Shown here piece by piece: positions 1 to 64,000 of a stretch of DNA of 64,000 nt. The notes beneath the pieces are model-generated. The model saw only the letters and a program-made list of their open reading frames with translations, was not told the DNA's origin and did no database searches. Within the stretch, counting starts at the first letter, position 1, and each line of letters starts with the position of its first letter. The translations under genes were made by a program, and so were the position numbers. Origin of the DNA: Bacillota bacterium (GTDB lineage Bacteria; Bacillota; Desulfotomaculia; Desulfotomaculales; Ammonificaceae); NCBI GenBank assembly GCA_040757355.1, contig JBFLWY010000012.1:204-64203 (forward strand). Reading direction: 5' to 3'.

Positions 1-85
1 CCGCTTCTCCAGCCTGCTCCTCCAGCGCCTCCAGCACCCGCCTTTTCATCTCCGGATCCAGTTGGTCAAACTTAATTGCAGCCAT
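1..85 (-). CDS. hypothetical protein, 5' end only (runs off the window start)
   Basis: ATG at 85 lies 8 nt downstream of AAGGAGGG (rc of 94-101). The frame stays open to position 1 (MAAIKFDQLDPEMKRRVLEALEEQAGEA...). No family recognised. Confidence 0.35.
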   Translation of the reverse strand, partial: MAAIKFDQLDPEMKRRVLEALEEQAGEA

Positions 86-146
86 AAAAACAGCCCTCCT
101 TTATACGAAATCGACCACAATCCGGACAGATAATTTCCGCCTCGCC

Positions 147-425
147 TCAACCGCTATATCTACCACAAAACGGGCAGATAAACTCCAGGCTGCCGTCAGA
201 GTAGACCATCACTACCGCATCGTGTTTAGCACACCCGCCGCATCTTATCCGGTGACTGCCAACCACACGAGGTTCTTCAGGTTCACGCTCGTACTGGGCA
301 GCAGAACGTCCGCCTCGGCGACCACGCTCTTCTCCGTTACGGTAATACCGCTGCCGCTCTTCCTCCTCCTCGTCCCGATCCGCATCCTGTACACCGAAAC
401 CAAACAGATCTCTCAGCAACCCCAT
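147..425 (-). CDS. small acidic protein with C-terminal zinc-ribbon (CxxC...CxxC)
   Basis: ORF 147-434. The best start is ATG 425, preceded by GAGGGGGTG. It has a charged low-complexity middle and the C-terminus RCGGCAKHD...ICPFCGRYSG, a four-Cys ribbon. Confidence 0.5.
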   Translation of the reverse strand: MGLLRDLFGFGVQDADRDEEEEERQRYYRNGEERGRRGGRSAAQYEREPEEPRVVGSHRIRCGGCAKHDAVVMVYSDGSLEFICPFCGRYSG

Positions 426-472
426 TCGCCACACCCCCTCATTATTCTAATAAAAAGATAACAGGTAGATTG

Positions 473-655
473 CTACCTGTCAACATCTCTTGATAAAATT
501 TCTTCAACTTCTTGTATCTTTTTTATTACCCATTCTCTTACCAGCGCGGTAGCGGGTTTATCCAGTCGATTAGCAACATCGTACAGCCTTTTCTTCCATT
601 CCTCCGGCAGTCTCAAATAAACTACTGCGGTCCCTTTCCGGTAGACGTTCGGCAT
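473..655 (-). CDS. ribbon-helix-helix (CopG/Arc-like) small DNA-binding protein
   Basis: ORF 473-694. The internal ATG 655 has a GGAGGGA RBS. The pattern VVYLRLPEEWKKRLYDVANRLDKPATALVREWV (beta strand followed by two helices) is typical of RHH proteins. Confidence 0.5.
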   Translation of the reverse strand: MPNVYRKGTAVVYLRLPEEWKKRLYDVANRLDKPATALVREWVIKKIQEVEEILSRDVDR

Positions 656-678
656 CAATTCCCTCCATTTTTTCTTAA

Positions 679-708
679 AGTATACTACCCGCAATCTACC
701 TAATGCAA
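679..708 (-). promoter_or_regulatory. putative sigma-A promoter for the RHH/zinc-ribbon genes
   Basis: The minus strand reads TTGCAT (708-703), an 18-nt spacer, then TATACT (684-679), about 25 nt upstream of the ATG at 655. Confidence 0.4.
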
Positions 709-987
709 CATATTTCTAAGGAAAAAATTACCCCTCTCATCAACCGAAACTAACGCGCCACCGCCTTCCCGGCCAACCGCAACAAACCCGCCAGTGTTAC
801 CACCTCCCACTGCTTCTAAAGAGACTTAACCAGGTCCTATAGCGGGAATTTAAAAAACAGAGAAATTCTTGGTTTTGTTTAGCAAGCCTTAGATAATCCA
901 AGGAAATCCGGTCAATATTTAACTTAATAATCTAATTCAAGCCTTGAACTTTGGCTGTTATTATACCATAATACCGGGACAGCTTGA

Positions 988-1026
988 CAAAAAGACCACC
1001 AGAGCAAAGCAGGCGACCGGTGGTCT
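988..1026 (-). terminator. rho-independent terminator downstream of the M23 peptidase gene
   Basis: Minus-strand RNA forms AGACCACC (1026-1019) / GGUGGUCU (1000-993), an 8-bp stem with an 18-nt loop, followed by UUUUUG. Confidence 0.6.
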
Positions 1027-1173
1027 CTTCCGAAAATAACTCCTGAGTCGCGAGTCCCAAGTCCTGAGTCCGATAACAAATCAAGACCCTTCTGAGTGCT
1101 GGTCGTAAACGACTCCCTTTTGGGGTTTTATTTATATGGGGTTTCAGGCTAAGCCAATTGCCGGGTATCAAAC

Positions 1174-2301
1174 TTAAACGTACCCGAGCGGATCATGAGG
1201 CGTGCCGTTGACACGGACCTCGAAGTGCAGGTGCGGCCCGGTGGAAACACCGGTGGAGCCGACGGAAGCTATCTTCTGGCCGCGTTTGACATCCTGCCCC
1301 TCCCTGACGTTGTAACTTGAGAGGTGCGCGTAAAGTGTAGTCACGCCCCCACCGTGGTCCAACATAACCACCTTCCCGTAACCCTGCATTGTGCCGACAA
1401 AAATTACAGTCCCATCGTTTGCAGCTACAACCGCCGACCCGTAGGAGGCCGGTATGTCAATCCCCGAATGAAATCGGACTACGCGCAAAATCGGGTGCAA
1501 CCTGTTACCGAACCCGGAAGAGATAACCCCGCAACTCGGGACAGGCCAGAGAAAAGCTCCCGAAGCACGCTTTGACCGCTTTGCACGCTCGAGGGCTATC
1601 TGACGCAGGATTTCCCGCTCTCTTGCCTCCAGCGCATCAAGTTCCGCCTGAAAACGTTTCAGGTCATTTTTAGCCCGTGACAGGAGAGATTCCTTTTCAT
1701 TCTGCCGGGACGCAAGTGCCATCTTGGCAGATTCCTCCTTTGCCCGAAGGAAAACCAACCGGTTTCTGCGCGCCTCCACCTCCTGCTTGTAATCCTCAAC
1801 CTCTTCCCGGCGCGCGGTCATCTCGTCAACCAGCGCTGAATCGTAGGAAACAATTTGCTGAAAGAACTCCATCCGGCAGATAAAATCATTGAAATCAGTG
1901 GCCCCCATTAGCACATCGAGGTAACCTACGCCCCCCTCCTCGTAAATACCCCGAAGGCGCTCGCGGAACAACTCGACAGTCTCTTTCAAGCGTTCCTCGG
2001 CCTCTTGCAGCTCACGCTCGGCTTTCCCAAGTTCAGCTTCCGTCTTGCCAAGTTCCTCTGTAAGGTTTTCGATCTCCGCAGACTTTGACGCTATAGACCT
2101 GTCAAGCGCCGCTATTTCCTCGGCAAAACTCCTGACAGTGCTCTTTGTGTTCTCTACCGCTCTGCGCTTCTCGCTCAGTTTACTCCTGGTCTCCTGGAGA
2201 GTTTCTTCCAAACTCTTTCCCCAGGCCGTCGGCCAGAGACCGATCAACATACTGCAAAGAACCATTACGGCGACTAAACCACGGCGTAAGTGCAAAACCA
2301 T
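1174..2301 (-). CDS. coiled-coil M23 (LytM-type) peptidoglycan endopeptidase, probable FtsEX-coupled hydrolase
   Basis: It has an N-terminal signal/TM ([19 protein letters not shown]) and ~200 aa of E/K/R/L-rich coiled coil. The C-terminal M23 domain keeps the metal ligands HSGIDI (HxxxD) and HLHFEV (HxH). It sits directly downstream of ftsEX. Confidence 0.85.
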
Positions 2302-2518
2302 CCCCCCTCAACACTGCGAGACCTGGTATGCACCTTAGGAGGCCCGCACGGCCTTCCAATTCCTAAACCGACAACCTCTGCTAAATGTGACATACTTGAA
2401 AACTTTACTGTTACACGTCTAAATAAAGTATCGGCTGTCTTCTGATTTAGTATTAGCATTTCATGACTAAATTTCCAGAATAATGTTTCCTATAAAACCC
2501 AGCGAAGAGGGGAATACT

Positions 2519-3409
2519 TCAAACTGTCAGGAAACGGTGTACGGAAAGCGCGCTCGCGAACGCACCTAAGAGGACCCCGCACGCAAGCAGGGAACCATAA
2601 ACCATCAGCAGGATGTCGTTTCCGGTCACCGGCTGCAGGAAGATAAAAGCCGCTTCCTGTACCCTTTGTACCAGCGAAGAATACCCCCAATACAAAAGAC
2701 CCGCTGCAAACGCCGCGCCGCTGAAGCCGATAATTATCCCCTGGAGGATAAACGGACCGCGCACAAACCAGTTGGTTGCTCCTAACAATTTCATAATTCC
2801 AATTTCTTCCTCACGGTTTAGAATTGAGAAACGGATAGTAGTCATCGTAAGGAACACTGCAGCAAACCCGAATAAAACCACCAGCGCAACCGCTGCAATC
2901 CGCATCCAGTCAGTGATCTTTAAGAGTTTCTCTACTACGCCTTCCCCGTAACGCACCTTCTCCACTCCTGGAAGAGCCGCCGCTTGCTTGGCAATGAGAG
3001 CGACCTGAGAGGCATCCTGCGGTCTCACCCGGAACGCATCGGGCAGCGGGTTGTCTTCTTCTAGGCCCGTTAAGAGCCGGCTCTTTTCACCCAGGTCTTT
3101 CTTCAGCTTCTCCAGCGCCTCGTCTTTCGGGATAAAGGTGACACCGGCAACGCCTTCAATCCCTTCCAGTTCCCGGTTGATCTGTTCTATAATGTCAGGT
3201 GTGACTTCCTCGCTCATGAACACGGCGACCTCGATCTCGCCTTCCACCATACGGGAGAAGTGTGCGGCGTTAAGTGCCAGAAGGGAAACAAAACCCAAGA
3301 GAAAAAGGGAGACCAGAACCATCCCCGTTGCAGAAGCCGCCAGCCAACTGTTGCGGAAAAGGGATACTAAAGCCTCACGCCACCAACGCCACAGCATTCT
3401 AAGTGCCAT
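2519..3409 (-). CDS. ftsX: cell-division ABC transporter permease FtsX
   Basis: 296 aa with one N-terminal TM, a large extracytoplasmic loop and three C-terminal TMs. It overlaps ftsE by 11 nt. Confidence 0.9.
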   Translation of the reverse strand: MALRMLWRWWREALVSLFRNSWLAASATGMVLVSLFLLGFVSLLALNAAHFSRMVEGEIEVAVFMSEEVTPDIIEQINRELEGIEGVAGVTFIPKDEALEKLKKDLGEKSRLLTGLEEDNPLPDAFRVRPQDASQVALIAKQAAALPGVEKVRYGEGVVEKLLKITDWMRIAAVALVVLFGFAAVFLTMTTIRFSILNREEEIGIMKLLGATNWFVRGPFILQGIIIGFSGAAFAAGLLYWGYSSLVQRVQEAAFIFLQPVTGNDILLMVYGSLLACGVLLGAFASALSVHRFLTV

Positions 3410-4085
3410 ACCGGTAACTCCCCTGTACGTCCTGTTCAGAAAGGCAGCCCTCTTTCAGGGCAATCACTCGTTTCTTAAGCAGATTGACTATATCCCAGGC
3501 ATGAGTGGCCATCAGAACCGTAGTACCCTCCCGGTTTATCTCCATGAGAAGCCGGATCAACTCCCGCGCATTTTCTGCATCCAGATTCCCTGTCGGTTCG
3601 TCAGCCATCAACAAGCACGGCCGGTTAACCAAGGCCCGGGCGAGTGACACCCGCTGCTGCTCCCCGCCGGAAAGCTGGCTGGGAAAACACCGTATTTTTG
3701 AAAGGAGCCCAACTTGGGCCAGTACTTCCGGAACCCTTTTCTTAATCTCACGCCACGGTTTACCCGCAATTTCCATTGCCAGCGCCACGTTCTCAAATAT
3801 CGTCTTGCGGGGTAACAGACGGTAATCCTGAAAAACCATGCCTATCTGCCGGCGAAAGAGAGCAACTTCCCGGCTTTTTAACCTCCCTATGTTTTTACCG
3901 TTAAAGATCACCTGGCCGCGGGTGGCCAACTCCTCCCGGCAAATGAGCCTGATCAGTGTTGTTTTCCCAGCTCCGCTGGGACCAACCATAAAAACAAACT
4001 CCCCCGGATCAATGGTCAGAGTCACGTCCACAAGCGCTTTAACCCCGTTAGGGTAAACCTTCGTTACGTTGTAAAGGCGCACCAA
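3399..4085 (-). CDS. ftsE: cell-division ATP-binding protein FtsE
   Basis: Walker A GPSGAGKTT, ABC signature LSGGEQQRV and Walker B LLMADEPTG. 228 aa, the typical FtsE length. Confidence 0.95.
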   Translation of the reverse strand: MVRLYNVTKVYPNGVKALVDVTLTIDPGEFVFMVGPSGAGKTTLIRLICREELATRGQVIFNGKNIGRLKSREVALFRRQIGMVFQDYRLLPRKTIFENVALAMEIAGKPWREIKKRVPEVLAQVGLLSKIRCFPSQLSGGEQQRVSLARALVNRPCLLMADEPTGNLDAENARELIRLLMEINREGTTVLMATHAWDIVNLLKKRVIALKEGCLSEQDVQGSYRYGT

Positions 4086-4389
4086 CAGGAATCACCTCTA
4101 TACTATTGTTGAGGGTCTGTTCGGCGTTCAGCCGAAAGAATTTGAAACAGGTGTAATACTCTTGTGCCGACTTGAAGCCGGACCTTAAGGGCAATTTTCC
4201 AGTGTCTCCCTGTATGAGTCTAATTTCCAAACAAACGCCAACTTGTCTCTCTATTCGACATTCGCCCGGTAATTCCTCTAAAAACGGAAAAAAAAGAAAA
4301 GTTTAACTTTTGGTTTTGCGGCCAGAAAAAACAAAAAGCAAGGTTTCCCTCGCTTAAGGCGAATACTGTGAGAATAAAGCGATAAAATG

Positions 4390-5331
4390 CTATTTTTTAC
4401 GAGTAATAACTTGCTTAACGGCAGAGACGATGTGTTTGGGAGTAAGCCCGTACTTTTCAAGGAGTTCCGCCGGTTTGCCGGATTCACCGAAAGTGTCTCT
4501 GATTCCGACCCGTTTCAGCGGGACCGGATAGTTCTCCCCGAGAACCTCCGCTACGGCACTCCCCAACCCCCCGATAATACTGTGCTCTTCGGCGGTAACA
4601 ACGGCGCCGGTATCTTGAGCGGCCCCGACAACCGCATCAATGTCAATGGGTTTTAGGGTGTGAATATCAATCACCCGTACCCTTATCCCTTCCTGTTCTA
4701 GGATATCCGCCGCCTCCACTGCCGAAGCAACCATAATTCCCGTGGCAATAACGGTAGCATCGCTCCCCTCTCTGACCCGCACCGCCTTACCCGGTTGAAA
4801 GACAAAATCCTCCCCGTGTAATACCGGTACCGGCGCACGGCCGAGCCGGATGTATACCGGTCCCTTGATTGTTACCGCGGCCCTGACCGCGCAGACTGTC
4901 TCCACTGCGTCAGCCGGCACAAACACTGTCATATTGGGCAGCACACGCATCAATGCGATATCTTCAACGGACTGGTGAGAACTTCCATCTTCTCCAACTG
5001 TGATCCCTGCGTGACTGGCACATATTTTCACGTTCAGACGGGTGTATGCGATGCTTTGGCGGATCTGGTCAAAAGCGCGACCGGTCGCAAAAACGGCGAA
5101 TGTTGAGCAGAACGGCACCTTGCCTGCCGCCGCCAGGCCTGCGGCCGTGCCCATCATATTCTGTTCCGCTACCCCGAAGTCAAAGAACCGCTCCGGAAAT
5201 TGTTTTTTGAAATCGATGGTTTTCGTCGACTTCGCCAGGTCAGCATCAAGCACTACCACATCCCGGTTTTCGGCCCCCAGCGCGACCAGCGCCTTACCGT
5301 AAGCCTCACGAGTGGCTATTTTCTCCGTCAT
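4390..5331 (-). CDS. transketolase, C-terminal (pyrimidine-binding) subunit
   Basis: FDFGVAEQNMMGTAAGLA motif. ATG 5331 is preceded by GGAGGAGG. It follows the N-terminal subunit with a 1-nt gap. Confidence 0.9.
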   Translation of the reverse strand: MTEKIATREAYGKALVALGAENRDVVVLDADLAKSTKTIDFKKQFPERFFDFGVAEQNMMGTAAGLAAAGKVPFCSTFAVFATGRAFDQIRQSIAYTRLNVKICASHAGITVGEDGSSHQSVEDIALMRVLPNMTVFVPADAVETVCAVRAAVTIKGPVYIRLGRAPVPVLHGEDFVFQPGKAVRVREGSDATVIATGIMVASAVEAADILEQEGIRVRVIDIHTLKPIDIDAVVGAAQDTGAVVTAEEHSIIGGLGSAVAEVLGENYPVPLKRVGIRDTFGESGKPAELLEKYGLTPKHIVSAVKQVITRKK

Positions 5332-5332
5332 G

Positions 5333-6157
5333 TTAGCTCCTCCTCCCAAGTTCCTCTAAGGCTTGTGACGCCTGCTCCGCTTTGGGAGCCGTCCCGTGCC
5401 AGTCAACCTGGTTCTCCATAAAGGAAACGCCTTTACCCTTTACTGTCCGGGCGATTATCATTGTCGGTTTGCCCTTGGTCTCTTTTGCTTCCGCGACGGC
5501 GTCAAGGATCGCCGTAAAGTCGTGGCCGTCAATCTCAATTACGTGCCACCCAAAAGCTTTCCACTTATCTCCCACCCGCCCGAGCGACATGACCTCCTCC
5601 ACCGGGCCGTCAATCTGGAGGCCGTTATAATCGAGAAAGACCGTGAGATTATCAAGCCTGTAATGCGCCGCAGACATCGCCGCTTCCCATATTTGTCCCT
5701 CCTGAATCTCGCCGTCACCAAGCAAAGCGTAAACCCGGTAATCCCTGCCGTCCAGCCGCGCCGCCAGGGCCATTCCGTTCGCCGCTGACAACCCCTGTCC
5801 CAGTGAACCGGTGGACATCTCTACACCCTGCAGCTTCCGCATGTCGGGGTGCCCCTGCAAGCGACTGCCGAGTTTCCGTAGCATCATCAGTTCCGGCGGC
5901 GGGAAGAAACCACGTTCTGCCAAGGCGGCGTACAAGAGGGGAGCGGCATGCCCTTTGGAGAGAACAAAGCGGTCCCGGTTTGGATCATCCGGACGTTTTG
6001 GGTCAATCCTCATCACCGCAAAATAGAGTGCGGTGACAATGTCGGTCGCGGAAAGCGAACCCCCGGGGTGTCCGGAACCGGCCGCAGCAGTCATTAAAAT
6101 GATGTACCGCCGGATTTCTTTCGCCTTCGCCTCCAACTTCATTAGCAGTTCCCGCAT
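5333..6157 (-). CDS. transketolase, N-terminal (TPP-binding) subunit
   Basis: GHPGGSLS and [13 protein letters not shown] thiamine-diphosphate motifs. This is a split transketolase, as in many Clostridia and archaea. Confidence 0.9.
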
Positions 6158-6278
6158 TAACTCTAACCTCCGTTATGTATAGAATTCAGACCACCCCGCA
6201 TCCTGCGTGCAGACTTCTAGCTTTGGGCACCAGCTTCTATCTCCTTAGTACTGACTACTGAATTCTAACCTGTAATCC

Positions 6279-7124
6279 TTATCCCCGATACTCCTTAAAT
6301 CCTTCACCCAACACCTCATGCACGTTGGCAAGTATCACGAAAGCACGGGGGTCCAACCGGTATACAACATCTTTCAACCGTGTAACCTCGCTTCTGGAGA
6401 CCACCGAAAGAACAAGCATCCGCGCTGTCCCGGTATATGCCCCTGTACCCTGCCAAAGGGTTGCGCCCCGGTTTAGTTCGTTTAAAATCGCACGCGCGAT
6501 AGTGTGGCTTTTATCGGAGATTATCAAAAAGGCTTTCGTATAGCCCAGACCCTCCTGAACAATGTCCACCACCCAGGCAGAAACAAAGATTGTAATCAGG
6601 GCGTACATCGCCAACTCAGGCGACTGGAACGCGAAACCGGCAGCGAGAACAACCGCCCCGTCTACCAGAAAAAGCAACTGGCCGACGTTTATACCAACGT
6701 AGCTCCGTAACACAGTCGCCGCCATGTCTGTGCCGCCCGTTGTACCTTTAGCCCGGAAGACGAGGCCCAGACCCAGCCCTACGAGAATACCGCCGTAGAG
6801 GCTCGCAAGCAGCGCATCAGTGGTCGGGACAGGCAAAAACTGTGCCAGTAAGTCGACCATGCCCGAGAGAAGCACTGTACCAATAAGCGAGCGTATGCCA
6901 AAACCGAAGCCAAGACGGAGAAACCCCCAGAGGAAAAGCGGAACGTTAAGAGCAAGCATGCCGGCGCCGACGGGAATGGAAAAAAGATGAAACAAAATAG
7001 TAGCTACACCGCTGACGCCGCCAGCCGCAATCTTATTCGGGACCAGGAAAAGGTCGAGCCCCAGGGCGATTAAAACCACCCCAAAAAGTAAAAGCGCATA
7101 ATCTTTCAGCGCCCTGGCAAACAT
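6279..7124 (-). CDS. YitT-family membrane protein (DUF2179 C-terminal domain)
   Basis: Multi-TM N-terminal part plus a soluble C-terminal domain (LVLSVVSRSEVTRLKDVVYRLDPRAFVILANVHEVLGEGF). ATG 7124 is preferred over ORF start 7163 because of the GGGGGTG RBS. Confidence 0.8.
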   Translation of the reverse strand: MFARALKDYALLLFGVVLIALGLDLFLVPNKIAAGGVSGVATILFHLFSIPVGAGMLALNVPLFLWGFLRLGFGFGIRSLIGTVLLSGMVDLLAQFLPVPTTDALLASLYGGILVGLGLGLVFRAKGTTGGTDMAATVLRSYVGINVGQLLFLVDGAVVLAAGFAFQSPELAMYALITIFVSAWVVDIVQEGLGYTKAFLIISDKSHTIARAILNELNRGATLWQGTGAYTGTARMLVLSVVSRSEVTRLKDVVYRLDPRAFVILANVHEVLGEGFKEYRG

Positions 7125-7273
7125 GTGCACCCCCGGCTTAGCATACCACAAAGCGCAAAACATTATATCTATTCGAGCCTAACCGGGGAAATCCTGCTTG
7201 AGCCGTCTAAAATTGGATGTAAGGATAAGCGAAACCGTACGCAGGTGGCTTTACGGGGTGTCCCGGCTATCTT

Positions 7274-8408
7274 TTAGGATGTGATCGGGTATGTACTTGC
7301 TCGTTGTTTGGCCTCCGTCCGTAAAAAGGCGCGAATGAAACCGTCAATCTCACCGTCGAGCACCGCCTGAACGTTTCCCTGCTCGAGCCCGGTCCGGTGG
7401 TCCTTTACCAGACTGTACGGGTTTAAAACGTAAGAACGGATCTGGCTGCCCCAGGCAATTTCTCGTTGTTCCCCGCGTAGCGCCGCCAACTCCGCTTCTT
7501 GCTCTTTCAACTTAAGGTCCAGCAGCTTGGCCTGCAGAATCTCCATCGCCGAGGCCTTGTTTGCCGCCTGAGACCGCTCGCTCTGGCACGTAACCGTTAT
7601 CCCCGTCGGCAGGTGCGTTATTCGCACTGCAGATTCGGTTTTGTTAACGTGCTGGCCGCCCGCGCCGCTGGCCCTGAAGGTATCGATCCGCAGTTCCTCC
7701 GGTTTAATCTCTACCCCGGTATTCCCGGTTACAACCGGTAATATGTCAACCGAGGCAAATGAAGTGTGCCGCCTGCCGCCGGCGTCAAAGGGGGAGACAC
7801 GCACAAGACGGTGTACACCCCGCTCGGCCCGGAGGTATCCGTACGCGTTAAGCCCGATTACTTCAAAGGTCACACTCTTCAAACCCGCCTCGTCCCCGGG
7901 AAGCAAATCGAGGATTTTCACCTGGTAGCCCTGCGTCTCCGCCCAGCGCGTGTACATCCTGAGCAACATTGCCACCCAGTCCTGGGCATCCGTCCCCCCG
8001 GCGCCGGCATGAAGCGCCACTATGGCGTTCCCCGGGTCATAAGGGCCGGACAAAAGCACTGCTATTTCCATCGCGGCAACGCCTTCCGCAAGGTGTTTCA
8101 GGTCCAGTACAAGTTCGGCAAGGAGCCCGTCGTCGCTCTCTTCTTCCGCCAGATCGAGCAAAATGGCAATTTCTTCGCACTCGTTCCGGAGCCGCTTATA
8201 CTCGGAGAGCGTGTCACGCAGAGCCGCAAGCTGCTGTGTAACCGACTGAGCCTGGGTTTGATTATCCCAGAAACCGGGCGCGGCCATCTGAGCCTCTAAT
8301 TCAATGATTTTCTTTTCTTTGCCGGCTATGTCAAAGAGAAGCCCCGAGGCTTGTTAAACTTTCTTCCAAAACCTCGAGTTCCCGCCTTAGCTCTGCGTAC
8401 ACTTCCAT
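7274..8408 (-). CDS. prfB: peptide chain release factor 2, made by programmed +1 frameshift
   Basis: Frame 0 starts at ATG 8408 (RBS GGGAGG) and encodes MEVYAELRRELEVLEESLTSLGASL, then an in-frame UGA. A +1 shift at CUU UGA C continues DIAGKEKKIIELEAQMAAPGFWDNQ into ORF 7274-8287. SPF (RVSPFD) and GGQ (GGQHVNKT) motifs are present. Confidence 0.92.
8331..8336 (-). other. RF2 +1 frameshift site CUU UGA (C)
   Basis: The minus strand reads GGGGCUUCUCUUUGAC, an SD-like GGGG a few nt upstream of CUU-UGA-C. This is the canonical autoregulatory prfB recoding signal. Confidence 0.9.
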
Positions 8409-8487
8409 ACCTCCCAAACTCTTCAACATTTCATGCCGGAAACGCTACCTATATTTAGGCCTTCCATCTCAGCTAATTCTGTTGTAA

Positions 8488-8587
8488 TTCAGAAAGCAGA
8501 AGCCAGAATTAAGAATGGGCTTGTGGGAATTCGCGAAGCGAATTCCTTTAATAAACTTTCTGGATTCTGACTACTGACTCCTGACCC
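8488..8587. repeat. family-B intergenic hairpin element (GAATTCGC core)
   Basis: The central palindrome is GGAATTCGC-GAA-GCGAATTCC (8526-8546). It is flanked by CAGAAGCCAGAAT... and ...TTCTGGATTCTGACTACTGACTCCTGACCC arms. It lies 20 nt downstream of the secA stop. Confidence 0.7.
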
Positions 8588-8606
8588 TTAACTCCGAGCC
8601 GATAAG

Positions 8607-11279
8607 TTACCCGGCCGAGACCTGACGCCCGCAACACTTTTTGTACTTCTTGCCGCTGCCGCAAGGGCAGGGGTCATTGCGCCGCACCTTCTGTTCACGT
8701 CGCACCGTCCGGCCGGTGCCCTCTTCAGGCTGCCGGTTCTCTACGGCCTGCCGCCGCTCCGGCGCAACCGCCACACGCGCCCGGAACAGGTACCGGATAA
8801 CGTCTTCCTGAATCGAGGCCACCATATTCTGAAACATCTCGTAGCTCTCAAACTTATACTCGACAAGCGGGTCACGCTGTCCGTACGCCCTGAGCCCGAT
8901 CCCCTCGCGTAACTGGTCCATCGCGTCCAAATGGTCCATCCATTTTTCATCCACCAAGCGCAAAAGGATCAACCGTTCAAGTTCACGCATGGTCTGTGGT
9001 CCGAGTTCCTTCTCGCGTAGCTCGTAGAACTGCTCTGTCCGCTCGACAAGGAGTTCCCTCAATTCATCCCGCTTCTTGCCGGCAAGCTCTTGAACCTCTA
9101 TTCCGTCGGGTAACAGCACCTGGGCGGCATAATTGGCCAAGCTGTCAAGGTCCCACTCCTCCTGGTGCACCCCGTCCGGACAATACGTAGCGACTGCGCG
9201 AGACACGACTTCCTCTATCATCCCCGCAATAATATCGCGCAGGTTCTCGCCCATCAACACCCGCCTGCGCTGTCCGTATATAACCTCCCGCTGCTGGTTC
9301 ATCACATCGTCGTACTCAAGAACGTGTTTGCGGACGGAGAAATTGCGGTTTTCAACCCGCTTTTGGGCAGTCTCAAGGGAACGGGTGACGATCCCGTGTT
9401 CGATTGGGACGTCTTCCTCTAAACCGAGTCTGGTTGCAAGGTTTGATATGGTTTCGCCGCCGAAAAGACGCAACAGGTCGTCCTCAAGCGATGAAAAGAA
9501 CTGCGTGGAACCTGGGTCCCCCTGACGGCCGCAACGCCCGCGAAGCTGGTTGTCGATCCGGCGGCTTTCATGCCGCTCGGTGCCGATAATGTGCAGGCCG
9601 CCGAGGGCGACCACCTTTTCCCGCTCGGCCTCGGTAATTTTAGTCATCCGGGCCAGGGTTTCTCTAAAAAACCGGCGTGCCTCGGCCACCTCGGGACTTG
9701 AAGGTTCGCCGTACTCTGTGGCCTCGGCGATAACGGCCGCCGGGTAACCCTGACGCCGCATTTCCTCTTTCGCAAGAAAGACCGGGTTGCCTCCCAACAG
9801 AATGTCCGTACCCCGACCGGCCATATTGGTCGCAATTGTCACCGCGCCGAGGCGCCCCGCCTGTGCAACGATTTCGGCTTCTTTTTCGTGATGTTTGGCG
9901 TTGAGCACGTTATGCGGGATGCCCCGTTTTTTCAGCATATCACTGATAATTTCCGATTTTTCGATGGAGATTGTACCAACAAGAACCGGCTGGCCGGTCT
10001 CGTGCCGGCGGGCTATCTCCTCAACCAGGACACTGAACTTGCCCCGTTCGGTTTTAAAGACGGCGTCGGCAAGGTCCTCCCGGATCATCGGCTTGTGTGT
10101 CGGAATAACGACCACGTCGATTCCGTAAATCTTCCGGAACTCTTCTTCTTCCGTCGCAGCCGTACCGGTCATACCGGCAAGCTTTTCGTACATCCGGAAG
10201 TAATTCTGGAAGGTAATGGTCGCCAAAGTCTGTGATTCCCGCTCGATCTTTACTCCCTCTTTGGCCTCGATCGCCTGATGCAACCCGTCGCTGTAACGCC
10301 GTCCGAACATCAGCCGCCCCGTAAACTCATCGACGATAATCACTTGGCCGTCTTTGACCACATAATCCCTGTCCCGCTTCATTAAGGCGTACGCCTTAAG
10401 CGCCTGGCGCAGGTGGTGCATCAGCTCGATGTTCTTCTCGTCTGAAAGGTTTTGGACCTTCAACAACTTCTCAACCTTCGCCACACCGGCCTCAGTGACG
10501 GCGACTGTATGCGCTTTTTCGTCCACCGTGTAATCCTCACCGGTCTTTAAACGCGGTACCAGCCTGGCAAAGGTGTAGTAAAGGTTGGTCGGTTTATTTG
10601 AAGGACCCGATATAATCAGCGGGGTGCGAGCCTCGTCGATGAGAATCGAATCCACCTCATCGACAATCGCGTAATGCAGTTCCCGCTGGACGACCTCTTC
10701 CGGCCCGAGCGCCATGTTGTCCCGGAGATAATCAAATCCGAACTCGTTGTTTGTCCCATAAGTGATATCCGCCTGGTAAACGCTCTTCTTGGTGCTCCAA
10801 TCCAAGCCGTGAACAAGCATACCGACGCTGAGCCCGAGGAAACGGTAAATCTGGCCCATCCACTCCGCGTCGCGGCGGGCAAGGTAGTCGTTTACAGTAA
10901 CGATATGCACACCCCTGCCTGTGAGGGCATTCAAGTAAGCGGGTAACGTAGCGACCAGGGTCTTTCCTTCGCCGGTCCTCATCTCCGCGATCCGGCCCTG
11001 GTGTAACACAGTCCCGCCCATTAACTGGACGTCGAAATGTCGCATCCCCAAGACGCGTTTCGCAGTCTCCCGAACCACAGCAAACGCTTCGGGTAACAGA
11101 TCGTCCAGCAGAGCGCCCCGTCCAAGGCGTTCTTTGAACTCCACTGTCTTGGCGGCCAGCGCAGAATCTGAAAGCGCCTCGACAGAGGGCTCCAGTTCGT
11201 TGATCGCGGTGACGGTGCGCCGCAGCCTCTTAATCTCTTTTGCGTTATCGTCTAAAAGGTTAGTAAGCAACTTAAACAA
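8607..11279 (-). CDS. secA: preprotein translocase ATPase SecA
   Basis: 890 aa with MRTGEGKTL Walker [20 protein letters not shown] and a C-terminal zinc finger [17 protein letters not shown] start with a GGAGGGGG RBS. Confidence 0.97.
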
Positions 11280-11296
11280 GGGTTATCCCCCTCCGC

Positions 11297-11326
11297 ATAA
11301 AACAAGGAACCTCTTGCGGTTCCTTG
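11297..11326 (-). terminator. rho-independent terminator or attenuator just upstream of the secA RBS
   Basis: Minus-strand RNA forms CAAGGAACC-GCAAGA-GGUUCCUUG (9-bp perfect stem) followed by UUUUAU. It is 62 nt after the stop of the 217-aa ORF. Confidence 0.6.
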
Positions 11327-11387
11327 ATCAATAATCACCATACGCTTGCTTCCACAATTATAATTTTATCACTTCAACTCTTCTTGT

Positions 11388-12041
11388 TCAACCGGTCAGT
11401 ACGCTAAGGCGCCGGTTTATGGCGTCGAGTGTGGCCTTTACAATTGCTTCCGATTCCTCCTCGCCGACCACCGCCGTCCCGGTCAAGAACTCCTCCCCCA
11501 GAGGGGAAAGGAGCGAGACACCGACTAAGACCACCTGTTTCCCGGCTAACGTGACCACGGCAAGGTCCTCCAAAATGAAGGTGTAGCCGCTTTGAGACTG
11601 ATTATCGAGAGCCGTAAGCATCGCCTGGGCGACCAACCGCCGCCGGTTCCGGGTTGAGGCCGGGCCTACTGCTACACCGCTCAAGACCGATCCCTTGCTG
11701 GCAATTTCCACCCGGACCTCTATTTGATTACCTTTGGTACTCACATTGAGGCCTATAAAGCGGGGGCGTTGTTCGGTCGGTATCAAACCGTTGCTTTCCG
11801 GCGGCTCTTGAAGATGGTTTACGGTTACCGTATCCGGCTTGATGTCGACCGCAAAGTACTTCTTCAGGACCTCCACAACGTCCCCAGCCACATCCGACGA
11901 ACTCCGCTCTGCACCCGCTAAAACCTGAATTGCATTCACGGTGCCGTCCGTGCCTGTAATGACGCGAGCAGAAACCACATCCGGAATATTACGCAGCATT
12001 TCCTCGCATAAGGTTACCTGCCCAGCCTCTAAAGTAGTCAT
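11388..12041 (-). CDS. hypothetical protein (no family recognised)
   Basis: 217-aa ORF wedged between hpf and secA. It starts 28 nt after the hpf stop, has coding-like composition and no TM segment. The two halves are rich in V/A beta-alpha patterns. Confidence 0.6.
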   Translation of the reverse strand: MTTLEAGQVTLCEEMLRNIPDVVSARVITGTDGTVNAIQVLAGAERSSSDVAGDVVEVLKKYFAVDIKPDTVTVNHLQEPPESNGLIPTEQRPRFIGLNVSTKGNQIEVRVEIASKGSVLSGVAVGPASTRNRRRLVAQAMLTALDNQSQSGYTFILEDLAVVTLAGKQVVLVGVSLLSPLGEEFLTGTAVVGEEESEAIVKATLDAINRRLSVLTG

Positions 12042-12069
12042 TTTCCTCCCCCTGTCAAAACCAGGACTT

Positions 12070-12606
12070 TTACGCCAGTTCCGGCTCGATCAGCCCGTAG
12101 TTTCCGTCCTTCCGCCGGTAAATAACACTCACCGCATCCGTCTCTGCATTAGTAAATACGAAAAAGTTGTGGCCCAGTAAGTTCATTTGCATTATGGCCT
12201 CTTCTATACTTATCGGCTTCATCGCAAAACGCTTTACTCTTACCACCTTATACTCCTCAACCGGTTGTTCCGCCGCGTCCTGGGCCGGCAACTCACTACC
12301 GGGCGCTGCGTTCGCCCGTACCCTCCGATTAAAGCGACTCTTGTACTTCTCAACCTGCTTTTCCAGCTTTTCCACTACCATATCAACCGCCGCGTACATG
12401 TCATGAGTTGCCTCTTCACCCCGGAGGATAATTCCGTTAACCGGTATCGTTACTTCTACCCGGTGGTTCTCCTTTTCCACAGAAAGGAGCACCTGAGCTT
12501 CGCCGAAGTTATTAAAGAACCTGTTCAACTTGGCGATCCTTTTGTCTACATAGCTTCTCAACGCGTCGGTTACCTTAATGTTCTTTCCCCTGACTGATAC
12601 CTGCAT
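12070..12606 (-). CDS. hpf: ribosome hibernation promoting factor, long form
   Basis: MQVSVRGKNIKVTDALRSYVDKRIAKL... N-terminal sigma-54-modulation/S30EA domain plus the C-terminal dimerisation domain (RVKRFAMKPISIEEAIMQMNLLGHNFFVF). Confidence 0.92.
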   Translation of the reverse strand: MQVSVRGKNIKVTDALRSYVDKRIAKLNRFFNNFGEAQVLLSVEKENHRVEVTIPVNGIILRGEEATHDMYAAVDMVVEKLEKQVEKYKSRFNRRVRANAAPGSELPAQDAAEQPVEEYKVVRVKRFAMKPISIEEAIMQMNLLGHNFFVFTNAETDAVSVIYRRKDGNYGLIEPELA

Positions 12607-12730
12607 GCCCTCAACTCCTTTCGTAAAACGAAGGGCTCTTTGGTATATTATTTCCTCTTTTCGGGCCGAATTCCTTCCTTAACCTCAAAAGGTTTTTGGC
12701 AGGGCGGAAAACCCCAAAAGAACCTAAATA

Positions 12731-12758
12731 TAAAAGACCCCGGCTCGCAGCCGGGGTC
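12731..12758 (-). terminator. rho-independent terminator of the cold-shock gene
   Basis: Minus-strand RNA forms GACCCCGGC-UGCGA-GCCGGGGUC (9-bp GC-rich stem) followed by UUUUAUAUUU. It lies 12 nt after the stop codon. Confidence 0.85.
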
Positions 12759-12770
12759 TCCGATTTGTCA

Positions 12771-12971
12771 TTATAATTTTGTTACGTTAGCTGCTTGCGG
12801 CCCCCGCGGACCTTGCACTATCTCAAATTCAACCTCCTCGCCCTCCTGGAGCGATTTAAAGCCTCTCTCCTGAATAGCGGAGTAATGCACAAAAACATCT
12901 CCCCCACCATCCAACCGTTCAATAAAACCGTAACCCTTTTCCCTGCTGAACCACTTGACTCGACCTTGCAT
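12771..12971 (-). CDS. cold-shock protein (CspA family)
   Basis: 66 aa with RNP1 KGYGFI and RNP2 VFVHYS motifs. Confidence 0.95.
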
Positions 12972-13124
12972 TTAAAACATTCCTCCTGAAAAATTTCTTG
13001 CGCGGGTTGCCGCGTAGCCGTATCGTAACACACCGCATATCGCCTGTCAAGTTTTTGAAGTACGCTTTTGCTGTGGGCGCCCGGATCAAAAGCTTTCCCG
13101 CTTTTCCCGGCAGCAACCCGGAAG

Positions 13125-13844
13125 TTATGAGCCGGCCTTAATAATCTGTACGGTGAGTTTGCGCTGGAAACGCTGCAATACCTGGACGGTATTCCAGCCT
13201 AATATGAGGCAGAATAAGACGTTTCCGACAGCATGTAGAGTATCGAACCAAAAACTTGCTACACAAGCGGCGATAAAGGCCTTCCAGTTCAGGGGGTGTA
13301 AAAAATATGTCCAAAACCAGAGGTTCATACCCCAACCGAAAATGTATCCCCAGAGAAGGTTGAAAAAGGCCAAGCTCCTGATGTTTGATGTCGGCCATAC
13401 CATTCCCCACAAACCTGCAGACACCCCGGCCAGTCCCCAATAAAACATCTGCCAGGGTGTCCAGGGACCCTGCCCCAAAAAGAAATTCGAGACCAGTGCA
13501 GCCGTGGAGCCGACCAGGAAGCCAGCCCGCGGACCGAAAACAAATCCGGAGATGATTACAATAAAGGTGGTCGGCTGTATCCCGGGCAATGCGGTGCAGC
13601 AAACGCGCCCCAGCGCTGCTATTGTGCCCAGAACGGAAATCACCGCCACCTCCCTATGGAGACCCCGGCTTCGCCCGTACGCTGTGTAAAACAGAATCAA
13701 AGCAACACCAACCATTACGGTGGAAATCAGGCCCCAACCCTGCCCGGTTACAAGGCCTTTTCCGCGGAGACTACATACCAACAACACAAAAAGGGCTAAT
13801 AGCAACAAGGGAAGGGTTAACTTCCTTATCAATGTGCTACGCAT
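13125..13844 (-). CDS. ECF-transporter substrate-capture (S) component candidate, presumably corrinoid-specific
   Basis: Polytopic membrane protein with ~6-7 hydrophobic segments and an FVFGPRAGFLVGS motif like other S components. It is the last gene of the riboswitch operon. ATG 13844 (MRSTLIRK) overlaps the ATPase stop by 8 nt. Specificity is inferred from context only. Confidence 0.6.
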   Translation of the reverse strand: MRSTLIRKLTLPLLLLALFVLLVCSLRGKGLVTGQGWGLISTVMVGVALILFYTAYGRSRGLHREVAVISVLGTIAALGRVCCTALPGIQPTTFIVIISGFVFGPRAGFLVGSTAALVSNFFLGQGPWTPWQMFYWGLAGVSAGLWGMVWPTSNIRSLAFFNLLWGYIFGWGMNLWFWTYFLHPLNWKAFIAACVASFWFDTLHAVGNVLFCLILGWNTVQVLQRFQRKLTVQIIKAGS

Positions 13845-15513
13845 GGAAAACCCGCCCCGATTTCGCTCTAGGAGCAACCCGCTGCAGAGCATCCTTGACC
13901 GTTACTACACCCTCTGCATAGCCTCTGAAAAGCTTACCCATCTGAGTGGTGTAAAACAACGACTCCCCGAGAACACGGGTTTTAGCGCCATCACTGACTA
14001 TGCGGCCGTCGAAGACCAATACCACCCGCGAAGCAAATTCCGCGGCAAATTCGATATCGTGGGTGACAAGTACTATGCTGACCCCGCTCCGGGCAAGGCC
14101 CGTTAGGAATTCTCCAAGCTCGGCCTTTAACACCGGGTCCAAGCCCCGGGTAGGTTCGTCAAGCGCCAGTAGGCTGGGCTGCATCACCGCCACCGACGCT
14201 AAGGCCACTCGTTGCCGCTCCCCGCTGCTGAGGTCGCGGGGGTGCCGGCGCCGGCTTTCGTCCAACCGCAACCGCCGGAGGAGTTCGTCCACGATACCGT
14301 CATCACGAAGTCCGTGGTTTCGGAGTGTAAATAACAATTCCTCCTCAACGGTCTCCCGGAGCAGATAATCGTTGGGGTTCTGAGAAAGGTAGGCCGGTCG
14401 CCGGTCCCTTCTCATACTGTCAGCGGTCTCTTCGCTCCCCGACAACACCTTTCCCCGTCCCGGTTTGAGCAGTCCCACCATTATTTTCAACAACGTGGTT
14501 TTCCCGGCCCCGTTTTCGCCCACCACGGCTACAAACTCTCCGGTACCCACCTCGAGGTTTACGGCGCGCAAAGCCTCCCTGCCGTTGGGATAGGTGAACC
14601 ACACGTCCTTCAACCGAACCACAGTAGCCGGTCGCGGGGCCGCCTTAGCGGCGGTTTCCGGTTGCGACCCAGCAAACGTAAAACTTGTTGGGAGAAGCTT
14701 ACGCCCTTCTTGAACTGTAAGAGGAACGGGGGAAACGCCTAGATGAGCGAAAAACCTGGCAACGGGCGGCACAAAGGGAAACCCTTTCTCTACCGCCCAA
14801 AGCGCTGCCTTTACCGGCTTTTCATCCTGGACGATCCGGCCATCGGTCATAAAAACCACCCGGTCAGCCAGGTGGTAACAACGCTCCAACCGTTGTTCCA
14901 CCAGTATTACAGTCAAACCGATTTCTTCATTTAATCGCTTTACGAGGTTCAGCAACTCTTCAGCGGCCACCGGGTCAAGTTGAGAAGTAGGCTCGTCGAG
15001 GATAAGCGCCCGCGGTTGCATCGCGAGCACAGCAGCAAGCGCCAGTTTTTGTTTCTGCCCGCCGGACAGGCTCGCGGTGAATTCCCCCCTCAACGAGGTA
15101 AGTCCTAAAAAACCCATGACCTCCGCGGCCCGCCGAAGCATTTCGTCCGGAGGCAGCCCCAAGTTTTCGAGGCCAAAGGCGATCTCCGCTTCGACACCGG
15201 TCATCACCACCTGTTTTTCCGGATCCTGAAAGACCATCCCTACTTCCCGCGCCACCTGCCGCCCATCCAGCTTACTCATTCTCTGCCCGCGAAAGTAAGT
15301 TTCTCCCGCAATCCTTCCCCCATAGAATTCCGGAATCAACCCGGCCAGGACCCGAACAAGAGAGGACTTCCCCGACCCGGAACCGCCGGCAACCAGCAGG
15401 AACTCCCCCTCGCCGATGCTCAGATTGATCTGTTGCAAAGCGGGACGTAACGCGTCCGGGTAAAAGTAGGTTAAATTTTCAATCTTAAACAAGGACAATA
15501 CCGCCACCCCCAA
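13837..15513 (-). CDS. ECF-transporter ATPase, fused double ABC cassette (EcfA-EcfA')
   Basis: Two cassettes are present. Walker A motifs are GGSGSGKSS and GENGAGKTT; signatures are LSGGQKQKL and LSSGERQRV; Walker B motifs are LILDEPTS and LLALDEPTR. The start is uncertain (a TTG near 15498 has a better RBS). Confidence 0.9.
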   Translation of the reverse strand: MGVAVLSLFKIENLTYFYPDALRPALQQINLSIGEGEFLLVAGGSGSGKSSLVRVLAGLIPEFYGGRIAGETYFRGQRMSKLDGRQVAREVGMVFQDPEKQVVMTGVEAEIAFGLENLGLPPDEMLRRAAEVMGFLGLTSLRGEFTASLSGGQKQKLALAAVLAMQPRALILDEPTSQLDPVAAEELLNLVKRLNEEIGLTVILVEQRLERCYHLADRVVFMTDGRIVQDEKPVKAALWAVEKGFPFVPPVARFFAHLGVSPVPLTVQEGRKLLPTSFTFAGSQPETAAKAAPRPATVVRLKDVWFTYPNGREALRAVNLEVGTGEFVAVVGENGAGKTTLLKIMVGLLKPGRGKVLSGSEETADSMRRDRRPAYLSQNPNDYLLRETVEEELLFTLRNHGLRDDGIVDELLRRLRLDESRRRHPRDLSSGERQRVALASVAVMQPSLLALDEPTRGLDPVLKAELGEFLTGLARSGVSIVLVTHDIEFAAEFASRVVLVFDGRIVSDGAKTRVLGESLFYTTQMGKLFRGYAEGVVTVKDALQRVAPRAKSGRVFHA

Positions 15514-16409
15514 CTCAATAAAACCGGTACCGACAAAAGGAGAATTATCGCCAGCAAGCCGGTGAGGGTCGCAGAATCAGCAACCAGGAACCCCAACCGC
15601 GGGTAGAAATCAAAAGAACCGCAACCGCGGACCCGGCACCAAACTGCCACCGCCAGGGCCAAAATGGCGCTGCCCGCACATAAGACATCCCGGGGACGGG
15701 TTAAATCCCTCCGGTAGCACGAACGCCGGCCGCTGCCATAGGCCCGCGCGTGCAGGGCTTCCGCAATTTCAAGAGAACTTTCCAGGGAAGAAGAAAGTAA
15801 AACAGTAACCGGCAACGTGCTTTTCTCCAACCTTTCTTTCCATGTACCTTTCTTAAAATCAACCCCACGGCATACAAGGGCTTCCCGGATGATCCCGAGA
15901 TGCCTGGCCATCATCGGAACCATCCTGGAAGACAAGGACAAAACCAGAGCACTTCCTGCAGCAAAGCGGGAAATCAGGTTCAGCACCTTATCGGGGTGCA
16001 CCATCAGATTATACAGGCAAAACACACTGACCACGTTGAGTAGCCGGACCCCCATGGCCGCGCCGCAGCAAAGGGCTTCCAAGGAAACGGTCACTGCTCC
16101 GATAACCGGTAGCCGTGGACCGTCCCAGATAACACTCTCGCCGCAGTTTACCGTTAGAGCGTTCACAATTATGATAAATAACGTCATGCCTACGGCAAAT
16201 TTTAGGTAACTCTCCCAGTAGCCCAGCCCATCAACGGCCCGTATGCTCAGGAAAATAACCCCTAATATGCCGAGGAGATAAAGCGGGTGATTGAACAATA
16301 GTGAAAGAACGAATAAAACACCCACGTAGGTCATGGCAGTTACAGGGTGGAGGCTTTGTAAAAACAGGCCCTTTTCTTGGTAGAAGAATTTTTCAAACAC
16401 CGGGTTCAC
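15471..16409 (-). CDS. ECF-transporter transmembrane (T) component, EcfT/CbiQ family
   Basis: 312 aa, multi-TM, with the ARG-containing coupling helices (SRMVPMMARHLGIIREALVCRGVD) typical of CbiQ/EcfT. Confidence 0.85.
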   Translation of the reverse strand: MNPVFEKFFYQEKGLFLQSLHPVTAMTYVGVLFVLSLLFNHPLYLLGILGVIFLSIRAVDGLGYWESYLKFAVGMTLFIIIVNALTVNCGESVIWDGPRLPVIGAVTVSLEALCCGAAMGVRLLNVVSVFCLYNLMVHPDKVLNLISRFAAGSALVLSLSSRMVPMMARHLGIIREALVCRGVDFKKGTWKERLEKSTLPVTVLLSSSLESSLEIAEALHARAYGSGRRSCYRRDLTRPRDVLCAGSAILALAVAVWCRVRGCGSFDFYPRLGFLVADSATLTGLLAIILLLSVPVLLSWGWRYCPCLRLKI

Positions 16410-16478
16410 TTCCTGATTCGCAACCTTGATATGGGTTACACCGGTGGACCGAGGGCACCGAAAATCTTCGCGCCGGGT

Positions 16479-17855
16479 CTAATACCGTATAAACACCGTG
16501 CCCGTGGTACTGTCCCAATCCACGCGATAGCCGAAAGCTTCCGCTACAAACCTAGCGGGGAGATAAGTCCTACCGCTCTTAATCAAAGGGATGGCGTCCA
16601 TTTTTTTAGCCCGGCCGTTCACATTGAGGACGGCATTTCCGATAACCAGGTCAAGTTCCGTCCCGTCCATCTTCAGGTTGACGGACCGGTTGCCGGCGTT
16701 CCAACGGATACCGGCTTCCGGCACGCCCAATGCACTCGCCAGATAACGCACGGGAACATAAGCGCGCCCGTTTTCAATAAACGGGCTGGCGTCGGCAACC
16801 AACTCTTGCCGGCACTCTCCCAAAACAACCGTATAGCGGCTGCTCCCGATGGTGAAACAAGCTTCTCTTTTCTTCTCATCCACTTTGCACGCAGCAGGCT
16901 GGGTATCCTTGTTCAACCTGCGAAAGAACGGTTCACCGCAGCGAAGGTCCGCTAAGGCCAGCAAAGCCTGGTAAGTGCTCATTTCGTTGCTTCCCGCACC
17001 CCTCACGTGTTCGAACGAGCCATCGGGCAACTGGAAGCGAAGCAACGCGTCGAGAAGACCGCCACCTGCCCGGCTGAATCCTTCCGAAGGATCGGCACTC
17101 ACTGACAACAGGCCTTCAATGACCATGGCACAGCTTTCCGGATTCTCTATACCCCATGATTCAAAACCGCCGTTTTCTTTCTGCGCACGTTGCAAAAAGC
17201 CGACAGCTCGCTCAACTGCGGTACTTTTATCATCGAGACCCAAAGCGCCAAGCGCCATCAACGCCGCGCCGGTTGTATCCACATCGGCCGTACTCATGTC
17301 CGCGGCATTCCAGCAAAAAGAACCGTCCGGATGCTGCCGCGTCGTTAACCACTCTATGGCGGCATCCTTGTCTGGAACGGCCGCACCTGCAGCGTACAGG
17401 GCCAACACCGCCCAAATATGAGCGTTAACAAGCCGTTCGCCGCCGGTAGTGACGTTATCGGCAAACTTGCCACTGGCAAGCTGAGCTTCCTTAAGCTTTC
17501 GCAAAAGGTCATACCCCTGGTAGTCTGCAGGGTCGCCGCCGGCGGCAAGCACCGTCAACACCAGTACCGCATAGTCGTTGGTTTCACCGGAGCTGAGGGC
17601 TGCTGCAAGCATCTTTTCAGCAGCACGGTCGACCTGTGTTAAAGTCAAATTTTGTCCCGCAGCCGCGAGGGCGATGTAACTCCAGGGGGATAAAGGCCCA
17701 CTACTCCTTTCTTTTGACAGCAGATAGCCGGCCGTACGTTGCACCGGTTGGTCCACGTCGCTTCTGGTAAAAGCACGGGCGTTTCCAGCATTAATACATG
17801 CCACCATACCGGTTATTAACAACACCACGAGAAACCTGCTGTTGTTTATTCGCAC
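16479..17855 (-). CDS. secreted alpha/alpha-toroid (prenyltransferase / terpene-cyclase-like repeat) protein with C-terminal copper-amine-oxidase-N-like domain
   Basis: GTG 17855 (RBS GGAGAGGTG) gives a signal peptide RINNSRFLVVLLITGMVAC. Repeated Q-x-x-DG-[SG]-F motifs occur (RQHPDGSFCW, QKENGGFESW, FQLPDGSFEH, LASGKFAD). The C-terminus RAYVPVRYLASALGV...GRTYLPARFVAEAFGYRVDWD resembles the Cu_amine_oxidN1 stalk domain. Confidence 0.75.
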   Translation of the reverse strand: MRINNSRFLVVLLITGMVACINAGNARAFTRSDVDQPVQRTAGYLLSKERSSGPLSPWSYIALAAAGQNLTLTQVDRAAEKMLAAALSSGETNDYAVLVLTVLAAGGDPADYQGYDLLRKLKEAQLASGKFADNVTTGGERLVNAHIWAVLALYAAGAAVPDKDAAIEWLTTRQHPDGSFCWNAADMSTADVDTTGAALMALGALGLDDKSTAVERAVGFLQRAQKENGGFESWGIENPESCAMVIEGLLSVSADPSEGFSRAGGGLLDALLRFQLPDGSFEHVRGAGSNEMSTYQALLALADLRCGEPFFRRLNKDTQPAACKVDEKKREACFTIGSSRYTVVLGECRQELVADASPFIENGRAYVPVRYLASALGVPEAGIRWNAGNRSVNLKMDGTELDLVIGNAVLNVNGRAKKMDAIPLIKSGRTYLPARFVAEAFGYRVDWDSTTGTVFIRY

Positions 17856-17887
17856 GAGTTCACCTCTCCGCAATAGATTACGTCCTA

Positions 17888-18622
17888 CTAGAAACCGAGA
17901 CTCTCCCAACTGGGGCCCGGGTTATCAATGCTTTCACTGTACCACCAGATAATCTTATCACCGTGCGCTATTCTCTTGGCTCCGGCCGCAATCATTGCAA
18001 CTTCGCCGTTGACCTTGTACATCCAACCGCACATTCCCTTGTTCGACTGCCCTGCTATACTGAACACCAGGTCATGATGCACGGCGCTTAGGCTGTAATC
18101 CAGCCCAGCGGCATCCAGGGCGCCTAAAACCGTTAAGCCCCATTTTCCACTGTTATTAACCACAACATTGGCAGGACCATATATCAAAACGCCTTTCATT
18201 CCAACGACGGCAATCGCTACCTGGACACTTCCGCCGGCTGGGGCCGCCGGCACCGCACCCTCTAAACCGCCCTCTTGACTGTCTGCCGGGAGTAAGTCCG
18301 ATCCGGACAGGCCTGACCGGCTTCCTTCGGGGGGAAGATTATTCTTAGGTTTTTGGAGCGGTCCAAAGTTTTTGACACTTTCGCTACCTGCCGAAGAACT
18401 CTCCGGCTTGATCTCTCCGGAAACCGTTTCATAAGTACTTTCGACTGCTGAACCTCCATTACCTGATTTCACAGCAGGCGAGCCTTCGTGATAACTCCCC
18501 GGCTCCCCGCACATATCATTGTCCGGCCGTGGGGAGTTAAGCTTCTGTTTGCACAAGGCCGGCCCCAGCAGGCACGACAGTATTATCAGCGCCGTTAAAA
18601 TATAACCCAAGTTACGTGTCAA
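17888..18622 (-). CDS. membrane-anchored DUF4430-type (transcobalamin beta-domain-like) protein
   Basis: TTG 18622 (RBS GGGGGTGG) gives the N-terminal TM YILTALIILSCLLGPALC, then a Ser/Pro/Gly-rich linker. The C-terminal domain VAIAVVGMKGVLIYGP...KWGLTVLGALDAAGL...GMCGWMYKVNGE...GDKIIWWYS is clearly paralogous to aa 663-770 of the 987-aa protein. The ORF-track start at 18676 is an alternative. Confidence 0.75.
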   Translation of the reverse strand: MTRNLGYILTALIILSCLLGPALCKQKLNSPRPDNDMCGEPGSYHEGSPAVKSGNGGSAVESTYETVSGEIKPESSSAGSESVKNFGPLQKPKNNLPPEGSRSGLSGSDLLPADSQEGGLEGAVPAAPAGGSVQVAIAVVGMKGVLIYGPANVVVNNSGKWGLTVLGALDAAGLDYSLSAVHHDLVFSIAGQSNKGMCGWMYKVNGEVAMIAAGAKRIAHGDKIIWWYSESIDNPGPSWESLGF

Positions 18623-18713
18623 CGAGAACCACCCCCACGATAAGCCGAATCCGTCACGCCGGAAGGAGCGCCGCACCCGCTGCAGCGCTCCCTCCAGTCC
18701 TTTGATGTTACTC

Positions 18714-21677
18714 TCAGTCTTTTTGCGCCGCGCCGGTCAACCTGAATACCATAACAGCGCATTCAGCGCGGCTCGCCAAGGTCCGGGGCCGGAAAGTGCC
18801 GTCAGGGAAGCCGGTTACAATGCCCCTGGCGGCTGCGATGGCCACACTGTCCCTGGCCCACAGAGAAATCTTATCGCTGTCTTTGTACCTCAGATCGGTT
18901 GCACCTTCCGGTGCCGCCAGGTTTAGGGCGCGTGCTAGGACAACCGTAGCTTCTTCCCGGGTAATGGCGTCATTCGGGCGGAATGACCCGTCGGCGTAGC
19001 CTTTGAACAAGCCGGCTTCGGCGGCGGCAATAACAGCAGCGGTATACCAATCGCCACTCCCAACATCAGTAAAGTGATTTGCCGGATTGTCTCCGCTGTC
19101 GAGGCCCAAAGCCCTGACAAGAAGGCTTGAAAACTCCGCCCTGGTCATTGCCCGGGCGGGCTCAAAATGAACCCCGTCCACCCCGTCGATTGCACCGGCC
19201 GCAGCAAGGGCCTCAACGGCATCCCATGCCCAAGCGAAAGAGCCGGCCCCTACGTCGGCAAAGCGCCCCTCCCCCGGGATTGGTGCCGGTTGCACATCCA
19301 CCGGTACAACCGGGGTTGGAGACGGCGCTTCATTCCCGCCCCCGGAGCTTGGTTCCACTTTTCTCTTGAGCAGGTCGTCCCATGCGGGAGCGGGGGAATT
19401 CAAGTCCACACTGTACCACCATAGAACCCGGTCTCCCGCCTGCAGGCCATAATCCTTGGCGGCGACCATAGGTACTGTATCGTTAACCTGGTACATCCAC
19501 CCACACATACCGCTGTTGGTTTGCCCAGCGATATTGATAACGAAGCCGTTTACATCCTGGTAAGTGAGACCGGTAGCGTGCAGCGCTCCTAACGGTGTGA
19601 GGCCCCACTTTCCGTAACTGCCGATCAGGACACTCTCGGGCCCGAAGAGCAGTTCGCCGTCTAGCCCCACAACGGCTATTTCCACGCTGCAATTGTTCCC
19701 TGACGACCCGGAACCGCCGCTGTCGTCCCCGGACGACCCGCCGGAATCACCAGCGTCCGGCGTGTCGCTTCCAGCCTGCTCAATCAGCAGGTAAGCGTGT
19801 AGGGCTTCGGTGGCGTCAAGAACGTTGCGGCACGCACCAAAACTGCCGTCCGGGTTCAAAGCGCTGTTCAACAAGTAGTCGACAGGGCTGAATCCGTCGC
19901 TGCTCTCCAATTCGGCCGGGTCCATCCCCTGTTGATATAGGGTGATGACGAATTCCGCCGTATCAACCAGGGGGTCGTCAGGCCAGGGTGTGTCCTTGTA
20001 AACGCTGCCGTCTACCTGCTGCCACTTTCCGAGATACCCGATACCGGTATCAATCGCTGTTTGTATCTCTCCATCCCCGGTAAAATCCGGTAAGCTAAGA
20101 AGGTGCGAAAGAGAACGAACGGCTTGGCAGGTGGCCATGAAATCGGCCCAGTCCTTATCCCAGGACCCGTAAGCATCGCCGGCAACCGTCTGTTGTCTGG
20201 AGAGAAGATACGCTTTTGCGCCGCTCACATCAAGGCTGTCGAGCCTGCCGGCCGTCCCCAGTGCAAGGTAAGCCCAGAGATCGCTGAAAATGTTGTTGTC
20301 AAAACCGTCAGCTGAATGCCTTTGTTGGAGGATTTCGGAGAGTTTGCCCACCCGGCCGGCGTCGTTCCACCCGGCTATGGCCATCAGGCACTCGGCGACG
20401 GTTTTCGACCGCGTCTGCTTCATCCACGGCGAGCCGTTGCCGGCGTAGTCTTCATACTCCTTTCCTAAGGCCTTGAGCGCAATCAGTGTCTCCGCAGTGG
20501 AAAAGGTACTGTCCCATTGAGCGGGAACGGCACCGGTATCGTTATCTTGAACGTCAAGGAGGTAGGTCAGGCCGCCCTCAATGTCTTTAAAAACAGTATG
20601 ATCGGGATCATCCGCTCCCTCAAAATAACTGAGCGCCGTGAGCACCTGCGCCGTCAGGTCGGATTCCTCAGGCAGATATCCACCCCAGGCCACGCCGGCG
20701 CTTGAACCCCAGCAGTCCACATGCTCGTGTTTGAACTCATTAAGGTATTCGAGAGCCTTTGCTTGGTCGATGCGGGAAACGTTTCCCGTCTTGCCGAGGG
20801 CGGTCAAGACCATCACATGATCGTAAACGCTTTGCCCGAAATTGCCGCCGTCCTGATTCTGTCCGCCAATTATGGCGTCGGCCAGCGTAGCGATATCATC
20901 TGAATGCGGGTAGACGGCATATAGAACGGTCAGTTCCTTCGCCAGATAAACTGCGTCCAAGGCAGAAGTGTCAGCGGCTGCAGCGGCCGCAGAAGCAAGC
21001 ACTTCCGCCTTTAGTGATTTACCGTTATAAACCCAGTCGCCGGTCGAAAGGTCCTCTCCGGCCTCAACCAGTGCTTCCACACACCGGTAGTCAAAACCGA
21101 ACCCGTTCACCTCGTAGCCGAGTTCTCCGCTCTGATACGCGGTACGGAAAAAACCGACCGCGCTGTCGATGGCATTCTTTACTTCGTCATAAACAGCAGA
21201 ACCGGCCGGCACATCCGGTCTTATCCGGGCGAGCGCCTGCAGCGCCGCTTTGGTGCCGTAAGCGCCGCCATATGGACCGAAGCTGCCGTCGTCGTTCTGC
21301 GTACCCAGGATGAAACTGATCAAGCCCCTCTCATCACCGCACAGATCACCCAGTTTTTCTATCCTGGCTTTTAAGGTTCTGGTGCCGGCCGTCCAAAACG
21401 GTCCCCCGCTCCACTTCTCGCCCGCCAGGTCTTCCCCCGCCAGCGTCAATACGTAAGCAGTATGACCGTTTATCAGTTCCCCGCCTTGATACTCCTTATT
21501 GATAAAATCCACCGCCTTCGCGGCAAGGTCCCCGGCGGAATACGCGCCGGACGGTACAGCCGGTTCATCAGCAACCCCAACAGAAACCGGCATCAGGAGT
21601 GAAACGATACCGGCGAAGAAAACTATGATCAACGCCAACGTAAAATAAGTCGGCCGCTTTTTGGTCTGTGCACCCAT
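18714..21677 (-). CDS. S-layer-homology-anchored surface protein: alpha/alpha-toroid repeats + DUF4430-type domain + 3 SLH (transcobalamin-like architecture)
   Basis: The signal peptide is aa 1-35. The toroid repeats span aa ~45-635 (nt 19773-21545; QNDDGSFGPYGG, QNQDGGNFGQ, VQDNDTGAVP, RHSADGFDN, WQQVDGSVY, LNPDGSFGAC). A G/S/D linker precedes the DUF4430-like domain at aa 663-770 (nt 19368-19691; GMCGWMYQVND...RVLWWYS). A Pro-rich linker precedes three SLH repeats at aa 805-983 (nt 18729-19265; FADVG..., FTDVG...GYADGSFRPND, YKDSD...GFPDGTFRP). Confidence 0.85.
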   Translation of the reverse strand: MGAQTKKRPTYFTLALIIVFFAGIVSLLMPVSVGVADEPAVPSGAYSAGDLAAKAVDFINKEYQGGELINGHTAYVLTLAGEDLAGEKWSGGPFWTAGTRTLKARIEKLGDLCGDERGLISFILGTQNDDGSFGPYGGAYGTKAALQALARIRPDVPAGSAVYDEVKNAIDSAVGFFRTAYQSGELGYEVNGFGFDYRCVEALVEAGEDLSTGDWVYNGKSLKAEVLASAAAAAADTSALDAVYLAKELTVLYAVYPHSDDIATLADAIIGGQNQDGGNFGQSVYDHVMVLTALGKTGNVSRIDQAKALEYLNEFKHEHVDCWGSSAGVAWGGYLPEESDLTAQVLTALSYFEGADDPDHTVFKDIEGGLTYLLDVQDNDTGAVPAQWDSTFSTAETLIALKALGKEYEDYAGNGSPWMKQTRSKTVAECLMAIAGWNDAGRVGKLSEILQQRHSADGFDNNIFSDLWAYLALGTAGRLDSLDVSGAKAYLLSRQQTVAGDAYGSWDKDWADFMATCQAVRSLSHLLSLPDFTGDGEIQTAIDTGIGYLGKWQQVDGSVYKDTPWPDDPLVDTAEFVITLYQQGMDPAELESSDGFSPVDYLLNSALNPDGSFGACRNVLDATEALHAYLLIEQAGSDTPDAGDSGGSSGDDSGGSGSSGNNCSVEIAVVGLDGELLFGPESVLIGSYGKWGLTPLGALHATGLTYQDVNGFVINIAGQTNSGMCGWMYQVNDTVPMVAAKDYGLQAGDRVLWWYSVDLNSPAPAWDDLLKRKVEPSSGGGNEAPSPTPVVPVDVQPAPIPGEGRFADVGAGSFAWAWDAVEALAAAGAIDGVDGVHFEPARAMTRAEFSSLLVRALGLDSGDNPANHFTDVGSGDWYTAAVIAAAEAGLFKGYADGSFRPNDAITREEATVVLARALNLAAPEGATDLRYKDSDKISLWARDSVAIAAARGIVTGFPDGTFRPRTLASRAECAVMVFRLTGAAQKD

Positions 21678-21893
21678 TTCTCGTTCAGCCCACCTTTCGC
21701 TCCTAAAAGTCTAAGAAATCAATCGTTTGTTCCGGGGGCGCCAGCCCGTTTTTTTGTTACAGGAGGGCTTCACCCACGACCAGCCCGGACCCGCATGAAA
21801 AAATCCCCCATCATAACGGACGGAGGATAATCTTCCATGTGCGTGAATACGCCATGCCAAACACCCCCTATTCGCGTAGGTTGGGTTTGAAAC

Positions 21894-22132
21894 GGAACGG
21901 GCAGGTCTCCTGGCTCGGCTTCACCGGCACCTTTTGTCTTCCCAGGCATCCCAGCAGTTGTGATTACCTGCGGTTCGGCATTCGGGTTCCCTATAAAGGA
22001 CCCGTATACGCCGCATACCGCCGGGAGCAGCCCAGTGACATTTTGCAAGGCACCTCCCCCTTACAGTGGCGGAACCGCGCCGGATTCACACCGGCTTCCC
22101 TTTTCACCGCCCAAAGGGCAAGCACCCGTTCC
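21894..22132 (-). promoter_or_regulatory. cobalamin (B12) riboswitch aptamer
   Basis: On minus-strand RNA, P1 is GGAACGGG (22132-22125) pairing with CCCGUUCC (21901-21894). The core is GGUGAAAAGGGAAGCCGGUGUGAAUCCGGCGCGGUUCCGCCACUGUAAGGGGGAG. The CACUGGG...CUGGGAAG elements are present, as is the B12 box AGCCAGGAGACCUGCC (21915-21900). Confidence 0.9.
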
Positions 22133-22152
22133 ATGTATTAAATTGTTAACTC

Positions 22153-22181
22153 ATAAAAACATATTTTGAATAGGTTGTCAA
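22153..22181 (-). promoter_or_regulatory. putative sigma-A promoter of the riboswitch operon
   Basis: The minus strand reads TTGACA (22181-22176), a 17-nt spacer, then TTTTAT (22158-22153), about 20 nt upstream of riboswitch P1. Confidence 0.45.
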
Positions 22182-22234
22182 CGGTATGGTCAAAATAATT
22201 TTGCCAAGGACTATCAAGCCGTAAAAAGGCAGCT

Positions 22235-22723
22235 TCAACTGTCTCTACGGCTTCGGGGAACAACGGGGAACCGGACTTCGGTTACGACCTCTTCCACGGG
22301 CATTCCCGCAAAATCGGCCGGGTAAACCTCTTCCGCCGGCCCGGCAAGGCGGCAGTTCTTATCATAAAGTTCCTGGAACAAAGCCGGCAACACATCTTCA
22401 ACAGTGGTATAACCGCCCACGTTTGTCGTGAATACAACCTCCCGTGCCGGCACCTTTTTCACACCGGGCCCGCATTCTCCCGCGACCGCATAACGGTTTC
22501 CCCTCACGGGAATCCGAATCTCCCATTCCCTAATGGAAGGCGGCGTTCCCACCGGGCTGGTCAAGTAGACGATTACCGGCGGCCCCCCCGGACCGAAGTC
22601 GTTTTCGTCCACCCACTTTCTCAACTCCTCGAAAGCATCAGCCATGAGACTATAATCACCGCGCTTCAAAAGGTATGCCACATATTCTTCCGGCATGCTC
22701 TTAATTCCGGTATTTAAAACCAT
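22235..22723 (-). CDS. GyrI-like (AraC-effector / SOUL-type) small-molecule-binding domain protein
   Basis: ATG 22723 (RBS GGGTGGGGGG) gives 162 aa, MVLNTGIKSMPEEYVAYLLKRGDYS...EWEIRIPV...EVVFTTNVGGYTTV...EVRFPV. This two-repeat beta-alpha-beta-beta pattern is typical of GyrI-like domains. The upstream 41 codons of the ORF track lack coding character. Confidence 0.65.
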   Translation of the reverse strand: MVLNTGIKSMPEEYVAYLLKRGDYSLMADAFEELRKWVDENDFGPGGPPVIVYLTSPVGTPPSIREWEIRIPVRGNRYAVAGECGPGVKKVPAREVVFTTNVGGYTTVEDVLPALFQELYDKNCRLAGPAEEVYPADFAGMPVEEVVTEVRFPVVPRSRRDS

Positions 22724-22775
22724 CTTCAACCCCCCACCCAGTTTTTCGCCACGTCTCCCGCCTTTCCCTCCCGGA

Positions 22776-23063
22776 AATGTGCTTGATTCAAAATTAGAAA
22801 ACCGTGGAAACCTGGTGCTTAGTGTGCAGGATACCGGCGTAGGCATCCCGCGTGAAGAACTGCCGTATATTTTTGAGCGGTTTCACAGGGTTGACAAGGC
22901 GCGCTCCAGGGAAACCGGGGGGACCGGGCTGGGACTTTCCATTGTGCAGCGCGCGGTGCGGCGGATGGGTGGAGAAATAGAGGTGCAGAGTATTCCGGGA
23001 GAAGGCACCACATTTATAATTACCCTACCAGGTTTTAACCCGCAGGGTGTTACAATATTGTAA
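22776..23063 (+). pseudogene. histidine-kinase remnant (C-terminal part of the HATPase_c domain only)
   Basis: It translates to NVLDSKLENRGNLVLSVQDTGVGIPREELPYIFERFHRVDKARSRETGGTGLGLSIVQRAVRRMGGEIEVQSIPGEGTTFIITLP, which carries the G1, F and G2 boxes. There is no N box, H box, sensor or TM. The 5' end runs antisense into the GyrI-like gene's start region. Confidence 0.7.
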
Positions 23064-23152
23064 TACTACTGTAACAATTATTTATTGCGCTGTAACATTG
23101 CCGACATATAATGTTACTTGGCAGCAGCCAAGATCAAAACGGAGGTGTGAAA

Positions 23153-23749
23153 ATGGTTCAAAAAAGTTCAAAACGGTGGTTTCTTGCTTTCTGCACTGTG
23201 GTTCTGTTGGCGTTTCTTGTGGGGGGAGCGTACTACTACTGGTTCGACAGGCCGGACTTAAAACCGAATACTGAAAGCCCTAATCCTGACCTGGAAGGTC
23301 CCAAGCCGGACATCAGCTCCGAACCGGCGGAAACAAAGGTCAAGGTCACGCTTTACTTCGGCGACAAGCAGGCAATGTACCTTGTACCCGAGGAGCGCGA
23401 AGTCGTTAAGGGAAACCAGACACTTGAGGAGGTTGTAGTCAATGAACTGATCAAGGGCCCGCTGAACCCGGAACTTGTAAAGACCATTCCAGACGGTACA
23501 ATACTGCGTTCCGTCCAGGTCGTGGACGGGATCGCCTACGTCAATTTTTCTAAGGATTTTCAGACCAAGCACTGGGGCGGCTCAGCAGGGGAAACGTTCA
23601 CCCTTTATTCGGTAATCAACTCACTGGCCAAGCTGGAAGGCATTCAAAAGGTGCAGTTCCTGTTGGAAGGCGAGAAAATGGGGACCCTTGCCGGGCATAT
23701 AGAAACCACCGAGCCTATGGCGCCACAATGGAATCTTGTACAATCTTAA
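23153..23749 (+). CDS. GerM-domain (sporulation/germination) lipoprotein-like protein
   Basis: ATG 23153 with a GGAGGTG RBS, and an N-terminal TM WFLAFCTVVLLAFLVGGAYYYW. The GerM pattern is VTLYFGDKQAMYLVPEEREV...LEEVVVNELIKGP...VVDGIAYVNFSKDF...TLYSVINSLAKLEGIQKVQFLLEGE. Confidence 0.8.
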   Translation: MVQKSSKRWFLAFCTVVLLAFLVGGAYYYWFDRPDLKPNTESPNPDLEGPKPDISSEPAETKVKVTLYFGDKQAMYLVPEEREVVKGNQTLEEVVVNELIKGPLNPELVKTIPDGTILRSVQVVDGIAYVNFSKDFQTKHWGGSAGETFTLYSVINSLAKLEGIQKVQFLLEGEKMGTLAGHIETTEPMAPQWNLVQS

Positions 23750-23877
23750 CGGTTAGTTATAAGCAATTACTCAACTTTTGCAATTATGGTTGAACAGCCG
23801 TGCTGTTTATTGTCCTCCGGAGCGCAGTGCTCCGTTACGCGCGGTGATAAACTTCGCCTGGGCAATGCCCTGGGCTT

Positions 23878-23975
23878 GCCCAGCACTCAGAGAGGAAGTT
23901 AGCTTACGCAGGATAAACGACGGTATTTAAAAACAGGCTGATGCTCCGGCAGAGTTTATCCACTGAGTGCTGGGC
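23878..23975. repeat. family-A element: inverted GCCCAGCACTCAG boxes around a 72-nt variable core
   Basis: GCCCAGCACTCAG (23878-23890) and CTGAGTGCTGGGC (23963-23975) are perfect 13-nt inverted repeats. Confidence 0.85.
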
Positions 23976-24081
23976 TCCTTGGGAAAAACGCCAGCAGCTT
24001 CGTTAGAACTTGTCCCCTGAGTTGCAAATTAATGATAAATCAATTATCAACAACAGTTCAGCCAGGTGCAGCCCGACCCCC

Positions 24082-24102
24082 AAAAGCCGCACCCGGCTTT
24101 TT
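24082..24102. terminator. bidirectional terminator between the convergent gerM-like gene and lysS
   Basis: AAAAGCCG-CACC-CGGCTTTT is a short stem flanked by A and T runs on both strands. It is the only hairpin with U-tracts in this convergent spacer. Confidence 0.45.
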
Positions 24103-24146
24103 CCCCTAATAGAATAGTATCAAGGCACTACTGAAAGCATGTCTAT

Positions 24147-25619
24147 TCAGCCTTCCCGCGGGCGGTGCAACGGGAAGAGGATTACCTCCCGGATCGACGA
24201 AACGTTAGCGAAAAGCATCACCAGGCGGTCGATTCCGATGCCGAGCCCACCGGCTGGCGGCATCCCGTACTCGAGCGCGAGAATGTAATCTTCGTCGAAC
24301 ATATGCGCCTCTTCGTCCCCGGCTTCCCGCTTGTCCAACTGCTGCAAAAACCGCTCCCGCTGATCGAGCGGATCGTTCAGTTCCGAGAAAGCGTTAGCGA
24401 TCTCCCTGCCGGCGATGAAGAGCTCAAACCGGTAAGTCAGGCGCGGGTCGTCCGCCTTACGCTTAGCGAGTGGCGAAATATCGACCGGGTACTCGATAAC
24501 GAACGTCGGCTGAATAAGCTCCGGCTCGACGAGCTCTTCAAAAACCGCGTTGATTGCTTCTCCCCAAAGGGCGTTCTCCTCAACCTCAACACCCATGCCG
24601 CGCGCTGCAGCCCGGGCTTCCGCAGCATCCAGTTGACTGAAATCGATGCCCGTCTTCCGGTGTACCATTGAAAGATATGAAACCCGCGGCCACGGCTGTT
24701 GAAAGAGGATCCTGTATTCCCCGTATTGTATCTCCTTCTCCCCTAGTACCGTTTCGGCCGCATGAACAATGATGTCTTCAGTCAAGGCCATCATATCGGA
24801 ATAATCGGCGTACGCCTGATAAAGCTCAAGCATTGTAAATTCGGGGTTATGCCTGGTGGAAATGCCCTCGTTTCTGAAATTCCTGTTTATCTCATACACC
24901 TTTTCAAAACCGCCCACAAGAAGCCGCTTCAGATAAAGCTCCGGCGCGATCCGCAGGTAGAGCTTAAGGTCGAGGGCGTTGTGGTAAGTCACGAAAGGTC
25001 GGGCAGCCGCCCCGCCCGCGATCGGCTGCATCATCGGGGTTTCCACCTCGAGAAAACCCCGGGCGTCGAGAAAACGCCGGATTGACCGGACGACCTTGGT
25101 CCGGAGAACAAATGTTTGCTTCACTTCTGGATTAACGATAAGGTCGAGGTAGCGCTGCCGGGAGCGCAGTTCCACATCTTTAAGACCGTGCCACTTCTCG
25201 GGGAGAGGACGTAGAGACTTTGCCAGCAAGGTAAACGATTTTACACCCACCGTGATTTCACCGGTCTTTGTCCGGAAGACAGTGCCTTCTACGCCGAGGA
25301 TATCACCGAGGTCAAGCTTCCTGAATACCTGATAGAGTTCCGGTCCCACCTCATCCTGGCGGATATGAATCTGAATCCGGCCGGAGAAGTCCAAAAGATC
25401 ACCAAAGGCGGCTTTGCCGTGTCCGCGTTTGGCCATCAACCTCCCAGCAATGCTCACTTTTCTTCCTTCGAGAAGACTGAAACCTTCGTGGATCTCCGCG
25501 GCTGTGTGGGTTCGCACATACCGCCCCCCGTAAGGCTCAACGCCGGCTTCTTGCACCTCCCGGAGTTTTTCACGACGCACAAGCAGGAGTTCATCCAATT
25601 CCCCTTCGGGTTCTCGCAT
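24147..25619 (-). CDS. lysS: lysine--tRNA ligase (class II)
   Basis: 490 aa with an OB-fold N-terminus and class II motifs (FRNEGISTRHNPEFTMLE, GGLGIGIDRLVML). Confidence 0.97.
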   Translation of the reverse strand: MREPEGELDELLLVRREKLREVQEAGVEPYGGRYVRTHTAAEIHEGFSLLEGRKVSIAGRLMAKRGHGKAAFGDLLDFSGRIQIHIRQDEVGPELYQVFRKLDLGDILGVEGTVFRTKTGEITVGVKSFTLLAKSLRPLPEKWHGLKDVELRSRQRYLDLIVNPEVKQTFVLRTKVVRSIRRFLDARGFLEVETPMMQPIAGGAAARPFVTYHNALDLKLYLRIAPELYLKRLLVGGFEKVYEINRNFRNEGISTRHNPEFTMLELYQAYADYSDMMALTEDIIVHAAETVLGEKEIQYGEYRILFQQPWPRVSYLSMVHRKTGIDFSQLDAAEARAAARGMGVEVEENALWGEAINAVFEELVEPELIQPTFVIEYPVDISPLAKRKADDPRLTYRFELFIAGREIANAFSELNDPLDQRERFLQQLDKREAGDEEAHMFDEDYILALEYGMPPAGGLGIGIDRLVMLFANVSSIREVILFPLHRPREG

Positions 25620-25645
25620 ACGTTAAACCTCTGTAGTTTTCAATA

Positions 25646-26128
25646 TTATGGTCTCGTGATATCAAGGATCATTAACCTGAGCCTTCCATCGGGAATGTCT
25701 ACATCAACCACTGCGCCCTTCGGTTGCCCCAAAAGAGCTTTGCCAACTGGCGATTCGTTTGAGATCTTCATTGCCCCCGGGTCCGCCTCCGCCGAGCCCA
25801 CGATGGTGTACTGGTGCTCACTCCCATCAATGAGGTCCTTCAGCAGTACCGTTGAACCAACACCTACCACATCGGTTTCAATATCCGCCGCATCAATAAT
25901 CCGGGCGTGCCGTAGCATTTTCTCAAGCGTAAGGATCTGTCCCTCTACAAAAGCCTGCTCGTTTTTGGCGTCTTCGAATTCGGAGTTTTCTGTTATATCG
26001 CCGAACTCGATTGCCTGTTTTATCCGCTCCGCTACCTCACGGCGACGAACTGATTTAAGGGTTTCCAGTTCCCCCTCCAACCTTCGCAACCCTTCCGTCG
26101 TAAGGATAACTTCTTTTTCCTTCATCAA
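25646..26128 (-). CDS. greA: transcription elongation factor GreA
   Basis: 160 aa with the coiled-coil N-terminus, the acidic tip GDITENSEFEDAK and the C-terminal globular domain. Confidence 0.95.
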   Translation of the reverse strand: MMKEKEVILTTEGLRRLEGELETLKSVRRREVAERIKQAIEFGDITENSEFEDAKNEQAFVEGQILTLEKMLRHARIIDAADIETDVVGVGSTVLLKDLIDGSEHQYTIVGSAEADPGAMKISNESPVGKALLGQPKGAVVDVDIPDGRLRLMILDITRP

Positions 26129-26288
26129 ATGAATCTCTCCTTACCACGCGATAATTAGACCCTAACATAATAAATCCAATATGCGCCGGTTTTTCTATTA
26201 TTCAAGAAATCGCAATCTATTTAAAAATACTTTAGCACTGCGGGTGCCCAAAAACGGCGCAGTGCCATCCTCAAAAACTTTGGATATC

Positions 26289-26317
26289 ATTATAAAAAGG
26301 TGTTCAGACTATGTCAA
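26289..26317 (-). promoter_or_regulatory. consensus sigma-A promoter upstream of greA
   Basis: The minus strand reads TTGACA (26317-26312), exactly 17 nt, then TATAAT (26294-26289). Both hexamers are perfect. The ~155-nt leader contains the hairpin GCACUGCG/CGCAGUGC (26235-26265). Confidence 0.7.
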
Positions 26318-26343
26318 GACGCCGCAATCACTCACTTAAAATC

Positions 26344-27438
26344 TCACCTGATACGCGTCAATACCGCCCGGCTTCCCAGCCTGGCTGCATCCTTGATGCG
26401 TTCTATTGCACCCGCATCGATCGCTTTTTCGAAACTCCGGAAGCCGGCCAGTTTAAAACCGTGCTTCTTCGCAAGAGCCGCTATCTCCTCCACCTTTTCG
26501 GCGGTGAGTTCCCTGCCTAACGTAAACGATTCATACCGCCGTTCAAGGGCCAGGATCATCGTTTCCACCATGCACGCATAAGCGGTCTTGGGAGGAAAGC
26601 CAAAATTAAAGTTAAAATTAACATCGCCGGGCACCGCCACCACGCCCCCTTCAATCACAAGCACATCCGGCCTCTCGGTAGCCACGCGCCGGGAGACATC
26701 GCGTGGCCGTGCTACATCGCATACCACGGCCCCCGGTTTCAGGTACTCCGGCTCGATTACCGTGTCCAGAGCACTTGTAACCGTAATGACGACATCGGCG
26801 TCCTTTAATGCTGTTCTGACATCTGTAGAGATCTTAGCCGCCAGCCCGCTCCGGTAGAGGATGCGGTCTGCCACAGGCTCCAGTTTATGCACGTTCCGTC
26901 CTACGAGGGTGAGCACCCGGGCTTCACGGCTCAAAAGTTCGGCGCAGACCCGCCCTATTGATCCGGTTGCCCCAACCACGGCTATAGATGCTTCACGAAG
27001 ATCGTGTCCCATCAACCGCGCCGCTTCTTTCGTCCCTTCCACCGCCGTGGCCACCGTATAGCTGTTTCCCGTCGTTACCGGTATATTTAACCGCTTTGCA
27101 ACGCTGATACCTGCATCACCGGCGACCTTGGTAAACGCGCCCAAACCCAATATCTTTGCGCCCAATCGTTCCGCCAGCCGCCCGGCGCGGACGATCTTTT
27201 CAACCACATAACCGTCCGGAAGGGTCAATAGCTGCCTTGCGGTCAACGGGCAGGAGACAAACCACCCTTCGGCTTCCGCATACGGTGACCGCACCCCGGT
27301 GATATGCGCCACCTTCATAGTAGGTAAATACTTGAGGGCCCCTTCCACAACGCGGTCCGGGAGAAACCGGGTAAAGGGAAATTTGCGCGCAACATCCCTG
27401 GCATCAAGGGGGTGGACCACAAACGCAAAGCTCTCCAT
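26344..27438 (-). CDS. NAD(P)-dependent oxidoreductase homologous to cyanobacterial long-chain acyl-ACP reductase (AAR family; often annotated shikimate-dehydrogenase-like)
   Basis: By my recollection it is collinear with Synechococcus AAR: GLGAFTKV ~ GGFTSI, TTGNSYTVA ~ TTGNTHTAY, VAVVGATGSIG ~ VAVVGATGDIG, YACMVETMILALE ~ FACFAEAMLLEFE, and TAEKVEEIAALAKKHGF ~ TIEKMEAIGEASVRHGF. Confidence 0.7.
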   Translation of the reverse strand: MESFAFVVHPLDARDVARKFPFTRFLPDRVVEGALKYLPTMKVAHITGVRSPYAEAEGWFVSCPLTARQLLTLPDGYVVEKIVRAGRLAERLGAKILGLGAFTKVAGDAGISVAKRLNIPVTTGNSYTVATAVEGTKEAARLMGHDLREASIAVVGATGSIGRVCAELLSREARVLTLVGRNVHKLEPVADRILYRSGLAAKISTDVRTALKDADVVITVTSALDTVIEPEYLKPGAVVCDVARPRDVSRRVATERPDVLVIEGGVVAVPGDVNFNFNFGFPPKTAYACMVETMILALERRYESFTLGRELTAEKVEEIAALAKKHGFKLAGFRSFEKAIDAGAIERIKDAARLGSRAVLTRIR

Positions 27439-27481
27439 TGTTTACCTCCGCATATAACGCCTTAACACATCCTATCAGGAA

Positions 27482-28450
27482 CTAACCCGACCGGGCAAGA
27501 TAGAACCTGTGAAGCAGCCCTTTGACAGCTTCAAAGCTTCCTGCGCGGTAGAGAGACTCCCTGAACCGGGTTGCCGCTTTCAAGCCCCGGGTATACCAGT
27601 CCACGTGCCGCCTCATCCTGCAAAGTGCCCTCTCCCCCTCAAAGGCGAGAAGCATCTCGCAGTGTTTGAGGGCCGCCGCAACCTTTTCCTCCAGCGACGG
27701 GGGAGGCGGCACCCGCCCCCCGGCAAAATACTCGCGGCAGGCAGTAAAAATCCACGGATTGCCGAGTGCACCGCGCCCGATCATGACCGCGTCACAACCG
27801 GTCTCCGCAAACATCCTGGCCGCATCCTCCGGTGCACGTACGTCACCGTTACCGATAACGGGTATTCCCACAGCACGCTTAACATCCGCGATAACCTGCC
27901 AGTCAGCGCAGCCGCTGAAAAACTGGCTCCGGTACCTGCCATGAACGGTCACCGCTGCGGCCCCCGCGTCCGCCACCGCCCGCGCAACGGCTACGGCTCC
28001 GGGGGAGTTCTCGTCCCAGCCGCGCCGCATCTTAGCCGTTACCGGAACCCTGATCCTTCGTTCTACTGCTGCGACGACTCTGGCAGCCAGTCCCGGGGCA
28101 CGCATCAGCGCGGCCCCGGCTCCCCACTTGACTACGTGCGATACCGGACAACCCATATTGATATCAATGGCGGCCGCTCCGGCCGCCTCCGCCACTATTG
28201 CCGCCTCCGCCATTTCTTCCGGATCTGAACCGAAGAGTTGTACCACCACTCCGTTCTCTCCCCGGAGATCCAGGGTATAATCCTTAGCGGAAAGCAAAGA
28301 CGGCGCCGCGATCATTTCGGTCCAGGTGAGCCGTGCACCGTATTCCCCCGCTATCAGCCTGAAGGCCTTGTCGCTGACACCGGCCATAGGAGCAGCTACA
28401 ACCGGGAAACCGGGACCAAGGAGTGCTTCAAAGCTGCTGGTTACGCTCAT
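27482..28450 (-). CDS. dusB: tRNA-dihydrouridine synthase
   Basis: PMAGVSDKAFR and IDINMGCP motifs in a TIM-barrel flavoenzyme pattern. 322 aa. Confidence 0.9.
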   Translation of the reverse strand: MSVTSSFEALLGPGFPVVAAPMAGVSDKAFRLIAGEYGARLTWTEMIAAPSLLSAKDYTLDLRGENGVVVQLFGSDPEEMAEAAIVAEAAGAAAIDINMGCPVSHVVKWGAGAALMRAPGLAARVVAAVERRIRVPVTAKMRRGWDENSPGAVAVARAVADAGAAAVTVHGRYRSQFFSGCADWQVIADVKRAVGIPVIGNGDVRAPEDAARMFAETGCDAVMIGRGALGNPWIFTACREYFAGGRVPPPPSLEEKVAAALKHCEMLLAFEGERALCRMRRHVDWYTRGLKAATRFRESLYRAGSFEAVKGLLHRFYLARSG

Positions 28451-29198
28451 AAATCAGGCGCAGCCCCGTGAGGGTTAAAAAGGGATCGATTTGCCGAATG
28501 GTTTTGCTCTCCCGGGCTATCAGCCCGGCCATTCCGCCGGTGGCCACCACCTGCACCTCGTCCTTGAGTTCGGCACGTATCCGTTTTACAATCTCGTCAA
28601 CCATACCGGCGAAACCAAAAACAATTCCCGATTGCATACTGTGAACCGTATTCCTCCCTATGACGGTCGGCGGCGGCACCAGATCAACTCTTGGGAGCCG
28701 TGCCGCTCTTGAAAACAGCGCCTCGCAGGAAATACCTACACCGGGAGCAATCACACCTCCGAGGTACTCCCCCTTTGCAGAAACGACATCGAAAGTGATG
28801 GCCGTGCCGAAATCTACAATGATCAGCGGACCTCCATAGAGAGTATAGCCCGCTGCAGCATTCACTACCCTGTCAGCGCCGACCTCCCGGGGATTCTCGT
28901 ACTTTACCGGCACACCGGTACGGGTCCCCGGACCGATGAAGAATACCTGCTGCCCGAAGTACCGCCGGCACATTTCCTCAACCACCTGGTTAAGCGGCGG
29001 CACGACCGAACAGGCGACCACTCCCCGCACCGATTCAGGGCCAAAGCCTTCCTCCCGTAAAAATTGGCGAAAAACGAGCCCCAGCTCGTCGGCTGTCTGT
29101 TCACGCCTGGTAACGAGTCGCCAGGCAACGGCAAGTTGATGCTCCCGGAACAGACCGGCTGTTATGTTGGTATTCCCGACGTCCAACACGAGTATCAA
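28428..29198 (-). CDS. coaX: type III pantothenate kinase
   Basis: MILVLDVGNTNI, DFGTAITFD and GTGGMA-type ASKHA motifs. 256 aa. Confidence 0.92.
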   Translation of the reverse strand: MILVLDVGNTNITAGLFREHQLAVAWRLVTRREQTADELGLVFRQFLREEGFGPESVRGVVACSVVPPLNQVVEEMCRRYFGQQVFFIGPGTRTGVPVKYENPREVGADRVVNAAAGYTLYGGPLIIVDFGTAITFDVVSAKGEYLGGVIAPGVGISCEALFSRAARLPRVDLVPPPTVIGRNTVHSMQSGIVFGFAGMVDEIVKRIRAELKDEVQVVATGGMAGLIARESKTIRQIDPFLTLTGLRLIYERNQQL

Positions 29199-30175
29199 TT
29201 TAGGGTTCCCTCCCTGATCTTTACCTCACCACCGTAAAGCCACCGCTGTTCCCCTGTCGGTAAAGAAAGGAGCAACCTGCCGCCGGCGTCCACATCCAAA
29301 GCATTACCGCTCAAAACCTCTCCAGACGTGGTTTTTACCGTGATTTCCCTCCCCAACAGCGAGAGCCGCTCTTTGTATGCCTCTCGGAAGGGAGCGAACC
29401 CCTCCCTGCACCAGCGGAGGTATTCAGTCTCTATGGTACTGAGGAGTACCGCCAGCAGGCGCGCACGTTCAACCTCCCGCCCGTTGTAGATATGGAGAGA
29501 GGTCGCTTCCTTTGCGAGTTCGGGCGGGAAAGAGGCCACATTGACATTTATCCCGATACCGATGACCGCATAGCAAACCTGTTCGGCCTCAGCGCTGATC
29601 TCGACCAGAACTCCGCCCGTTTTGCGCCTACCCAAGAAAATGTCGTTGGGCCATTTCAAATCGGGTGGCACGCCTGTCAGTTTTTCTATCCCTTTTGCCA
29701 CCATTAACGAGATGAACAGAGGCAACGTCTGGCTCTGAGCGGGAGAAACCCGGGGGCGTAACAGCAGGGAAAACCATAGCCCTCCTCGAGGAGAGTACCA
29801 CAAATTACCCCGCCGGCCCCGCCCCCTTGTCTGTTCCTCCGCTGCAACGACGGTCCCCTGCGGCGCACCCGATTGAGCCAGTTCTCGCGCCACATCGCTG
29901 GTTGAAGATACCGTTTGGTAGAAATAGTAAGGCCGCCCGAAATCGCCGGACAGAACCGGGAGGATGACCGAAGGGAGCAGGAGGTCGGGTACCCTCAGGA
30001 TACGGTAGCCCCGGCCAGTACTCCCCGAAATGACAAAACCCTCCCGGCGTAAAGCCTGAACGTGCTTCCATACCGCCCCCCTAGAAATGTCAAGCTTCTG
30101 ACTGATTTCCGCTCCTGACATAAATCCGTCCGCAGCCAGGAGCCGTGCCAAGACTTTTTCTCTTAACGAATGCAC
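29195..30175 (-). CDS. birA: bifunctional biotin--[acetyl-CoA-carboxylase] ligase / biotin-operon repressor
   Basis: N-terminal winged HTH (FMSGAEISQKLDISRGAVWKHVQALRREG), the biotin-binding loop GRGRRGNLWYSP and a C-terminal SH3-like domain. Confidence 0.92.
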   Translation of the reverse strand: MHSLREKVLARLLAADGFMSGAEISQKLDISRGAVWKHVQALRREGFVISGSTGRGYRILRVPDLLLPSVILPVLSGDFGRPYYFYQTVSSTSDVARELAQSGAPQGTVVAAEEQTRGRGRRGNLWYSPRGGLWFSLLLRPRVSPAQSQTLPLFISLMVAKGIEKLTGVPPDLKWPNDIFLGRRKTGGVLVEISAEAEQVCYAVIGIGINVNVASFPPELAKEATSLHIYNGREVERARLLAVLLSTIETEYLRWCREGFAPFREAYKERLSLLGREITVKTTSGEVLSGNALDVDAGGRLLLSLPTGEQRWLYGGEVKIREGTLN

Positions 30176-30213
30176 TTCCGAGGCCGTACCTCCACGTTTA
30201 GACGGAATATTAA

Positions 30214-31092
30214 TCAGCGGACGGAGCGACGCTCCGGTCCTGGATTGCCGCTTTCCACGATATCCAGCGAGATATCCAGCGCCTTTACCGAATGCGTGAG
30301 CGCCCCGGAAGAAATCAGGTCGACACCGGTAGCCGCCACAGCCCGGACGTTTTCTTCAGTTATCCCGCCTGAAGCCTCAACCACCGCCCGCCCGGCTATC
30401 AGCTCTACCGCTTCCTTCATTATCTCAAGCGGGATGTTGTCAAGCATTATTATGTCCGCACCCGCATCAAGGGCCTCTTGGACTTCGGCAAGGTTTTTGG
30501 CCTCGACTTCGATCTTAAATGTATGCGGTATATTCTCTCTAATAAGCTGCACCGCATTCTTAATCCCGCCGGCGACCCGGATGTGGTTGTCCTTAATCAG
30601 TACCCCGTCGAAAAGACCAAAGCGGTGATTTTTCCCCCCGCCGATTCTCACCGCGTATTTTTCCAGTACCCTTAAGCCCGGGGTAGTCTTGCGGGTATCG
30701 ACAACGACCGCCCGGAAATCTTTTACCAGTTCAACCATCCGCGCTGTTCGTGTCGCGATGCCCGAAAGGTGCCTGATGAAATTCAAAGCAACCCGCTCGG
30801 CGCTCAAGATACTGCGAGCCCGGCCTTCAATAACCGCCAGCACAGTACCGGCGGTAACGGCACTTCCTTCTTTGACACGGAAGATAGTCCTGGCTTCCGG
30901 GTCAAGACGCGAAAAAACCCTTGCTGCTACAGGCAAGCCCGCGATGACCCCGGGCTCTTTTGTAAATATTTCCCCGCTGGCCGTAAGGTGTTCCGGGACC
31001 GTGGTGAAAGTGGTGCGGTCCCCGGAGCCGATGTCCTCGAGCAACGCCCGGTCTATGAGCTCGTCCAGCCTCAAAAACAACTCTTCCGCCAT
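30214..31092 (-). CDS. nadC: nicotinate-nucleotide diphosphorylase (carboxylating)
   Basis: QPRTase pattern (LLEDIGSGDRTT..., DIIMLDN). ATG 31092 begins 2 nt after the nadB stop. The ORF-track start at 31131 would overlap nadB. Confidence 0.92.
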   Translation of the reverse strand: MAEELFLRLDELIDRALLEDIGSGDRTTFTTVPEHLTASGEIFTKEPGVIAGLPVAARVFSRLDPEARTIFRVKEGSAVTAGTVLAVIEGRARSILSAERVALNFIRHLSGIATRTARMVELVKDFRAVVVDTRKTTPGLRVLEKYAVRIGGGKNHRFGLFDGVLIKDNHIRVAGGIKNAVQLIRENIPHTFKIEVEAKNLAEVQEALDAGADIIMLDNIPLEIMKEAVELIAGRAVVEASGGITEENVRAVAATGVDLISSGALTHSVKALDISLDIVESGNPGPERRSVR

Positions 31093-31094
31093 GG

Positions 31095-32675
31095 TTACAC
31101 CTGCCGCCTCAGTATAATGTGCCTTTTCCACCGCTCTTTACTCTCCGGGCAATCCGCACGGTAGTGCGCGCCCCGCGACTCCGTCCGCATCAACGCCGCC
31201 TCTGTAATCAGTTCCGCGACGTCAAGCATATTTCTGTACTCCATCAGTTCCGGCAAAGCCGCTTCTTTCTGGCGCACCCACTCCCACCCTTCAAAACGCC
31301 TCAGCGCCGCCTCGAGTCCGGCGCCTGTCCGAACCGCCCCGACATATTCCTGCATTAAAGCCCGGAGCTCTCCTGCCAGCGCATGGACGTCGAGCCCGTC
31401 AGGGCTCTGAAGACCTTGGTTGGCCGCCGTGGCAGGAGTGCTCTGGGGAGCGTGGACCTGTGCATGTTTGATAATCTGACCCCCGAAGACAAGCCCGTCC
31501 AGAAGCGAGTTGGATGCCAGGCGGTTGGCCCCGTGTACTCCTGCACACGCAACCTCACCGCAAGCATATAGACCGCCGATATTCGTCTCCCCGAAAAGTC
31601 CGGTTTTTACCCCTCCCATGAAGTAATGCGCTGCAGGTGCGACCGGGATGGGATCGCACGCCAAATCCAAACCATAAGTCCTCAGCCGTTGGGTAATCAT
31701 CGGAAAACGCTCTTTGACTTTCGCCGGATCGAGGTGTGCCAGGCTCAAATAAACAAAACCCCGGTCGCTGTCCGCAATCTCCTTCAAAATAGATCGCACC
31801 ACAATATCACGGGGCGCTAACTCCCCAAGGGGGTGGTACCGGAGCATAAAACGCTCTCCCTTAGCGTTTAGGAGAACCCCTCCCTCACCGCGTACCGCCT
31901 CAGAAATCAAGAACCGCGGCGCTCCTTCAAGCGCCAGTACCGTCGGGTGGAACTGCACGAATTCCATATCCATTACTTCCGCGCCGGCCCGGTAAGCAAC
32001 GGCTATTCCGTCACCGGTGACCACCTTGGGGTTGGTGGTATCCTGGTACACCTGCCCGGCGCCGCCGGTGGCTAAGACCACAACCCTGGAACGAAATACT
32101 TTAAGCTTTTTTGACCCGTTGTCATAAGCCAAAACGCCCCAGCATATCCCTTTCTCGGTCAGCAGGTCAACCACGAAGTGGTTTTCCATAACCCTTATCC
32201 GCGGGTTCGTACGCACCGTGGAGGATAGCACGCGCTGGATCTCTGCGCCGGTTGCATCACCCGCAGCATGAAGGATCCGCCGCCTTGTATGTGCTCCCTC
32301 CCTGGTAAGGTCAAACCTGCCGTTTGCCCGGTCAAAGTTGGCACCAAGTTGGATCAACTGCTCCACCCTTGACAAGCCTTCGTTTACCAGTATACGTACC
32401 GCGTCTGAGTCACAGAGCCCCGCCCCCGCAATGAGCGTATCCTCATAATGAAGCGCAGGCGAATCGCTCGGTCCCAGAGCCGCTGCAATTCCTCCCTGCG
32501 CCCTTTCGGTAGCGGTGTCGTCTATGCCCCTTTTCGTCAGCACCACTACGTCGTTCCAAAAACTGCTGGCGATATGCGCTGTGTAAAGACCGGCAATGCC
32601 GCTCCCCAAAATAAGAAAAGCGCACTCGATCGCTTCCAGTTCCTGGGTGTTAAAGTTTGCAAGGTAACGTCTCAC
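31095..32675 (-). CDS. nadB: L-aspartate oxidase
   Basis: FAD-binding GSGIAGL, RAQGGIAA, and the HPT / RGEGG flavoprotein motifs. 526 aa. Confidence 0.95.
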   Translation of the reverse strand: MRRYLANFNTQELEAIECAFLILGSGIAGLYTAHIASSFWNDVVVLTKRGIDDTATERAQGGIAAALGPSDSPALHYEDTLIAGAGLCDSDAVRILVNEGLSRVEQLIQLGANFDRANGRFDLTREGAHTRRRILHAAGDATGAEIQRVLSSTVRTNPRIRVMENHFVVDLLTEKGICWGVLAYDNGSKKLKVFRSRVVVLATGGAGQVYQDTTNPKVVTGDGIAVAYRAGAEVMDMEFVQFHPTVLALEGAPRFLISEAVRGEGGVLLNAKGERFMLRYHPLGELAPRDIVVRSILKEIADSDRGFVYLSLAHLDPAKVKERFPMITQRLRTYGLDLACDPIPVAPAAHYFMGGVKTGLFGETNIGGLYACGEVACAGVHGANRLASNSLLDGLVFGGQIIKHAQVHAPQSTPATAANQGLQSPDGLDVHALAGELRALMQEYVGAVRTGAGLEAALRRFEGWEWVRQKEAALPELMEYRNMLDVAELITEAALMRTESRGAHYRADCPESKERWKRHIILRRQV

Positions 32676-32689
32676 AGGGTTTTCACCCC

Positions 32690-33610
32690 TTAACTAATCG
32701 CCAGCATCCGTTCTACCGCGCGTACCGCGCGTTCCCTAATGCTGTCCGGCACCTCAACCCGTGGTTCAAGGTGCTGGAGGGCCTGAAGAACCTTATCGAG
32801 GGTGATCCGCTTCATATTAGGACAAACTAAACGCGGCGACGCCAAGTGAAACTCCTTGTCCGGGTTCTCTTTACGGAGTTGGTGCAAAAGCCCCTCTTCA
32901 GTAACAATAATAAACTCCCGCGCAGTGCCTTCCCGTGCGAAACGAAGTATGCCGGAAGTGCTCCCCACCTTGTCTGCGAGCGCAAGGACCTCCGGCCGGC
33001 ATTCCGGATGGGCCAGCACCGGAGCCGCAGGGTGTTCTTTTTTTGCCTGGAGGACATCTGCCGGCCTGATCTGATCGTGGACATAACAATATCCATCCCA
33101 GAGAACAATTCGCCGTCCGGGATTCTGCAAGGCTACCCAGTGTCCGAGGTTGCGGTCGGGAACAAACAAAACCGTGCTGTCAGGAGGCAGGCTTTTAACG
33201 ACTTTGGCTCCGTTGGCCGAAGTGCAGACAATGTCGCTTTCCGCTTTAACGGCTGCAGTGGTATTGACGTACGTAACTACTACCGCGCCCTGCAGTTGCT
33301 TTTTTTTGGCCTTCAACGTCTCGGGGGTGATTGTCGCAGCGAGCGGGCAGCCTGCTTCTAAATCAGGTATAATCACTGTCTTGTCGGGTGAAAGCACGGC
33401 CGCCGTTTCCGCCATGAAGTGCACACCGCAAAAAATAAGCACCTTGGCCGGCGTTGTTGCGGCACGGCGGGACAGCTCAAGCGAGTCGCCGATAAAGTCG
33501 GCTATATCCTGAACCTCCGGGGGCTGGTAGTAATGGCTGAGAATCAGGGCAGATCGCTCTTGCTTAAGACGCTGGATTTTCGCTACCAGTTCCCTTTGGG
33601 TTTCGGTCAT
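32690..33610 (-). CDS. nadA: quinolinate synthase
   Basis: 306 aa from ATG 33610 (MTETQRELVAKIQRLKQERSALILSHYYQ). It has the three-domain NadA pattern with conserved Cys (FCGVHFM, CPNM). Confidence 0.92.
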   Translation of the reverse strand: MTETQRELVAKIQRLKQERSALILSHYYQPPEVQDIADFIGDSLELSRRAATTPAKVLIFCGVHFMAETAAVLSPDKTVIIPDLEAGCPLAATITPETLKAKKKQLQGAVVVTYVNTTAAVKAESDIVCTSANGAKVVKSLPPDSTVLFVPDRNLGHWVALQNPGRRIVLWDGYCYVHDQIRPADVLQAKKEHPAAPVLAHPECRPEVLALADKVGSTSGILRFAREGTAREFIIVTEEGLLHQLRKENPDKEFHLASPRLVCPNMKRITLDKVLQALQHLEPRVEVPDSIRERAVRAVERMLAIS

Positions 33611-33681
33611 TTGCCCATCTCTCCGGAAGCCTTGAGTTAAGCTTAATTCTAATTGCGGCACTGGTCTCTGTCAAGAATAGG

Positions 33682-34062
33682 TTACGCCGGGCCGTGAATC
33701 TCTTTACGTCTCACCTCCACGACCCTATTCTCCTCGTCAACCAGGACTATCTTTGGCTGAAAGCTTCGTGCCTCACCGTATGGCACCAGCGCAAACGCCA
33801 TCACGATCACCTTATCCCCCGGCTGCGCCAGCCGGGCGGCTCCTCCGTTAAGGCAAACCATCCCTGACCCGCGAGGTCCGCTTATGGTATAGGTTTCAAA
33901 ACGGGTACCGTTATTTACGTTAACCACCTGTACCCGTTCTCCCGGCAAGATGTCCGCCGCCTCCAGAAGCGCTTCATCTACGGTTATGCTGCCGTTATAG
34001 TCCAGATTAGTTTCGGTCACCTTTGCGCGGTGGACTTTACCGCGCAGCATTACAAGAAGCAT
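33682..34062 (-). CDS. panD: aspartate 1-decarboxylase proenzyme
   Basis: [25 protein letters not shown] carries the Gly-Ser self-cleavage site. 126 aa. The ATG abuts the panC stop. Confidence 0.95.
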
Positions 34063-34920
34063 CTATTCCACCCCAACCACTACGTTATCAATCAGCCTTG
34101 CCCGCCCGAAATACACCGCAACTGCCGCCAGCGCCTCACCCGGCTGGAGCGTATCTACGGGCTTTAGATCCGGCCATTGTAAAACCTCCGCGTAGTCCAA
34201 CCTGGCGAGGGGTTCCGCCGAGATGTTTTCCGTAAGTATGTGTTTCAACCGTGAAGCATCCCGTTCCCCGCTTTTTATTTCCGCCTCCACCAGTTTAAGG
34301 CTCCGGTAAAGCACCGTTGCCGCCCGCCTTTCGTCCTCGTTGAGGTATACGTTACGGGAACTGACCGCCAGCCCGTCGTCTTCCCGGACAGTCGGGTGGG
34401 CTTTAACCCTCACCGGCATGTTCAGATCATGGACCATTTGTTGTATTACCACCACCTGTTGAGCGTCCTTGATACCGAAATAAGCACAGTCCGGTTGAAT
34501 AATGTTGAAAAGCTTGGTTACCACCGTCGCCACTCCACGAAAATGTCCCGGGCGCGAACGCCCGCACAGGACTTCCGTAACGCCGGTTACCTCCACGGAA
34601 GTAGAAAACCCCTCCGGGTACATCTCCTCCACAGCAGGGACAAAAAGCACATCCGTCCCGGCGGTGACGCAGAGTTCTTTATCACGGTCGAGGTCGCGCG
34701 GATAGCTGCGGTAGTCTTCCCGCGGACCAAACTGAAGCGGATTAACAAAGATGCTTACCGCCAAAAGGTCTACCTCAGGATCCTCCTTGGCCGCATGCAT
34801 CAGTGCCTGGTGCCCCTTGTGCAGGAAGCCCATGGTAGGTACAAACCCTATCCGGTTACCTTTCGCCCGTTTTTCTCCTAAATACTGTCGTACCTCAGCG
34901 ATTTTCTCGAAAACTCTCAA
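34063..34920 (-). CDS. panC: pantoate--beta-alanine ligase
   Basis: PTMGFLHKGH (HxGH) motif. TTG 34920 with a G-rich RBS gives 285 aa, the normal PanC length. The 83-codon upstream extension in the ORF track runs through a repeat element. Confidence 0.9.
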   Translation of the reverse strand: MRVFEKIAEVRQYLGEKRAKGNRIGFVPTMGFLHKGHQALMHAAKEDPEVDLLAVSIFVNPLQFGPREDYRSYPRDLDRDKELCVTAGTDVLFVPAVEEMYPEGFSTSVEVTGVTEVLCGRSRPGHFRGVATVVTKLFNIIQPDCAYFGIKDAQQVVVIQQMVHDLNMPVRVKAHPTVREDDGLAVSSRNVYLNEDERRAATVLYRSLKLVEAEIKSGERDASRLKHILTENISAEPLARLDYAEVLQWPDLKPVDTLQPGEALAAVAVYFGRARLIDNVVVGVE

Positions 34921-34999
34921 CCCCGACCCCCCCGCAAAATAGTAAGTATACCAATCTAGTCGCAAACTTACGAGGCCGCTGCCGTTTATCACTAAGTCG

Positions 35000-35096
35000 C
35001 CCAGCACACAGTTGATATTCTCTGTCGGGTTATCGAACCTATTTTCACATGCACCATTTATCCTGCGTAGCTCAATTCCTACTCTGAGTGCTGGGG
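35000..35096. repeat. family-A element (CCCAGCACACAG ... CTGAGTGCTGGGG)
   Basis: Inverted 12-13-nt boxes at 35000-35011 and 35084-35096 with one mismatch and a 72-nt variable core, in the panB-panC spacer. Confidence 0.8.
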
Positions 35097-35271
35097 AGTA
35101 CCGGTTACGCGACACGGCGAAGGTGAGGTCAGCGAACAGGCTGCGTGAGTGCGCCGGTACGGGCACCACTCAAAGTTCTGGAGAAACTTGTACTCAATAA
35201 GTACCTTTTGGTCACTCATCCCTCACGCGCTTAGGAGCGCAGCCGCAGTTCGCTCCGAACCAAGCCGATGT

Positions 35272-35373
35272 CCCAGCACTCAGTGTTAGACCTACCGTAG
35301 AAAACAAAACCGATTTCGAGTTCAGAGTGCAAGCTTTGCCTGCCCGTCGATATAATACTTACTGAGTGCCGGG
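35272..35373. repeat. family-A element (CCCAGCACTCAG ... CTGAGTGCCGGG)
   Basis: Boxes lie at 35272-35283 and 35362-35373. The single difference is A.C on the plus strand but G.U on the minus-strand transcript. Confidence 0.8.
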
Positions 35374-35505
35374 CCGTGGGATAACGGCAGAGAGGCCATT
35401 TTCATTTCGTTGTGCGGCTTGCCGCATGCGGCACTCCTCCGAAAAGGACTATTCCACCAACAACAACCAACCACTCGATCCCTATGATCACAAAACAACA
35501 CCCGG

Positions 35506-36348
35506 CTAACCTTTTAGAAACTCGGCCAACTCCTGATCAGGCATTAAAAAAGCATGTTCCGTGCCCGGAAACTCCTTTTCAATGACTTCTCTTCGAAAAC
35601 TGTCCAGCGCACGCCGGATTTCCTCGACCAGGTTCGCGTAACGTTTTGCGAACTTCGGCGAAAAACCCCCGTAAAGTCCAAGAAGGTCGTGGGTGACCAG
35701 AACCTGCCCGTCACAGTCCACACCGGCCCCGATCCCGATCGTCGGCACCGCCACCGTTTCCGTGATATGCTTGGCCACCTCTGCCGGAACACATTCCAGC
35801 ACAATCGAGAAGGCCCCGGCCTCAGCCAGGGTCACAGCGTCCTGGACGAGACGGCGTGCTGCCTGAGCCTGTCGTCCCTGTACCCGGTAGCCACCCAACT
35901 GGTGCACATACTGGGGAGTAAGGCCGATGTGGCCCATTACCGGGATGCCGCTGGAGACTATTGCTCGCACGGTATCAGCCACCTCCTGCCCGCCCTCGAG
36001 CTTTACCGCCTGGGCGCCCGCCTCTTTCAGAAACAGCCCGGCATTTCGCACGGCTTCCGGGATCGAAACCTGATAGGACAGAAAAGGCATATCCCCAATA
36101 ACCAGGGCCCGGGAAACACCTCTCGCCACCGCCCGGGTATGGTGCAGCATCTCTTCCATCGTAACAGGGAGCGTGGAATCGTAACCCAAGACAACGTTGC
36201 CCAAAGAGTCCCCCACAAGGATGGCGTCTATTCCGGCTTCGTCCACCAAGCGGGCTGTTGGAAAATCGTAGGCCGTGAGCATCGTAATCGGCCGCTTTTC
36301 TTCCTTCCACCGTCGGAAATCTGACGTAGTCACACGTTCTTTCGCCAA
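35506..36348 (-). CDS. panB: 3-methyl-2-oxobutanoate hydroxymethyltransferase
   Basis: ITMLTAYDFPTARL, VGDSLGNV and GIGAG motifs. 280 aa. Confidence 0.95.
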   Translation of the reverse strand: MAKERVTTSDFRRWKEEKRPITMLTAYDFPTARLVDEAGIDAILVGDSLGNVVLGYDSTLPVTMEEMLHHTRAVARGVSRALVIGDMPFLSYQVSIPEAVRNAGLFLKEAGAQAVKLEGGQEVADTVRAIVSSGIPVMGHIGLTPQYVHQLGGYRVQGRQAQAARRLVQDAVTLAEAGAFSIVLECVPAEVAKHITETVAVPTIGIGAGVDCDGQVLVTHDLLGLYGGFSPKFAKRYANLVEEIRRALDSFRREVIEKEFPGTEHAFLMPDQELAEFLKG

Positions 36349-37214
36349 TTTTCACACCCCTCACCGAATATTCTCCCCAACTCCGCCGACACGTCGTCAG
36401 GCAACCCTTTTTCCTGCGCCACCTTGACCGTAAAACAACCCAGCATCCGATACATCTCCCACTCTTCCTTCCCCATTACCTGGGCGTGCCGGCGAATGGT
36501 TTCAACGTCCCCGCGGGCGACCGGTCCAGTCAGCGCAGCAACCGGCCCGACCGCGCCGATATTCTGCAGCGTTCCCTGGATAAGCGGGTAAAATGCCGGA
36601 AAAACGCCCTCGCGGGGTAAACCGGCCTGTTGCGCCAAGGTGTATACGAGCCGCATAAGAGTAACCAGATAGTTTGACGCAACGCAGGCGGCTGCATGGT
36701 AAAGCGGCTTCCCAGCAGCCTCGATTTCAAAAAGGACTCCTTCTAGATCCGCAACCAACCGGCGAGCCAGTGGAAGTGCTTCCGGTTCCCCTTCAAAGGT
36801 GAAGTAGGAGCCGGGCAGGCGTTCCACCGTCAGTTCCGGAGAGGCAAAGGACTGGAGCGGGTGAAGCGAGAAAACTATTGCCCCCGCTTTCCGCGCCGGT
36901 TCAAGCACTGCCGAGGGCAGCGCCCCGCTGGCGTGAGCCGCAAACTGACCCGGGCAAAAACCCCCTTTTCGTGCCACCTCCTCAGCAACAGATCCTATCA
37001 ATCCGTCGGGCGTTGTCAGGAATACAAGTTCACCCTCACGCGCTGCTTCTGCCGCCGTCTGATAAATCTTCGCCCCGGTCTCCTGCGCAAGCTTACCCGC
37101 CGACGACGCGCTGCGGCTCGCCACCGCCGCCACCGGGTACCCTTTTTCCCGCAACCGCATTGCTAGCGCCGTGCCAACTCTCCCTGCCCCGATGATCGCC
37201 ACTTTTGGCCGCAA
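36330..37214 (-). CDS. Rossmann-fold oxidoreductase (DUF2520-type), candidate ketopantoate reductase
   Basis: TTG 37214/37217 follows AAGGGGGTG and gives (M)RPKVAIIGAGRVGTALA, a dinucleotide fold. It is the first gene of the panB operon and overlaps panB by 19 nt. The function is inferred from context only. Confidence 0.65.
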   Translation of the reverse strand: MRPKVAIIGAGRVGTALAMRLREKGYPVAAVASRSASSAGKLAQETGAKIYQTAAEAAREGELVFLTTPDGLIGSVAEEVARKGGFCPGQFAAHASGALPSAVLEPARKAGAIVFSLHPLQSFASPELTVERLPGSYFTFEGEPEALPLARRLVADLEGVLFEIEAAGKPLYHAAACVASNYLVTLMRLVYTLAQQAGLPREGVFPAFYPLIQGTLQNIGAVGPVAALTGPVARGDVETIRRHAQVMGKEEWEMYRMLGCFTVKVAQEKGLPDDVSAELGRIFGEGCENWRKNV

Positions 37215-37227
37215 CAAACCACCCCCT

Positions 37228-37264
37228 TTAAAAAAACAAAAACCCCCGGACTTTATCCGAAAGG
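37228..37264 (-). terminator. leader terminator (attenuator) immediately upstream of the pan operon RBS
   Basis: Minus-strand RNA forms CUUUCGGA-UAAAG-UCCGGGGG (8 bp, three of them G.U) followed by UUUUUGUUUUUUU, then AAAGGGGGUGG and the start codon. Confidence 0.45.
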
Positions 37265-37388
37265 CAAATCGCATTACCCCCCGTCTCGGTCCTTCGCGGC
37301 TCCAAGCGGTATTTCCCAACAAACTCTAAAACCGGGTGAGGCTCCCTCTAAGGATGCCGCCCTTACATAAAATGACTTACAGGTTACA

Positions 37389-37417
37389 TATTAACACATT
37401 AGTACCAGCGTTGTAAA
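37389..37417 (-). promoter_or_regulatory. putative sigma-A promoter of the pan operon
   Basis: The minus strand reads TTTACA (37417-37412), a 17-nt spacer, then TTAATA (37394-37389). It gives a ~165-nt leader. Confidence 0.45.
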
Positions 37418-37695
37418 CCACGAAAAAGTAGCCCTTTGAACGCTGCTCCCGCACTTGGTTCACTGACAACCGTAAGAGTAAGCCCTTCCGGAAAGTCTAT
37501 GGCCGCTGCGGTTACCCCCAAGCCCCTAGCACAGTTGCACATATACGGCAAAAGAGCCACCCGTGCCGCCCGCGGCGGCACCACGAAGCATGAAAATATG
37601 GACCCGTAAGCTGGTCACTTCGATGCAGAAGAGTTGTTCATGACGATGATAATCGTCGCTACCGGAGACAAAAATGATTCAATTTCTTATGCTTT

Positions 37696-37922
37696 GTCTT
37701 TTTATCAACGTAGAACGTAGAACGGACCCCACCCAGCACTCAGTAAGATCTTTGAAGTTTAACCCAGCACTCAATGCAGTCCTTGAGTGATGGGCATTAG
37801 ACTAATGAAGGTCTTTCCTCCGAAGTTCAAAAAGTCCCATTGAGTGCTGGGCACTCAGGCCAATGAAGGTTTCTCCGTTGAAGTGTAAAAGCTGCACTGA
37901 GTGCTGGGCTGTCAGTATAAGG
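37696..37922. repeat. composite family-A element, copy 1 (inverted relative to 59201-59438)
   Basis: It contains five boxes: 37732-37743 and 37763-37774 forward; 37783-37795, 37840-37852 and 37897-37909 reverse. It also has a GTAGAAC heptad tract (37705-37725) and two internal ~57-nt direct units (AATGAAGGT...AAAAG-N5-TGAGTGCTGGGC). By eye it is near-identical to the reverse complement of 59201-59438 apart from a central indel. Confidence 0.9.
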
Positions 37923-37948
37923 TCTAACATTTATTTTCAAGGTTCGCA

Positions 37949-38689
37949 TTAGGGCTTTGTAGTAACTGATATGGTTCTTGTTTCCTCGTCCCAATTTATT
38001 TGACCGCCAATCTCCGCAATGAATGAACGCAATTCGACGAAGGTTCTTCCGCCGGTTATGTGAAAAGGCACGCTGGTTGCCAGCCGGCCGTTGATCACCA
38101 GACAGGGCTCGGCAGGGGGCTGCTCATCTGGGAATTCGATGCCGAAAAAATCGGCCACAGCCTGCGCGACAGCTCTTGCCGCCTTCATTCTAAAGCCAGG
38201 CTGCGCCAGAAGCTCCGCCTCGCGCGGGTTGCTGATAAAGGCCAGTTCAGTAAGCGCCGCCGGCATGGTTGTTTTGCGCAGCACATAATAGTTGGCCGTT
38301 TTTATACCCCGGTCACGCAGCTTGAGGGTCTGAACAAGTCTGGTCTGGATACTTCCGGCTGCTTTGGCCCCTTGAGTGCTTCCTTGAAAATGGTACGTTT
38401 CCGTTCCGTTGGCGCCAGAGTCGACCGCACTGTTACAGTGAATGCTTAAAAAAAGATCGGCCCCCGCCCGGTTGGCTATGTCGGACCGCATAGCCAGGTC
38501 GCGGTTTTTATCTGCCGGCCAGGGTACTTGGTCACTGCTCCGCGTAAATACCACCTCTACCGGTGTGTTCCTGAGAAAAGAAGCCACCCCAAGTGCAACA
38601 GTTAGTGTAACGTCTTTCTCCTTCAGCCCGGTCGGGCCGATCGCCCCTGGGTCATAGCCCCCGTGACCCGGATCCAAACACAAACGCAT
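37949..38689 (-). CDS. N-acetylmuramoyl-L-alanine amidase (Amidase_3) with C-terminal copper-amine-oxidase-N-like domain
   Basis: [23 protein letters not shown] and TELAFISN motifs. The C-terminus is [37 protein letters not shown]. No signal peptide is seen. Confidence 0.85.
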
Positions 38690-38836
38690 CTCCGCTATAA
38701 ACCCCCTACCCTTTTCGAAGTCTTCACTCTATTCTATTCAGAATCTCCTGCCGCGTCCATTATTTACCTGGTGGCTAAAAGCAGTATACAGCTCCTTCAA
38801 GGAGGAGCCTGCCAAGTCCCGGGATTCTTGGTTAAG

Positions 38837-38865
38837 TTACAGTAAAAATTGCCGATTTATAGAAT
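38837..38865 (+). promoter_or_regulatory. putative sigma-A promoter of the chemoreceptor gene
   Basis: TTACAG (38837-38842), a 17-nt spacer, then TAGAAT (38860-38865), 60 nt upstream of ATG 38925. Confidence 0.45.
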
Positions 38866-38924
38866 TAAGGTTTCAGAAACGCTACAGGCTGGCCCGTTTT
38901 CCTTTCACATCCAGGAGTGATTGT

Positions 38925-40505
38925 ATGGCAACCGGCACCATTTCAGTTAAATTTAAAATAATGACCGCCGTACTTTTGTGTTTCATTCTCTTTATTGGAA
39001 TTCTCTTGTGGGTCACCAACCGCGTTATCATCAAAGGAGCCGAAGATGCGGCCGTATTAAAAGCGAAAGGAGACCTGGCCACAGGTGAAATGATTATTGA
39101 TATGATGTATCCCGGCCCCTGGCGTAGGGAAGGCGATAAGTTATATAAGGGCGATGTACTTATAAATGATAACTATAAGCCCGTCGATCTTATCGCGGAG
39201 CTTACCGGGGATACCGCAACCATCTTTTGCTGGGATACCCGTGTCGCAACCACCGTTAAAAAGAAGGAAGACAATAGCAGGGCGGTGGGTACCACCGTCT
39301 CCCCGGAAGTAGCCCAGGCTGTACTTAAAGAAGGGAAACACTTTTATGGTGAAGCCAACGTTGTGGGGTATATGTACCAAACCGCTTACAAACCTATCAG
39401 GGACGCAAACGGAAATATCATTGGTATCTGGTATGTTGGTGCACCAAAGGCTTTTGTTGACCAAATGATCACGAACTCCTTCTGGAAGGTAGCGTTAACC
39501 GGTGCTGTATCCCTGATAGTCGTTTTTACTGTGCTATGGGTTTTGTTTAACCGGGCTCTGATTAGACCACTTTATTTGTTTAATGAGGTCACACAAAAAA
39601 TGGCAACGGGGAACTTAATGCACCGGTTGAATATCTATACTGATGACGAGTTCGGCGAACTCGGTAAATCTTTTAACATTATGCTTAACAACCTGAAAGA
39701 CCTCACCCGGGAACTGCGCGAAAAAGCCAAAGCAATGACAGAAGCCGCCCATCTCCTGTCAGGCAATGCATCACAAACTTCAGCGAATGCGAGCGAAGCC
39801 GCTTCGACCATGAACCAGGTAGCGGGTACCATGACCCATGTAATGGAGAGCACGCAAAAAATCTCGGAGGCATCCCGGAAGGCGTCGTTATATGCCAAGA
39901 GTGGGCGTGAAGGTATTCATAAGATCAAAAACCAAATGAATGTAATCAATAATTCTACTTCGAGTGCCTCGGAAGTGATCGGCACCTTAAAAAAGACTTC
40001 AGGACAAATTACACAAATCGTCGATCTAATCACCCACATCGCTGATCAGACCAATCTCCTGGCGCTAAACGCAGCGATTGAGGCTGCAAGGGCTGGAGAA
40101 CACGGCCGGGGATTTGCCGTCGTCGCGGAAGAGGTCCGCAAACTTGCCGAGCAGTCTGCAAACGCTGCCAAAGAAATACAAGAGTTGATTGTCAATGTAC
40201 AGATGGAATCCGGTAAAGCCGTAGAAAAGATGAACGAAGGCGTGGCCGAGGTCCAAAACGGCTTAGAGGTCGTTGTTGAGGTCGGTGACTCATTCACCAA
40301 TATCATCAATACTGTTGAGGGGTTAGCCGAACAGATCCAAGGGGTCGTTTCATCCATTAAACAGGTATCCACCGCGATACAAAACGTGGCAGCTACAAGC
40401 CAGGAGCAAACGGCGGCTATGGAGGAAATTGCTGCTGCCACTGAGGCTCTTACCTCAATGGCTGATGAACTTGACGCTATGGCAAGAAAGTTCAAAACAG
40501 AGTAA
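38925..40505 (+). CDS. methyl-accepting chemotaxis protein with single-Cache extracellular sensor and HAMP domain
   Basis: Domain order is TM, a ~170-aa periplasmic Cache-like domain ([17 protein letters not shown]...[26 protein letters not shown]), a second TM and HAMP. The signalling hairpin carries [34 protein letters not shown]. Confidence 0.92.
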
Positions 40506-40878
40506 GAATTTACCTGCCATCGATAACAAACAACCGTGCCGGGAGTTGTTGAGTTTCGGGCATCGTTCTTTTGGTCAACACTGTAAGGCTTCAACGCGAT
40601 CGAAATGTGATTAGTCCTGTATACCCGCACCATGTCATGCTAAAATGGCTTTATCTGCCGCATTTCAAGTCAACGACGAGCGTATTTTCATGCCGGAGTA
40701 TCCTCACCCTATCATGGAATTACTAGCTTTCGGTTTGCTGCGAACCTTTCCTTCCCACGATTTTCCGCAAGCCTATAACGAAGCACTTTATGACCGGACG
40801 GAATAGACTGTAATCACCCAACACTCAGAGGTGCTTTGGCGCATTGTCCTGGTATAATTAGGATTTTCGGAGGGGAAA

Positions 40879-41766
40879 ATGTGCATGCTCTATTTTGTTA
40901 AGTCCGGTGATACTCTGTTTGAGATTTCAAGGCGGTTCGGTACGACGGTACAGGCGATACTGGCAGCCAACGTGATCTGTAACCCGGACCTGATTTTCGT
41001 AGGCCAGCCCTTGATCATTCCCGGGCCGGAGTTAGAACTGCCGCAGGCCGGAGGAGGGCCCTATTACGTGGTACTGCCCGGAGATACGCTGTGGTGTCTT
41101 GCCAGAGAGTTTAATACGACTATCAGCGTATTGGCAGCCATCAACCAGATACCAAACCCTAATTTGATTTTCGCTGGTGCTGAACTCCTGATCGGTCCGG
41201 AAGTGCCGGACCCCGTTACTCTTAAAGAAACCTGGGAGCGCACGGCGGAGCAATTCTGCGACGTTATGAGTTCGCTCCAAATACACGGTATTTATTATCT
41301 CGGTTCTTTCCAATGGGAGGCACTCGGCAGGATGGCCATTCCCTACCTGCAGCAATTATTAACCAACCCTTGTGACGTGGTGCGCATCTATACGTTAATA
41401 AGTTTCGGCCGCCTCGGCCTTGACCAACAGGTCCAGCAGGCGTTGAGGGAGGTGCTGAACGACCCGGCCGTTGCGGACCTGGCCAGATTCGCTTTGCGGC
41501 GAATCGAACTCGTTCAACAAGGACGGGAAAGAATGCATATTTTAATTAGCAATGATACGCTTCTTGCAGAACCGAACCTCCAATCCCCAGGAAAGCCTCT
41601 CCCTGCGGGTACCGAAGTGATCGCGTTACGGTGGCACATTCCCAGCCCAACCGGAGAAGAGGGCCCTCGCGGAGACATTCAGGTCTACGACTATGTACAG
41701 GTAGCTGCAACCGGACAGAAAGGGTTTTTAGCCCGGGTAGGCTTCAACGAAATCCTCCTGATTTGA
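40879..41766 (+). CDS. LysM x2 peptidoglycan-binding protein with HEAT-like and SH3-like C-terminal regions
   Basis: Two LysM repeats are present (YFVKSGDTLFEISRRFGTTVQAILAAN; YVVLPGDTLWCLAREFNTTISVLAAIN). They are followed by a helical repeat (VVRIYTLISFGRLG...ALREVLNDP) and a beta-rich tail. An extended -10 TGGTATAAT lies at 40849-40857. ATG 40885 is an alternative start. Confidence 0.75.
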   Translation: MCMLYFVKSGDTLFEISRRFGTTVQAILAANVICNPDLIFVGQPLIIPGPELELPQAGGGPYYVVLPGDTLWCLAREFNTTISVLAAINQIPNPNLIFAGAELLIGPEVPDPVTLKETWERTAEQFCDVMSSLQIHGIYYLGSFQWEALGRMAIPYLQQLLTNPCDVVRIYTLISFGRLGLDQQVQQALREVLNDPAVADLARFALRRIELVQQGRERMHILISNDTLLAEPNLQSPGKPLPAGTEVIALRWHIPSPTGEEGPRGDIQVYDYVQVAATGQKGFLARVGFNEILLI

Positions 41767-41767
41767 A

Positions 41768-42979
41768 CTATTTGACCGGTGCGGCTTGGCCCGAACGGGA
41801 GGATATATTTGCCGGCGGTGATTTCGGCAGCCAAAGCATTGTTAACGTCGCAGCCGTCCACAAGGTGCAGGTTACCAGAAATGTGGCCGGCAGGCCGCAA
41901 TAGTCGCCGGTAAAACCGAGGACAATCGGTGCCACAACCAGGCCCAGGTCGCCGAAGGAGCGGTAAAACCCCATGGCGGTTCCGCGAAGTTCGTCCGGGA
42001 CCAAGTCGCCCACGAGCGCGGCCGGAATAGTGGAGACAAAACCGCCGCCGATGCCCAGCAGTGCCGAGGCAATAATAATAAGCGGCACGGTATTGGCCCA
42101 TTGGAAAAGGAAAAAACCGCCGGCTGCGACCACCGCCCCCGGGAGCATAACATTACGCCTGCCGAACCTGTCGGCGAGTAAACCGGAGGGGAAAAAGAAA
42201 AGCATGGTAAGACCGCCTAGCGTCATAAATATCAGGCCTGTCACGCGACTGTCCAGGCCCAGTTCTTCAATCATCACTGGTAGAATCGTCCACACCAGGC
42301 CGTGAAAACCGAAGCGAAACGCAAAATTTACGAAATAGACGATGCCGAGGTTCCGCGTAAGGACATGCTTCCATCGCTCACGCAGATTGTCCGCCTTTTG
42401 CAAACCTGCTTTGGAATGCGCGGGGCGGGTTTCCCGCGTGAGGACAAGTGAAGCCCCGGCAGCAATCGCTGCCAGGACGCCGAACAGTAAAAAAGGAGCG
42501 TTGATTCCGTGGCTGTAGGCAAGCCAGCCGCCTATTCCCGGCCCGAAGAGAGCACCCAGATGGTAGCCCATCATATAAAGACCGGTTGCTTTCCCCCTGC
42601 TTGTTTCATCAGCCATATCGATAATCATGCTCAGCGCAGCGGTTGCATAAAGCGCGGCACCTATGCCTACGAGTGCCTGTCCTAAAAAGAGCATCCCGAT
42701 TCCTGCAGCAGACCAGGACACCAGCGCCCCAACAGCGGTAATTGACATACCGACCGGAATAAAAGGCTTGCGGCCCCACCGGTCCGTAAGCACCCCGGCG
42801 GGAAAGCCTACGACCATCCGCATACTGCTGTTCATTGCCAGTACAAACCCTACCACAGTAAGGGAAACACCAAAGTTGTGGGCGTAGTTAGGCAGGATGG
42901 GACTGATAGCACTCGACCCTGTCATTACAACAAACATGATTGCAGAGAGAGTCAGCACGGGGACGATGATCCGTTTCAC
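41768..42979 (-). CDS. MFS transporter
   Basis: 403 aa with ~12 TM segments and the MFS loop motif GVLTDRWGRKP between TM2 and TM3 (LADRFGRRN in the second half). Confidence 0.9.
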   Translation of the reverse strand: MKRIIVPVLTLSAIMFVVMTGSSAISPILPNYAHNFGVSLTVVGFVLAMNSSMRMVVGFPAGVLTDRWGRKPFIPVGMSITAVGALVSWSAAGIGMLFLGQALVGIGAALYATAALSMIIDMADETSRGKATGLYMMGYHLGALFGPGIGGWLAYSHGINAPFLLFGVLAAIAAGASLVLTRETRPAHSKAGLQKADNLRERWKHVLTRNLGIVYFVNFAFRFGFHGLVWTILPVMIEELGLDSRVTGLIFMTLGGLTMLFFFPSGLLADRFGRRNVMLPGAVVAAGGFFLFQWANTVPLIIIASALLGIGGGFVSTIPAALVGDLVPDELRGTAMGFYRSFGDLGLVVAPIVLGFTGDYCGLPATFLVTCTLWTAATLTMLWLPKSPPANISSRSGQAAPVK

Positions 42980-43204
42980 ACGGCCGCTCCTTCCTTCTTT
43001 CGGGGCGGTTACGGGTTATATTGGTTTCACAGAGCCCGCTAACCCGCATTCAAAAAAACGCAAATTCCTATACGCTTAATTAAGCCTTAAATTCGCCAAT
43101 CTTGGCCGGTTTCCTCCCGTTCCCCTTCCATCCCGAATCAAGTGTTGAGTTTGTGTTCTTGTAAGCCGGAAGGATTCACCGAATGATAAGTCTTTCACCA
43201 AACG

Positions 43205-43231
43205 GAAAAAAGAGGGCGCTTTAAGCCCTCT
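43205..43231 (-). terminator. rho-independent terminator of surE (the stem includes the stop codon)
   Basis: Minus-strand RNA forms AGAGGGC-UUAAAGC-GCCCUCU followed by UUUUUU. Confidence 0.7.
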
Positions 43232-44039
43232 CCCGCAGGTCCTTACCCGAAGGCGGTCCCTTTTCCCGGAGCAGTTCTTGCCGCGACCAGGGCAGGGACC
43301 ACTCCTTCAGTTTTTCCATAAATAAATAATCGGTTAGATCAATATGGACCGGGGTAATCGAAATGTAGCCCTCCTTCACGGCCGTCACGTCTGTGTCAGA
43401 TTCGTTCCCCTTCATGTCCAGGGGCTCGCCCGCCATCCAAAAGTAAACCCGCCCCCGCGGGTCGGTCCGGCGGTCAATGACGTTGACGTAACGGATGTTT
43501 CCGAGTTTGGTCACCTTGACACCGCGCGGGATACCAGGCGGTACGTTGATATTCAGAAGCGTCCCCGTAGGCATAATCCGCCGGGTGAATTCGGGCAGAA
43601 AACCCTTGATAAAGTCAACCGCCCTGGAGAAATCCGGTTCGTCATGAGTGGCAAGCGAAACGGCAACGGAAGGCACACCGTTTATAATGCCCTCAATGGC
43701 CGCAGAAACGGTACCGGAATAGAGGACATCGGTCCCGATATTCGGACCCAGATTGATTCCGGCAATTAGAAAATCCGGCTTTTCGGGCAAGAGCGCCTCA
43801 AGCCCCAGTTTAACGCAGTCCGCGGGCGTGCCGTCCACCACCCACCCCCGGACCCGCTGACTCCTGAAACCCGCTTCACGAACCCTCAGCGGCCGGTGCA
43901 CAGTGATTGAATGACCGGTAGCGCTTCTTTCCCTATCAGGCGCAATCACATAAAGCTCCGCAAATCCTTCGAGGGCCTTCCTCAAAACGCTGAGACCTTC
44001 AGCAAAAATTCCATCATCGTTGGTCAGAAGTATTCGCAA
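43221..44039 (-). CDS. surE: 5'/3'-nucleotidase SurE
   Basis: MRILLTNDDGI..., GINLGPN and SGTVSAA motifs. 272 aa. Confidence 0.95.
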   Translation of the reverse strand: MRILLTNDDGIFAEGLSVLRKALEGFAELYVIAPDRERSATGHSITVHRPLRVREAGFRSQRVRGWVVDGTPADCVKLGLEALLPEKPDFLIAGINLGPNIGTDVLYSGTVSAAIEGIINGVPSVAVSLATHDEPDFSRAVDFIKGFLPEFTRRIMPTGTLLNINVPPGIPRGVKVTKLGNIRYVNVIDRRTDPRGRVYFWMAGEPLDMKGNESDTDVTAVKEGYISITPVHIDLTDYLFMEKLKEWSLPWSRQELLREKGPPSGKDLRERA

Positions 44040-44064
44040 AAATATCCCTCTCTCTGCAGCCCGC

Positions 44065-44247
44065 TTACACCTCGTAAATAGATATGGTCATTTCGCCTTT
44101 TGCACTGTCTTTAGTAAGTCCGAAAAGGACTTTCTTGTGCTTGAGCATCTTATTCAAAAAATCGACTACGCGATAAAGCTCCTCGCTTTCACGAAACGAA
44201 CGCGTACCGATTAACGTCAGTTTTGGGGGCTCTTGAGACTTCAACAT
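44065..44247 (-). CDS. small conserved protein, YpmA/DUF4264-like
   Basis: 60 aa with RBS AAGGTGAGGA. EELYRVVDFLNKMLKHKKVLFGLTKD...MTISIYEV resembles Bacillus YpmA as I recall it. This is unverified. Confidence 0.5.
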   Translation of the reverse strand: MLKSQEPPKLTLIGTRSFRESEELYRVVDFLNKMLKHKKVLFGLTKDSAKGEMTISIYEV

Positions 44248-44273
44248 TCCTCACCTTTCAGCCGTTATTGCGC

Positions 44274-44849
44274 TTATAATTGTGGTTCGCGACCCCTAAT
44301 CAGGGAGAATGCTTCCGCTCGCGTGGCAGGGTTTTGCTTGAATATACCGCGAACCGCAGAGGTGACCGTTTGCGCGCCGGGCTTCTTAACCCCGCGCATC
44401 GTCATGCACATGTGCTCTGCTTCCACGACCACCAGAACCCCTCGCGGATGAAGCCTTTCCATTATAGCATCCGCTATTTGACTGGTCAATCGCTCCTGCA
44501 GTTGCGGCCGCCGTGCATAACCTTCCACTACTCTCGCCAGTTTACTCAACCCGGTAATGTTGCCCGCCCGCGGAATGTAAGCCACGTGTGCCACGCCGAA
44601 AAAGGGTAACAGGTGGTGCTCGCAAACAGAATATACCGGTATGTCCCGGACCAAAACCATTTCCTCGTGGTCCTCGGCAAAATATTTTTCCAGATGCACG
44701 GCCGGATCTTCTTCAAGACCGGCAAATATCTCCGCATACATCCGGCCGACCCGAAGCGGAGTATCTTTCAAACCTTCCCGTTCCGGATCCTCACCGATTG
44801 CCTCTAGAATCGCTCGTACCGCGAGTTCAATTTTTTTCTGATCAAACAC
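44274..44849 (-). CDS. folE: GTP cyclohydrolase I
   Basis: GTG 44849 follows AAGGGGGA and gives 191 aa. Motifs are [12 protein letters not shown] and [13 protein letters not shown]. The ORF-track extension to 45041 overlaps queE in another frame. Confidence 0.92.
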
Positions 44850-44920
44850 CTCTACTTCCCCCTTACTCAACCCTCTAGCACGAGTTGCCGACAGTGATGC
44901 ATGTGTTGGTGCTATCTCTC

Positions 44921-45673
44921 TTAGAGCATGCCGCAAAACCGGTGCACCTGAGGGATAACCCGCACGTCGCGGGCCACTTCGAGCGCCTTTGATTGAAGCC
45001 ACAGTAACTCGGCGGGTGTCGGCCGTCTTTCGGGTTCGCATGCCGTGACAGGCTGCAAAACCAGGAGCGCACCCGCCGCCTCGGCCATCTCGGCCGCGGA
45101 AACCACTTCGTGAACCGGCGTATCCTTAACTACCACCGCTTTTACAAAAACTTCCTTGTTGCGGGCCACTTGCAAAAACCTTCTGTGCTCCGCCCAAAGC
45201 GGGTGCATCCCTGTAACGCTGGGGAGTTTGACGTCCATTGCTATAACGTCCACCAGGTGAAGCACTTTTTCCAACGCGCCGGGGAGGGTACCGTTTGTTT
45301 CCAGGTATATCCCGCGGCGGGAGCCATCCAACAGCGGAACAAGTTCCTTAAGAAAATCCGGATAGAGCAACGGTTCACCCCCGGTCAAGCTTACTGCGTG
45401 ATAAGTGCCAAGGTCTATGCCGGCAATGAGTACCCCTACCTCTTCCGGTGTTAGGGGGTTTGGGATAGCCACAAAACTGCCGGTCCCCGGTTGCACTTCT
45501 ACCCTACAGCTCAGGGGTTCGCCCCGCGGAGTATCACAGTAGCGACAAGATAAGTTACAAGCCGAGAACCGGATAAACAGGTGTCTGCACCCGACGTACG
45601 GTCCTTCCCCCTGTATAGAAGAAAAAATTTCCCTTAAAGGAACCGGTGCTACGGTACCCCCCGCACCTTGCAA
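44921..45673 (-). CDS. queE: 7-carboxy-7-deazaguanine synthase (radical SAM)
   Basis: [13 protein letters not shown] plus the [10 protein letters not shown] (CxxxCxxC) cluster. 250 aa, TTG start. Confidence 0.9.
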
Positions 45674-46215
45674 CGCGCCATCCTCATCTCTTCGATTTCT
45701 TTCGCGTAAGCGCCGAGGATTTCCCTTGCAATATTAAAGATCTCATTCTCGGGGAAACCGAGATCCAGGAGTCCTATCGCCGGAACCGGGGCGCCCTCGG
45801 CACTTAGATTGACCCCGAAGTGAATCTTAGTGGAAACGGGTGTAATAGTCGCTATTGAAACGGAAAGCTTGAACAATTCTTTATTTATTACCGTAAAAAG
45901 GTCGTCGCCGCACCGTGAAACATGGTATTTCAAGCCGCTTCTTCCAAGTATGTCCTTCACACTGGCTACCAGCAGGCGTTGCCTGAGGACCGTTTTTTCA
46001 AGGTCGTTGTCAAAGTGCTCGACGATAAAGTGGAGCATGTCTGGACTGAAAATGGATTTACCTGCTTTGAAGTCTTCTATATCCACAAGGTCCCCGTCTT
46101 TGACCAGGCATCCGCCCCTGAAAGCAACTATGCTGTCTCCCTGCACGCCAAATCGCTTATATCCCCATAAGGATGATAGCTGAGTGCCGTCATAATTCAA
46201 TTCGTGCTCATACAA
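45649..46215 (-). CDS. uncharacterised protein embedded in the preQ0 operon (DUF366/COG2029-like by recollection)
   Basis: 188-aa ORF between queC and queE, overlapping queE by 25 nt. No catalytic motif recognised. The only in-frame start is TTG 46215, which lies 19 nt from the AGGAGGAG RBS, so the start is uncertain. Confidence 0.65.
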   Translation of the reverse strand: MYEHELNYDGTQLSSLWGYKRFGVQGDSIVAFRGGCLVKDGDLVDIEDFKAGKSIFSPDMLHFIVEHFDNDLEKTVLRQRLLVASVKDILGRSGLKYHVSRCGDDLFTVINKELFKLSVSIATITPVSTKIHFGVNLSAEGAPVPAIGLLDLGFPENEIFNIAREILGAYAKEIEEMRMARCKVRGVP

Positions 46216-46358
46216 GAAAGTCTTCGTCGCCGCACTCCTCCTATCTCAATATTTTAGGATCATGCTTCGAAAATAGTACTTCTTTCGATGGGCGCAGCGA
46301 TGAGCTTCACCCTGCTTCGTCAGGCTCGCCAGCCGAATCCTCACGTATTTCCACATTT

Positions 46359-47045
46359 TCATTCCCGGTGGCGACGACTGGTTGTCGTTAATGACTCCTT
46401 CGCTGCGGCAAGCGCGCGCAGAAAACGGCGGCAGCTCTCGCAGCGACCGCAGATTTCCGACCCGCCCCGGTAACAGCTCCATACGAGTTCAAACGGCACC
46501 CCCAGGCGCTTCCCGAGCCTGACAATCCCGGTCTTGTCCAGATGTTGAGTGTAACTCACTACCCGTACACGGTTTAGGGTCGAATAACCGAGCGCCGCCG
46601 TCGCCGCCGTTACAAACCCCGCGCTGTTGTCCGGAAAGGTTGCCGCCTCCTCACGGTTGAAGCCGGTCACCACCGCATCAGCCCCAAGGTGTTCCGCAAA
46701 GGCCGCTGCAATGTTTATGAAGATACCGTTCCGGTTGGGAACCCATACCCGCAGAGCAGTTACAGCCGCCTGCGCGGGGTCGTCCAGCGCCGTTACCTCC
46801 GGCTCGGGCAAATCCGCCCCGGTTACCAGCGCAGTTGTCGTTATCTGCGCCAAGTAAGGAAGAGCGATTGCACGGTGCGGAACCCCGTAATGGCGTGCAA
46901 GGGCCGCAGCGGCACCTATCTCCCTCTCCGCCGCCTGCTGACCGTAGTCAAAGGTAAGACACAACACAACCTTTCCGTCACGGACACCGTGGGCAAGGCA
47001 GACCGCAGAATCAAGCCCCCCTGAAAGCAGGACCACACTCTTCAC
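46359..47045 (-). CDS. queC: 7-cyano-7-deazaguanine synthase
   Basis: MKSVVLLSGGLDS PP-loop and the C-terminal zinc cysteines (CYRGGSEICGRCESC). 228 aa. Confidence 0.95.
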   Translation of the reverse strand: MKSVVLLSGGLDSAVCLAHGVRDGKVVLCLTFDYGQQAAEREIGAAAALARHYGVPHRAIALPYLAQITTTALVTGADLPEPEVTALDDPAQAAVTALRVWVPNRNGIFINIAAAFAEHLGADAVVTGFNREEAATFPDNSAGFVTAATAALGYSTLNRVRVVSYTQHLDKTGIVRLGKRLGVPFELVWSCYRGGSEICGRCESCRRFLRALAAAKESLTTTSRRHRE

Positions 47046-47416
47046 GGCTTATATACCACCCAGGCGACCGGCGACTCTGCAACTCTGACCTCTTTCACAT
47101 GAACGCGGTCGCCGGCAGAAAAACGTTCCGCCACCGCCGAAAAAACATAGCGGGCGATGTTCTCCGCCGTTGGTCCTGTTCCCTTTTTGAAAAAAGGCAG
47201 TTCGTTAAGGTAACGGTGGTCCAACTCACCAACCACGTCCCGCACCGCTTCTTTTAAAACCTTGAAGTCGACCAGCATCCCGGCATCGTTCAACTGTTCT
47301 CCGGCCACTGTAACGGCAACCGTCCAGTTGTGCCCGTGCAGTCGGCTGCATGGAGAAGGATACCCTTCAAGGCAGTGGGCCGCCGCAAAAGAAGTCTCTA
47401 CCGTAAGCTCGAACAA
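47042..47416 (-). CDS. queD: 6-carboxy-5,6,7,8-tetrahydropterin synthase
   Basis: FAAAHCL...LHGHNW zinc/His motif. 124 aa. TTG start with a GGCGGAGGA RBS. An extended -10 TGTATAAT lies at 47454-47461 (minus strand). Confidence 0.92.
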   Translation of the reverse strand: MFELTVETSFAAAHCLEGYPSPCSRLHGHNWTVAVTVAGEQLNDAGMLVDFKVLKEAVRDVVGELDHRYLNELPFFKKGTGPTAENIARYVFSAVAERFSAGDRVHVKEVRVAESPVAWVVYKP

Positions 47417-47588
47417 ATTACCGTCCTCCGCCGAGCGGTTTTAATTGAATATTATTATACAAGAAACACTGGAGAAGTATAGGTGAATTAGCAGAGTTAG
47501 GCGGTACTATCGAGGTTTTCGGTGCGATTTAACAATCATGGTAACTATTCATCCTTCCTGTCGGGCACAGTAATAAACGGCGCATCTC

Positions 47589-47684
47589 GGAAGTCAGATG
47601 CAGGATGTCAGAGGTCAGACCTCGTAGAATTCGCTACGCGAATTCCTTTTTTAGACCTCCGACTTCCGGCTTCCGACCTCTGAA
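47589..47684. repeat. family-B intergenic hairpin element (GAATTCGC core)
   Basis: The core is GAATTCGC-TAC-GCGAATTC (47627-47645). The arms are GGAAGTCAGATGCAGGATGTCAGAGGTCAGACC and AGACCTCCGACTTCCGGCTTCCGACCTCTGAA. The arm differences are A.C on the plus strand and G.U on the minus-strand RNA. Confidence 0.8.
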
Positions 47685-47705
47685 TTAGTACGCTCCGGCC
47701 CGTCC

Positions 47706-47803
47706 CCCAGCACTCAAACTTGCCCTGGCAAAAAACAAGCGGTTTTCGCAACATTTAATGTTTCTACGCAATTGCTACTTTCCAAGCTGAATTGAGTGCT
47801 GGG
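47706..47803. repeat. family-A element (CCCAGCACTCAA ... TTGAGTGCTGGG)
   Basis: Perfect 12-nt inverted boxes at 47706-47717 and 47792-47803 with a 74-nt variable core. A solo degenerate box CCCAGCATTCAA lies at 47830-47841. Confidence 0.85.
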
Positions 47804-48126
47804 TTCCCCGCATTGCTTGTTTCTCGCCGCCCAGCATTCAACCTTATCGTTAACACTAACTCATAAGCAACTCCATTTTTCTGTCAGGCTGTAGCTTTAT
47901 AGACATACAGTCGATTTTGCATGCAGCACCTGGACGAACCTTATAAAGACAAAGAAAGGGCTGCCTAAAACAGGGTACTTCTTTCCAGGAATCCCTAGGG
48001 CGTAGCCGTTTCCGTACCTTGCAGCGCCAAGTAGTGATCAGTGCTATACTCGACCGGTAAGCCGGCGGTGCCGTAAATATTATTCTTGCACCGGTGTCAC
48101 GCTGCTTTTAGTTGTGTTTCCGGACG

Positions 48127-49824
48127 CTATTTCACTATTCTTGTGACGGTCCCGGCAACATCCTCTTCCATTACGAGCATGTTTTCCCCTGTGCGCCGGA
48201 TGTGAACCTCCACCAGCCCATCGGCCACGTGCCGTCCCGCCGTAATCCTGACCGGGTAGCCGATCAGGTCGGCATCCTTAAACTTAACCCCCGGCCGCTC
48301 GGCTCGGTCGTCAAGAACCGTTTCCAGCCCTGCTGATGTCAGTAAACTATAAATCCTGTCAGCCGCAGACGCCTGTGCCGGGTCCTGGGTATTAACGGGC
48401 AGGATTACGGCCTCGAAGGGAGCGATTGAGGCCGGCCAGATTATGCCGTCGGCGTCATGGTTTTGCTCAACCGCCGCCGCCATTGTCCGCGTGACTCCGA
48501 TGCCGCAAGTCCCCATAACCATCGGGCGTTTTTCCCCGTGCTCGTCAAGGTAGAACGCCTCCATCACTCTGCTGTACTTTTCGCCGAGCTTAAACACCTG
48601 ACCCACTTCGATCCCCCGGACGGCATCCAAAGGCGCCCCGCAGCGGGGGCATGGGTCGCCGGCCGTTACCAACCGTATGTCACTGACGTTGGATACAGAA
48701 AAATCCCTTCCGGGACAAACATTTACGAAATGTGCGTCTCCCTTATTCGCGCCGGCCACCGCAGTCTTGAGTGCAGCCACTTCCCTGTCCACCACAATCG
48801 GCAGCTCAAGACCTACCGGCCCCGCAAATCCGACCGGTGCTCCGGTTGCGCCCTCAACCGTCTCCCCGTCTGCAAGGTCCAGCTTTAGTACGCCGAGAGT
48901 GTTCTGGAGCTTTACCTCGTTTACTTCCCTGTCTCCCCTTACCAAAGCAGCGGCCAGCCCGCGCTCGGTATGATACAGAAGGGTCTTGATTAGACGTTTT
49001 GCCGGGACCCCGAGAAAACCGGTCACTTCCTCCACTGTCCGCATCCCGGGCGTCGCCACCAGTTCGAGCGGCCCTTCTTCCCCGCCAGGATCAGGTACGA
49101 ATAGGCTCTCCGCCTTCTCCGCATTTGCCGCATAGCCGCACTGTTCATCCGGGCAGTAAACCACCACCGCTTCACCGGAATCGGCCAGCACCATGAACTC
49201 ATGGCTCACACTGCCTCCGATCGCGCCGGTATCGGCTTCCACCGCCCGGAACTTCAGTTCCATCCTGGTGAAAACCCGGTTGTAAGCCTCATACATCTCC
49301 TGATATCTTACCGCCAAACCTTCTTCGTCCCGGTCAAAGGAATACAAATCCTTCATGATAAACTCCCGCCCGCGCAAGAGTCCAAAGCGGGGCCGGCGCT
49401 CGTCCCGGTATTTGTTTTGAATCTGGTAGAGCAAAAGAGGAAGTTGTTTATATGAGCGCACTTCTCCTGCAACCAGCGATGTCACCATCTCTTCGTGCGT
49501 CGGGCTCAAGCAGAACTCGCGGTCGTGCCTGTCCCGCAAACGGAAGAGCTCGGGCCCGTAAACGTCCCAGCGTCCCGAACGGTACCAGAGTTCCGCAGGT
49601 TGAATTATCGGCATCACGATCTCCTGGCCGCCTATCTTGTTCATCTCTTCCCGAATGATTCCTTTTATCTTCGAAAGCACCCGCTGCGCCAGCGGAAGAA
49701 ATGTATAGATCCCAGCCGCAACCTTACGCATGAACCCTGCCCGCAACAGCAACTGGTGACTTATAACCTCCGCTTCTGCAGGAACTTCCCGCAGTGTCGG
49801 AATCATGAGCTCAGAAATGCGCAA
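48127..49824 (-). CDS. proS: proline--tRNA ligase (bacterial type with editing insertion)
   Basis: 565 aa with class II motifs ([26 protein letters not shown]), the INS editing domain and a C-terminal anticodon-binding domain. Confidence 0.97.
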
Positions 49825-49929
49825 TGCCCCAACCCCCTCGAAAACAGTTCTAAGTTCGCTCAGGCGGACTAAATTTAAGGTCAGTTCGAAGTTCTAAGTT
49901 GATCTTAAATTAATGGACCATCAGGGTCC

Positions 49930-49971
49930 GTTCAATGTGCAACGTGCAACGTGCAACGTTCAACGTTCTAC
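49930..49971. repeat. tandem heptad tract (GTKCAAC)x6
   Basis: GTTCAAT GTGCAAC GTGCAAC GTGCAAC GTTCAAC GTTCTAC, with period exactly 7. Confidence 0.85.
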
Positions 49972-50131
49972 TCCGAAAGTACCGGTTATTTGTTGCAACA
50001 CCGCGTATTCCGTTTAGGCTACTGGTTACTTTCATCCTTCATAACCACGCCTTTCGCTGCGCTCAGGCACAAAACGCTATGAAAATCCGTGTTCATCCGT
50101 GGTTTATTCCCTTTCTCCGTCTCCTGCTCCT

Positions 50132-50156
50132 AACGTAGAACATCGCACGTAGAACG
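50132..50156. repeat. inverted heptad tract (ACGTAGA-ACATCGC-ACGTAGA-ACG)
   Basis: It carries two GTAGAAC units, the reverse complement of the terminal GTTCTAC unit of the 49930-49971 tract. The two tracts bracket ~160 nt. Confidence 0.7.
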
Positions 50157-50323
50157 ATTTTCAGATTTTGTGGTGGCCCCATCTTTGTGGCGACATAAAC
50201 GACTAAGTAAAACGCCGAAGTACACGGATACGGTGTAACCGCAACAGACCATTTGCCGGTGACGCCACAGTTATGAGGGTCTCCAGACTGATGACTCCTG
50301 GCCGCTGGCTCCCGGCTCCTGAC

Positions 50324-51391
50324 TTATAGGCCTTCGATCCCCATCCGCTTTATCTCCTGAATCAATTCCTCCACTAACACTGCTTCCGGCACGGTACGCA
50401 CCGGCTCACCCTTACGAAAAAGCAACCCTACGCCCTTCCCGCCGGCAATCCCGACATCCGCTTCACGCGCCTCACCAGGGCCGTTTACCACGCACCCCAT
50501 AACCGCTACCTTTAGCGGCTCCGTTACTCCCTGAAGCCGCTCCTCCACTGTATTCGCTATCGTAATCAGATCGATCTCGCACCTGCCGCAGGTCGGGCAG
50601 GAGATAAATTCCACCCCGCGCCGCCGCAGCCCCAAAGTCTTCAATATCTCCCAGGCCGCCCACACCTCATAGCGGGGATCTGCCGTCAGCGAAACTCTTA
50701 TGGTGTCTCCGATCCCTTCCGCCAGCAGAACCCCGATACCTACCGCGGATTTTACTAAACCTCCCCGCAGGGTTCCTGCTTCGGTAACCCCTACGTGAAA
50801 GGGGTAGTCGACCACACGGGCAAGCTGCCGGTAAGCTTCCAGCATCAGCGGAACATCAGCCGCTTTTACCGACAGCTTTATGGCCCTGAAATCATGTTCC
50901 TCCAAAAGACGCACGTGGTCAAGTGCGCTTTCCACCATCGCTTCGGCAGTAACCCCGCCGTACTTCTCTAACAAGCGCCGTTCCAGGGAACCGGCATTTA
51001 CGCCGATGCGGATCGGCACACCACGGTCCTTGGCTTCCCGGACCACCAGCCGTACCTTGTCGCGGCCGCCGATATTGCCGGGATTCAGGCGCAGCCCGTC
51101 GACTCCGGCCGCCAGTGCCTCAAGTGCAAGGCGGTGGTCAAAGTGTACGTCCGCAATGAGAGGGACGGGGGATTCCGCTTTAAGCCGCTTGAGTGCAGCT
51201 GCGGCTTCGGCATCCGGAACCGCCACCCGGATCAACTCACAACCGTAACCTGCGAGGTCTCTTATCTGGGCAAGGGTTTTTGCTGCGTCACGGGTATCCG
51301 TGTTTGTCATCGACTGTATGACCACCGGCGCCCCGCCGCCGACCTTCACCCCGCCGATCTCAACCTGGCGTGATATTCGCCGTGAAAACAA
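50324..51391 (-). CDS. ispG: 4-hydroxy-3-methylbut-2-en-1-yl diphosphate synthase
   Basis: VVIQSMTNTDT, the TIM-barrel domain and the C-terminal 4Fe-4S Cys cluster (SCPTCGRC ... GCVVNGPGE). 355 aa. Confidence 0.95.
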   Translation of the reverse strand: MFSRRISRQVEIGGVKVGGGAPVVIQSMTNTDTRDAAKTLAQIRDLAGYGCELIRVAVPDAEAAAALKRLKAESPVPLIADVHFDHRLALEALAAGVDGLRLNPGNIGGRDKVRLVVREAKDRGVPIRIGVNAGSLERRLLEKYGGVTAEAMVESALDHVRLLEEHDFRAIKLSVKAADVPLMLEAYRQLARVVDYPFHVGVTEAGTLRGGLVKSAVGIGVLLAEGIGDTIRVSLTADPRYEVWAAWEILKTLGLRRRGVEFISCPTCGRCEIDLITIANTVEERLQGVTEPLKVAVMGCVVNGPGEAREADVGIAGGKGVGLLFRKGEPVRTVPEAVLVEELIQEIKRMGIEGL

Positions 51392-51402
51392 AATTCATCC
51401 CC

Positions 51403-52419
51403 CTATTCAACGCCAATGGCAAGCCGGATGATGTCGTGGTAGGTGACCACCACCATTAACAGAATTAACAGGGCAAAACCGAGGAGGTGGATGACGTTTT
51501 CCTTCTCCGGATCGACCGGGCGCCGCGTAACGCCCTCCCACAGGAGAAAACCTATTCGCGCACCGTCCAGGGCAGGTACCGGGAAAAGGTTGAACAGCCC
51601 CAGGTTGATGCTTAAAAACGCCGTAAGCTGGACCAGCGGAAACAACCCGAATTTGGCGGCACGCCCGATCTCCACCGCTACCCGGACCGGCCCGCCCACG
51701 TCAGCGGGTTCATCGCGGACAAACATCTTTGCAAGGAACTCTATAATGAGCTTTATTATCCTACCAGTGTATTCGACGCCGCCTATCGAGGATTTAAAAG
51801 GCCCGACCCGTTCCGGTTTCAACCCGATCTTGGCGCTCCCGTCTGCGTCCTTCCGGGGTACGATCGTTACGGTAAACTGACGGCCGTCCCGTTCCACCGT
51901 TAACACCTTTTCGTCAGGCCGGCTGCTCACAAAGTGCAAGATATCTTCCCAGTCGCGTACCCGCTGCCCGTCAATTGCCACGATCCGGTCTCCCGGTTTA
52001 ATGCCGTGGGTGGCAGCGGGGTATCCGGGCAATACTTCTCCGACCCTCGTTGTAGGCGGCGGCACTGCCTGAAAATAAATCAGCACTGCCAGAGCGACCG
52101 CTGCCAGCGCAAAATTCATGACCGGACCGGCCAAAATAACTGCCACCCTGTGTAATACCGGTTTGCGCGTAAAACTATACGGCTGGTCGCGTTCTTCATC
52201 CTTCGGGTCCATCCCCACAAGTCGCACAAACCCACCCAGCGGAAACATCCGCAGGTTGTACTCGGTCTTTCCCCTTGCGACCCCCCAAATGCGTGGTCCA
52301 AAACCGAGGCTGAATTCGTGTACGCCGATTCCGACCAAGCGAGCAACAATGAAGTGACCGAATTCGTGAATGAAGATGAGGAGCCCAAAAACCACGACCC
52401 CGGCAATAATGGCAACCAT
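51403..52419 (-). CDS. rseP: RIP zinc metalloprotease RseP/RasP (site-2 protease)
   Basis: HEFGHF (HExxH) in TM1, a single PDZ domain (GIKPGDRIVAIDGQRV) and the NLFPVPALDG motif. Confidence 0.9.
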   Translation of the reverse strand: MVAIIAGVVVFGLLIFIHEFGHFIVARLVGIGVHEFSLGFGPRIWGVARGKTEYNLRMFPLGGFVRLVGMDPKDEERDQPYSFTRKPVLHRVAVILAGPVMNFALAAVALAVLIYFQAVPPPTTRVGEVLPGYPAATHGIKPGDRIVAIDGQRVRDWEDILHFVSSRPDEKVLTVERDGRQFTVTIVPRKDADGSAKIGLKPERVGPFKSSIGGVEYTGRIIKLIIEFLAKMFVRDEPADVGGPVRVAVEIGRAAKFGLFPLVQLTAFLSINLGLFNLFPVPALDGARIGFLLWEGVTRRPVDPEKENVIHLLGFALLILLMVVVTYHDIIRLAIGVE

Positions 52420-52429
52420 CAGTACATTT

Positions 52430-53596
52430 TCAGCTCCTTAATGACAATGTATTAACAACCGCTTCCGCCTTGTTCCTCGCCCAGGCATCGGCAGTGATGA
52501 TAGTGTCCAAATCGGGCTTCTCTGCTACGAAATGAGACGCAGTGACCTTTTCGATAACGTCAGGTATTCCTGTAAACGGAATCCGTCCATCCAAGAACGC
52601 CGCTACCGCAACCTCGTTTGCCGCGTTCAGCACCGCCGGCATTGTCCCGCCGGTCCGCCCGGCCATAATTGCCAGTCCCAAGCAAGGGAAGCGCTCCATA
52701 TCGGGCTCTTCAAAGGTGAGTGAACCAACCCCGGCGAGGTCGAGCCGCGGCAGGGAGTTTGCCAACCTCTCGGGATAGCTTAAAGCATAGAGTATCGGCA
52801 GCCGCATATCAGTAATGCTCAAGCCTGCCAGAACGCTCCCGTCCGCAAACTCCACCATTCCGTGCACCACACTCTGAGGGTGCACCAGCACTCTAATGTT
52901 ATCATAGTCGACACCGAACAGCCAGTGGGCCTCGATAACCTCCAGTCCCTTATTCATCAGGGTGGCTGAATCGATCGTAATCTTCGGTCCCATCCGCCAG
53001 GTAGGATGATTTAATGCCGCGTCCGGGGTTACTCCGGCAAGAGCTTCGCGAGAGTACTTACGAAAAGGACCCCCTGATGCAGTAAGCACAACCCTCTGGA
53101 CGCCCGGGCGCCCGTCGAGACACTGCCAGATTGCCGAATGTTCGCTGTCCACCGGCAGGAGCCGCATCCCGTGCTTCTTCACCCGTTCAACCACGATCTC
53201 CCCTGCGGCAACAAGCGTTTCCTTATTTGCAAGGGCGATGTCCTTGCCTGCTTCAATCGCCGCCAGTGTCGGCCTCAACCCTGCAGCACCGGTCACTGCA
53301 GTAAGTACTGTATCCGCGCCCTCCATAGCAGCAAGGCGCTCCATCCCTTCCTGTCCCCAGAACACATCGGGGTTTACTCCCGGAGGCAAGGCTCCAACCA
53401 GCCGCCTGGCATCTTCTTCCTCCATAAGCGCTACGGCTCTGGGACGGAAGCGAACGGTCTGCTCCAGCAAAAGGCGCCAGTTCCTGCCCGCCGCCAGCCC
53501 GCACACCTTGAAGATCTCCGGGAACTCTTCCACAACCTGCAGCGCTTGGCGGCCGATAGACCCGGTACTTCCCAAGATTACTATTTCTCGCGCCAA
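52430..53596 (-). CDS. dxr: 1-deoxy-D-xylulose 5-phosphate reductoisomerase
   Basis: ILGSTGSIG, LANKE, PVDSEHSA and NAANE motifs. 388 aa. Confidence 0.97.
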   Translation of the reverse strand: MAREIVILGSTGSIGRQALQVVEEFPEIFKVCGLAAGRNWRLLLEQTVRFRPRAVALMEEEDARRLVGALPPGVNPDVFWGQEGMERLAAMEGADTVLTAVTGAAGLRPTLAAIEAGKDIALANKETLVAAGEIVVERVKKHGMRLLPVDSEHSAIWQCLDGRPGVQRVVLTASGGPFRKYSREALAGVTPDAALNHPTWRMGPKITIDSATLMNKGLEVIEAHWLFGVDYDNIRVLVHPQSVVHGMVEFADGSVLAGLSITDMRLPILYALSYPERLANSLPRLDLAGVGSLTFEEPDMERFPCLGLAIMAGRTGGTMPAVLNAANEVAVAAFLDGRIPFTGIPDVIEKVTASHFVAEKPDLDTIITADAWARNKAEAVVNTLSLRS

Positions 53597-53617
53597 CTAA
53601 CCCATCCCCTTATTTAT

Positions 53618-54694
53618 TCAAGGCATCGCTTTCTTCTTTGATGTAAGCCCGGCCTTATAAGCTGCCTGAATCAGTATCACCATTATCGGGCCTAAAACCA
53701 AACCGGTGACCCCGAGCAGTTTCAGCCCGGTATACATCCCGAATAAAACCGCCAGCGGATGGACCCCGAGGCTGTAAGCAACTATACGGGCTTCGAAAAG
53801 CTGCCTGATTCCAAAAACCACGCCGTAAAGGATAAGAAGCTTCCACGCCAGGGATTTGGCCCCGGTGAAAAAGGCCAGTATCACCCAGGGAATGAAAATG
53901 GTACTTGGTCCCAGTACCGGGATGAGATCAAAGAAACCTATCACCAAACCTATCGTCAGTGCATACTTGACCTTTAAAATGTAGAGTCCTGCTATAGAGA
54001 GCACCGTGGTTATGGTTACCAGAATGGATTGGGCCTTAAGGTAAGCCAGAAAGGCGGTAAAGGCCTCTTTTCCCATAAAGACCATTTGCTCCCCCAGCGG
54101 CGCCGGCACCGCCCGGACCCAGAACTTCCCTAAAGCCGCTCTATCGCGGCTGAAAAAGTAAGTTGCTAAAAGGCTCACTACCAAGACCAATGCCGCATTC
54201 GGAAGCGAACCCAAAAACCCCAGGAGCGAGTTGATAAAGACCCCCAGCGAACTGCGCGCGCTGCGCGCAACCGCATCAATCGCGTCTTCAAGATAACTTA
54301 TCGCCTCAGGCGGCAGGGTACCGTAACTCTCCCTCACCTTTTCGATTAGCCCCGTTAGAATTTGTTGGGACTCGTTGATGTACCCGGGTAAGCGGGCCGA
54401 AATGTCACCGAGCTCGGCGACTAAATGGGCTATCAGCAGCGTGGCCAAAAGCCCCGCGCCGGCAAAGAAAACGAACATCGAGAGCATAACCGCGAAGCCG
54501 CGCGGCAACCTCCGGCTCAGCAGCCTGATCAAGGGTTCCATCATAAAGGCAAACAGAACCGCGATAATGAAAGGTAAAAGCGGCGCAAAAGCGTAACGTA
54601 GAATCAGCAAGACTAACACAATCAAAAAAGAAACGGCTAAGATCCCTGCCGTTACATAAAGCAACCGGCGAAGCCATTCCGGCATACCATTCAC
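53618..54694 (-). CDS. AI-2E family transporter (YtvI-like sporulation membrane protein)
   Basis: 358 aa with ~8 TM segments and the conserved LIPVLGP / VLGPIMV patterns of the PerM/AI-2E family. Confidence 0.85.
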   Translation of the reverse strand: MNGMPEWLRRLLYVTAGILAVSFLIVLVLLILRYAFAPLLPFIIAVLFAFMMEPLIRLLSRRLPRGFAVMLSMFVFFAGAGLLATLLIAHLVAELGDISARLPGYINESQQILTGLIEKVRESYGTLPPEAISYLEDAIDAVARSARSSLGVFINSLLGFLGSLPNAALVLVVSLLATYFFSRDRAALGKFWVRAVPAPLGEQMVFMGKEAFTAFLAYLKAQSILVTITTVLSIAGLYILKVKYALTIGLVIGFFDLIPVLGPSTIFIPWVILAFFTGAKSLAWKLLILYGVVFGIRQLFEARIVAYSLGVHPLAVLFGMYTGLKLLGVTGLVLGPIMVILIQAAYKAGLTSKKKAMP

Positions 54695-54728
54695 CTCCTA
54701 CGGGGACCGCTGCAAAACCTCGCCTGCT

Positions 54729-54816
54729 GATATCAGACGTCAGATATCGGATGTCAGAAGTCGAACTCTGTAATAATCTCCTATGCGAATTTTCCCTTAT
54801 CAGACCTCCGACCTCT
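54729..54816. repeat. family-B-like intergenic element (degenerate)
   Basis: GATATCAGACGTCAGATATCGGATGTCAGAAGTCGA ... GCGAAT ... CAGACCTCCGACCTC uses the same GTCAGA/GTCGGA word set and GCGAAT core remnant. It ends 4 nt from the cdsA stop. Confidence 0.6.
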
Positions 54817-54819
54817 TAA

Positions 54820-55629
54820 TCAAGACAGCCACCCCGCCACAACATAAACTACCGGTGCACTCAGCAACAGGCTGTCAAACCGGTCTAAAACGCCGCCGTG
54901 CCCGGGGATTAAGCAGCCTGCGTCCTTTTGACCCGTCGCCCGTTTGACCGCTGAAAAAACAAGATCACCGACCTGGCAAACTCCTCCCAAAATAAGACCA
55001 AAGAGCGATAGTAAAAGCGGGTTAAACGGCAGCCAGAACGCAAATACTCCGGCCGCAACTGAGCTGCCGATAAGACCGGCACAAAGGCCTTCCACCGTCT
55101 TGCCGGGACTGAGGTTCGGCGTCATGCGCTGCCTGCCGAAACGCCGGCCCACAAAAAACGCCGCCGTATCAAAAGACCATGTAGTGACAAGCGCCAGCAT
55201 CAGCCAGTAGAACCCGTCAGGCAACAGCCGGATGAAGTAAAGGTAAAAAAACAGGGAAAGGTATGCGACACAGAGAAAAGTCACTCCGGCCTCGGGCGGC
55301 GTATACCGCGGGAACAAAAAAACCAGCGGCAGGGTGCAGACGATCATACAGTAAATCAGCGCTTCCGGGTATCCCCCTTTGGGGGAATAAGCGGCGGCAA
55401 TCAAGATAAAGCCGCACAAATAACCCAGGATATAACGTGGTTTCAGCCCTACGCCGCTAAGCAAACGCAGCATTTCCCTTACACCGGTTAAATAAAGGGC
55501 GCTGACCAATAAAAGCAGCAGCCACCCACCCCACCAGGCCGCAAGCACAAGAACCGGTATACCCGCGACCGCACTTGTCACTCGTAAGATCAGACTGTCA
55601 CCGCTTTTTATCACCATTTTCCGTCGCAA
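54820..55629 (-). CDS. cdsA: phosphatidate cytidylyltransferase
   Basis: Polytopic membrane protein with the signature SAVKRATGQKDAGCLIPGHGGVLDRFDS. Confidence 0.92.
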   Translation of the reverse strand: MRRKMVIKSGDSLILRVTSAVAGIPVLVLAAWWGGWLLLLLVSALYLTGVREMLRLLSGVGLKPRYILGYLCGFILIAAAYSPKGGYPEALIYCMIVCTLPLVFLFPRYTPPEAGVTFLCVAYLSLFFYLYFIRLLPDGFYWLMLALVTTWSFDTAAFFVGRRFGRQRMTPNLSPGKTVEGLCAGLIGSSVAAGVFAFWLPFNPLLLSLFGLILGGVCQVGDLVFSAVKRATGQKDAGCLIPGHGGVLDRFDSLLLSAPVVYVVAGWLS

Positions 55630-55662
55630 GAAAATTCGCCTTTCCTGCTGTAAACTTGCGTT

Positions 55663-56457
55663 TTACCGATTACGTTTCAGCCCCCCGAAACGGCGCTCGC
55701 GCTGCTGGTAACTAACCAGCGCCTGGAGGAAGTCGACCCTCCGGAAATCCGGCCATAGCACCGGGGTTACGTAAAACTCGGTGTATGCAAGCTGCCAAAG
55801 CAGGAAGTTGCTTACCCGCAACTCTCCGGCCGGCCTGATAAGGAGGTCGGGATCGGGTAGTCCCGCAGTATAAAGGTGGCGGTTGATCACTGCCTCATCA
55901 ATCTCTTCGGGTTGGAAAGCCCCCCTTTGAACCTCTTGGGCTATCGCTTTCACCGCGTCAACGATCTCCCAGCGGGAACCATAATTGACAGCCAGGTTCA
56001 GGGTAAGCCGGTTGCCCTCCTGCGTCTCCTGCTCTAAAGACCGAATTGCCTCAAGTACGATGTCGGGAAGTCCTTCTCTCCTGCCGATGACACGCGCCTT
56101 TATTCCGTTGCGTTTAAGCTCCTCCGTTTCCTTTGCGGCATACTCCACAAAAAGATCCATTAAAAAAGAAACCTCTTCAGGCGGCCTCCGCCAGTTCTCG
56201 GTGGAAAATGCATACGCGGAGAGTGCAGAAATTCCCAGTTCGGCAGACAGGCGGACAACTTCCCGCAAAGACTTTACCCCCGTACGGTGACCGACACTGC
56301 GCGGCAGACCGCGTCTAATCGCCCAGCGGCCGTTCCCGTCCATGATCACTGCCACATGACGGGGTAAAGAGGAAGGGTCGAGCAGCGACCTTAACACCTT
56401 CTCGTTACGCGGCAGGCTTTTTTCAGCCCTGCGCCGGTTCACAACGTCCTTCAGCAT
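55663..56457 (-). CDS. uppS: isoprenyl transferase (undecaprenyl diphosphate synthase)
   Basis: HVAVIMDGNGRWA, FSTENWRRP and RVSNFLLWQLAYTEF motifs. Confidence 0.95.
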   Translation of the reverse strand: MLKDVVNRRRAEKSLPRNEKVLRSLLDPSSLPRHVAVIMDGNGRWAIRRGLPRSVGHRTGVKSLREVVRLSAELGISALSAYAFSTENWRRPPEEVSFLMDLFVEYAAKETEELKRNGIKARVIGRREGLPDIVLEAIRSLEQETQEGNRLTLNLAVNYGSRWEIVDAVKAIAQEVQRGAFQPEEIDEAVINRHLYTAGLPDPDLLIRPAGELRVSNFLLWQLAYTEFYVTPVLWPDFRRVDFLQALVSYQQRERRFGGLKRNR

Positions 56458-56630
56458 CAGTTTGCCTCCTGAGAGAACGTCACCAAACTTGGTCTGCCCA
56501 GCACCCGACCCGATATCGACAACATAGGTATCTCATCTAACCTTCAGGCATCGAATTCAGGCTGTCAGGCCTCATACCGGAACGTTTTTCAGTTCTCCTG
56601 TGGGCTCACACCGTCTGCCGTCACGCAACT

Positions 56631-56870
56631 CTACTTTTGGCAGTCATAGTAGTCTCCGGACGCCAGACCCCCGGCGTGATTAATATCACGGCTGAAGACC
56701 ACGACTAATTCTATTACGTCGTCGGAAAGCCGGCGAATCCGAACAACGCGCTGATTCCCTTCCGGCTTCCTCCCCGGCGCCAGGGTCGAAACTGCCTGAA
56801 GGCGTAACCCAGCCGGGTTAATAACAGGTCCAACTTTATCCAGTTCCCATCCCAATACATCCTCCAACAC
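56631..56870 (-). CDS. hypothetical small protein (weak call)
   Basis: 79-codon ORF whose GTG start lies 2 nt after the frr stop. Composition is coding-like, but the RBS is poor and no family was recognised. Confidence 0.3.
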   Translation of the reverse strand: MLEDVLGWELDKVGPVINPAGLRLQAVSTLAPGRKPEGNQRVVRIRRLSDDVIELVVVFSRDINHAGGLASGDYYDCQK

Positions 56871-56872
56871 CG

Positions 56873-57427
56873 CTACACTTCCATGATTTCTTTTTCTTTC
56901 GCAGCCAGCACATTATCAGTCTCTTTAATATACTTATCCGTCAACTTCTGGACTTCACCCTGCATTCTTTTCAATTCATCTTCTGAAAAACCGCCCTCTT
57001 TTTGCCGCGCTTTCAGCTCATCATTCGCGTCCCTGCGGATGTTCCTGATCGCGACCCTTCCTTCTTCCGCCTTCTTGCGGACAGACTTGACCAGTTCCTG
57101 TCGCCTCTCCTGAGTAAGTTGGGGAAGCACTAAACGTATCACTGACCCATCGTTGACCGGGTTGATGCCCAAATCCGACTTCATAATTGCTCGCTCAATA
57201 TCGGAAATAAGAGATTTGTCCCACGGTTGAATCACCAAAAGCCTTGGCTCCGGCACATTTACCGTTGCAAGCTGATTAACCGGTGTCGGAGTACCGTAAT
57301 AGTCGACCGTAATCCTGTCTAAGAGTGCTGGCGTTGCTCGCCCTGTTCTCACCGCCGATAAGTCCTTACGCAAGTGTTCTACGGCTTTCTTCATTAGCTC
57401 TTCTGCATTCGCAACGAGTTCGCGCAA
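56873..57427 (-). CDS. frr: ribosome recycling factor
   Basis: TTG start with a [33 protein letters not shown] is the typical RRF pattern. 184 aa. Confidence 0.95.
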
Positions 57428-58158
57428 GCTACGTCACCCCCTATATAGGTTCCTATTCTTTCGCCTAAAACCGCACGGCGAATATTTCCCTGCTCCCTCA
57501 CATTAAAAACTATCACCGGTATACCGTTGTCCATGCAAAGCGAGGCGGCAGTCGCATCCATGACACCCAATCCCCGGTTGAGCATTTCAATATAAGTCAG
57601 GGTTTGAAACTTCCGTGCTTCGGGGTTTCTTCCAGGGTCGTCATCGTAAACGCCGTCAACTCCCCGCTTTGCCATTAGAATGGCATCCGCCTCAATCTCC
57701 GCCGCTCGCAAGGCCGCGGTTGTATCCGTGGAAAAATAGGGGCTGCCGGTACCGGCTGCGAAAATGACCACCCGCCCTTTCTGCAAGTGTCGGATCGCCC
57801 TGCGCCTGATATAGGGTTCAGCGATCGCCCGCATCTCAATCGCTGTTTGAACTCGGGTATCTACACCTGCTTTCTCCAGAGCATCCTGAAGGGCCAGAGA
57901 GTTGATCGTAGTCGCGAGCATTCCCATATAGTCGGCGGTAGCACGGTCCATTCCCTTGGCACTCCCCGCAATACCCCGCCAGATGTTGCCCCCGCCGACC
58001 ACAATGGCGATCTCGGTCCTGAACTGTTGTAAAACCTCCCTGATTTCACGGGCCACAAAAACCGCTACTTCCGGATCAATCCCGTAACCTTGGTCACCTG
58101 CCAGGGCCTCGCCGCTGATTTTGACTATAACCCGGCGGTACTTAGGGGTAATCATCAT
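57394..58158 (-). CDS. pyrH: UMP kinase
   Basis: ATG 58158 (RBS GGGGAG) gives [19 protein letters not shown], with [10 protein letters not shown] and [14 protein letters not shown] motifs. It overlaps frr by 34 nt. Confidence 0.95.
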
Positions 58159-58227
58159 TAATCTCCCCGTTCTAATGAAAACTTCGGAGACCGCTTCTAG
58201 CTTCAATCAATAACAAAGACCCCTGCG

Positions 58228-58833
58228 TCAGTCCTTTGCTACCTCACCCAACTCGTACCTGGTAAACCTTCGGATGACAATATTCTCCCCGATGCGCGCG
58301 ACCGCCTCATGCAGCAAGTTTTGAACGGTGATATCCGGATTTTTGATAAACGATTGGTCGAGAAGACAGTTCTCTTTAAAAAACTTCTCCAAACGCCCTT
58401 CCACCATCTTTTCGACTACCTTTTCCGGCTTCCCTTCATTAAGTGCTTGGACCCGGAGGATCTCTTTTTCCCGTTCAATTGTCTCAGGTGGAACATCTTC
58501 ACGTGAGATATACTCCGGGCGTGCAGCCGCTATCTGCAAGGCAATATCATGAACTAAACCCTGAAAATCATCGGTTTTGGCTACAAAATCGGTTTCGCAG
58601 TTAACCTCTACGAGAACCCCGATGCGGTTACCGGGGTGGACGTAAGCAGAAACCAACCCTTCTGACGCTGTCCGCCCGGCTCTTTTCGCCGCCGCCGCCA
58701 ATCCTTTCTCCCTCAAGAAAACAATAGCCTTCTCGATATCGCACCCCGCTTCAACCAGGGCCTTTTTACAGTCCATCATCCCTACTCCGGTGCGCTCCCG
58801 GAGTTCTTTGACCAATTTTGCAGGAACCTCCAC
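58228..58833 (-). CDS. tsf: elongation factor Ts (short form)
   Basis: [27 protein letters not shown]-like N-terminus. 201 aa. GTG start with a GAGGAGG RBS. Confidence 0.95.
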
Positions 58834-58887
58834 GTGACCTTAACCTCCTCTTTCTCGGAAACCGCCGTTACACTTCGCCTGGCCGTT

Positions 58888-58985
58888 TCAGAAGTCAGAT
58901 GCATGATCTCTGAGGCAAGATTCAGTTAATCTTAGCGAATCGCACCTTACTTCGACCTTAAAAATTCTCTCCTCCGCCTTCTGAA
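58888..58985. repeat. family-B-like intergenic element
   Basis: CAGAAGTCAGATGCATGATCTCTGAGG closely matches GGAAGTCAGATGCAGGATGTCAGAGG at 47589. It has a GCGAATCGC core remnant and the right arm CTCCTCCGCCTTCTGAAAA. Confidence 0.65.
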
Positions 58986-59200
58986 AATTCGCCGTGCTTG
59001 TTTTTTTCAGTCGGGCTTCCCTATAAAAATTTGTTACCATAATTGATATTTTACTTTAATTCGCCGAGTTGTAATGCTGCAGCAGTCTTCCCGGGTCAGT
59101 CAGTCTTTACTACTCATTGTCCGCTTTCATAAGGGGATTATATCCAAAAATCTGCCCGCTTAAAAGGGTTTGTCCTTCGTTGAAATAGTTCAACGTTCAA

Positions 59201-59438
59201 CCTAATACTGACAGCCCAGCACTCAGTGTAGCTTTTCCACTTCAACGGAGAAACCTTCATTGGCCTGAGTGCCCAGCACTCAATGGGACTTTTTGAACTT
59301 TGGAGGAAAGACCTTCATTAGTCTAATGAAGTGATAGCTTCCAAACTTCAATGATTGCATTGAGTGCTGGGTTAAACTTCAAAGATCTTACTGAGTGCTG
59401 GGTGGGGTCCGTTCAACGTTCCACGTTGATAAAAAGAC
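59201..59438. repeat. composite family-A element, copy 2 (inverted relative to 37696-37922)
   Basis: Boxes lie at 59214-59226 and 59271-59283 (forward), and 59360-59371 and 59391-59402 (reverse). Heptad tracts GTTCAACGTTCAAC (59188-59201) and GTTCAACGTTCCACGTTGA (59411-59429) flank it. Confidence 0.9.
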
Positions 59439-59603
59439 CGATGCACAAGCAATTGAACCATTTTCATTCTTCTGCTAGAGCAATCCCCGGTCGCATGGCA
59501 AACTCCGCCAAAAAACAGTACTTCTCCCGCCTATTTTCATTCCTGTGGTGACGATTAGTTGAAAAGGACCCCTTCGCCGATTCCCGTAAAAAGGGGGGTT
59601 TTT

Positions 59604-60332
59604 CTACCCCCCTTGTAAGGCTTCTTCTTGCTCTCTCTCAGGGGCGGCAACCCCTTCGCGGCCTTCGATTACCGCATCAGCAATTTTGCTTGTTATCAGG
59701 CGTACCGCCCTGATGGCGTCATCGTTGCCCGGGATTACATAGTCAACTTCGTCCGGGTCGCAATTGGTATCGACTATCGCCACCACCGGTATGCCCAGTT
59801 TTCGGGCTTCCGCCACCGCGATCCGCTCCTTGCGCGGATCAACCACGTACAAAGCCCAAGGCACCTGGCGCATGTTTTTGATACCGCCCAGGTACTTCTG
59901 CAGCTTGCCTTTTTCCCGTAAAAGCTCCGCAGCCTCTTTCTTCGTCCGCAGCTCCAACTGGCCGCTCTCTTCCAAGCGCTCCAACTCGTGCAGCCGCTCA
60001 ACGCGCCGCCTGATTGTCTGAAAGTTTGTCAGCATCCCACCGAGCCAGCGCTGATTAACATAAAACATACCGCAGCGTTCTGCCTCTTCCTGTATGGACT
60101 GCTGGGCCTGCTTCTTCGTGCCGACAAAGAGGACACTGCCTCCCTGCGCGGCTATCTCCTTAACGAAATTATACGCTTCTTCAATCTTTCTGACAGTCTT
60201 CTGTAGGTCGATAATGTAAATGCCGTTCCGGTCCATAAATATATAAGGGGCCATCTTGGGGTTCCAGCGTCTTGTCTGGTGCCCAAAATGCACCCCGGCC
60301 TCGAGCAACTGCTTCATGGAAACAACCGCCAC
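59604..60332 (-). CDS. rpsB: 30S ribosomal protein S2
   Basis: GTG 60332 follows GGAGGTGGAG and gives (M)[26 protein letters not shown], the canonical S2 N-terminus. The 28-codon extension in the ORF track is not supported. A possible TTGCAC-N18-TAAAAT promoter lies at 60450-60479. Confidence 0.95.
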
Positions 60333-60484
60333 TTCTCCACCTCCTTCCGCCGGGGTTCTTGCCGCCGCCGCCGTCATCTCCCCGGAAGACCCGCAGGCAC
60401 CCCCTCCAGGGATCAAGTAGCGTGAGTACTTGTTGACATGCCAGCCTTTATTTTACCATCCACCCCGTTGAACGTGCAACAAAT

Positions 60485-61264
60485 TTATGTCTGTTTGTAC
60501 CGTTTCAACTCCTCAAGAAGTTGATCGTTAAGCACTTTGATATAGGTTCCCTTCATCCCCAGAGAACGGGCTTCTATGACACCGGCGCTTTCAAACTTTC
60601 GCAGGGCGTTAACAATAACCGACCGTGTTATCCCAACCCGGTCGGCTATTTTGCTCGCAATTAAGAGTCCCTCTTCCTTACCCAACTCCGCGAAGATGTG
60701 GCGGACCGCATCAAGTTCCGAATATGAAAGCGTCCCCAAAGCGATCTGGACGGCAGCACGTTTCCGTGCCTCTTCAGCCATCCTTTCCATCCTGGAGCGG
60801 AAGATCTCCATCCCTACTACAGTAGCCCCGTGTTCCGCAAGGATCAGGTCACTTGCGGCAAACTGGCGGTTGAACTTTGCCAATACAACCGTACCAAGAC
60901 GCGTTCCCGCACCGACAATAGGCACCACGGTGACGGTTGCATTGCTGAAACGACAGGGTATGTCAGGATCAAATACACAGGAATTGGCATGCTGGCGAAA
61001 ATTCGCCCTGGTCTCTGTAATGTCCAGTAAACCCTGGTTATAGCTGCGGGGAAAACCAGCGTTTTCGACTATCTCTGATATCGTTTGGCATGAAAAGCCG
61101 GGGAGGAAAGAATAACCTAAAACCTTTCCCTCGTCGTTAATAAGATAGACATTTGCGCGGACAAGCTCTCCCAAAACAGATGCCACTGCCGCAAAGTCAA
61201 CGTGAGCCGAAGCATTCTGTAAAATACCGTTTAGGACCCGGGCCTTCTTTAAAAGATGCTCCAA
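60485..61264 (-). CDS. codY: GTP- and branched-chain-amino-acid-sensing pleiotropic repressor CodY
   Basis: GAF-like N-terminal domain and the C-terminal wHTH ASKIADRVGITRSVIVNALRKFESAGVIE. 259 aa. Confidence 0.95.
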   Translation of the reverse strand: MEHLLKKARVLNGILQNASAHVDFAAVASVLGELVRANVYLINDEGKVLGYSFLPGFSCQTISEIVENAGFPRSYNQGLLDITETRANFRQHANSCVFDPDIPCRFSNATVTVVPIVGAGTRLGTVVLAKFNRQFAASDLILAEHGATVVGMEIFRSRMERMAEEARKRAAVQIALGTLSYSELDAVRHIFAELGKEEGLLIASKIADRVGITRSVIVNALRKFESAGVIEARSLGMKGTYIKVLNDQLLEELKRYKQT

Positions 61265-61277
61265 AACATCCCCCCCT

Positions 61278-62666
61278 TTAAAGGATGTACCGGCTGAGAT
61301 CCTCCTTAGCTACAATCGGGCCTAATTTTGCCTTAACAAATGCTTCGTCGATTTTGATTGTCTGTCCTTTGAGGTCTGGAGCGTTAAAAGAGATGTCTTC
61401 GAGGACTTTTTCAAGCACGGTGTGCAACCGTCGCGCTCCGATATTTTCCGTTTGTTCATTAATAGTATAAGCGATGTCTGCAATTGCGCCAAGAGAATTT
61501 TTAGAAAATTCGAGTTTTACGCCTTCCGTGTCTAACAGCGCAGCATACTGTCTGATCAGCGCGTTTGAAGGTTCCGTAAGAATCTGGAGAAAGTCGTCAC
61601 GGCTGAGGGCGCGGAGTTCGACACGAATGGGGAAACGTCCCTGAAGTTCGGGGATCAAGTCGGATGGTTTTGTGGTATGAAAAGCGCCTGCGGCAATAAA
61701 GAGGATATGTTCGGTCTTTACCGGGCCGTATTTTGTGGTCACCGTAGAACCTTCGACAATCGGCAGGACGTCCCGCTGCACGCCGCTTCTGGATACGTCA
61801 GGCCCGGTTCCCGATTCCCGCCCGGCGATCTTATCAATTTCATCGATAAAAATGATGCCGTTTTCTTCCGCCCGGCGTACAGCTTCCTGGGTCACCTCCT
61901 CCATATCAATCAGCTTTGCCGCCTCCTGCTGCGCCAAGATCCGCCGCGCCTCCCCGACGGTTACGCGGCGCTTTTTCTTCTTAGCGGGGAAAACGGTGCC
62001 CATAAGGTCTTGAACGTTAAAACCCATCTCCTCTACGCCTGCACCGGAGAATATTTCCAGGAAAGGAACCGTTTTATCCTCAACTTCAACTTCGATGGTC
62101 TCATCTTCGAGTTCACCCCGGGCGAGTCTTTTTCGCAGTTCTTCTCGCTGTTGGTCGACACGCCGTATCTTTTCCTCTGCTTCAAAATCTTCGCCGGCCT
62201 GGCGCGCAGAACCGAAAATAACCTCCAGCGGATTTCGAATGGTTTTCTCGGGATACGGTACCAAGATCTCCAGGATGCGCTCAACAGCGAGTACTTTAGC
62301 CTTCTCCTCAACCGCAGCGTATTTTTCTTCCCGGACCATCCGAACCGCTGTTTCTACCAAGTCGCGTACCATTCCCTCAACATCCCGGCCCACATAGCCG
62401 ATCTCGGTAAACTTGGTGGCTTCAACCTTAACGAACGGGGCATTGACCAGCCGCGCCAGCCGCCGGGCGATCTCCGTCTTGCCTACCCCGGTCGGACCGA
62501 TCATCAAAATGTTTTTCGGCATTACCTCATCGCGCAATTCAACCGGCAGGTTATTCCGGCGGTAACGGTTGCGCAAAGCAATGGCAACTGCCTTTTTGGC
62601 CTCGTCTTGCCCTACTATATACTTACCGAGTTCGGCCACGATCTCCCGCGGCGTCAAGTTTTCCAC
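61278..62666 (-). CDS. hslU: ATP-dependent protease ATPase subunit HslU
   Basis: [17 protein letters not shown], Walker [25 protein letters not shown] and an I-domain insertion. 462 aa. Confidence 0.97.
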
Positions 62667-62707
62667 CTGAGACCCTCCTGTCGCGCTTTAAACTGTACCC
62701 GGTCCTG

Positions 62708-63247
62708 TTACAATTCTTCAAGGCTGATGTTTTCATTGGTATAAACGCATATGGAAGCAGTTATGCGCAGTGCCTCCCGGACGATGGTGGCGGCGTCGTA
62801 ACCGGTGTGTTTCAAGAGCGCCCGGGCCGCCGCAAGGGCATAAGGTCCGCCGGAGCCGACCGCCGCTATGCCGTCGTCAGGTTCAATTACCTCGCCGCTT
62901 CCGGCGATGACCAGAAGGTGTTCGGTGTCCGCCACAACCAGGAGCGCCTCCAGGCGACGCAAGAGTTTGTCTGTCCGCCACTCTTTCGCGAGATTGACCG
63001 CAGCCCGCAACAGGTTGCCCTGTGACTCCTCGAGCTTCCCCTCGAACCGGTCGAAAAGAGCAAGCGCATCTGCAACACCCCCGGCAAAACCCGCAATAAC
63101 CTTTCCTTGGTAGAGCCTGCGGACCTTTTTCGCACCGTGTTTCATAATCGTATTCTGCGCGAAGGTGATCTGGCCGTCACCGGCCATCGCAACCCGACCG
63201 TCGCGCCGCACCGCAACTACCGTTGTGCCATTGATCATTTTTATCAC
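62708..63247 (-). CDS. hslV: ATP-dependent protease subunit HslV
   Basis: [23 protein letters not shown] Ntn-hydrolase N-terminus, with [14 protein letters not shown]. The start is either 63247 or 63238. Confidence 0.93.
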
Positions 63248-63250
63248 CCG

Positions 63251-64000
63251 TTACGCACGCGGGTGGGTCTTATTGTACACCCGCTTTAATCTTTCCTTAC
63301 TGAGGTGAGTGTAAACCTGGGTAGTCGAAAGCCGGGCGTGGCCTAAAAACTCTTGAACCGCCCTCAAATCGGCACCGCCGTCCAGGAGGTGCGTGGCAAA
63401 AGTATGTCGCAAGGTGTGAGGACTGACACGGCCTTGTATCCCGGCCTTGGCCGCACATGCCTTAATCACGTTGCGAGTGCCACGTGCTGAAAGCCGGCCC
63501 CCTGATTTATTCAAAAACAGTGCTCCTTCGAACCCCCCGCCGTGCTCCTTGACCAACTGCGGCCGTCCTTTACGAAGATATGCTTTCAAAGCCTTTACCG
63601 CATGATCGCCGATCGGCACCACCCGCTCTTTAAAACCCTTTCCCAAAACCCGGATATAACCACCGTGAAGGTCTACGTCACCGATATCCAGTCCGACCAA
63701 TTCGGATACCCTGATCCCTGATGCATAAAGAACTTCAAGAATCGCCCTGTCGCGCATCCGCAAGGGGTCCGACGCCCCCGGGGCCTCCATTAGACGCATG
63801 GCCTCCCCCTGGTAAAGGACCTGGGGGAGCCTTTTTTCCCGCCGCGGGGAGGAAACCCCCCGCAACGGATTATCTTTAAGGACTCCCTCCCGGCATAAAA
63901 ACCGGAGAAAGCTCCGCCAGGCCGAAATCTTTCTCAACAGCGAATTCCTGGACAACCCCCTGCCGGTGAGGTGTGCAAGGTAGCGCCGCAACAGCGCTGG
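63251..64000 (-). CDS. xerC: tyrosine recombinase XerC (CodV-type), N-terminus beyond the window end
   Basis: Catalytic-domain motifs are RDRAILEVLYASGIRVSE, HTLRHTFATHLL and LGHARLSTTQVYTH. The frame is still open at 64000 (..PALLRRYLAHL). Its position upstream of hslVU-codY matches the Bacillus codV operon. Confidence 0.88.
   Translation of the reverse strand, partial: PALLRRYLAHLTGRGLSRNSLLRKISAWRSFLRFLCREGVLKDNPLRGVSSPRREKRLPQVLYQGEAMRLMEAPGASDPLRMRDRAILEVLYASGIRVSELVGLDIGDVDLHGGYIRVLGKGFKERVVPIGDHAVKALKAYLRKGRPQLVKEHGGGFEGALFLNKSGGRLSARGTRNVIKACAAKAGIQGRVSPHTLRHTFATHLLDGGADLRAVQEFLGHARLSTTQVYTHLSKERLKRVYNKTHPRA

Follow-up and report, generated by a model that had tools for sequence, protein, structure and literature searches.

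The window analysed here, the whole 64,000-nucleotide stretch of DNA, contains six open reading frames on its minus strand downstream of a cobalamin riboswitch, and the locus raises the question of whether these genes form a corrinoid-repressed uptake operon in which surface binders feed an ECF importer. This reading was considered probable (approximately 0.72). The ORFs encode, in order, proteins P1, P2 and P3, followed by EcfT, EcfAA' and an S-component. The six same-strand genes of the original prediction were recovered as co-oriented ORFs with Pfam-supported families. Domain calls in all operon proteins were above the Pfam cut-offs, and the SLH, DUF4430, SQHop_cyclase_C/Prenyltrans, Cu_amine_oxidN1, CbiQ and ECF_trnsprt models all passed. 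The genes overlapped or were separated by gaps of 37–91 nt, depending on the P2 start chosen; the overlaps and tight spacing described earlier were present.

The riboswitch, previously placed at 21894-22132, was recovered as a covariance match to the cobalamin aptamer RF00174 at 21883..22144 of the minus strand, scoring 111 bits (gathering score 31.5; E 6e-27). The match extended over the full model (positions 1-189); the variable arm carries an insertion of 80 nt, and the 81-nt core model R1 yielded 90.9 bits at the same aptamer. A candidate sigma-70 promoter was read directly at 22152..22180 (minus strand), consisting of TTGACA (22180-22175), a 17-nt spacer and TTTTAT (22157-22152), with a TG dinucleotide placed two bases ahead of the second hexamer; the promoter ends about 7 nt before the aptamer. 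The predicted hexamers and spacer were thus present, but the consensus promoter scan did not list this TTGACA-N17-TTTTAT site, position 2 of the second (-10) hexamer not being A; it is a plausible promoter of the operon, one to which the scan gave no statistical support.

The expression platform was identified by the terminator scan as an intrinsic terminator at 21797..21828 (minus strand), a 10-bp hairpin followed by a T-run, with these two elements at 21803..21828. It is located between the aptamer and P1, 55 nt past the former and some 120 nt ahead of the start of the latter. Folding of 21905-21790 yielded -44.3 kcal/mol (z -2.8), with the terminator hairpin present in the MFE structure. 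At high intracellular levels of coenzyme B12, the leader aptamer would bind B12, the downstream terminator would form and transcription would stop, whereas at low B12 all six genes of the operon would be transcribed.

The three promoter-distal genes encode the components of an ECF importer. EcfT, the transmembrane coupling subunit of the CbiQ family (15471..16409, minus strand; 36.8 bits with Pfam CbiQ, cut-off 25), contains transmembrane segments and two coupling-helix motifs of the x-R-G/A type, at residue 177 (ALVCRG) and residue 218 (ALHARA). The fused EcfA-EcfA' double ABC ATPase (13837..15513, minus strand) matched ABC_tran twice, as well as TIGR04520 (370 bits, cut-off 315) and TIGR04521 (353 bits, cut-off 330), and carries Walker A motifs at residues 43 and 332 and signature motifs LSGGQ at 149 and SSGE at 429. 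The S-component (13125..13892, minus strand) scored 32.3 bits with Pfam ECF_trnsprt (cut-off 30.7) and belongs to the CbrT type, matching PDB 6FNP_A, the CbrT of L. delbrueckii, with an E value of 4.2e-12 over 161 residues. Its database copy starts at 13844 and has 239 aa, within a family of about 235-250 aa with 1600 relatives; compared with the 182-aa CbrT, it has about 60 additional residues at the N-terminus, in which hydropathy revealed two hydrophobic segments.

ECF-CbrT carries cobalamin and cobinamide in an ATP-dependent manner, with hemin being no competitor (Santos et al. 2018, eLife; PDB 6FNP). It had been stated earlier that CbrT-type importers possess their own T/A module; this was not correct, as the characterised L. 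delbrueckii CbrT uses a shared (group II) module common to other S-components. The dedicated module with fused A subunits is therefore a difference from the characterised system and not a common trait, and extracellular binders are likewise not associated with the L. delbrueckii transporter, although the S-components are homologous and the ECF architecture is the same. EcfT, EcfAA' and the S-component would form a dedicated (group I) importer, its S-component being homologous to a B12/cobinamide transporter.

Automatic annotation assigns the T and A subunits to CbiQ and CbiO, their best named families, and cobalt transporters are also controlled by B12 riboswitches, so a cobalt/nickel transporter accompanied by unrelated wall proteins was considered as well. 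This was judged very improbable: neither CbiM nor CbiN is encoded in the operon, and the S-component is of the CbrT type. Moreover, in one related locus (L011) a complete cbiMNQO operon with its own riboswitch adjoins the binder-linked operon, which argues that the binder-linked ECF system is not the cobalt transporter.

P1 (987 aa; 18714..21677, minus strand; Pfam SLH x3 125 bits, DUF4430 46 bits) has an identical counterpart in the database, encoded in a Bacillota MAG. Its Sec signal peptide is followed by two alpha/alpha toroids of 12 helices each (about 45-335 and 335-640); then come a Gly/Ser linker, a DUF4430 domain (about 662-770), which is a transcobalamin beta-type SLBB domain, and three SLH repeats (about 800-980). 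The Pfam DUF4430 model also matches the C-terminal domain of vertebrate transcobalamins. When the AF2 model of P1 (pLDDT 91.1, pTM 0.79) was compared with the PDB by Foldseek, the top 11 matches were transcobalamin or haptocorrin (about 400 columns), followed by intrinsic factor, in agreement with the transcobalamin-like fold originally proposed. The TM-score to transcobalamin was modest (0.44, target-normalised; rmsd about 11 A), and the toroid/beta orientation in the model need therefore not be the closed, ligand-enclosing one. The modelled beta domain contains the post-helix hairpin that defines the transcobalamin-like SLBB clade, and the SLH region matched the Sap and SbsB structures.

Like mammalian transcobalamin, intrinsic factor and haptocorrin, P1 is a single secreted chain in which a linker connects a 12-helix alpha/alpha toroid to a DUF4430-type beta domain; it differs from them in its extra N-terminal toroid and wall anchor. 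In contrast to the mammalian carriers, which enter by receptor-mediated endocytosis, delivery to a membrane transporter is proposed here. A further difference is that the toroids matched terpene cyclases, and not transcobalamin, in sequence searches.

Matches of the toroids to squalene-hopene cyclase and prenyltransferase models would also be expected of extracellular terpene-cyclase, prenyltransferase or glycoside-hydrolase enzymes acting on envelope lipids or glycans, and an invariant D-x-D-(S/T)-T-G in the P3 family resembles the class II cyclase motif DxDDTA. However, the DxDD motif is incomplete there and absent from P1, the proteins are exported, and their only conserved neighbours are DUF4430 proteins, the ECF-CbrT importer and the B12 riboswitch. 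In a whole-library search, many relatives matched the second P1 toroid and DUF4430 without a break between the two, the arrangement found in transcobalamin. An enzymatic role is thus hardly to be expected.

The two modules that are joined in P1 occur separately in the following genes. P2 (262-aa ORF; 17888..18676, minus strand; Pfam DUF4430 52 bits) probably starts about 18 codons in, at 18622, giving about 244 aa, as judged from the N-termini of 39 homologues. By composition and hydropathy it has an N-terminal hydrophobic anchor with a conserved GPA(I/V)Y, joined by a tether of about 120 aa, rich in Gly, Ser and Pro, to a DUF4430 domain at the C-terminus that is 50% identical to that of P1 (E 4e-33). 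P3 (476-aa ORF; 16479..17909, minus strand; Pfam SQHop_cyclase_C/Prenyltrans and Cu_amine_oxidN1, 115 bits) probably starts at 17855, giving 458 aa, the length of its nearest homologue among 133. A Sec signal peptide precedes a single alpha/alpha toroid of 12 helices, and the protein also has a Cu_amine_oxidN1 'stalk' domain.

The predicted toroid of P3 was confirmed, but its specific likeness to transcobalamin was not: with an AF2 model of pLDDT 92.4, Foldseek placed squalene-hopene cyclase and prenyltransferase beta subunits first and intrinsic factor at rank 10, so that P3 alone resembles a generic terpene-cyclase/prenyltransferase toroid by fold. The division between P2 and P3 has a precedent in transcobalamin itself, in which TC-beta alone binds cyanocobalamin and cobinamide, while TC-beta and TC-alpha assemble in trans only when cobalamin is present.

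All three proteins are thus candidate corrinoid binders outside the cytoplasm, each using one or both of the modules that make up transcobalamin: P1 with toroid and beta domain in one chain, which would be held on a wall polymer by its SLH repeats; P3 as a presumably secreted toroid with a stalk domain; and P2 as a lone beta domain, apparently membrane-anchored through its flexible tether. P1 would capture corrinoids at the wall or S-layer, and P3 and P2, pairing in trans, possibly also do so. Captured corrinoids would then pass to the S-component and be imported at the cost of ATP; the order of hand-off and the physical contact of the binders with the S-component are what we infer from this arrangement.

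The analysis establishes the elements of the operon, their families, their predicted folds and their joint conservation. In other Bacillota, including Moorella, Pelotomaculum, Desulfotomaculum, Thermosediminibacter, Syntrophomonas, Clostridium and others, 71 related loci were found in which binder genes adjoin those for EcfT, EcfAA' and S, and the system is widespread in clostridia-type bacteria. A same-strand riboswitch was located directly upstream of the first binder gene in 56 of the 71 loci (median distance 522 nt), and 11 loci carried tandem riboswitches. The remaining 15 comprised 10 loci at contig ends, lacking upstream DNA, and five multi-binder loci with riboswitches before other genes of the cluster. 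This near-universal co-occurrence, together with the riboswitch, the CbrT-like S-component and the fold of P1, supports the earlier proposal of transcobalamin-like binders feeding a B12-regulated importer as far as computation reaches.

P2 and P3 are each absent from many related loci, so a fixed three-step relay cannot be general. Their variable presence would also suit binders that retain corrinoids at the surface while the ECF-CbrT system works alone, whether depriving competitors, recapturing cobamides leaked by a producer, or selecting or remodelling certain cobamide forms. ECF S-components have high affinity without a soluble partner, and CbrT works alone in proteoliposomes. In some carriers, genes for B12 synthesis or for a BtuFCD-type system controlled by a different riboswitch are adjacent; several carriers are likely B12 producers (cbiC is adjacent in L011), so scavenging may not be the sole role. 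Against such hoarding, binder and ECF genes are kept in one riboswitch-controlled unit, overlapping or tightly spaced, in dozens of species, which argues for joint function; hoarding was therefore regarded as unlikely, though less so than any other alternative.

As to the ligand, the evidence points strongly to a corrinoid. Heme or another tetrapyrrole has to be weighed against it, as the operon Lsa1836-1840 of Lactobacillus sakei (Verplaetse et al.; bioRxiv 10.1101/864751) corresponds, by description, in five of six components (S, fused AA' and T of an ECF importer, and two secreted proteins, one beta-like and the other alpha-toroid-like), and the model put forward for it likewise has extracellular binders that feed the ECF importer. 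This operon was deleted and complemented, and heme, not B12, was claimed as substrate: uptake of 57Fe-hemin, at both 5 and 40 uM, was lower in the deletion mutant and recovered on complementation, and docking put heme between the modelled alpha-like and beta-like proteins. However, the effects were seen only at micromolar hemin, the likeness is one of components, and the paper contains no riboswitch analysis. The L. sakei operon also lacks an SLH-anchored fusion protein. Since a cobalamin riboswitch precedes the present operon and is found in at least 56 related loci, and the S-component is a homologue of a transporter for which hemin does not compete, a heme substrate appears improbable.

For the corrinoid reading, surface capture feeding an ECF importer is not new, having been predicted computationally in 2007. 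Burroughs et al. (Burroughs, Balaji, Iyer, Aravind; Biol Direct 2:4, PMC1796856) described surface proteins with a signal peptide and a toroid N-terminal to a transcobalamin-type beta-grasp domain. The operons concerned also encode CbiO/CbiQ-like proteins and a second SLBB protein that is a paralogue of the first, and one cited example, from Desulfotomaculum, has its toroid at the N-terminus. The surface proteins were suggested to scavenge B12 or B12 precursors in Gram-positive bacteria and to have given rise to animal transcobalamin, an account that is prediction throughout. Riboswitch control, SLH anchoring, the doubled toroid and the S-component, all four present in the window operon, do not appear in that paper; according to it, carriers usually do not synthesise B12, whereas in L011 cbiC is adjacent.

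The logic of several surface-tethered binders that take hold of a scarce tetrapyrrole and deliver it to a transporter in the membrane, under riboswitch control, is shared with BtuG, BtuH and BtuJ of Bacteroides. These are outer-membrane lipoproteins feeding a TonB-dependent transporter, and the Gram-positive Isd heme relay follows the same route from surface binders to a membrane transporter with sortase-anchored NEAT proteins; the folds of both groups are not known to be related to those of the transcobalamin-like binders. Unlike these relays, the window system is anchored by SLH repeats, a stalk domain and a TM tether, and its proposed acceptor is an ECF S-component.

The extracellular half of the system had been called experimentally undescribed, which holds only for corrinoid binding and hand-off, as the L. 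sakei operon was studied genetically. A 2026 review terms extracellular cobamide capture in Gram-positive bacteria "entirely uncharacterized", and the operon is of moderate interest as an experimental target.

A single cobalamin riboswitch was found in the whole window by the Rfam scan, lying at 22144..21883 on the minus strand and scoring 111 bits against a gathering score of 31.5 for RF00174 (E 6e-27), in agreement with the original prediction of such an element ahead of the operon. The aptamer covered the full model positions 1-189, its variable arm being enlarged by an 80-nt insertion. An intrinsic terminator, consisting of a 10-bp hairpin and a T-run, was located at 21828-21797 (minus strand), after the aptamer and ahead of the first start codon; the hairpin was also present in the minimum-energy fold of the leader. 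Given this placement, the switch most likely acts via transcription termination. A candidate promoter, TTGACA-N17-TTTTAT, was read directly in the sequence at 22180-22152 (minus strand), ending about 7 nt ahead of the aptamer; since the site was absent from the listing of the consensus promoter scan, its role as a promoter is only plausible.

Six minus-strand ORFs were found downstream of the leader, overlapping or with short gaps between them. The first three encode putative surface proteins, designated P1 (toroids, DUF4430 and SLH repeats), P2 (DUF4430) and P3 (toroid and stalk domain), and these are followed by EcfT, a fused EcfAA' and an S-component. Rfam, Pfam and TIGRFAM matches thus bore out the predicted arrangement of a riboswitch and six genes for binders and an ECF importer.

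The apparent 518-nt gap 3' of the S-component gene was found to hold a cold-shock protein gene (12771-12970, minus strand), shorter than the ORF length cut-offs used, with its own promoter (13022-13050, a 10/12 match with TG) and a 13-bp terminator (12733-12761). The region was rejected as a part of the operon, which therefore ends at 13125.

The operon was flanked by housekeeping genes (ftsEX, tkt, prfB, secA, hpf, lysS, greA, dusB, coaX, birA, nadCBA and panDC), and no further B12 genes were found among the tested window ORFs. The prfB gene for release factor 2 (7274-8287, minus strand) matched its family profile from position 31 onward only, consistent with the programmed +1 frameshift known to occur close to the beginning of this gene. 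No NCBIfam family matched a 217-aa ORF between hpf and secA (11388-12041, minus strand) at a threshold of E<=1e-5. At 37277-37363 (minus strand), a pan motif (RF01749, 50.7 bits, E 7e-6) overlapped the 5' end of the ORF at 36330-37322 (minus strand) and extended just upstream of it; this ORF heads a gene run including panC and panD.

The importer genes encode the S-component, EcfT and two EcfA ATPase domains in adjacent or overlapping genes, as in group I ECF transporters, which have a dedicated module. The matches were 32.3 bits against 30.7 for the S-component (PF12822), 36.8 against 25 for EcfT (PF02361) and 370 against 315 for EcfAA' (TIGR04520), and the same gene order was observed in 47 riboswitch-bearing related loci. 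When compared with PDB sequences by phmmer, the S-component matched CbrT, the B12 S-component of L. delbrueckii (6FNP_A), with an E-value of 4.2e-12, residues 85-245 aligning to positions 15-175 of the chain. ECF-CbrT imports cobalamin and cobinamide, hemin does not compete, and CbrT works through a shared ECF module (Santos et al. 2018).

Whereas CbrT has 182 aa, members of the S-component family described here have 235-250 aa, with an extra N-terminal part corresponding to residues 1-60 of the protein encoded at 13125-13844 (minus strand). Two hydrophobic segments were observed in this extension, at residues 8-26 and 37-55, and these could be additional transmembrane helices. In three related loci a second CbrT-like S gene was observed right after the SLH gene, in addition to the S gene at the operon end (L016, 9731-10363; L022, 14450-15064; L023, 13432-14046), and remnants of such a gene were observed in a fourth (L030, 13418-13623).

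Conservation was determined by a scan of a single genome per species, which yielded 71 related loci in Bacillota. All loci were searched with an 81-nt model of the riboswitch core, which agreed with Rfam on all six loci where the two were compared, and the window proteins were mapped onto the loci by tblastn. In 56 of the 71 loci, a riboswitch on the same strand preceded the first binder gene by no more than 3 kb (median distance 522 nt), so that the survey upheld the expected co-occurrence. Of the remaining 15 loci, 10 had no usable upstream DNA and 5 were Clostridium or Marinisporobacter loci with several binders, in which riboswitches preceded other cluster genes (binder or ECF). Two riboswitch cores in tandem were detected before the binder gene in 11 loci (L003, L006, L014, L016, L026, L029, L032, L035, L036, L044 and L049). 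In the six loci tested with Rfam, a cobalamin riboswitch was directly upstream in every case, and the tandem arrangement was confirmed for two of them, L003 and L044.

The usual order was riboswitch, P1, P2, optional P3, EcfT, EcfAA' and S. Counted by eye from the tblastn map, about 19 loci had P2 without P3, and about 10 (Syntrophomonadaceae, Desulfallas) had a toroid-SLH gene placed between the ATPase and S genes, with no separate P2-type gene detected there by tblastn. P1 is thus the constant part of the system, with the other elements as accessories.

In two loci a second riboswitch unit was observed directly after the homologous operon. At L011 (17496-21634) it controls cbiM-cbiN-cbiQ-cbiO and then cbiC, and at L055 (18163-21733) it controls a binding-protein ABC importer of the BtuFCD type. 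Genes for uptake and synthesis under B12 control are thus clustered, and the ECF system linked to the binders is separate from the cobalt transporter and coexists with B12 synthesis and other B12 importers. Cobalt transport by the window operon itself was considered as an alternative; the riboswitch, the homology to CbrT and the existence of cbiMNQO as an operon of its own count against it. Assignment as a CbiMNQO cobalt ECF system was rejected: Pfam searches found no match to CbiM or CbiN in the operon, and at L011 the cobalt genes have a riboswitch of their own.

P1 (18714-21677, minus strand) is a protein of 987 aa with a signal peptide, DUF4430 and three SLH repeats as determined by Pfam. 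The SLH repeats matched PF00395 in three tandem stretches (125 bits) and the SLH region of B. anthracis Sap with an E-value of 1e-16, as expected of an SLH-anchored wall protein. DUF4430, which spans the C-terminal region of TCN proteins and corresponds to the beta domain of eukaryotic cobalamin-binding proteins, was matched above its cut-off of 23.8 by both P1 (46.3 bits) and P2 (52.1 bits).

An AlphaFold model of P1 residues 36-775 was built from 43 homologues and reached a pLDDT of 91.1 and a pTM of 0.79. The model comprised two 12-helix alpha/alpha toroids in succession, which a disordered Gly/Ser linker joins to a beta-grasp domain, the order of toroid and beta domain corresponding to the two-domain fold of the eukaryotic binders. 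In the beta-grasp core of the modelled construct, strands were predicted at 627-635, 641-651, 690-696 and 715-721, together with a helix at 660-666 and a hairpin after it at 671-674/677-681, all of them at pLDDT 80-95. A beta-hairpin in this position characterises the transcobalamin-like SLBB clade (Burroughs et al. 2007, PMC1796856).

When the model was compared with the PDB by Foldseek, ranks 1-11 were transcobalamin or haptocorrin, aligned over about 400 columns with E-values of 5e-7 to 1e-5, which supported the predicted transcobalamin-like fold. Intrinsic factor followed at ranks 16-17, and class II terpene cyclases came next, matching the double toroid. The TM-scores to transcobalamin and haptocorrin, normalised to the target, were modest (0.42-0.45), and a closed ligand-enclosing arrangement is for this reason not demonstrated.

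At the sequence level, a link between the toroids and transcobalamin was rejected. Transcobalamin was found neither by the single sequence nor by the 43-sequence profile when PDB sequences were searched, the only matches being SLH proteins and squalene-hopene cyclases, and there was no Pfam match to Cobalamin_bind at E<=0.01. By sequence, the P1 toroids resemble squalene-hopene cyclases and not transcobalamin, and the alpha domain does not group with those of the eukaryotic cobalamin-binding proteins.

Among 1.84 billion representative proteins, 102 relatives of P1 were found below 1e-30, many of them aligning in a single continuous stretch from the second toroid through the beta domain. Hence this transcobalamin-like unit is the conserved core of P1, and the first toroid is an addition. 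Most P1 homologues (P0002-P0076 compared) had about 1150-1250 aa, with about 170 additional conserved residues between DUF4430 and SLH that were a Big_2 domain in some; this segment was missing from the window protein and likewise from the homologues P0048 and P0057 (984-986 aa).

P2 begins with a hydrophobic anchor, followed by a tether of about 120 residues rich in Gly, Ser and Pro and then by a DUF4430 domain that shares 50% identity with the beta domain of P1. In P3 (16479-17855, minus strand), a signal peptide precedes a single toroid and a Cu_amine_oxidN1 stalk domain; both proteins have export signals, in the form of a signal peptide or TM anchor. A PROSITE-type lipobox was observed in the window copies of P2 (IILSC) and P3 (GMVAC). 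Since it occurred in just 3/39 P2 homologues and 2/46 P3 homologues, lipoprotein anchoring was rejected. Judged from its sequence, P2 is read as TM-anchored, its helix being followed by a conserved GPA(I/V)Y motif, and P3 as Sec-secreted.

For P3 alone, Foldseek placed cyclases and prenyltransferases first, and P3 was rejected as a specifically transcobalamin-like toroid. Members of the P3 toroid family share an invariant D-V-D-(S/T)-T-G, at residues 191-196 when the 458-aa form is numbered. It resembles DxDDTA, the catalytic motif of class II terpene cyclases, with the third and last Asp lost, and may be an ancestry relic or a ligand-contact site; no DxDD-like motif was seen in P1. Such resemblances raise the alternative that the toroids are enzymes, against which the same three features count as against cobalt transport (riboswitch, homology to CbrT, separate cbiMNQO operon). 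Assignment as a class II terpene cyclase or prenyltransferase beta subunit failed on the incomplete DxDD, the export signals of the proteins and the B12-uptake neighbours.

Operons of this kind have been predicted computationally before. Bacterial secreted or wall-anchored fusions of a toroid with a transcobalamin-type SLBB domain, including a Desulfotomaculum example, were described together with paralogous SLBB partners and CbiO/CbiQ-like neighbours, and were proposed to scavenge B12 or its precursors; a transfer of the fusion to animals was proposed as well (Burroughs et al. 2007, PMC1796856). The window operon shares the surface location, the paralogous SLBB partner (P2) and the CbiO/CbiQ-like neighbours, its ECF genes lying downstream of the binder genes. 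In L. sakei, an operon with the same components was studied by means of a deletion mutant, and binder-to-ECF delivery was proposed with heme as the claimed substrate (Verplaetse et al., bioRxiv 10.1101/864751). Heme is accordingly an alternative substrate here, but the cobalamin riboswitch, the homology to CbrT and the separate cbiMNQO operon count against it.

Corrinoid-repressed surface capture with ECF import is the best reading of these predictions: corrinoid would be captured at the surface by binders whose expression it would itself repress through the riboswitch, and ECF import would follow. This function, claimed in the original prediction, is computationally supported, whereas its novelty was overstated in view of the 2007 prediction and the L. 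sakei operon. No biochemical or binding study of these proteins was found in the literature on DUF4430, SCO2321 and Gram-positive surface B12 binders, nor on the combination of riboswitch, prenyltransferase and SLH, and a 2026 review calls extracellular cobamide capture in Gram-positive bacteria "entirely uncharacterized". The present analysis adds near-universal riboswitch control, the probable CbrT identity of the S-component with its N-terminal extension, the doubled toroid predicted by the model, the putative SLH, stalk and TM-tether anchoring pattern, and carriers including likely B12 producers.

An alternative is surface hoarding of corrinoid without delivery to the importer. For capture coupled to import, the order of hand-off and the contact with the S-component are what we infer. 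The beta domain of transcobalamin alone binds cyanocobalamin and cobinamide, and assembles with the alpha domain in trans solely with cobalamin present; by this analogy, the split P2 and P3 would be plausible working parts. A tentative and rather doubtful extension is that P1, P3 and P2 form a depth-graded relay spanning the Gram-positive or S-layered envelope. P1 would be held in the wall polymer via SLH, P3 would be a free toroid on its stalk domain, and the P2 beta domain would pick up corrinoid on its membrane tether. P2 would close on a toroid in trans, as the two transcobalamin domains do, and would deliver to the CbrT-type S-component, the two extra N-terminal helices serving as the docking site.

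To our knowledge, ECF transporters are taught as importers without soluble binding proteins, the class being defined by having none. If true, the relay would be the first case of a substrate-delivery protein for an ECF transporter, and would also serve as a living model of the bacterial protein ancestral to transcobalamin in animals. The value is moderate and lies in an experimental opportunity and a good target rather than in a new concept or surprise. The operon family is spread over more than 60 species, among them cultivable Moorella, Desulfotomaculum, Thermosediminibacter and Heliomicrobium (older name Heliobacterium), and offers a clean test case, as the predicted structures are confident and the domains are expected to express in soluble form. 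Whether the L. sakei heme assignment is general could be settled with it, and it is relevant to the proposed acquisition of transcobalamin by animals from Gram-positive bacteria (Burroughs et al. 2007).

What the first reader, a model, noticed from the sequence alone, without database searches (positions are those of the whole stretch)
18714..21677. 987-aa fusion of alpha/alpha toroid, DUF4430 beta domain and three SLH repeats
Seen in the translation: a signal peptide, then ~590 aa with at least six Q/N-x-x-DG-[SG]-F/x repeat motifs. The domain order after that is a Gly/Ser/Asp linker, a ~105-aa domain with GMCGWMYQVND...RVLWWYS, a Pro-rich linker and three SLH repeats. The order toroid-linker-beta is the same as in eukaryotic cobalamin carriers. 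Here it is extended by a cell-wall anchor, and the toroid part is roughly double-sized, possibly two toroids. A single polypeptide that could clamp a corrinoid while bound non-covalently to secondary cell-wall polymer is an unusual architecture.
Basis: partly seen in the sequence, partly recalled or inferred. Interest (0 to 1): 0.7.

Follow-up and report, generated by a model that had tools for sequence, protein, structure and literature searches.

The report
Wall-anchored bacterial transcobalamin-like B12 catcher
This gene encodes a cell-wall-anchored protein built like the animal vitamin-B12 carrier transcobalamin, and it leads a B12-riboswitch-controlled operon for a B12 importer; the protein is real, but this kind was predicted by computation in 2007 and has never been tested biochemically.

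Summary
It runs signal peptide, ~590 helical residues, Gly/Ser/Asp linker, DUF4430 beta domain, Pro-rich linker, three SLH repeats.

An AlphaFold2 model (pLDDT 91) finds transcobalamin, haptocorrin and intrinsic factor as its 12 best PDB matches. The helical part is two toroid-type domains. The second toroid plus the beta domain carries the transcobalamin likeness. By sequence that toroid is a squalene-hopene-cyclase-type toroid without the catalytic DxDD motif. The first is a divergent extra toroid.

The context settles the cargo. A cobalamin riboswitch (111 bits) with a terminator precedes the gene. Downstream lie a membrane-tethered second beta-domain protein, a separate toroid protein, EcfT, fused EcfAA' and an S component whose only PDB relative is the cobalamin importer CbrT. 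In other species, 56 of 57 informative loci keep the riboswitch and 45 of 48 keep the full ECF set.

Burroughs et al. (2007) described this fusion, its paralogous second beta protein, the CbiO/CbiQ operons and a B12-scavenging role. It is a new member of a known, biochemically untested kind. Ligand binding and the docking geometry of the beta domain remain unverified.

The parts
21883..22144 (-). Cobalamin riboswitch aptamer (RF00174) in the operon leader
   Evidence: Rfam gathering-threshold match, 111 bits, E 6e-27, full model 1-189 with an ~80-nt insertion. Recovered again by the nhmmer family profile.
21803..21828 (-). Intrinsic terminator-like hairpin followed by TTTTTT. Probably the riboswitch expression platform (transcription-attenuation OFF switch).
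   Evidence: Terminator scan: 10-bp stem with 5 GC pairs, then a T run, 55 nt after the aptamer and ~125 nt before the ATG. Its function is inferred.
18714..21677 (-). The 987-aa gene of the finding: secreted, SLH-anchored, transcobalamin-like protein
   Evidence: ORF. AGGAG ribosome-binding site ~15 nt upstream. 100% identical to an NCBI MAG protein annotated 'S-layer homology domain-containing protein [Bacillota bacterium]'.
21570..21677 (-). Signal peptide (aa 1-36), predicted cleavage after G-V-A36
   Evidence: Read from the sequence: K/R n-region, hydrophobic core, small residues at -3 and -1. No predictor was run.
20676..21548 (-). Toroid 1 (T1, aa ~44-334): divergent alpha/alpha-toroid-class domain, 12 helices plus a beta hairpin
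   Evidence: AF2 model of T1 alone has pLDDT 89.4. Foldseek gives only weak hits (no E<=1e-3), nearly all to toroid proteins: FTase beta, SHC (TMq 0.43, rmsd 5.8 A), complement TED, drimenyl-PP synthase. Transcobalamin is only rank 37. Homologous to T2. As conserved as T2 across the family.
19764..20675 (-). Toroid 2 (T2, aa 335-638): squalene-hopene-cyclase-type toroid without the DxDD motif. It is the counterpart of the transcobalamin alpha domain.
   Evidence: Family profile vs PDB: SHC E 2.6e-14. The conserved 'YYPDF[LM]ST' aligns on SHC 'YYPDVDDT'; the window reads WADFMAT. No DxDD anywhere in the protein. Best match to the neighbouring 476-aa toroid protein. The transcobalamin hits must come from T2+beta, because T1 alone loses them.
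19701..19763 (-). Gly/Ser/Asp-rich flexible linker (aa ~639-659)
   Evidence: pLDDT <50 for model residues 604-624. Composition.
19368..19700 (-). Beta domain (aa ~660-770): DUF4430, i.e. SLBB beta-grasp of the transcobalamin-like clade
   Evidence: Pfam PF14478, E 5.9e-12. Beta-rich fold with pLDDT 85-95. 50% identical to the beta domain of the next gene. Invariant G-W-M...N...W-W-Y.
18738..19265 (-). Three SLH repeats (aa ~805-980), preceded by a Pro-rich linker at 19266-19367
   Evidence: Pfam SLH, E 1e-36, 3 stretches. Aligns to Sap SLH structures 6bt4/3pyw, E 1e-16.
17888..18676 (-). 262-aa small beta protein: N-terminal signal-anchor helix, ~110-aa low-complexity tether, DUF4430 beta domain
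   Evidence: Pfam DUF4430, E 9e-14. In 52 of 53 orthologues there is a K/R stretch plus a hydrophobic helix (LLGPA[IV]Y), then a linker of 80-150 aa that is 80-90% S/G/P/T/E/D/N/Q/A/K. Membrane topology is inferred.
16479..17909 (-). 476-aa secreted toroid protein with a C-terminal Cu_amine_oxidN1 domain. The ORF's TTG start is probably too far upstream.
   Evidence: Pfam Cu_amine_oxidN1 1.8e-33, SQHop_cyclase_C 7e-10, Prenyltrans 2.9e-9. A separate toroid protein is present in 24 of 48 related operons, so it is optional.
15471..16409 (-). EcfT (CbiQ-family) transmembrane coupling component
   Evidence: Pfam CbiQ, E 4.1e-9. Conserved in 45 of 48 loci.
13837..15513 (-). Fused EcfA-EcfA' double ABC ATPase (558 aa)
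   Evidence: Pfam ABC_tran, E 1.6e-56, two stretches. Conserved in 45 of 48 loci.
13125..13892 (-). ECF S component, CbrT-like
   Evidence: Pfam ECF_trnsprt 1.2e-7. The only significant PDB sequence hit is 6fnp_A = CbrT of the L. delbrueckii cobalamin/cobinamide importer, E 4.2e-12 over 161 residues.
12733..12761 (-). Strong terminator-like hairpin that closes the operon
   Evidence: 13-bp stem with 8 GC pairs, then a T-rich tail, between the S-component gene and hpf.

Best explanation
The 987-aa protein is the outermost part of a corrinoid (vitamin B12 or cobinamide) uptake system in a Gram-positive-type anaerobe.

It is secreted and held on the cell wall by three SLH repeats, which bind secondary cell-wall polymer. 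It displays a transcobalamin-like capture module: a catalytically dead terpene-cyclase-type alpha/alpha toroid (T2) joined by a flexible linker to an SLBB/DUF4430 beta-grasp domain. By analogy with transcobalamin, these two domains would sandwich one corrinoid between them. A second, divergent toroid (T1) sits N-terminal to this module and its role is unknown.

The captured corrinoid is then passed inward. The most likely route is via the operon's second beta domain, which hangs from a membrane anchor on a ~100-residue flexible tether and may pair with the separate secreted toroid protein. The endpoint is the CbrT-like S component of a dedicated ECF transporter (EcfT and EcfAA'), which imports the corrinoid using ATP.

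The whole operon is switched off by a cobalamin riboswitch with a terminator when intracellular adenosylcobalamin is sufficient.

Shown here: the domain architecture, the fold similarities, the riboswitch, the gene content and their conservation across species.

Inferred: corrinoid binding, the sandwich geometry, surface localisation, the membrane topology of the small beta protein, and the relay.
For: Architecture and fold
- Pfam DUF4430 and three SLH stretches.
- AF2 model with pLDDT 91.1 and pTM 0.81.
- Foldseek PDB ranks 1-12 are transcobalamin or haptocorrin, and intrinsic factor also hits. Alignments cover ~400 columns of ~400-aa targets, prob 1.00, E down to 3.9e-7.

Cargo
- RF00174 riboswitch at 111 bits directly upstream, with a terminator hairpin as expression platform.
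- Riboswitch confirmed by Rfam in 6 of 6 and 7 of 7 related loci. A family profile finds it in 56 of 57 loci with upstream sequence.
- The S component matches only CbrT (6FNP) in the PDB, E 4.2e-12. ECF-CbrT transports cobalamin and cobinamide experimentally (PMC5997447).
- CbiZ, a corrinoid-salvage amidohydrolase family, is adjacent in L001, L003 and L004.

Operon
- EcfT, EcfAA' and EcfS are present in 45 of 48 loci, and a small beta gene in at least 49 of 61.
- The small beta protein has a signal-anchor and a long low-complexity tether in 52 of 53 cases.

Not an enzyme
- The DxDD motif is replaced by D-F-[LM]-S.

Independent prior prediction
- Burroughs et al. 2007 made the same functional prediction (PMC1796856).
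- A split alpha/beta version sits in an ECF operon in L. sakei (bioRxiv 10.1101/864751).
Against: - No binding or transport data exist for any member of this bacterial family.
- The superposition on transcobalamin is only moderate (TMt 0.44-0.51, rmsd ~11 A). The model therefore does not show the beta domain docked on the toroid as in holo-transcobalamin. I could not inspect coordinates or PAE.
- No sequence-level link to the carriers was found. Profiles of the beta domain alone found nothing in the PDB. Profiles of T2+beta found no cobalamin carrier at E<=10. Pfam Cobalamin_bind does not hit.
- The only experimentally studied related operon, in L. sakei, was interpreted as a heme importer.
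- The role of T1 is unexplained. Single-toroid and triple-toroid variants exist.
- A riboswitch shows regulation by B12, not the identity of the transported molecule.
Confidence: 0.75

Rival explanations
1. The system takes up heme or another tetrapyrrole rather than a corrinoid, as proposed for the similarly composed L. sakei lsa1836-1840 operon. The toroid and beta domains would clamp heme.
For: bioRxiv 10.1101/864751 reports an ECF S/AA'/T operon with transcobalamin alpha-like and beta-like secreted proteins. It includes heme docking and experimental links to heme uptake. Tetrapyrroles are similar in shape.
Against: - A cobalamin riboswitch precedes 56 of 57 informative operons of this family, including the most divergent architectures.
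- The S component is specifically CbrT-like.
- CbiZ is adjacent in several loci.
- ECF-CbrT is a demonstrated cobalamin/cobinamide importer (PMC5997447).
- I did not test whether the L. sakei proteins are homologous to these.
Confidence: 0.05
2. The protein does bind corrinoids at the surface, but its main role is sequestration, storage or competition (hoarding a scarce cofactor, or discriminating among cobamide analogues) rather than direct hand-off to the transporter. The small beta protein and the separate toroid protein would be the actual delivery pair.
For: - Bacteroides surface B12-binding lipoproteins are a precedent for surface capture in competition for corrinoids (PMC6143338, listed).
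- The operon encodes its own membrane-proximal beta protein, and often a separate toroid, which resembles the split L. sakei pair.
- The number of toroids in the big protein varies from 1 to 3, suggesting a modular capture surface.
Against: - The big gene is first in the operon and almost always co-transcribed with the transporter, which fits a shared pathway.
- The separate toroid protein is present in only 24 of 48 operons, so a dedicated alpha/beta delivery pair is not universal.
- The available data do not distinguish this from the main explanation.
Confidence: 0.15
3. The toroid domains are enzymes (terpenoid cyclase or prenyltransferase-like, or a polysaccharide-active alpha/alpha-toroid enzyme acting on the cell wall), and the DUF4430 domain is an accessory binding module.
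For: - Significant sequence similarity to squalene-hopene cyclase (E 2.6e-14), with weaker hits to RabGGTase beta and PL10 pectate lyase.
- Some database sources name homologues 'prenyltransferase/squalene oxidase repeat-containing protein' or 'Endo-1,4-beta-xylanase A precursor'.
Against: - The catalytic DxDD of class II cyclases is replaced by D-F-[LM]-S across the family, and DxDD is absent from the whole protein.
- The protein is secreted, away from isoprenoid diphosphate substrates.
- The B12 riboswitch and the ECF-CbrT context do not fit an enzyme of terpenoid or polysaccharide metabolism.
Confidence: 0.03
4. The operon imports cobalt or nickel ions (a CbiMNQO/NikMNQO-type ECF system, as the Pfam names CbiQ and CbiO suggest), and the surface proteins are unrelated wall proteins.
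For: The Pfam match of the T component is to 'CbiQ, cobalt transport protein'. Cobalt transporters are also commonly controlled by B12 riboswitches (PMC3766115).
Against: - No CbiM or CbiN is present.
- The S component matches the ECF_trnsprt family and CbrT specifically.
- CbiQ is simply the Pfam family of all EcfT components.
- The toroid and beta genes are co-oriented, tightly spaced and conserved with the ECF genes in 45 of 48 loci.
Confidence: 0.02

Closest known systems
Eukaryotic cobalamin carriers: transcobalamin, intrinsic factor, haptocorrin (PDB 2BB5, 8IXU, 4KKI, 2PMV)
   Same: - Secreted.
- N-terminal alpha/alpha toroid, flexible linker, then a C-terminal ~100-aa beta-grasp domain of Pfam DUF4430.
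- They are the best structural matches in the PDB, aligned over their full length.
- Linked to B12 here by genomic context.
   Different: - No detectable sequence similarity to the alpha domain.
- An extra N-terminal toroid (T1).
- A C-terminal SLH wall anchor in place of receptor-mediated endocytosis.
- Delivery to an ECF transporter.
- Only moderate superposition (TM ~0.5, rmsd ~11 A).
- Ligand binding untested.
Bacterial transcobalamin-like clade of the SLBB beta-grasp superfamily (Burroughs, Balaji, Iyer & Aravind 2007, Biol Direct 2:4; example Desulfotomaculum gi 88945170)
   Same: - Signal peptide.
[quoted passage not shown] - CbiO-like and CbiQ-like genes in the operon.
- Predicted scavenging of B12 or its precursors.

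The window protein is a member of this described group.
   Different: The paper's text does not mention the following, which this analysis adds:
- SLH anchoring.
- The cobalamin riboswitch.
- The CbrT-like S component.
- The doubled toroid and its terpene-cyclase ancestry with a lost DxDD motif.
- The membrane tether of the small beta protein.
L. sakei Lsa1836-1840 ECF-like system (bioRxiv 10.1101/864751)
   Same: An ECF S, AA' and T operon that also encodes secreted transcobalamin beta-like (Lsa1839) and alpha-like (Lsa1840) proteins. The authors propose that extracellular binders feed an ECF transporter. This mirrors the window's 262-aa and 476-aa genes.
   Different: - Alpha and beta are separate proteins only; there is no large fused SLH-anchored protein.
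- The cargo was argued to be heme.
- Homology to the window proteins, and the presence of a riboswitch there, were not tested here.
ECF-CbrT of Lactobacillus delbrueckii (PDB 6FNP; Santos et al. 2018, PMC5997447)
   Same: The S component is homologous (E 4.2e-12). The transporter is ECF-type with EcfT and two ATPase domains. CbrT transports cobalamin and cobinamide.
   Different: - L. delbrueckii CbrT shares a general ECF module and, as described, has no extracellular accessory proteins.
- Here the module is dedicated, the ATPases are fused, and two or three extracytoplasmic proteins are co-encoded.
Bacteroides surface B12-binding lipoprotein BtuG (PMC6143338), and BtuF of BtuCDF
   Same: Functional analogy: extracytoplasmic high-affinity corrinoid capture ahead of a membrane transporter, in loci controlled by B12 riboswitches (abstract; BtuF).
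   Different: Unrelated folds and anchoring. The comparison rests on the papers, not on a test done here.
Class II terpene cyclases (squalene-hopene cyclase, oxidosqualene cyclase, drimenyl-PP synthase)
   Same: - Two consecutive alpha/alpha toroid domains.
- Significant sequence similarity of T2 to the SHC domain that carries the active site (E 2.6e-14).
- QxxDG(S/G)(F/W)-type repeat motifs.
   Different: - DxDD catalytic motif lost.
- Secreted.
- Relative domain orientation differs (TM 0.15-0.25, rmsd >20 A).
- Fused to beta-grasp and SLH domains.

Membership tests
Transcobalamin/intrinsic factor/haptocorrin family (eukaryotic cobalamin-binding proteins) | N-terminal alpha6/alpha6 toroid domain | tested here: met
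   The AF2 model is helical over aa 48-637. Foldseek top hits are TC, HC and IF, followed by other toroid proteins.
Transcobalamin/intrinsic factor/haptocorrin family (eukaryotic cobalamin-binding proteins) | C-terminal beta domain (Pfam DUF4430 / SLBB) after a flexible linker | tested here: met
   PF14478, E 5.9e-12. Disordered linker at model residues 604-624. DUF4430 is the TCN C-terminal domain (PMC4350170).
Transcobalamin/intrinsic factor/haptocorrin family (eukaryotic cobalamin-binding proteins) | Sequence membership of the alpha domain (Pfam Cobalamin_bind PF01122, or a profile hit to TC/IF/HC) | tested here: not met
   No PF01122 hit at E<=0.01. Family profiles find no TC, IF or HC chain at E<=10, and they hit squalene-hopene cyclase instead.
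Transcobalamin/intrinsic factor/haptocorrin family (eukaryotic cobalamin-binding proteins) | Beta domain packed on the toroid face, enclosing one cobalamin | tested here: inconclusive
   Full-length alignments to holo-TC give TMt of only 0.44-0.51 and rmsd ~11 A.
Transcobalamin/intrinsic factor/haptocorrin family (eukaryotic cobalamin-binding proteins) | High-affinity cobalamin binding | not testable with these tools
   Needs purified protein.
Bacterial transcobalamin-like SLBB clade (Burroughs et al. 2007) | Secreted or surface protein with an SLBB domain fused to an alpha/alpha toroid | tested here: met
   Description in PMC1796856.
Bacterial transcobalamin-like SLBB clade (Burroughs et al. 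2007) | [quoted passage not shown] | tested here: met
   In the window: 262-aa DUF4430 protein, CbiQ and a double ABC ATPase. Conserved across loci.
ECF-CbrT-type cobalamin importer | S component homologous to CbrT | tested here: met
   6fnp_A, E 4.2e-12 over 161 aligned residues. No other S component in the PDB is hit at E<=10.
ECF-CbrT-type cobalamin importer | EcfT plus two EcfA ATPase domains | tested here: met
   Pfam CbiQ 4.1e-9; ABC_tran 1.6e-56 with two stretches.
ECF-CbrT-type cobalamin importer | ATP-dependent cobalamin/cobinamide transport | not testable with these tools
   Shown for L. delbrueckii ECF-CbrT only (PMC5997447).
Cobalamin-riboswitch regulon | RF00174 aptamer above the gathering score in the 5' leader, same strand, with an expression platform | tested here: met
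   111 bits against a 31.5 gathering score. Terminator hairpin at 21803-21828. Conserved in 56 of 57 loci.
SLH-anchored cell-wall proteins | Three tandem SLH motifs forming one SCWP-binding module | tested here: met
   Pfam SLH, 3 stretches, E 1e-36. Aligned over 173 residues to the Sap SLH structures. SCWP binding itself was not tested.
Class II terpene cyclases | Two alpha/alpha toroid domains with sequence similarity to SHC | tested here: met
   SHC E 2.6e-14. T1 and T2 are homologous. OSC and DMS align over 600-700 columns.
Class II terpene cyclases | Catalytic DxDD(TA) motif | tested here: not met
   No D-x-D-D anywhere in the protein. The aligned position reads D-F-M-A in the window and D-F-[LM]-S in the family. 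The protein is therefore not filed as a cyclase.

The most novel reading that the evidence does not exclude
This would be an ECF transporter that, contrary to the textbook definition of ECF systems as lacking extracytoplasmic binding proteins, works with a three-tier capture relay across the thick cell envelope.

1. A wall-anchored 'bacterial transcobalamin' catches corrinoids at the surface.
2. A membrane-anchored beta domain on a ~100-residue leash fetches them, alone or paired with a free toroid protein.
3. It hands them to CbrT.

A corollary is that the animal B12 carriers descend from such dead terpene-cyclase-toroid plus beta-grasp fusions of Firmicutes. The extra toroid T1, and the variation from one to three toroids, would then tune capacity or cobamide selectivity.
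Probability: 0.3. Interest if true: 0.65.

Novelty: new member of a known kind. Interest (0 to 1): 0.4.

Why it matters
How Gram-positive bacteria capture scarce corrinoids at the cell surface is largely unknown. The characterised systems are BtuB/BtuF/BtuCD, BtuG and ECF-CbrT.

This family is a strong, well-delimited candidate for a bacterial counterpart, and possibly the ancestor, of transcobalamin and intrinsic factor. It would also give ECF transporters extracytoplasmic binding proteins, which they are defined as lacking.

The evidence gathered here gives an experimenter a precise construct (aa 37-775) and a specific ligand to test. That evidence is the riboswitch in 56 of 57 operons, the CbrT-like S component, the dead cyclase toroid and the tethered second beta domain.

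The idea itself is not new. It was published as a computational prediction in 2007, so the value lies in sharpening and quantifying it.

Tried and rejected
1. Two-to-two pairing. I proposed that the small beta protein pairs in trans with T1, giving two toroids to two beta domains. Rejected: single-toroid fusions (L041, L043-45, L047, L053, L059-61) still have the small beta gene, and triple-toroid versions exist.

2. Lipoprotein anchoring of the 262-aa protein (an ILSC lipobox-like site). Rejected: only 6 of 53 orthologues have any lipobox-like site. 52 of 53 have an uncleaved-looking K/R plus hydrophobic helix with the motif LLGPA[IV]Y.

3. Direct sequence link to transcobalamin. Not found in any of these searches:
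- single-sequence PDB searches;
- a beta-domain family profile, 0 hits;
- a diverse T2+beta profile, no carrier at E<=10.

4. T1 as a second transcobalamin-like alpha domain. T1 alone gives only weak Foldseek hits, with TC at rank 37 and E 0.22.

5. Cyclase activity. DxDD is absent.

6. Heme or cobalt as cargo. See the rival explanations.

7. Literature dead ends:
- The CbrS/CbrT term search was swamped by unrelated acronyms.
- Rodionov 2009 (PMC2612444) is not held.
- PMC2667541, PMC3766115 and PMC11477304 do not mention these proteins.
- Searches for ECF-CbrT with corrinoid, and for cobalamin riboswitch with S-layer homology, found no experimental work on this family.

8. Genomic look-ups of P0064 and P0054 failed; neither is on record.

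9. A covariance model of the riboswitch was not built. An nhmmer profile plus Rfam spot checks was enough.

Full report
**Observation**

The ORF at 18714..21677 on the minus strand encodes 987 aa, as reported. Its parts are:
- A Sec-type signal peptide. The N-terminus has a K/R n-region, a hydrophobic core and G34-V-A36|D37. This was read from the sequence.
- A helical region of about 590 aa.
- A Gly/Ser/Asp linker.
- A domain that matches Pfam DUF4430 (E 5.9e-12).
- A Pro-rich linker.
- Three SLH stretches (E 1e-36). The SLH module aligns over 173 residues with the B. anthracis Sap SLH structures (E 1e-16).

The only overstated detail is the repeat count. The strict motif [QN]xxDG[SG] occurs three times, plus LNPDGSF. 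Six or more requires counting degenerate copies.

**Structure**

With a 50-sequence family alignment, AlphaFold2 gives a confident model of aa 36-776 (pLDDT 91.1, pTM 0.81). It has 25 helices, a disordered linker and a beta-rich domain.

In Foldseek against the PDB:
- The first 12 hits are transcobalamin or haptocorrin, and intrinsic factor follows. Each is aligned over essentially its whole ~400 residues (prob 1.00, E down to 3.9e-7).
- Double-toroid class II terpene cyclases and single-toroid prenyltransferase beta subunits come next.
- The superposition is only moderate (TMt 0.44-0.51, rmsd ~11 A). The order and kind of domains match, but I cannot say that the beta domain is docked as in holo-transcobalamin.

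**One toroid or two**

- The two halves of the helical region are homologous to each other (hhalign prob 95.5%, E 1.5e-8).
- T1 (aa 36-334) modelled alone folds confidently (pLDDT 89.4).
- T1 alone gives only weak Foldseek hits, nearly all to toroid proteins, and transcobalamin falls to rank 37.
- The transcobalamin-like module is therefore T2 plus the beta domain. T1 is an extra, divergent toroid-class domain.
- T2 is also the half that best matches the toroid of the neighbouring 476-aa protein.

**Sequence relationships of T2**

- A diverse profile of T2+beta from 44 species hits squalene-hopene cyclase at E 2.6e-14. It hits no cobalamin carrier even at E<=10.
- The alignment puts the family's conserved YYPDF[LM]ST on the cyclase's YYPDVDDT. 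The first Asp of DxDD is kept and the catalytic pair is lost (window: WADFMAT). No DxDD occurs anywhere in the protein.
- T2 is thus a catalytically dead terpene-cyclase-type toroid.
- The link of the beta domain to transcobalamin rests on three things: the Pfam DUF4430 model (which covers the TCN C-terminal domain, PMC4350170), the 2007 SLBB analysis, and the fold match.
- A narrow beta-domain profile finds nothing in the PDB.

**Context in the window**

- Rfam finds a cobalamin riboswitch at 21883-22144 on the same strand (111 bits).
- It is followed by a terminator-like hairpin with a T run at 21803-21828, an AGGAG site and the ATG. This is the layout of a transcription-attenuation OFF switch.
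- Downstream on the same strand, with short gaps or overlaps, lie five more genes:
  - a 262-aa DUF4430 protein whose beta domain is 50% identical to that of the big protein;
  - a 476-aa toroid protein with a Cu_amine_oxidN1 domain;
  - a CbiQ-family EcfT;
  - a fused double ABC ATPase;
  - an ECF S component.
- The S component's only PDB relative is chain A of 6FNP (E 4.2e-12). That chain is CbrT of the L. delbrueckii ECF transporter, which was shown to import cobalamin and cobinamide (PMC5997447).
- A strong terminator at 12733-12761 ends the unit.
- The rest of the window is housekeeping and holds no cob/cbi genes.

**Conservation**

- About 79 homologue clusters at 40-61% identity come from thermophilic anaerobic Firmicutes.
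- An exhaustive search of 1.84 billion representatives finds 560 relatives of T2+beta.
- Six loci fetched by exact protein all show the same operon and an Rfam-confirmed riboswitch. CbiZ is adjacent in three of them.
- A scan of one genome per species returned 71 further loci, which I annotated with my own HMMs. Among 67 loci with a toroid-beta fusion (66 unique contigs):
  - 56 of 57 with at least 600 nt upstream carry the riboswitch on the same strand within 3 kb. The exception (L052) has the fusion gene at the end of an operon whose start is off the locus.
  - 45 of 48 with enough downstream sequence carry EcfT, EcfAA' and EcfS.
  - At least 49 of 61 carry the small beta gene.
  - 24 of 48 carry a separate toroid protein.
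- Rfam confirmed RF00174 in all seven of the most divergent loci sampled.
- The number of toroids in the big protein varies: two in most, three in L022/L028, one in about a dozen species, and a reversed beta-toroid order in L068-70.
- Most homologues carry an extra ~170-aa domain between the beta domain and SLH, which the window protein lacks.

**The small beta protein**

In 52 of 53 orthologues a K/R stretch and a strongly hydrophobic helix (LLGPA[IV]Y) come first. An 80-150-aa linker made 80-90% of small and polar residues follows, and then the beta domain. I read this as a membrane-anchored beta domain on a long leash. The topology is inferred.

**Mechanism proposed**

- Shown: the architecture, the folds, the regulation, the gene content and their conservation.
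- Inferred: the wall-anchored protein catches a corrinoid between T2 and its beta domain, as transcobalamin does. The tethered beta domain, sometimes with the free toroid protein, relays it to CbrT. The ECF module imports it. The riboswitch shuts the operon when adenosylcobalamin is plentiful.
- Confidence that this is a corrinoid-capture accessory of an ECF-CbrT-type importer: about 0.75.
- The relay details and the role of T1 are much less certain.

**Rivals**

- Heme uptake, as argued for the similarly composed L. sakei operon. It is disfavoured by the riboswitch statistics and the CbrT likeness.
- Sequestration or competition rather than hand-off. This cannot be separated from the main view with these data.
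- An enzymatic role. It is disfavoured by the lost DxDD motif and by secretion.
- Cobalt import. It is disfavoured by the absence of CbiM/CbiN.

**What is known**

Burroughs, Balaji, Iyer and Aravind (2007; PMC1796856) described:
- the transcobalamin-like clade of the SLBB beta-grasp superfamily in Gram-positive bacteria;
- the paralogous second SLBB protein;
- the CbiO/CbiQ operons;
- a predicted role in scavenging B12 or its precursors;
- a proposed transfer of the toroid+SLBB fusion to animals.

The L. sakei preprint recognised split alpha-like and beta-like proteins in an ECF operon. I found no biochemical study of the fused, SLH-anchored family.

What this analysis adds:
- the near-universal riboswitch;
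- the CbrT-type S component;
- the terpene-cyclase origin and dead active site of the toroid;
- the variable toroid number;
- the tethered beta protein.

**Verdict**

The architecture is neither unusual in these lineages nor new to the literature. It is a new member of a known, computationally predicted and experimentally untested kind. Interest 0.4.

Noticed in passing
window 37277-37363 (-): A pan motif RNA (RF01749, 50.7 bits) lies upstream of a DUF2520/Rossmann-like gene, panB and panC, with a nadA/nadB/nadC, birA, coaX and dus cluster downstream. This is an ordinary cofactor-biosynthesis neighbourhood.
   Followed up: partly
window 11388-12041 (-): A 217-aa ORF between hpf and secA has no Pfam family at E<=1e-5.
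   Followed up: no
window 12762-13124 (-): About 360 nt lie between the S-component stop and the operon terminator. The stretch contains a good sigma-70-like site (TTGACA, 17 nt, TACGAT with TG; 13050-13022) upstream of that terminator. Its purpose is unclear.
   Followed up: no
L004 6364-6911; also L009, L012, L020, L022, L033, L043, L044, L053: Tandem cobalamin riboswitches (two aptamers in series) precede the operon in about nine species. This may give a sharper or dual-ligand response.
   Followed up: partly
L022 5238-9665 and L028 9878-14302: Triple-toroid versions of the big protein (T1-T2-T2-beta-SLH, ~1475 aa). These loci and L029 also carry two S-component genes, one directly after the big gene.
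   Followed up: no
L068 6519-7988, L069 4293-5750, L070 1-1335: Short (~445-489 aa) proteins with the reversed order beta-toroid and no SLH. They are still followed by a small beta gene and ECF genes, and are preceded by the riboswitch. This matches the 'C-terminal toroid' type that Burroughs et al. noted in Bacillus.
   Followed up: partly
L041, L047, L053, L060, L061 (big gene): Single-toroid variants keep a ~45-residue match to the start of T1, followed by the C-terminal two-thirds of T2. This suggests either a deletion that fused T1 and T2, or that the double toroid arose by internal duplication.
   Followed up: no
L071-L073, L075, L076 (Methanomicrobiales MAGs): Archaeal proteins carry one to three DUF4430-like beta domains, next to a ~660-aa toroid protein in L071-L073. 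This is in line with the sporadic archaeal transfers proposed in 2007. Their context was not examined.
   Followed up: no
L001 18531-19640, L003 18657-19742, L004 8179-8937: CbiZ (adenosylcobinamide amidohydrolase family) genes directly flank the operon in three species. L001 also has BtuF/FecCD-type ABC transporters on both sides. This points to corrinoid salvage or remodelling.
   Followed up: partly
alignment A1, region between the beta domain and SLH in most homologues (absent from the window protein, L016 and L021): A conserved ~170-aa domain (…FGPDGTxFxxPxTLxL…LAxYDxxxGxW…HFSxxAVLA) has mostly no Pfam hit; a few are flagged Big_2 or ZU5. Its function is unknown.
   Followed up: no
L043 4610-4708 (+): A TPP riboswitch (76.8 bits) lies a few kb upstream of the B12 operon in one MAG. 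It is incidental.
   Followed up: no
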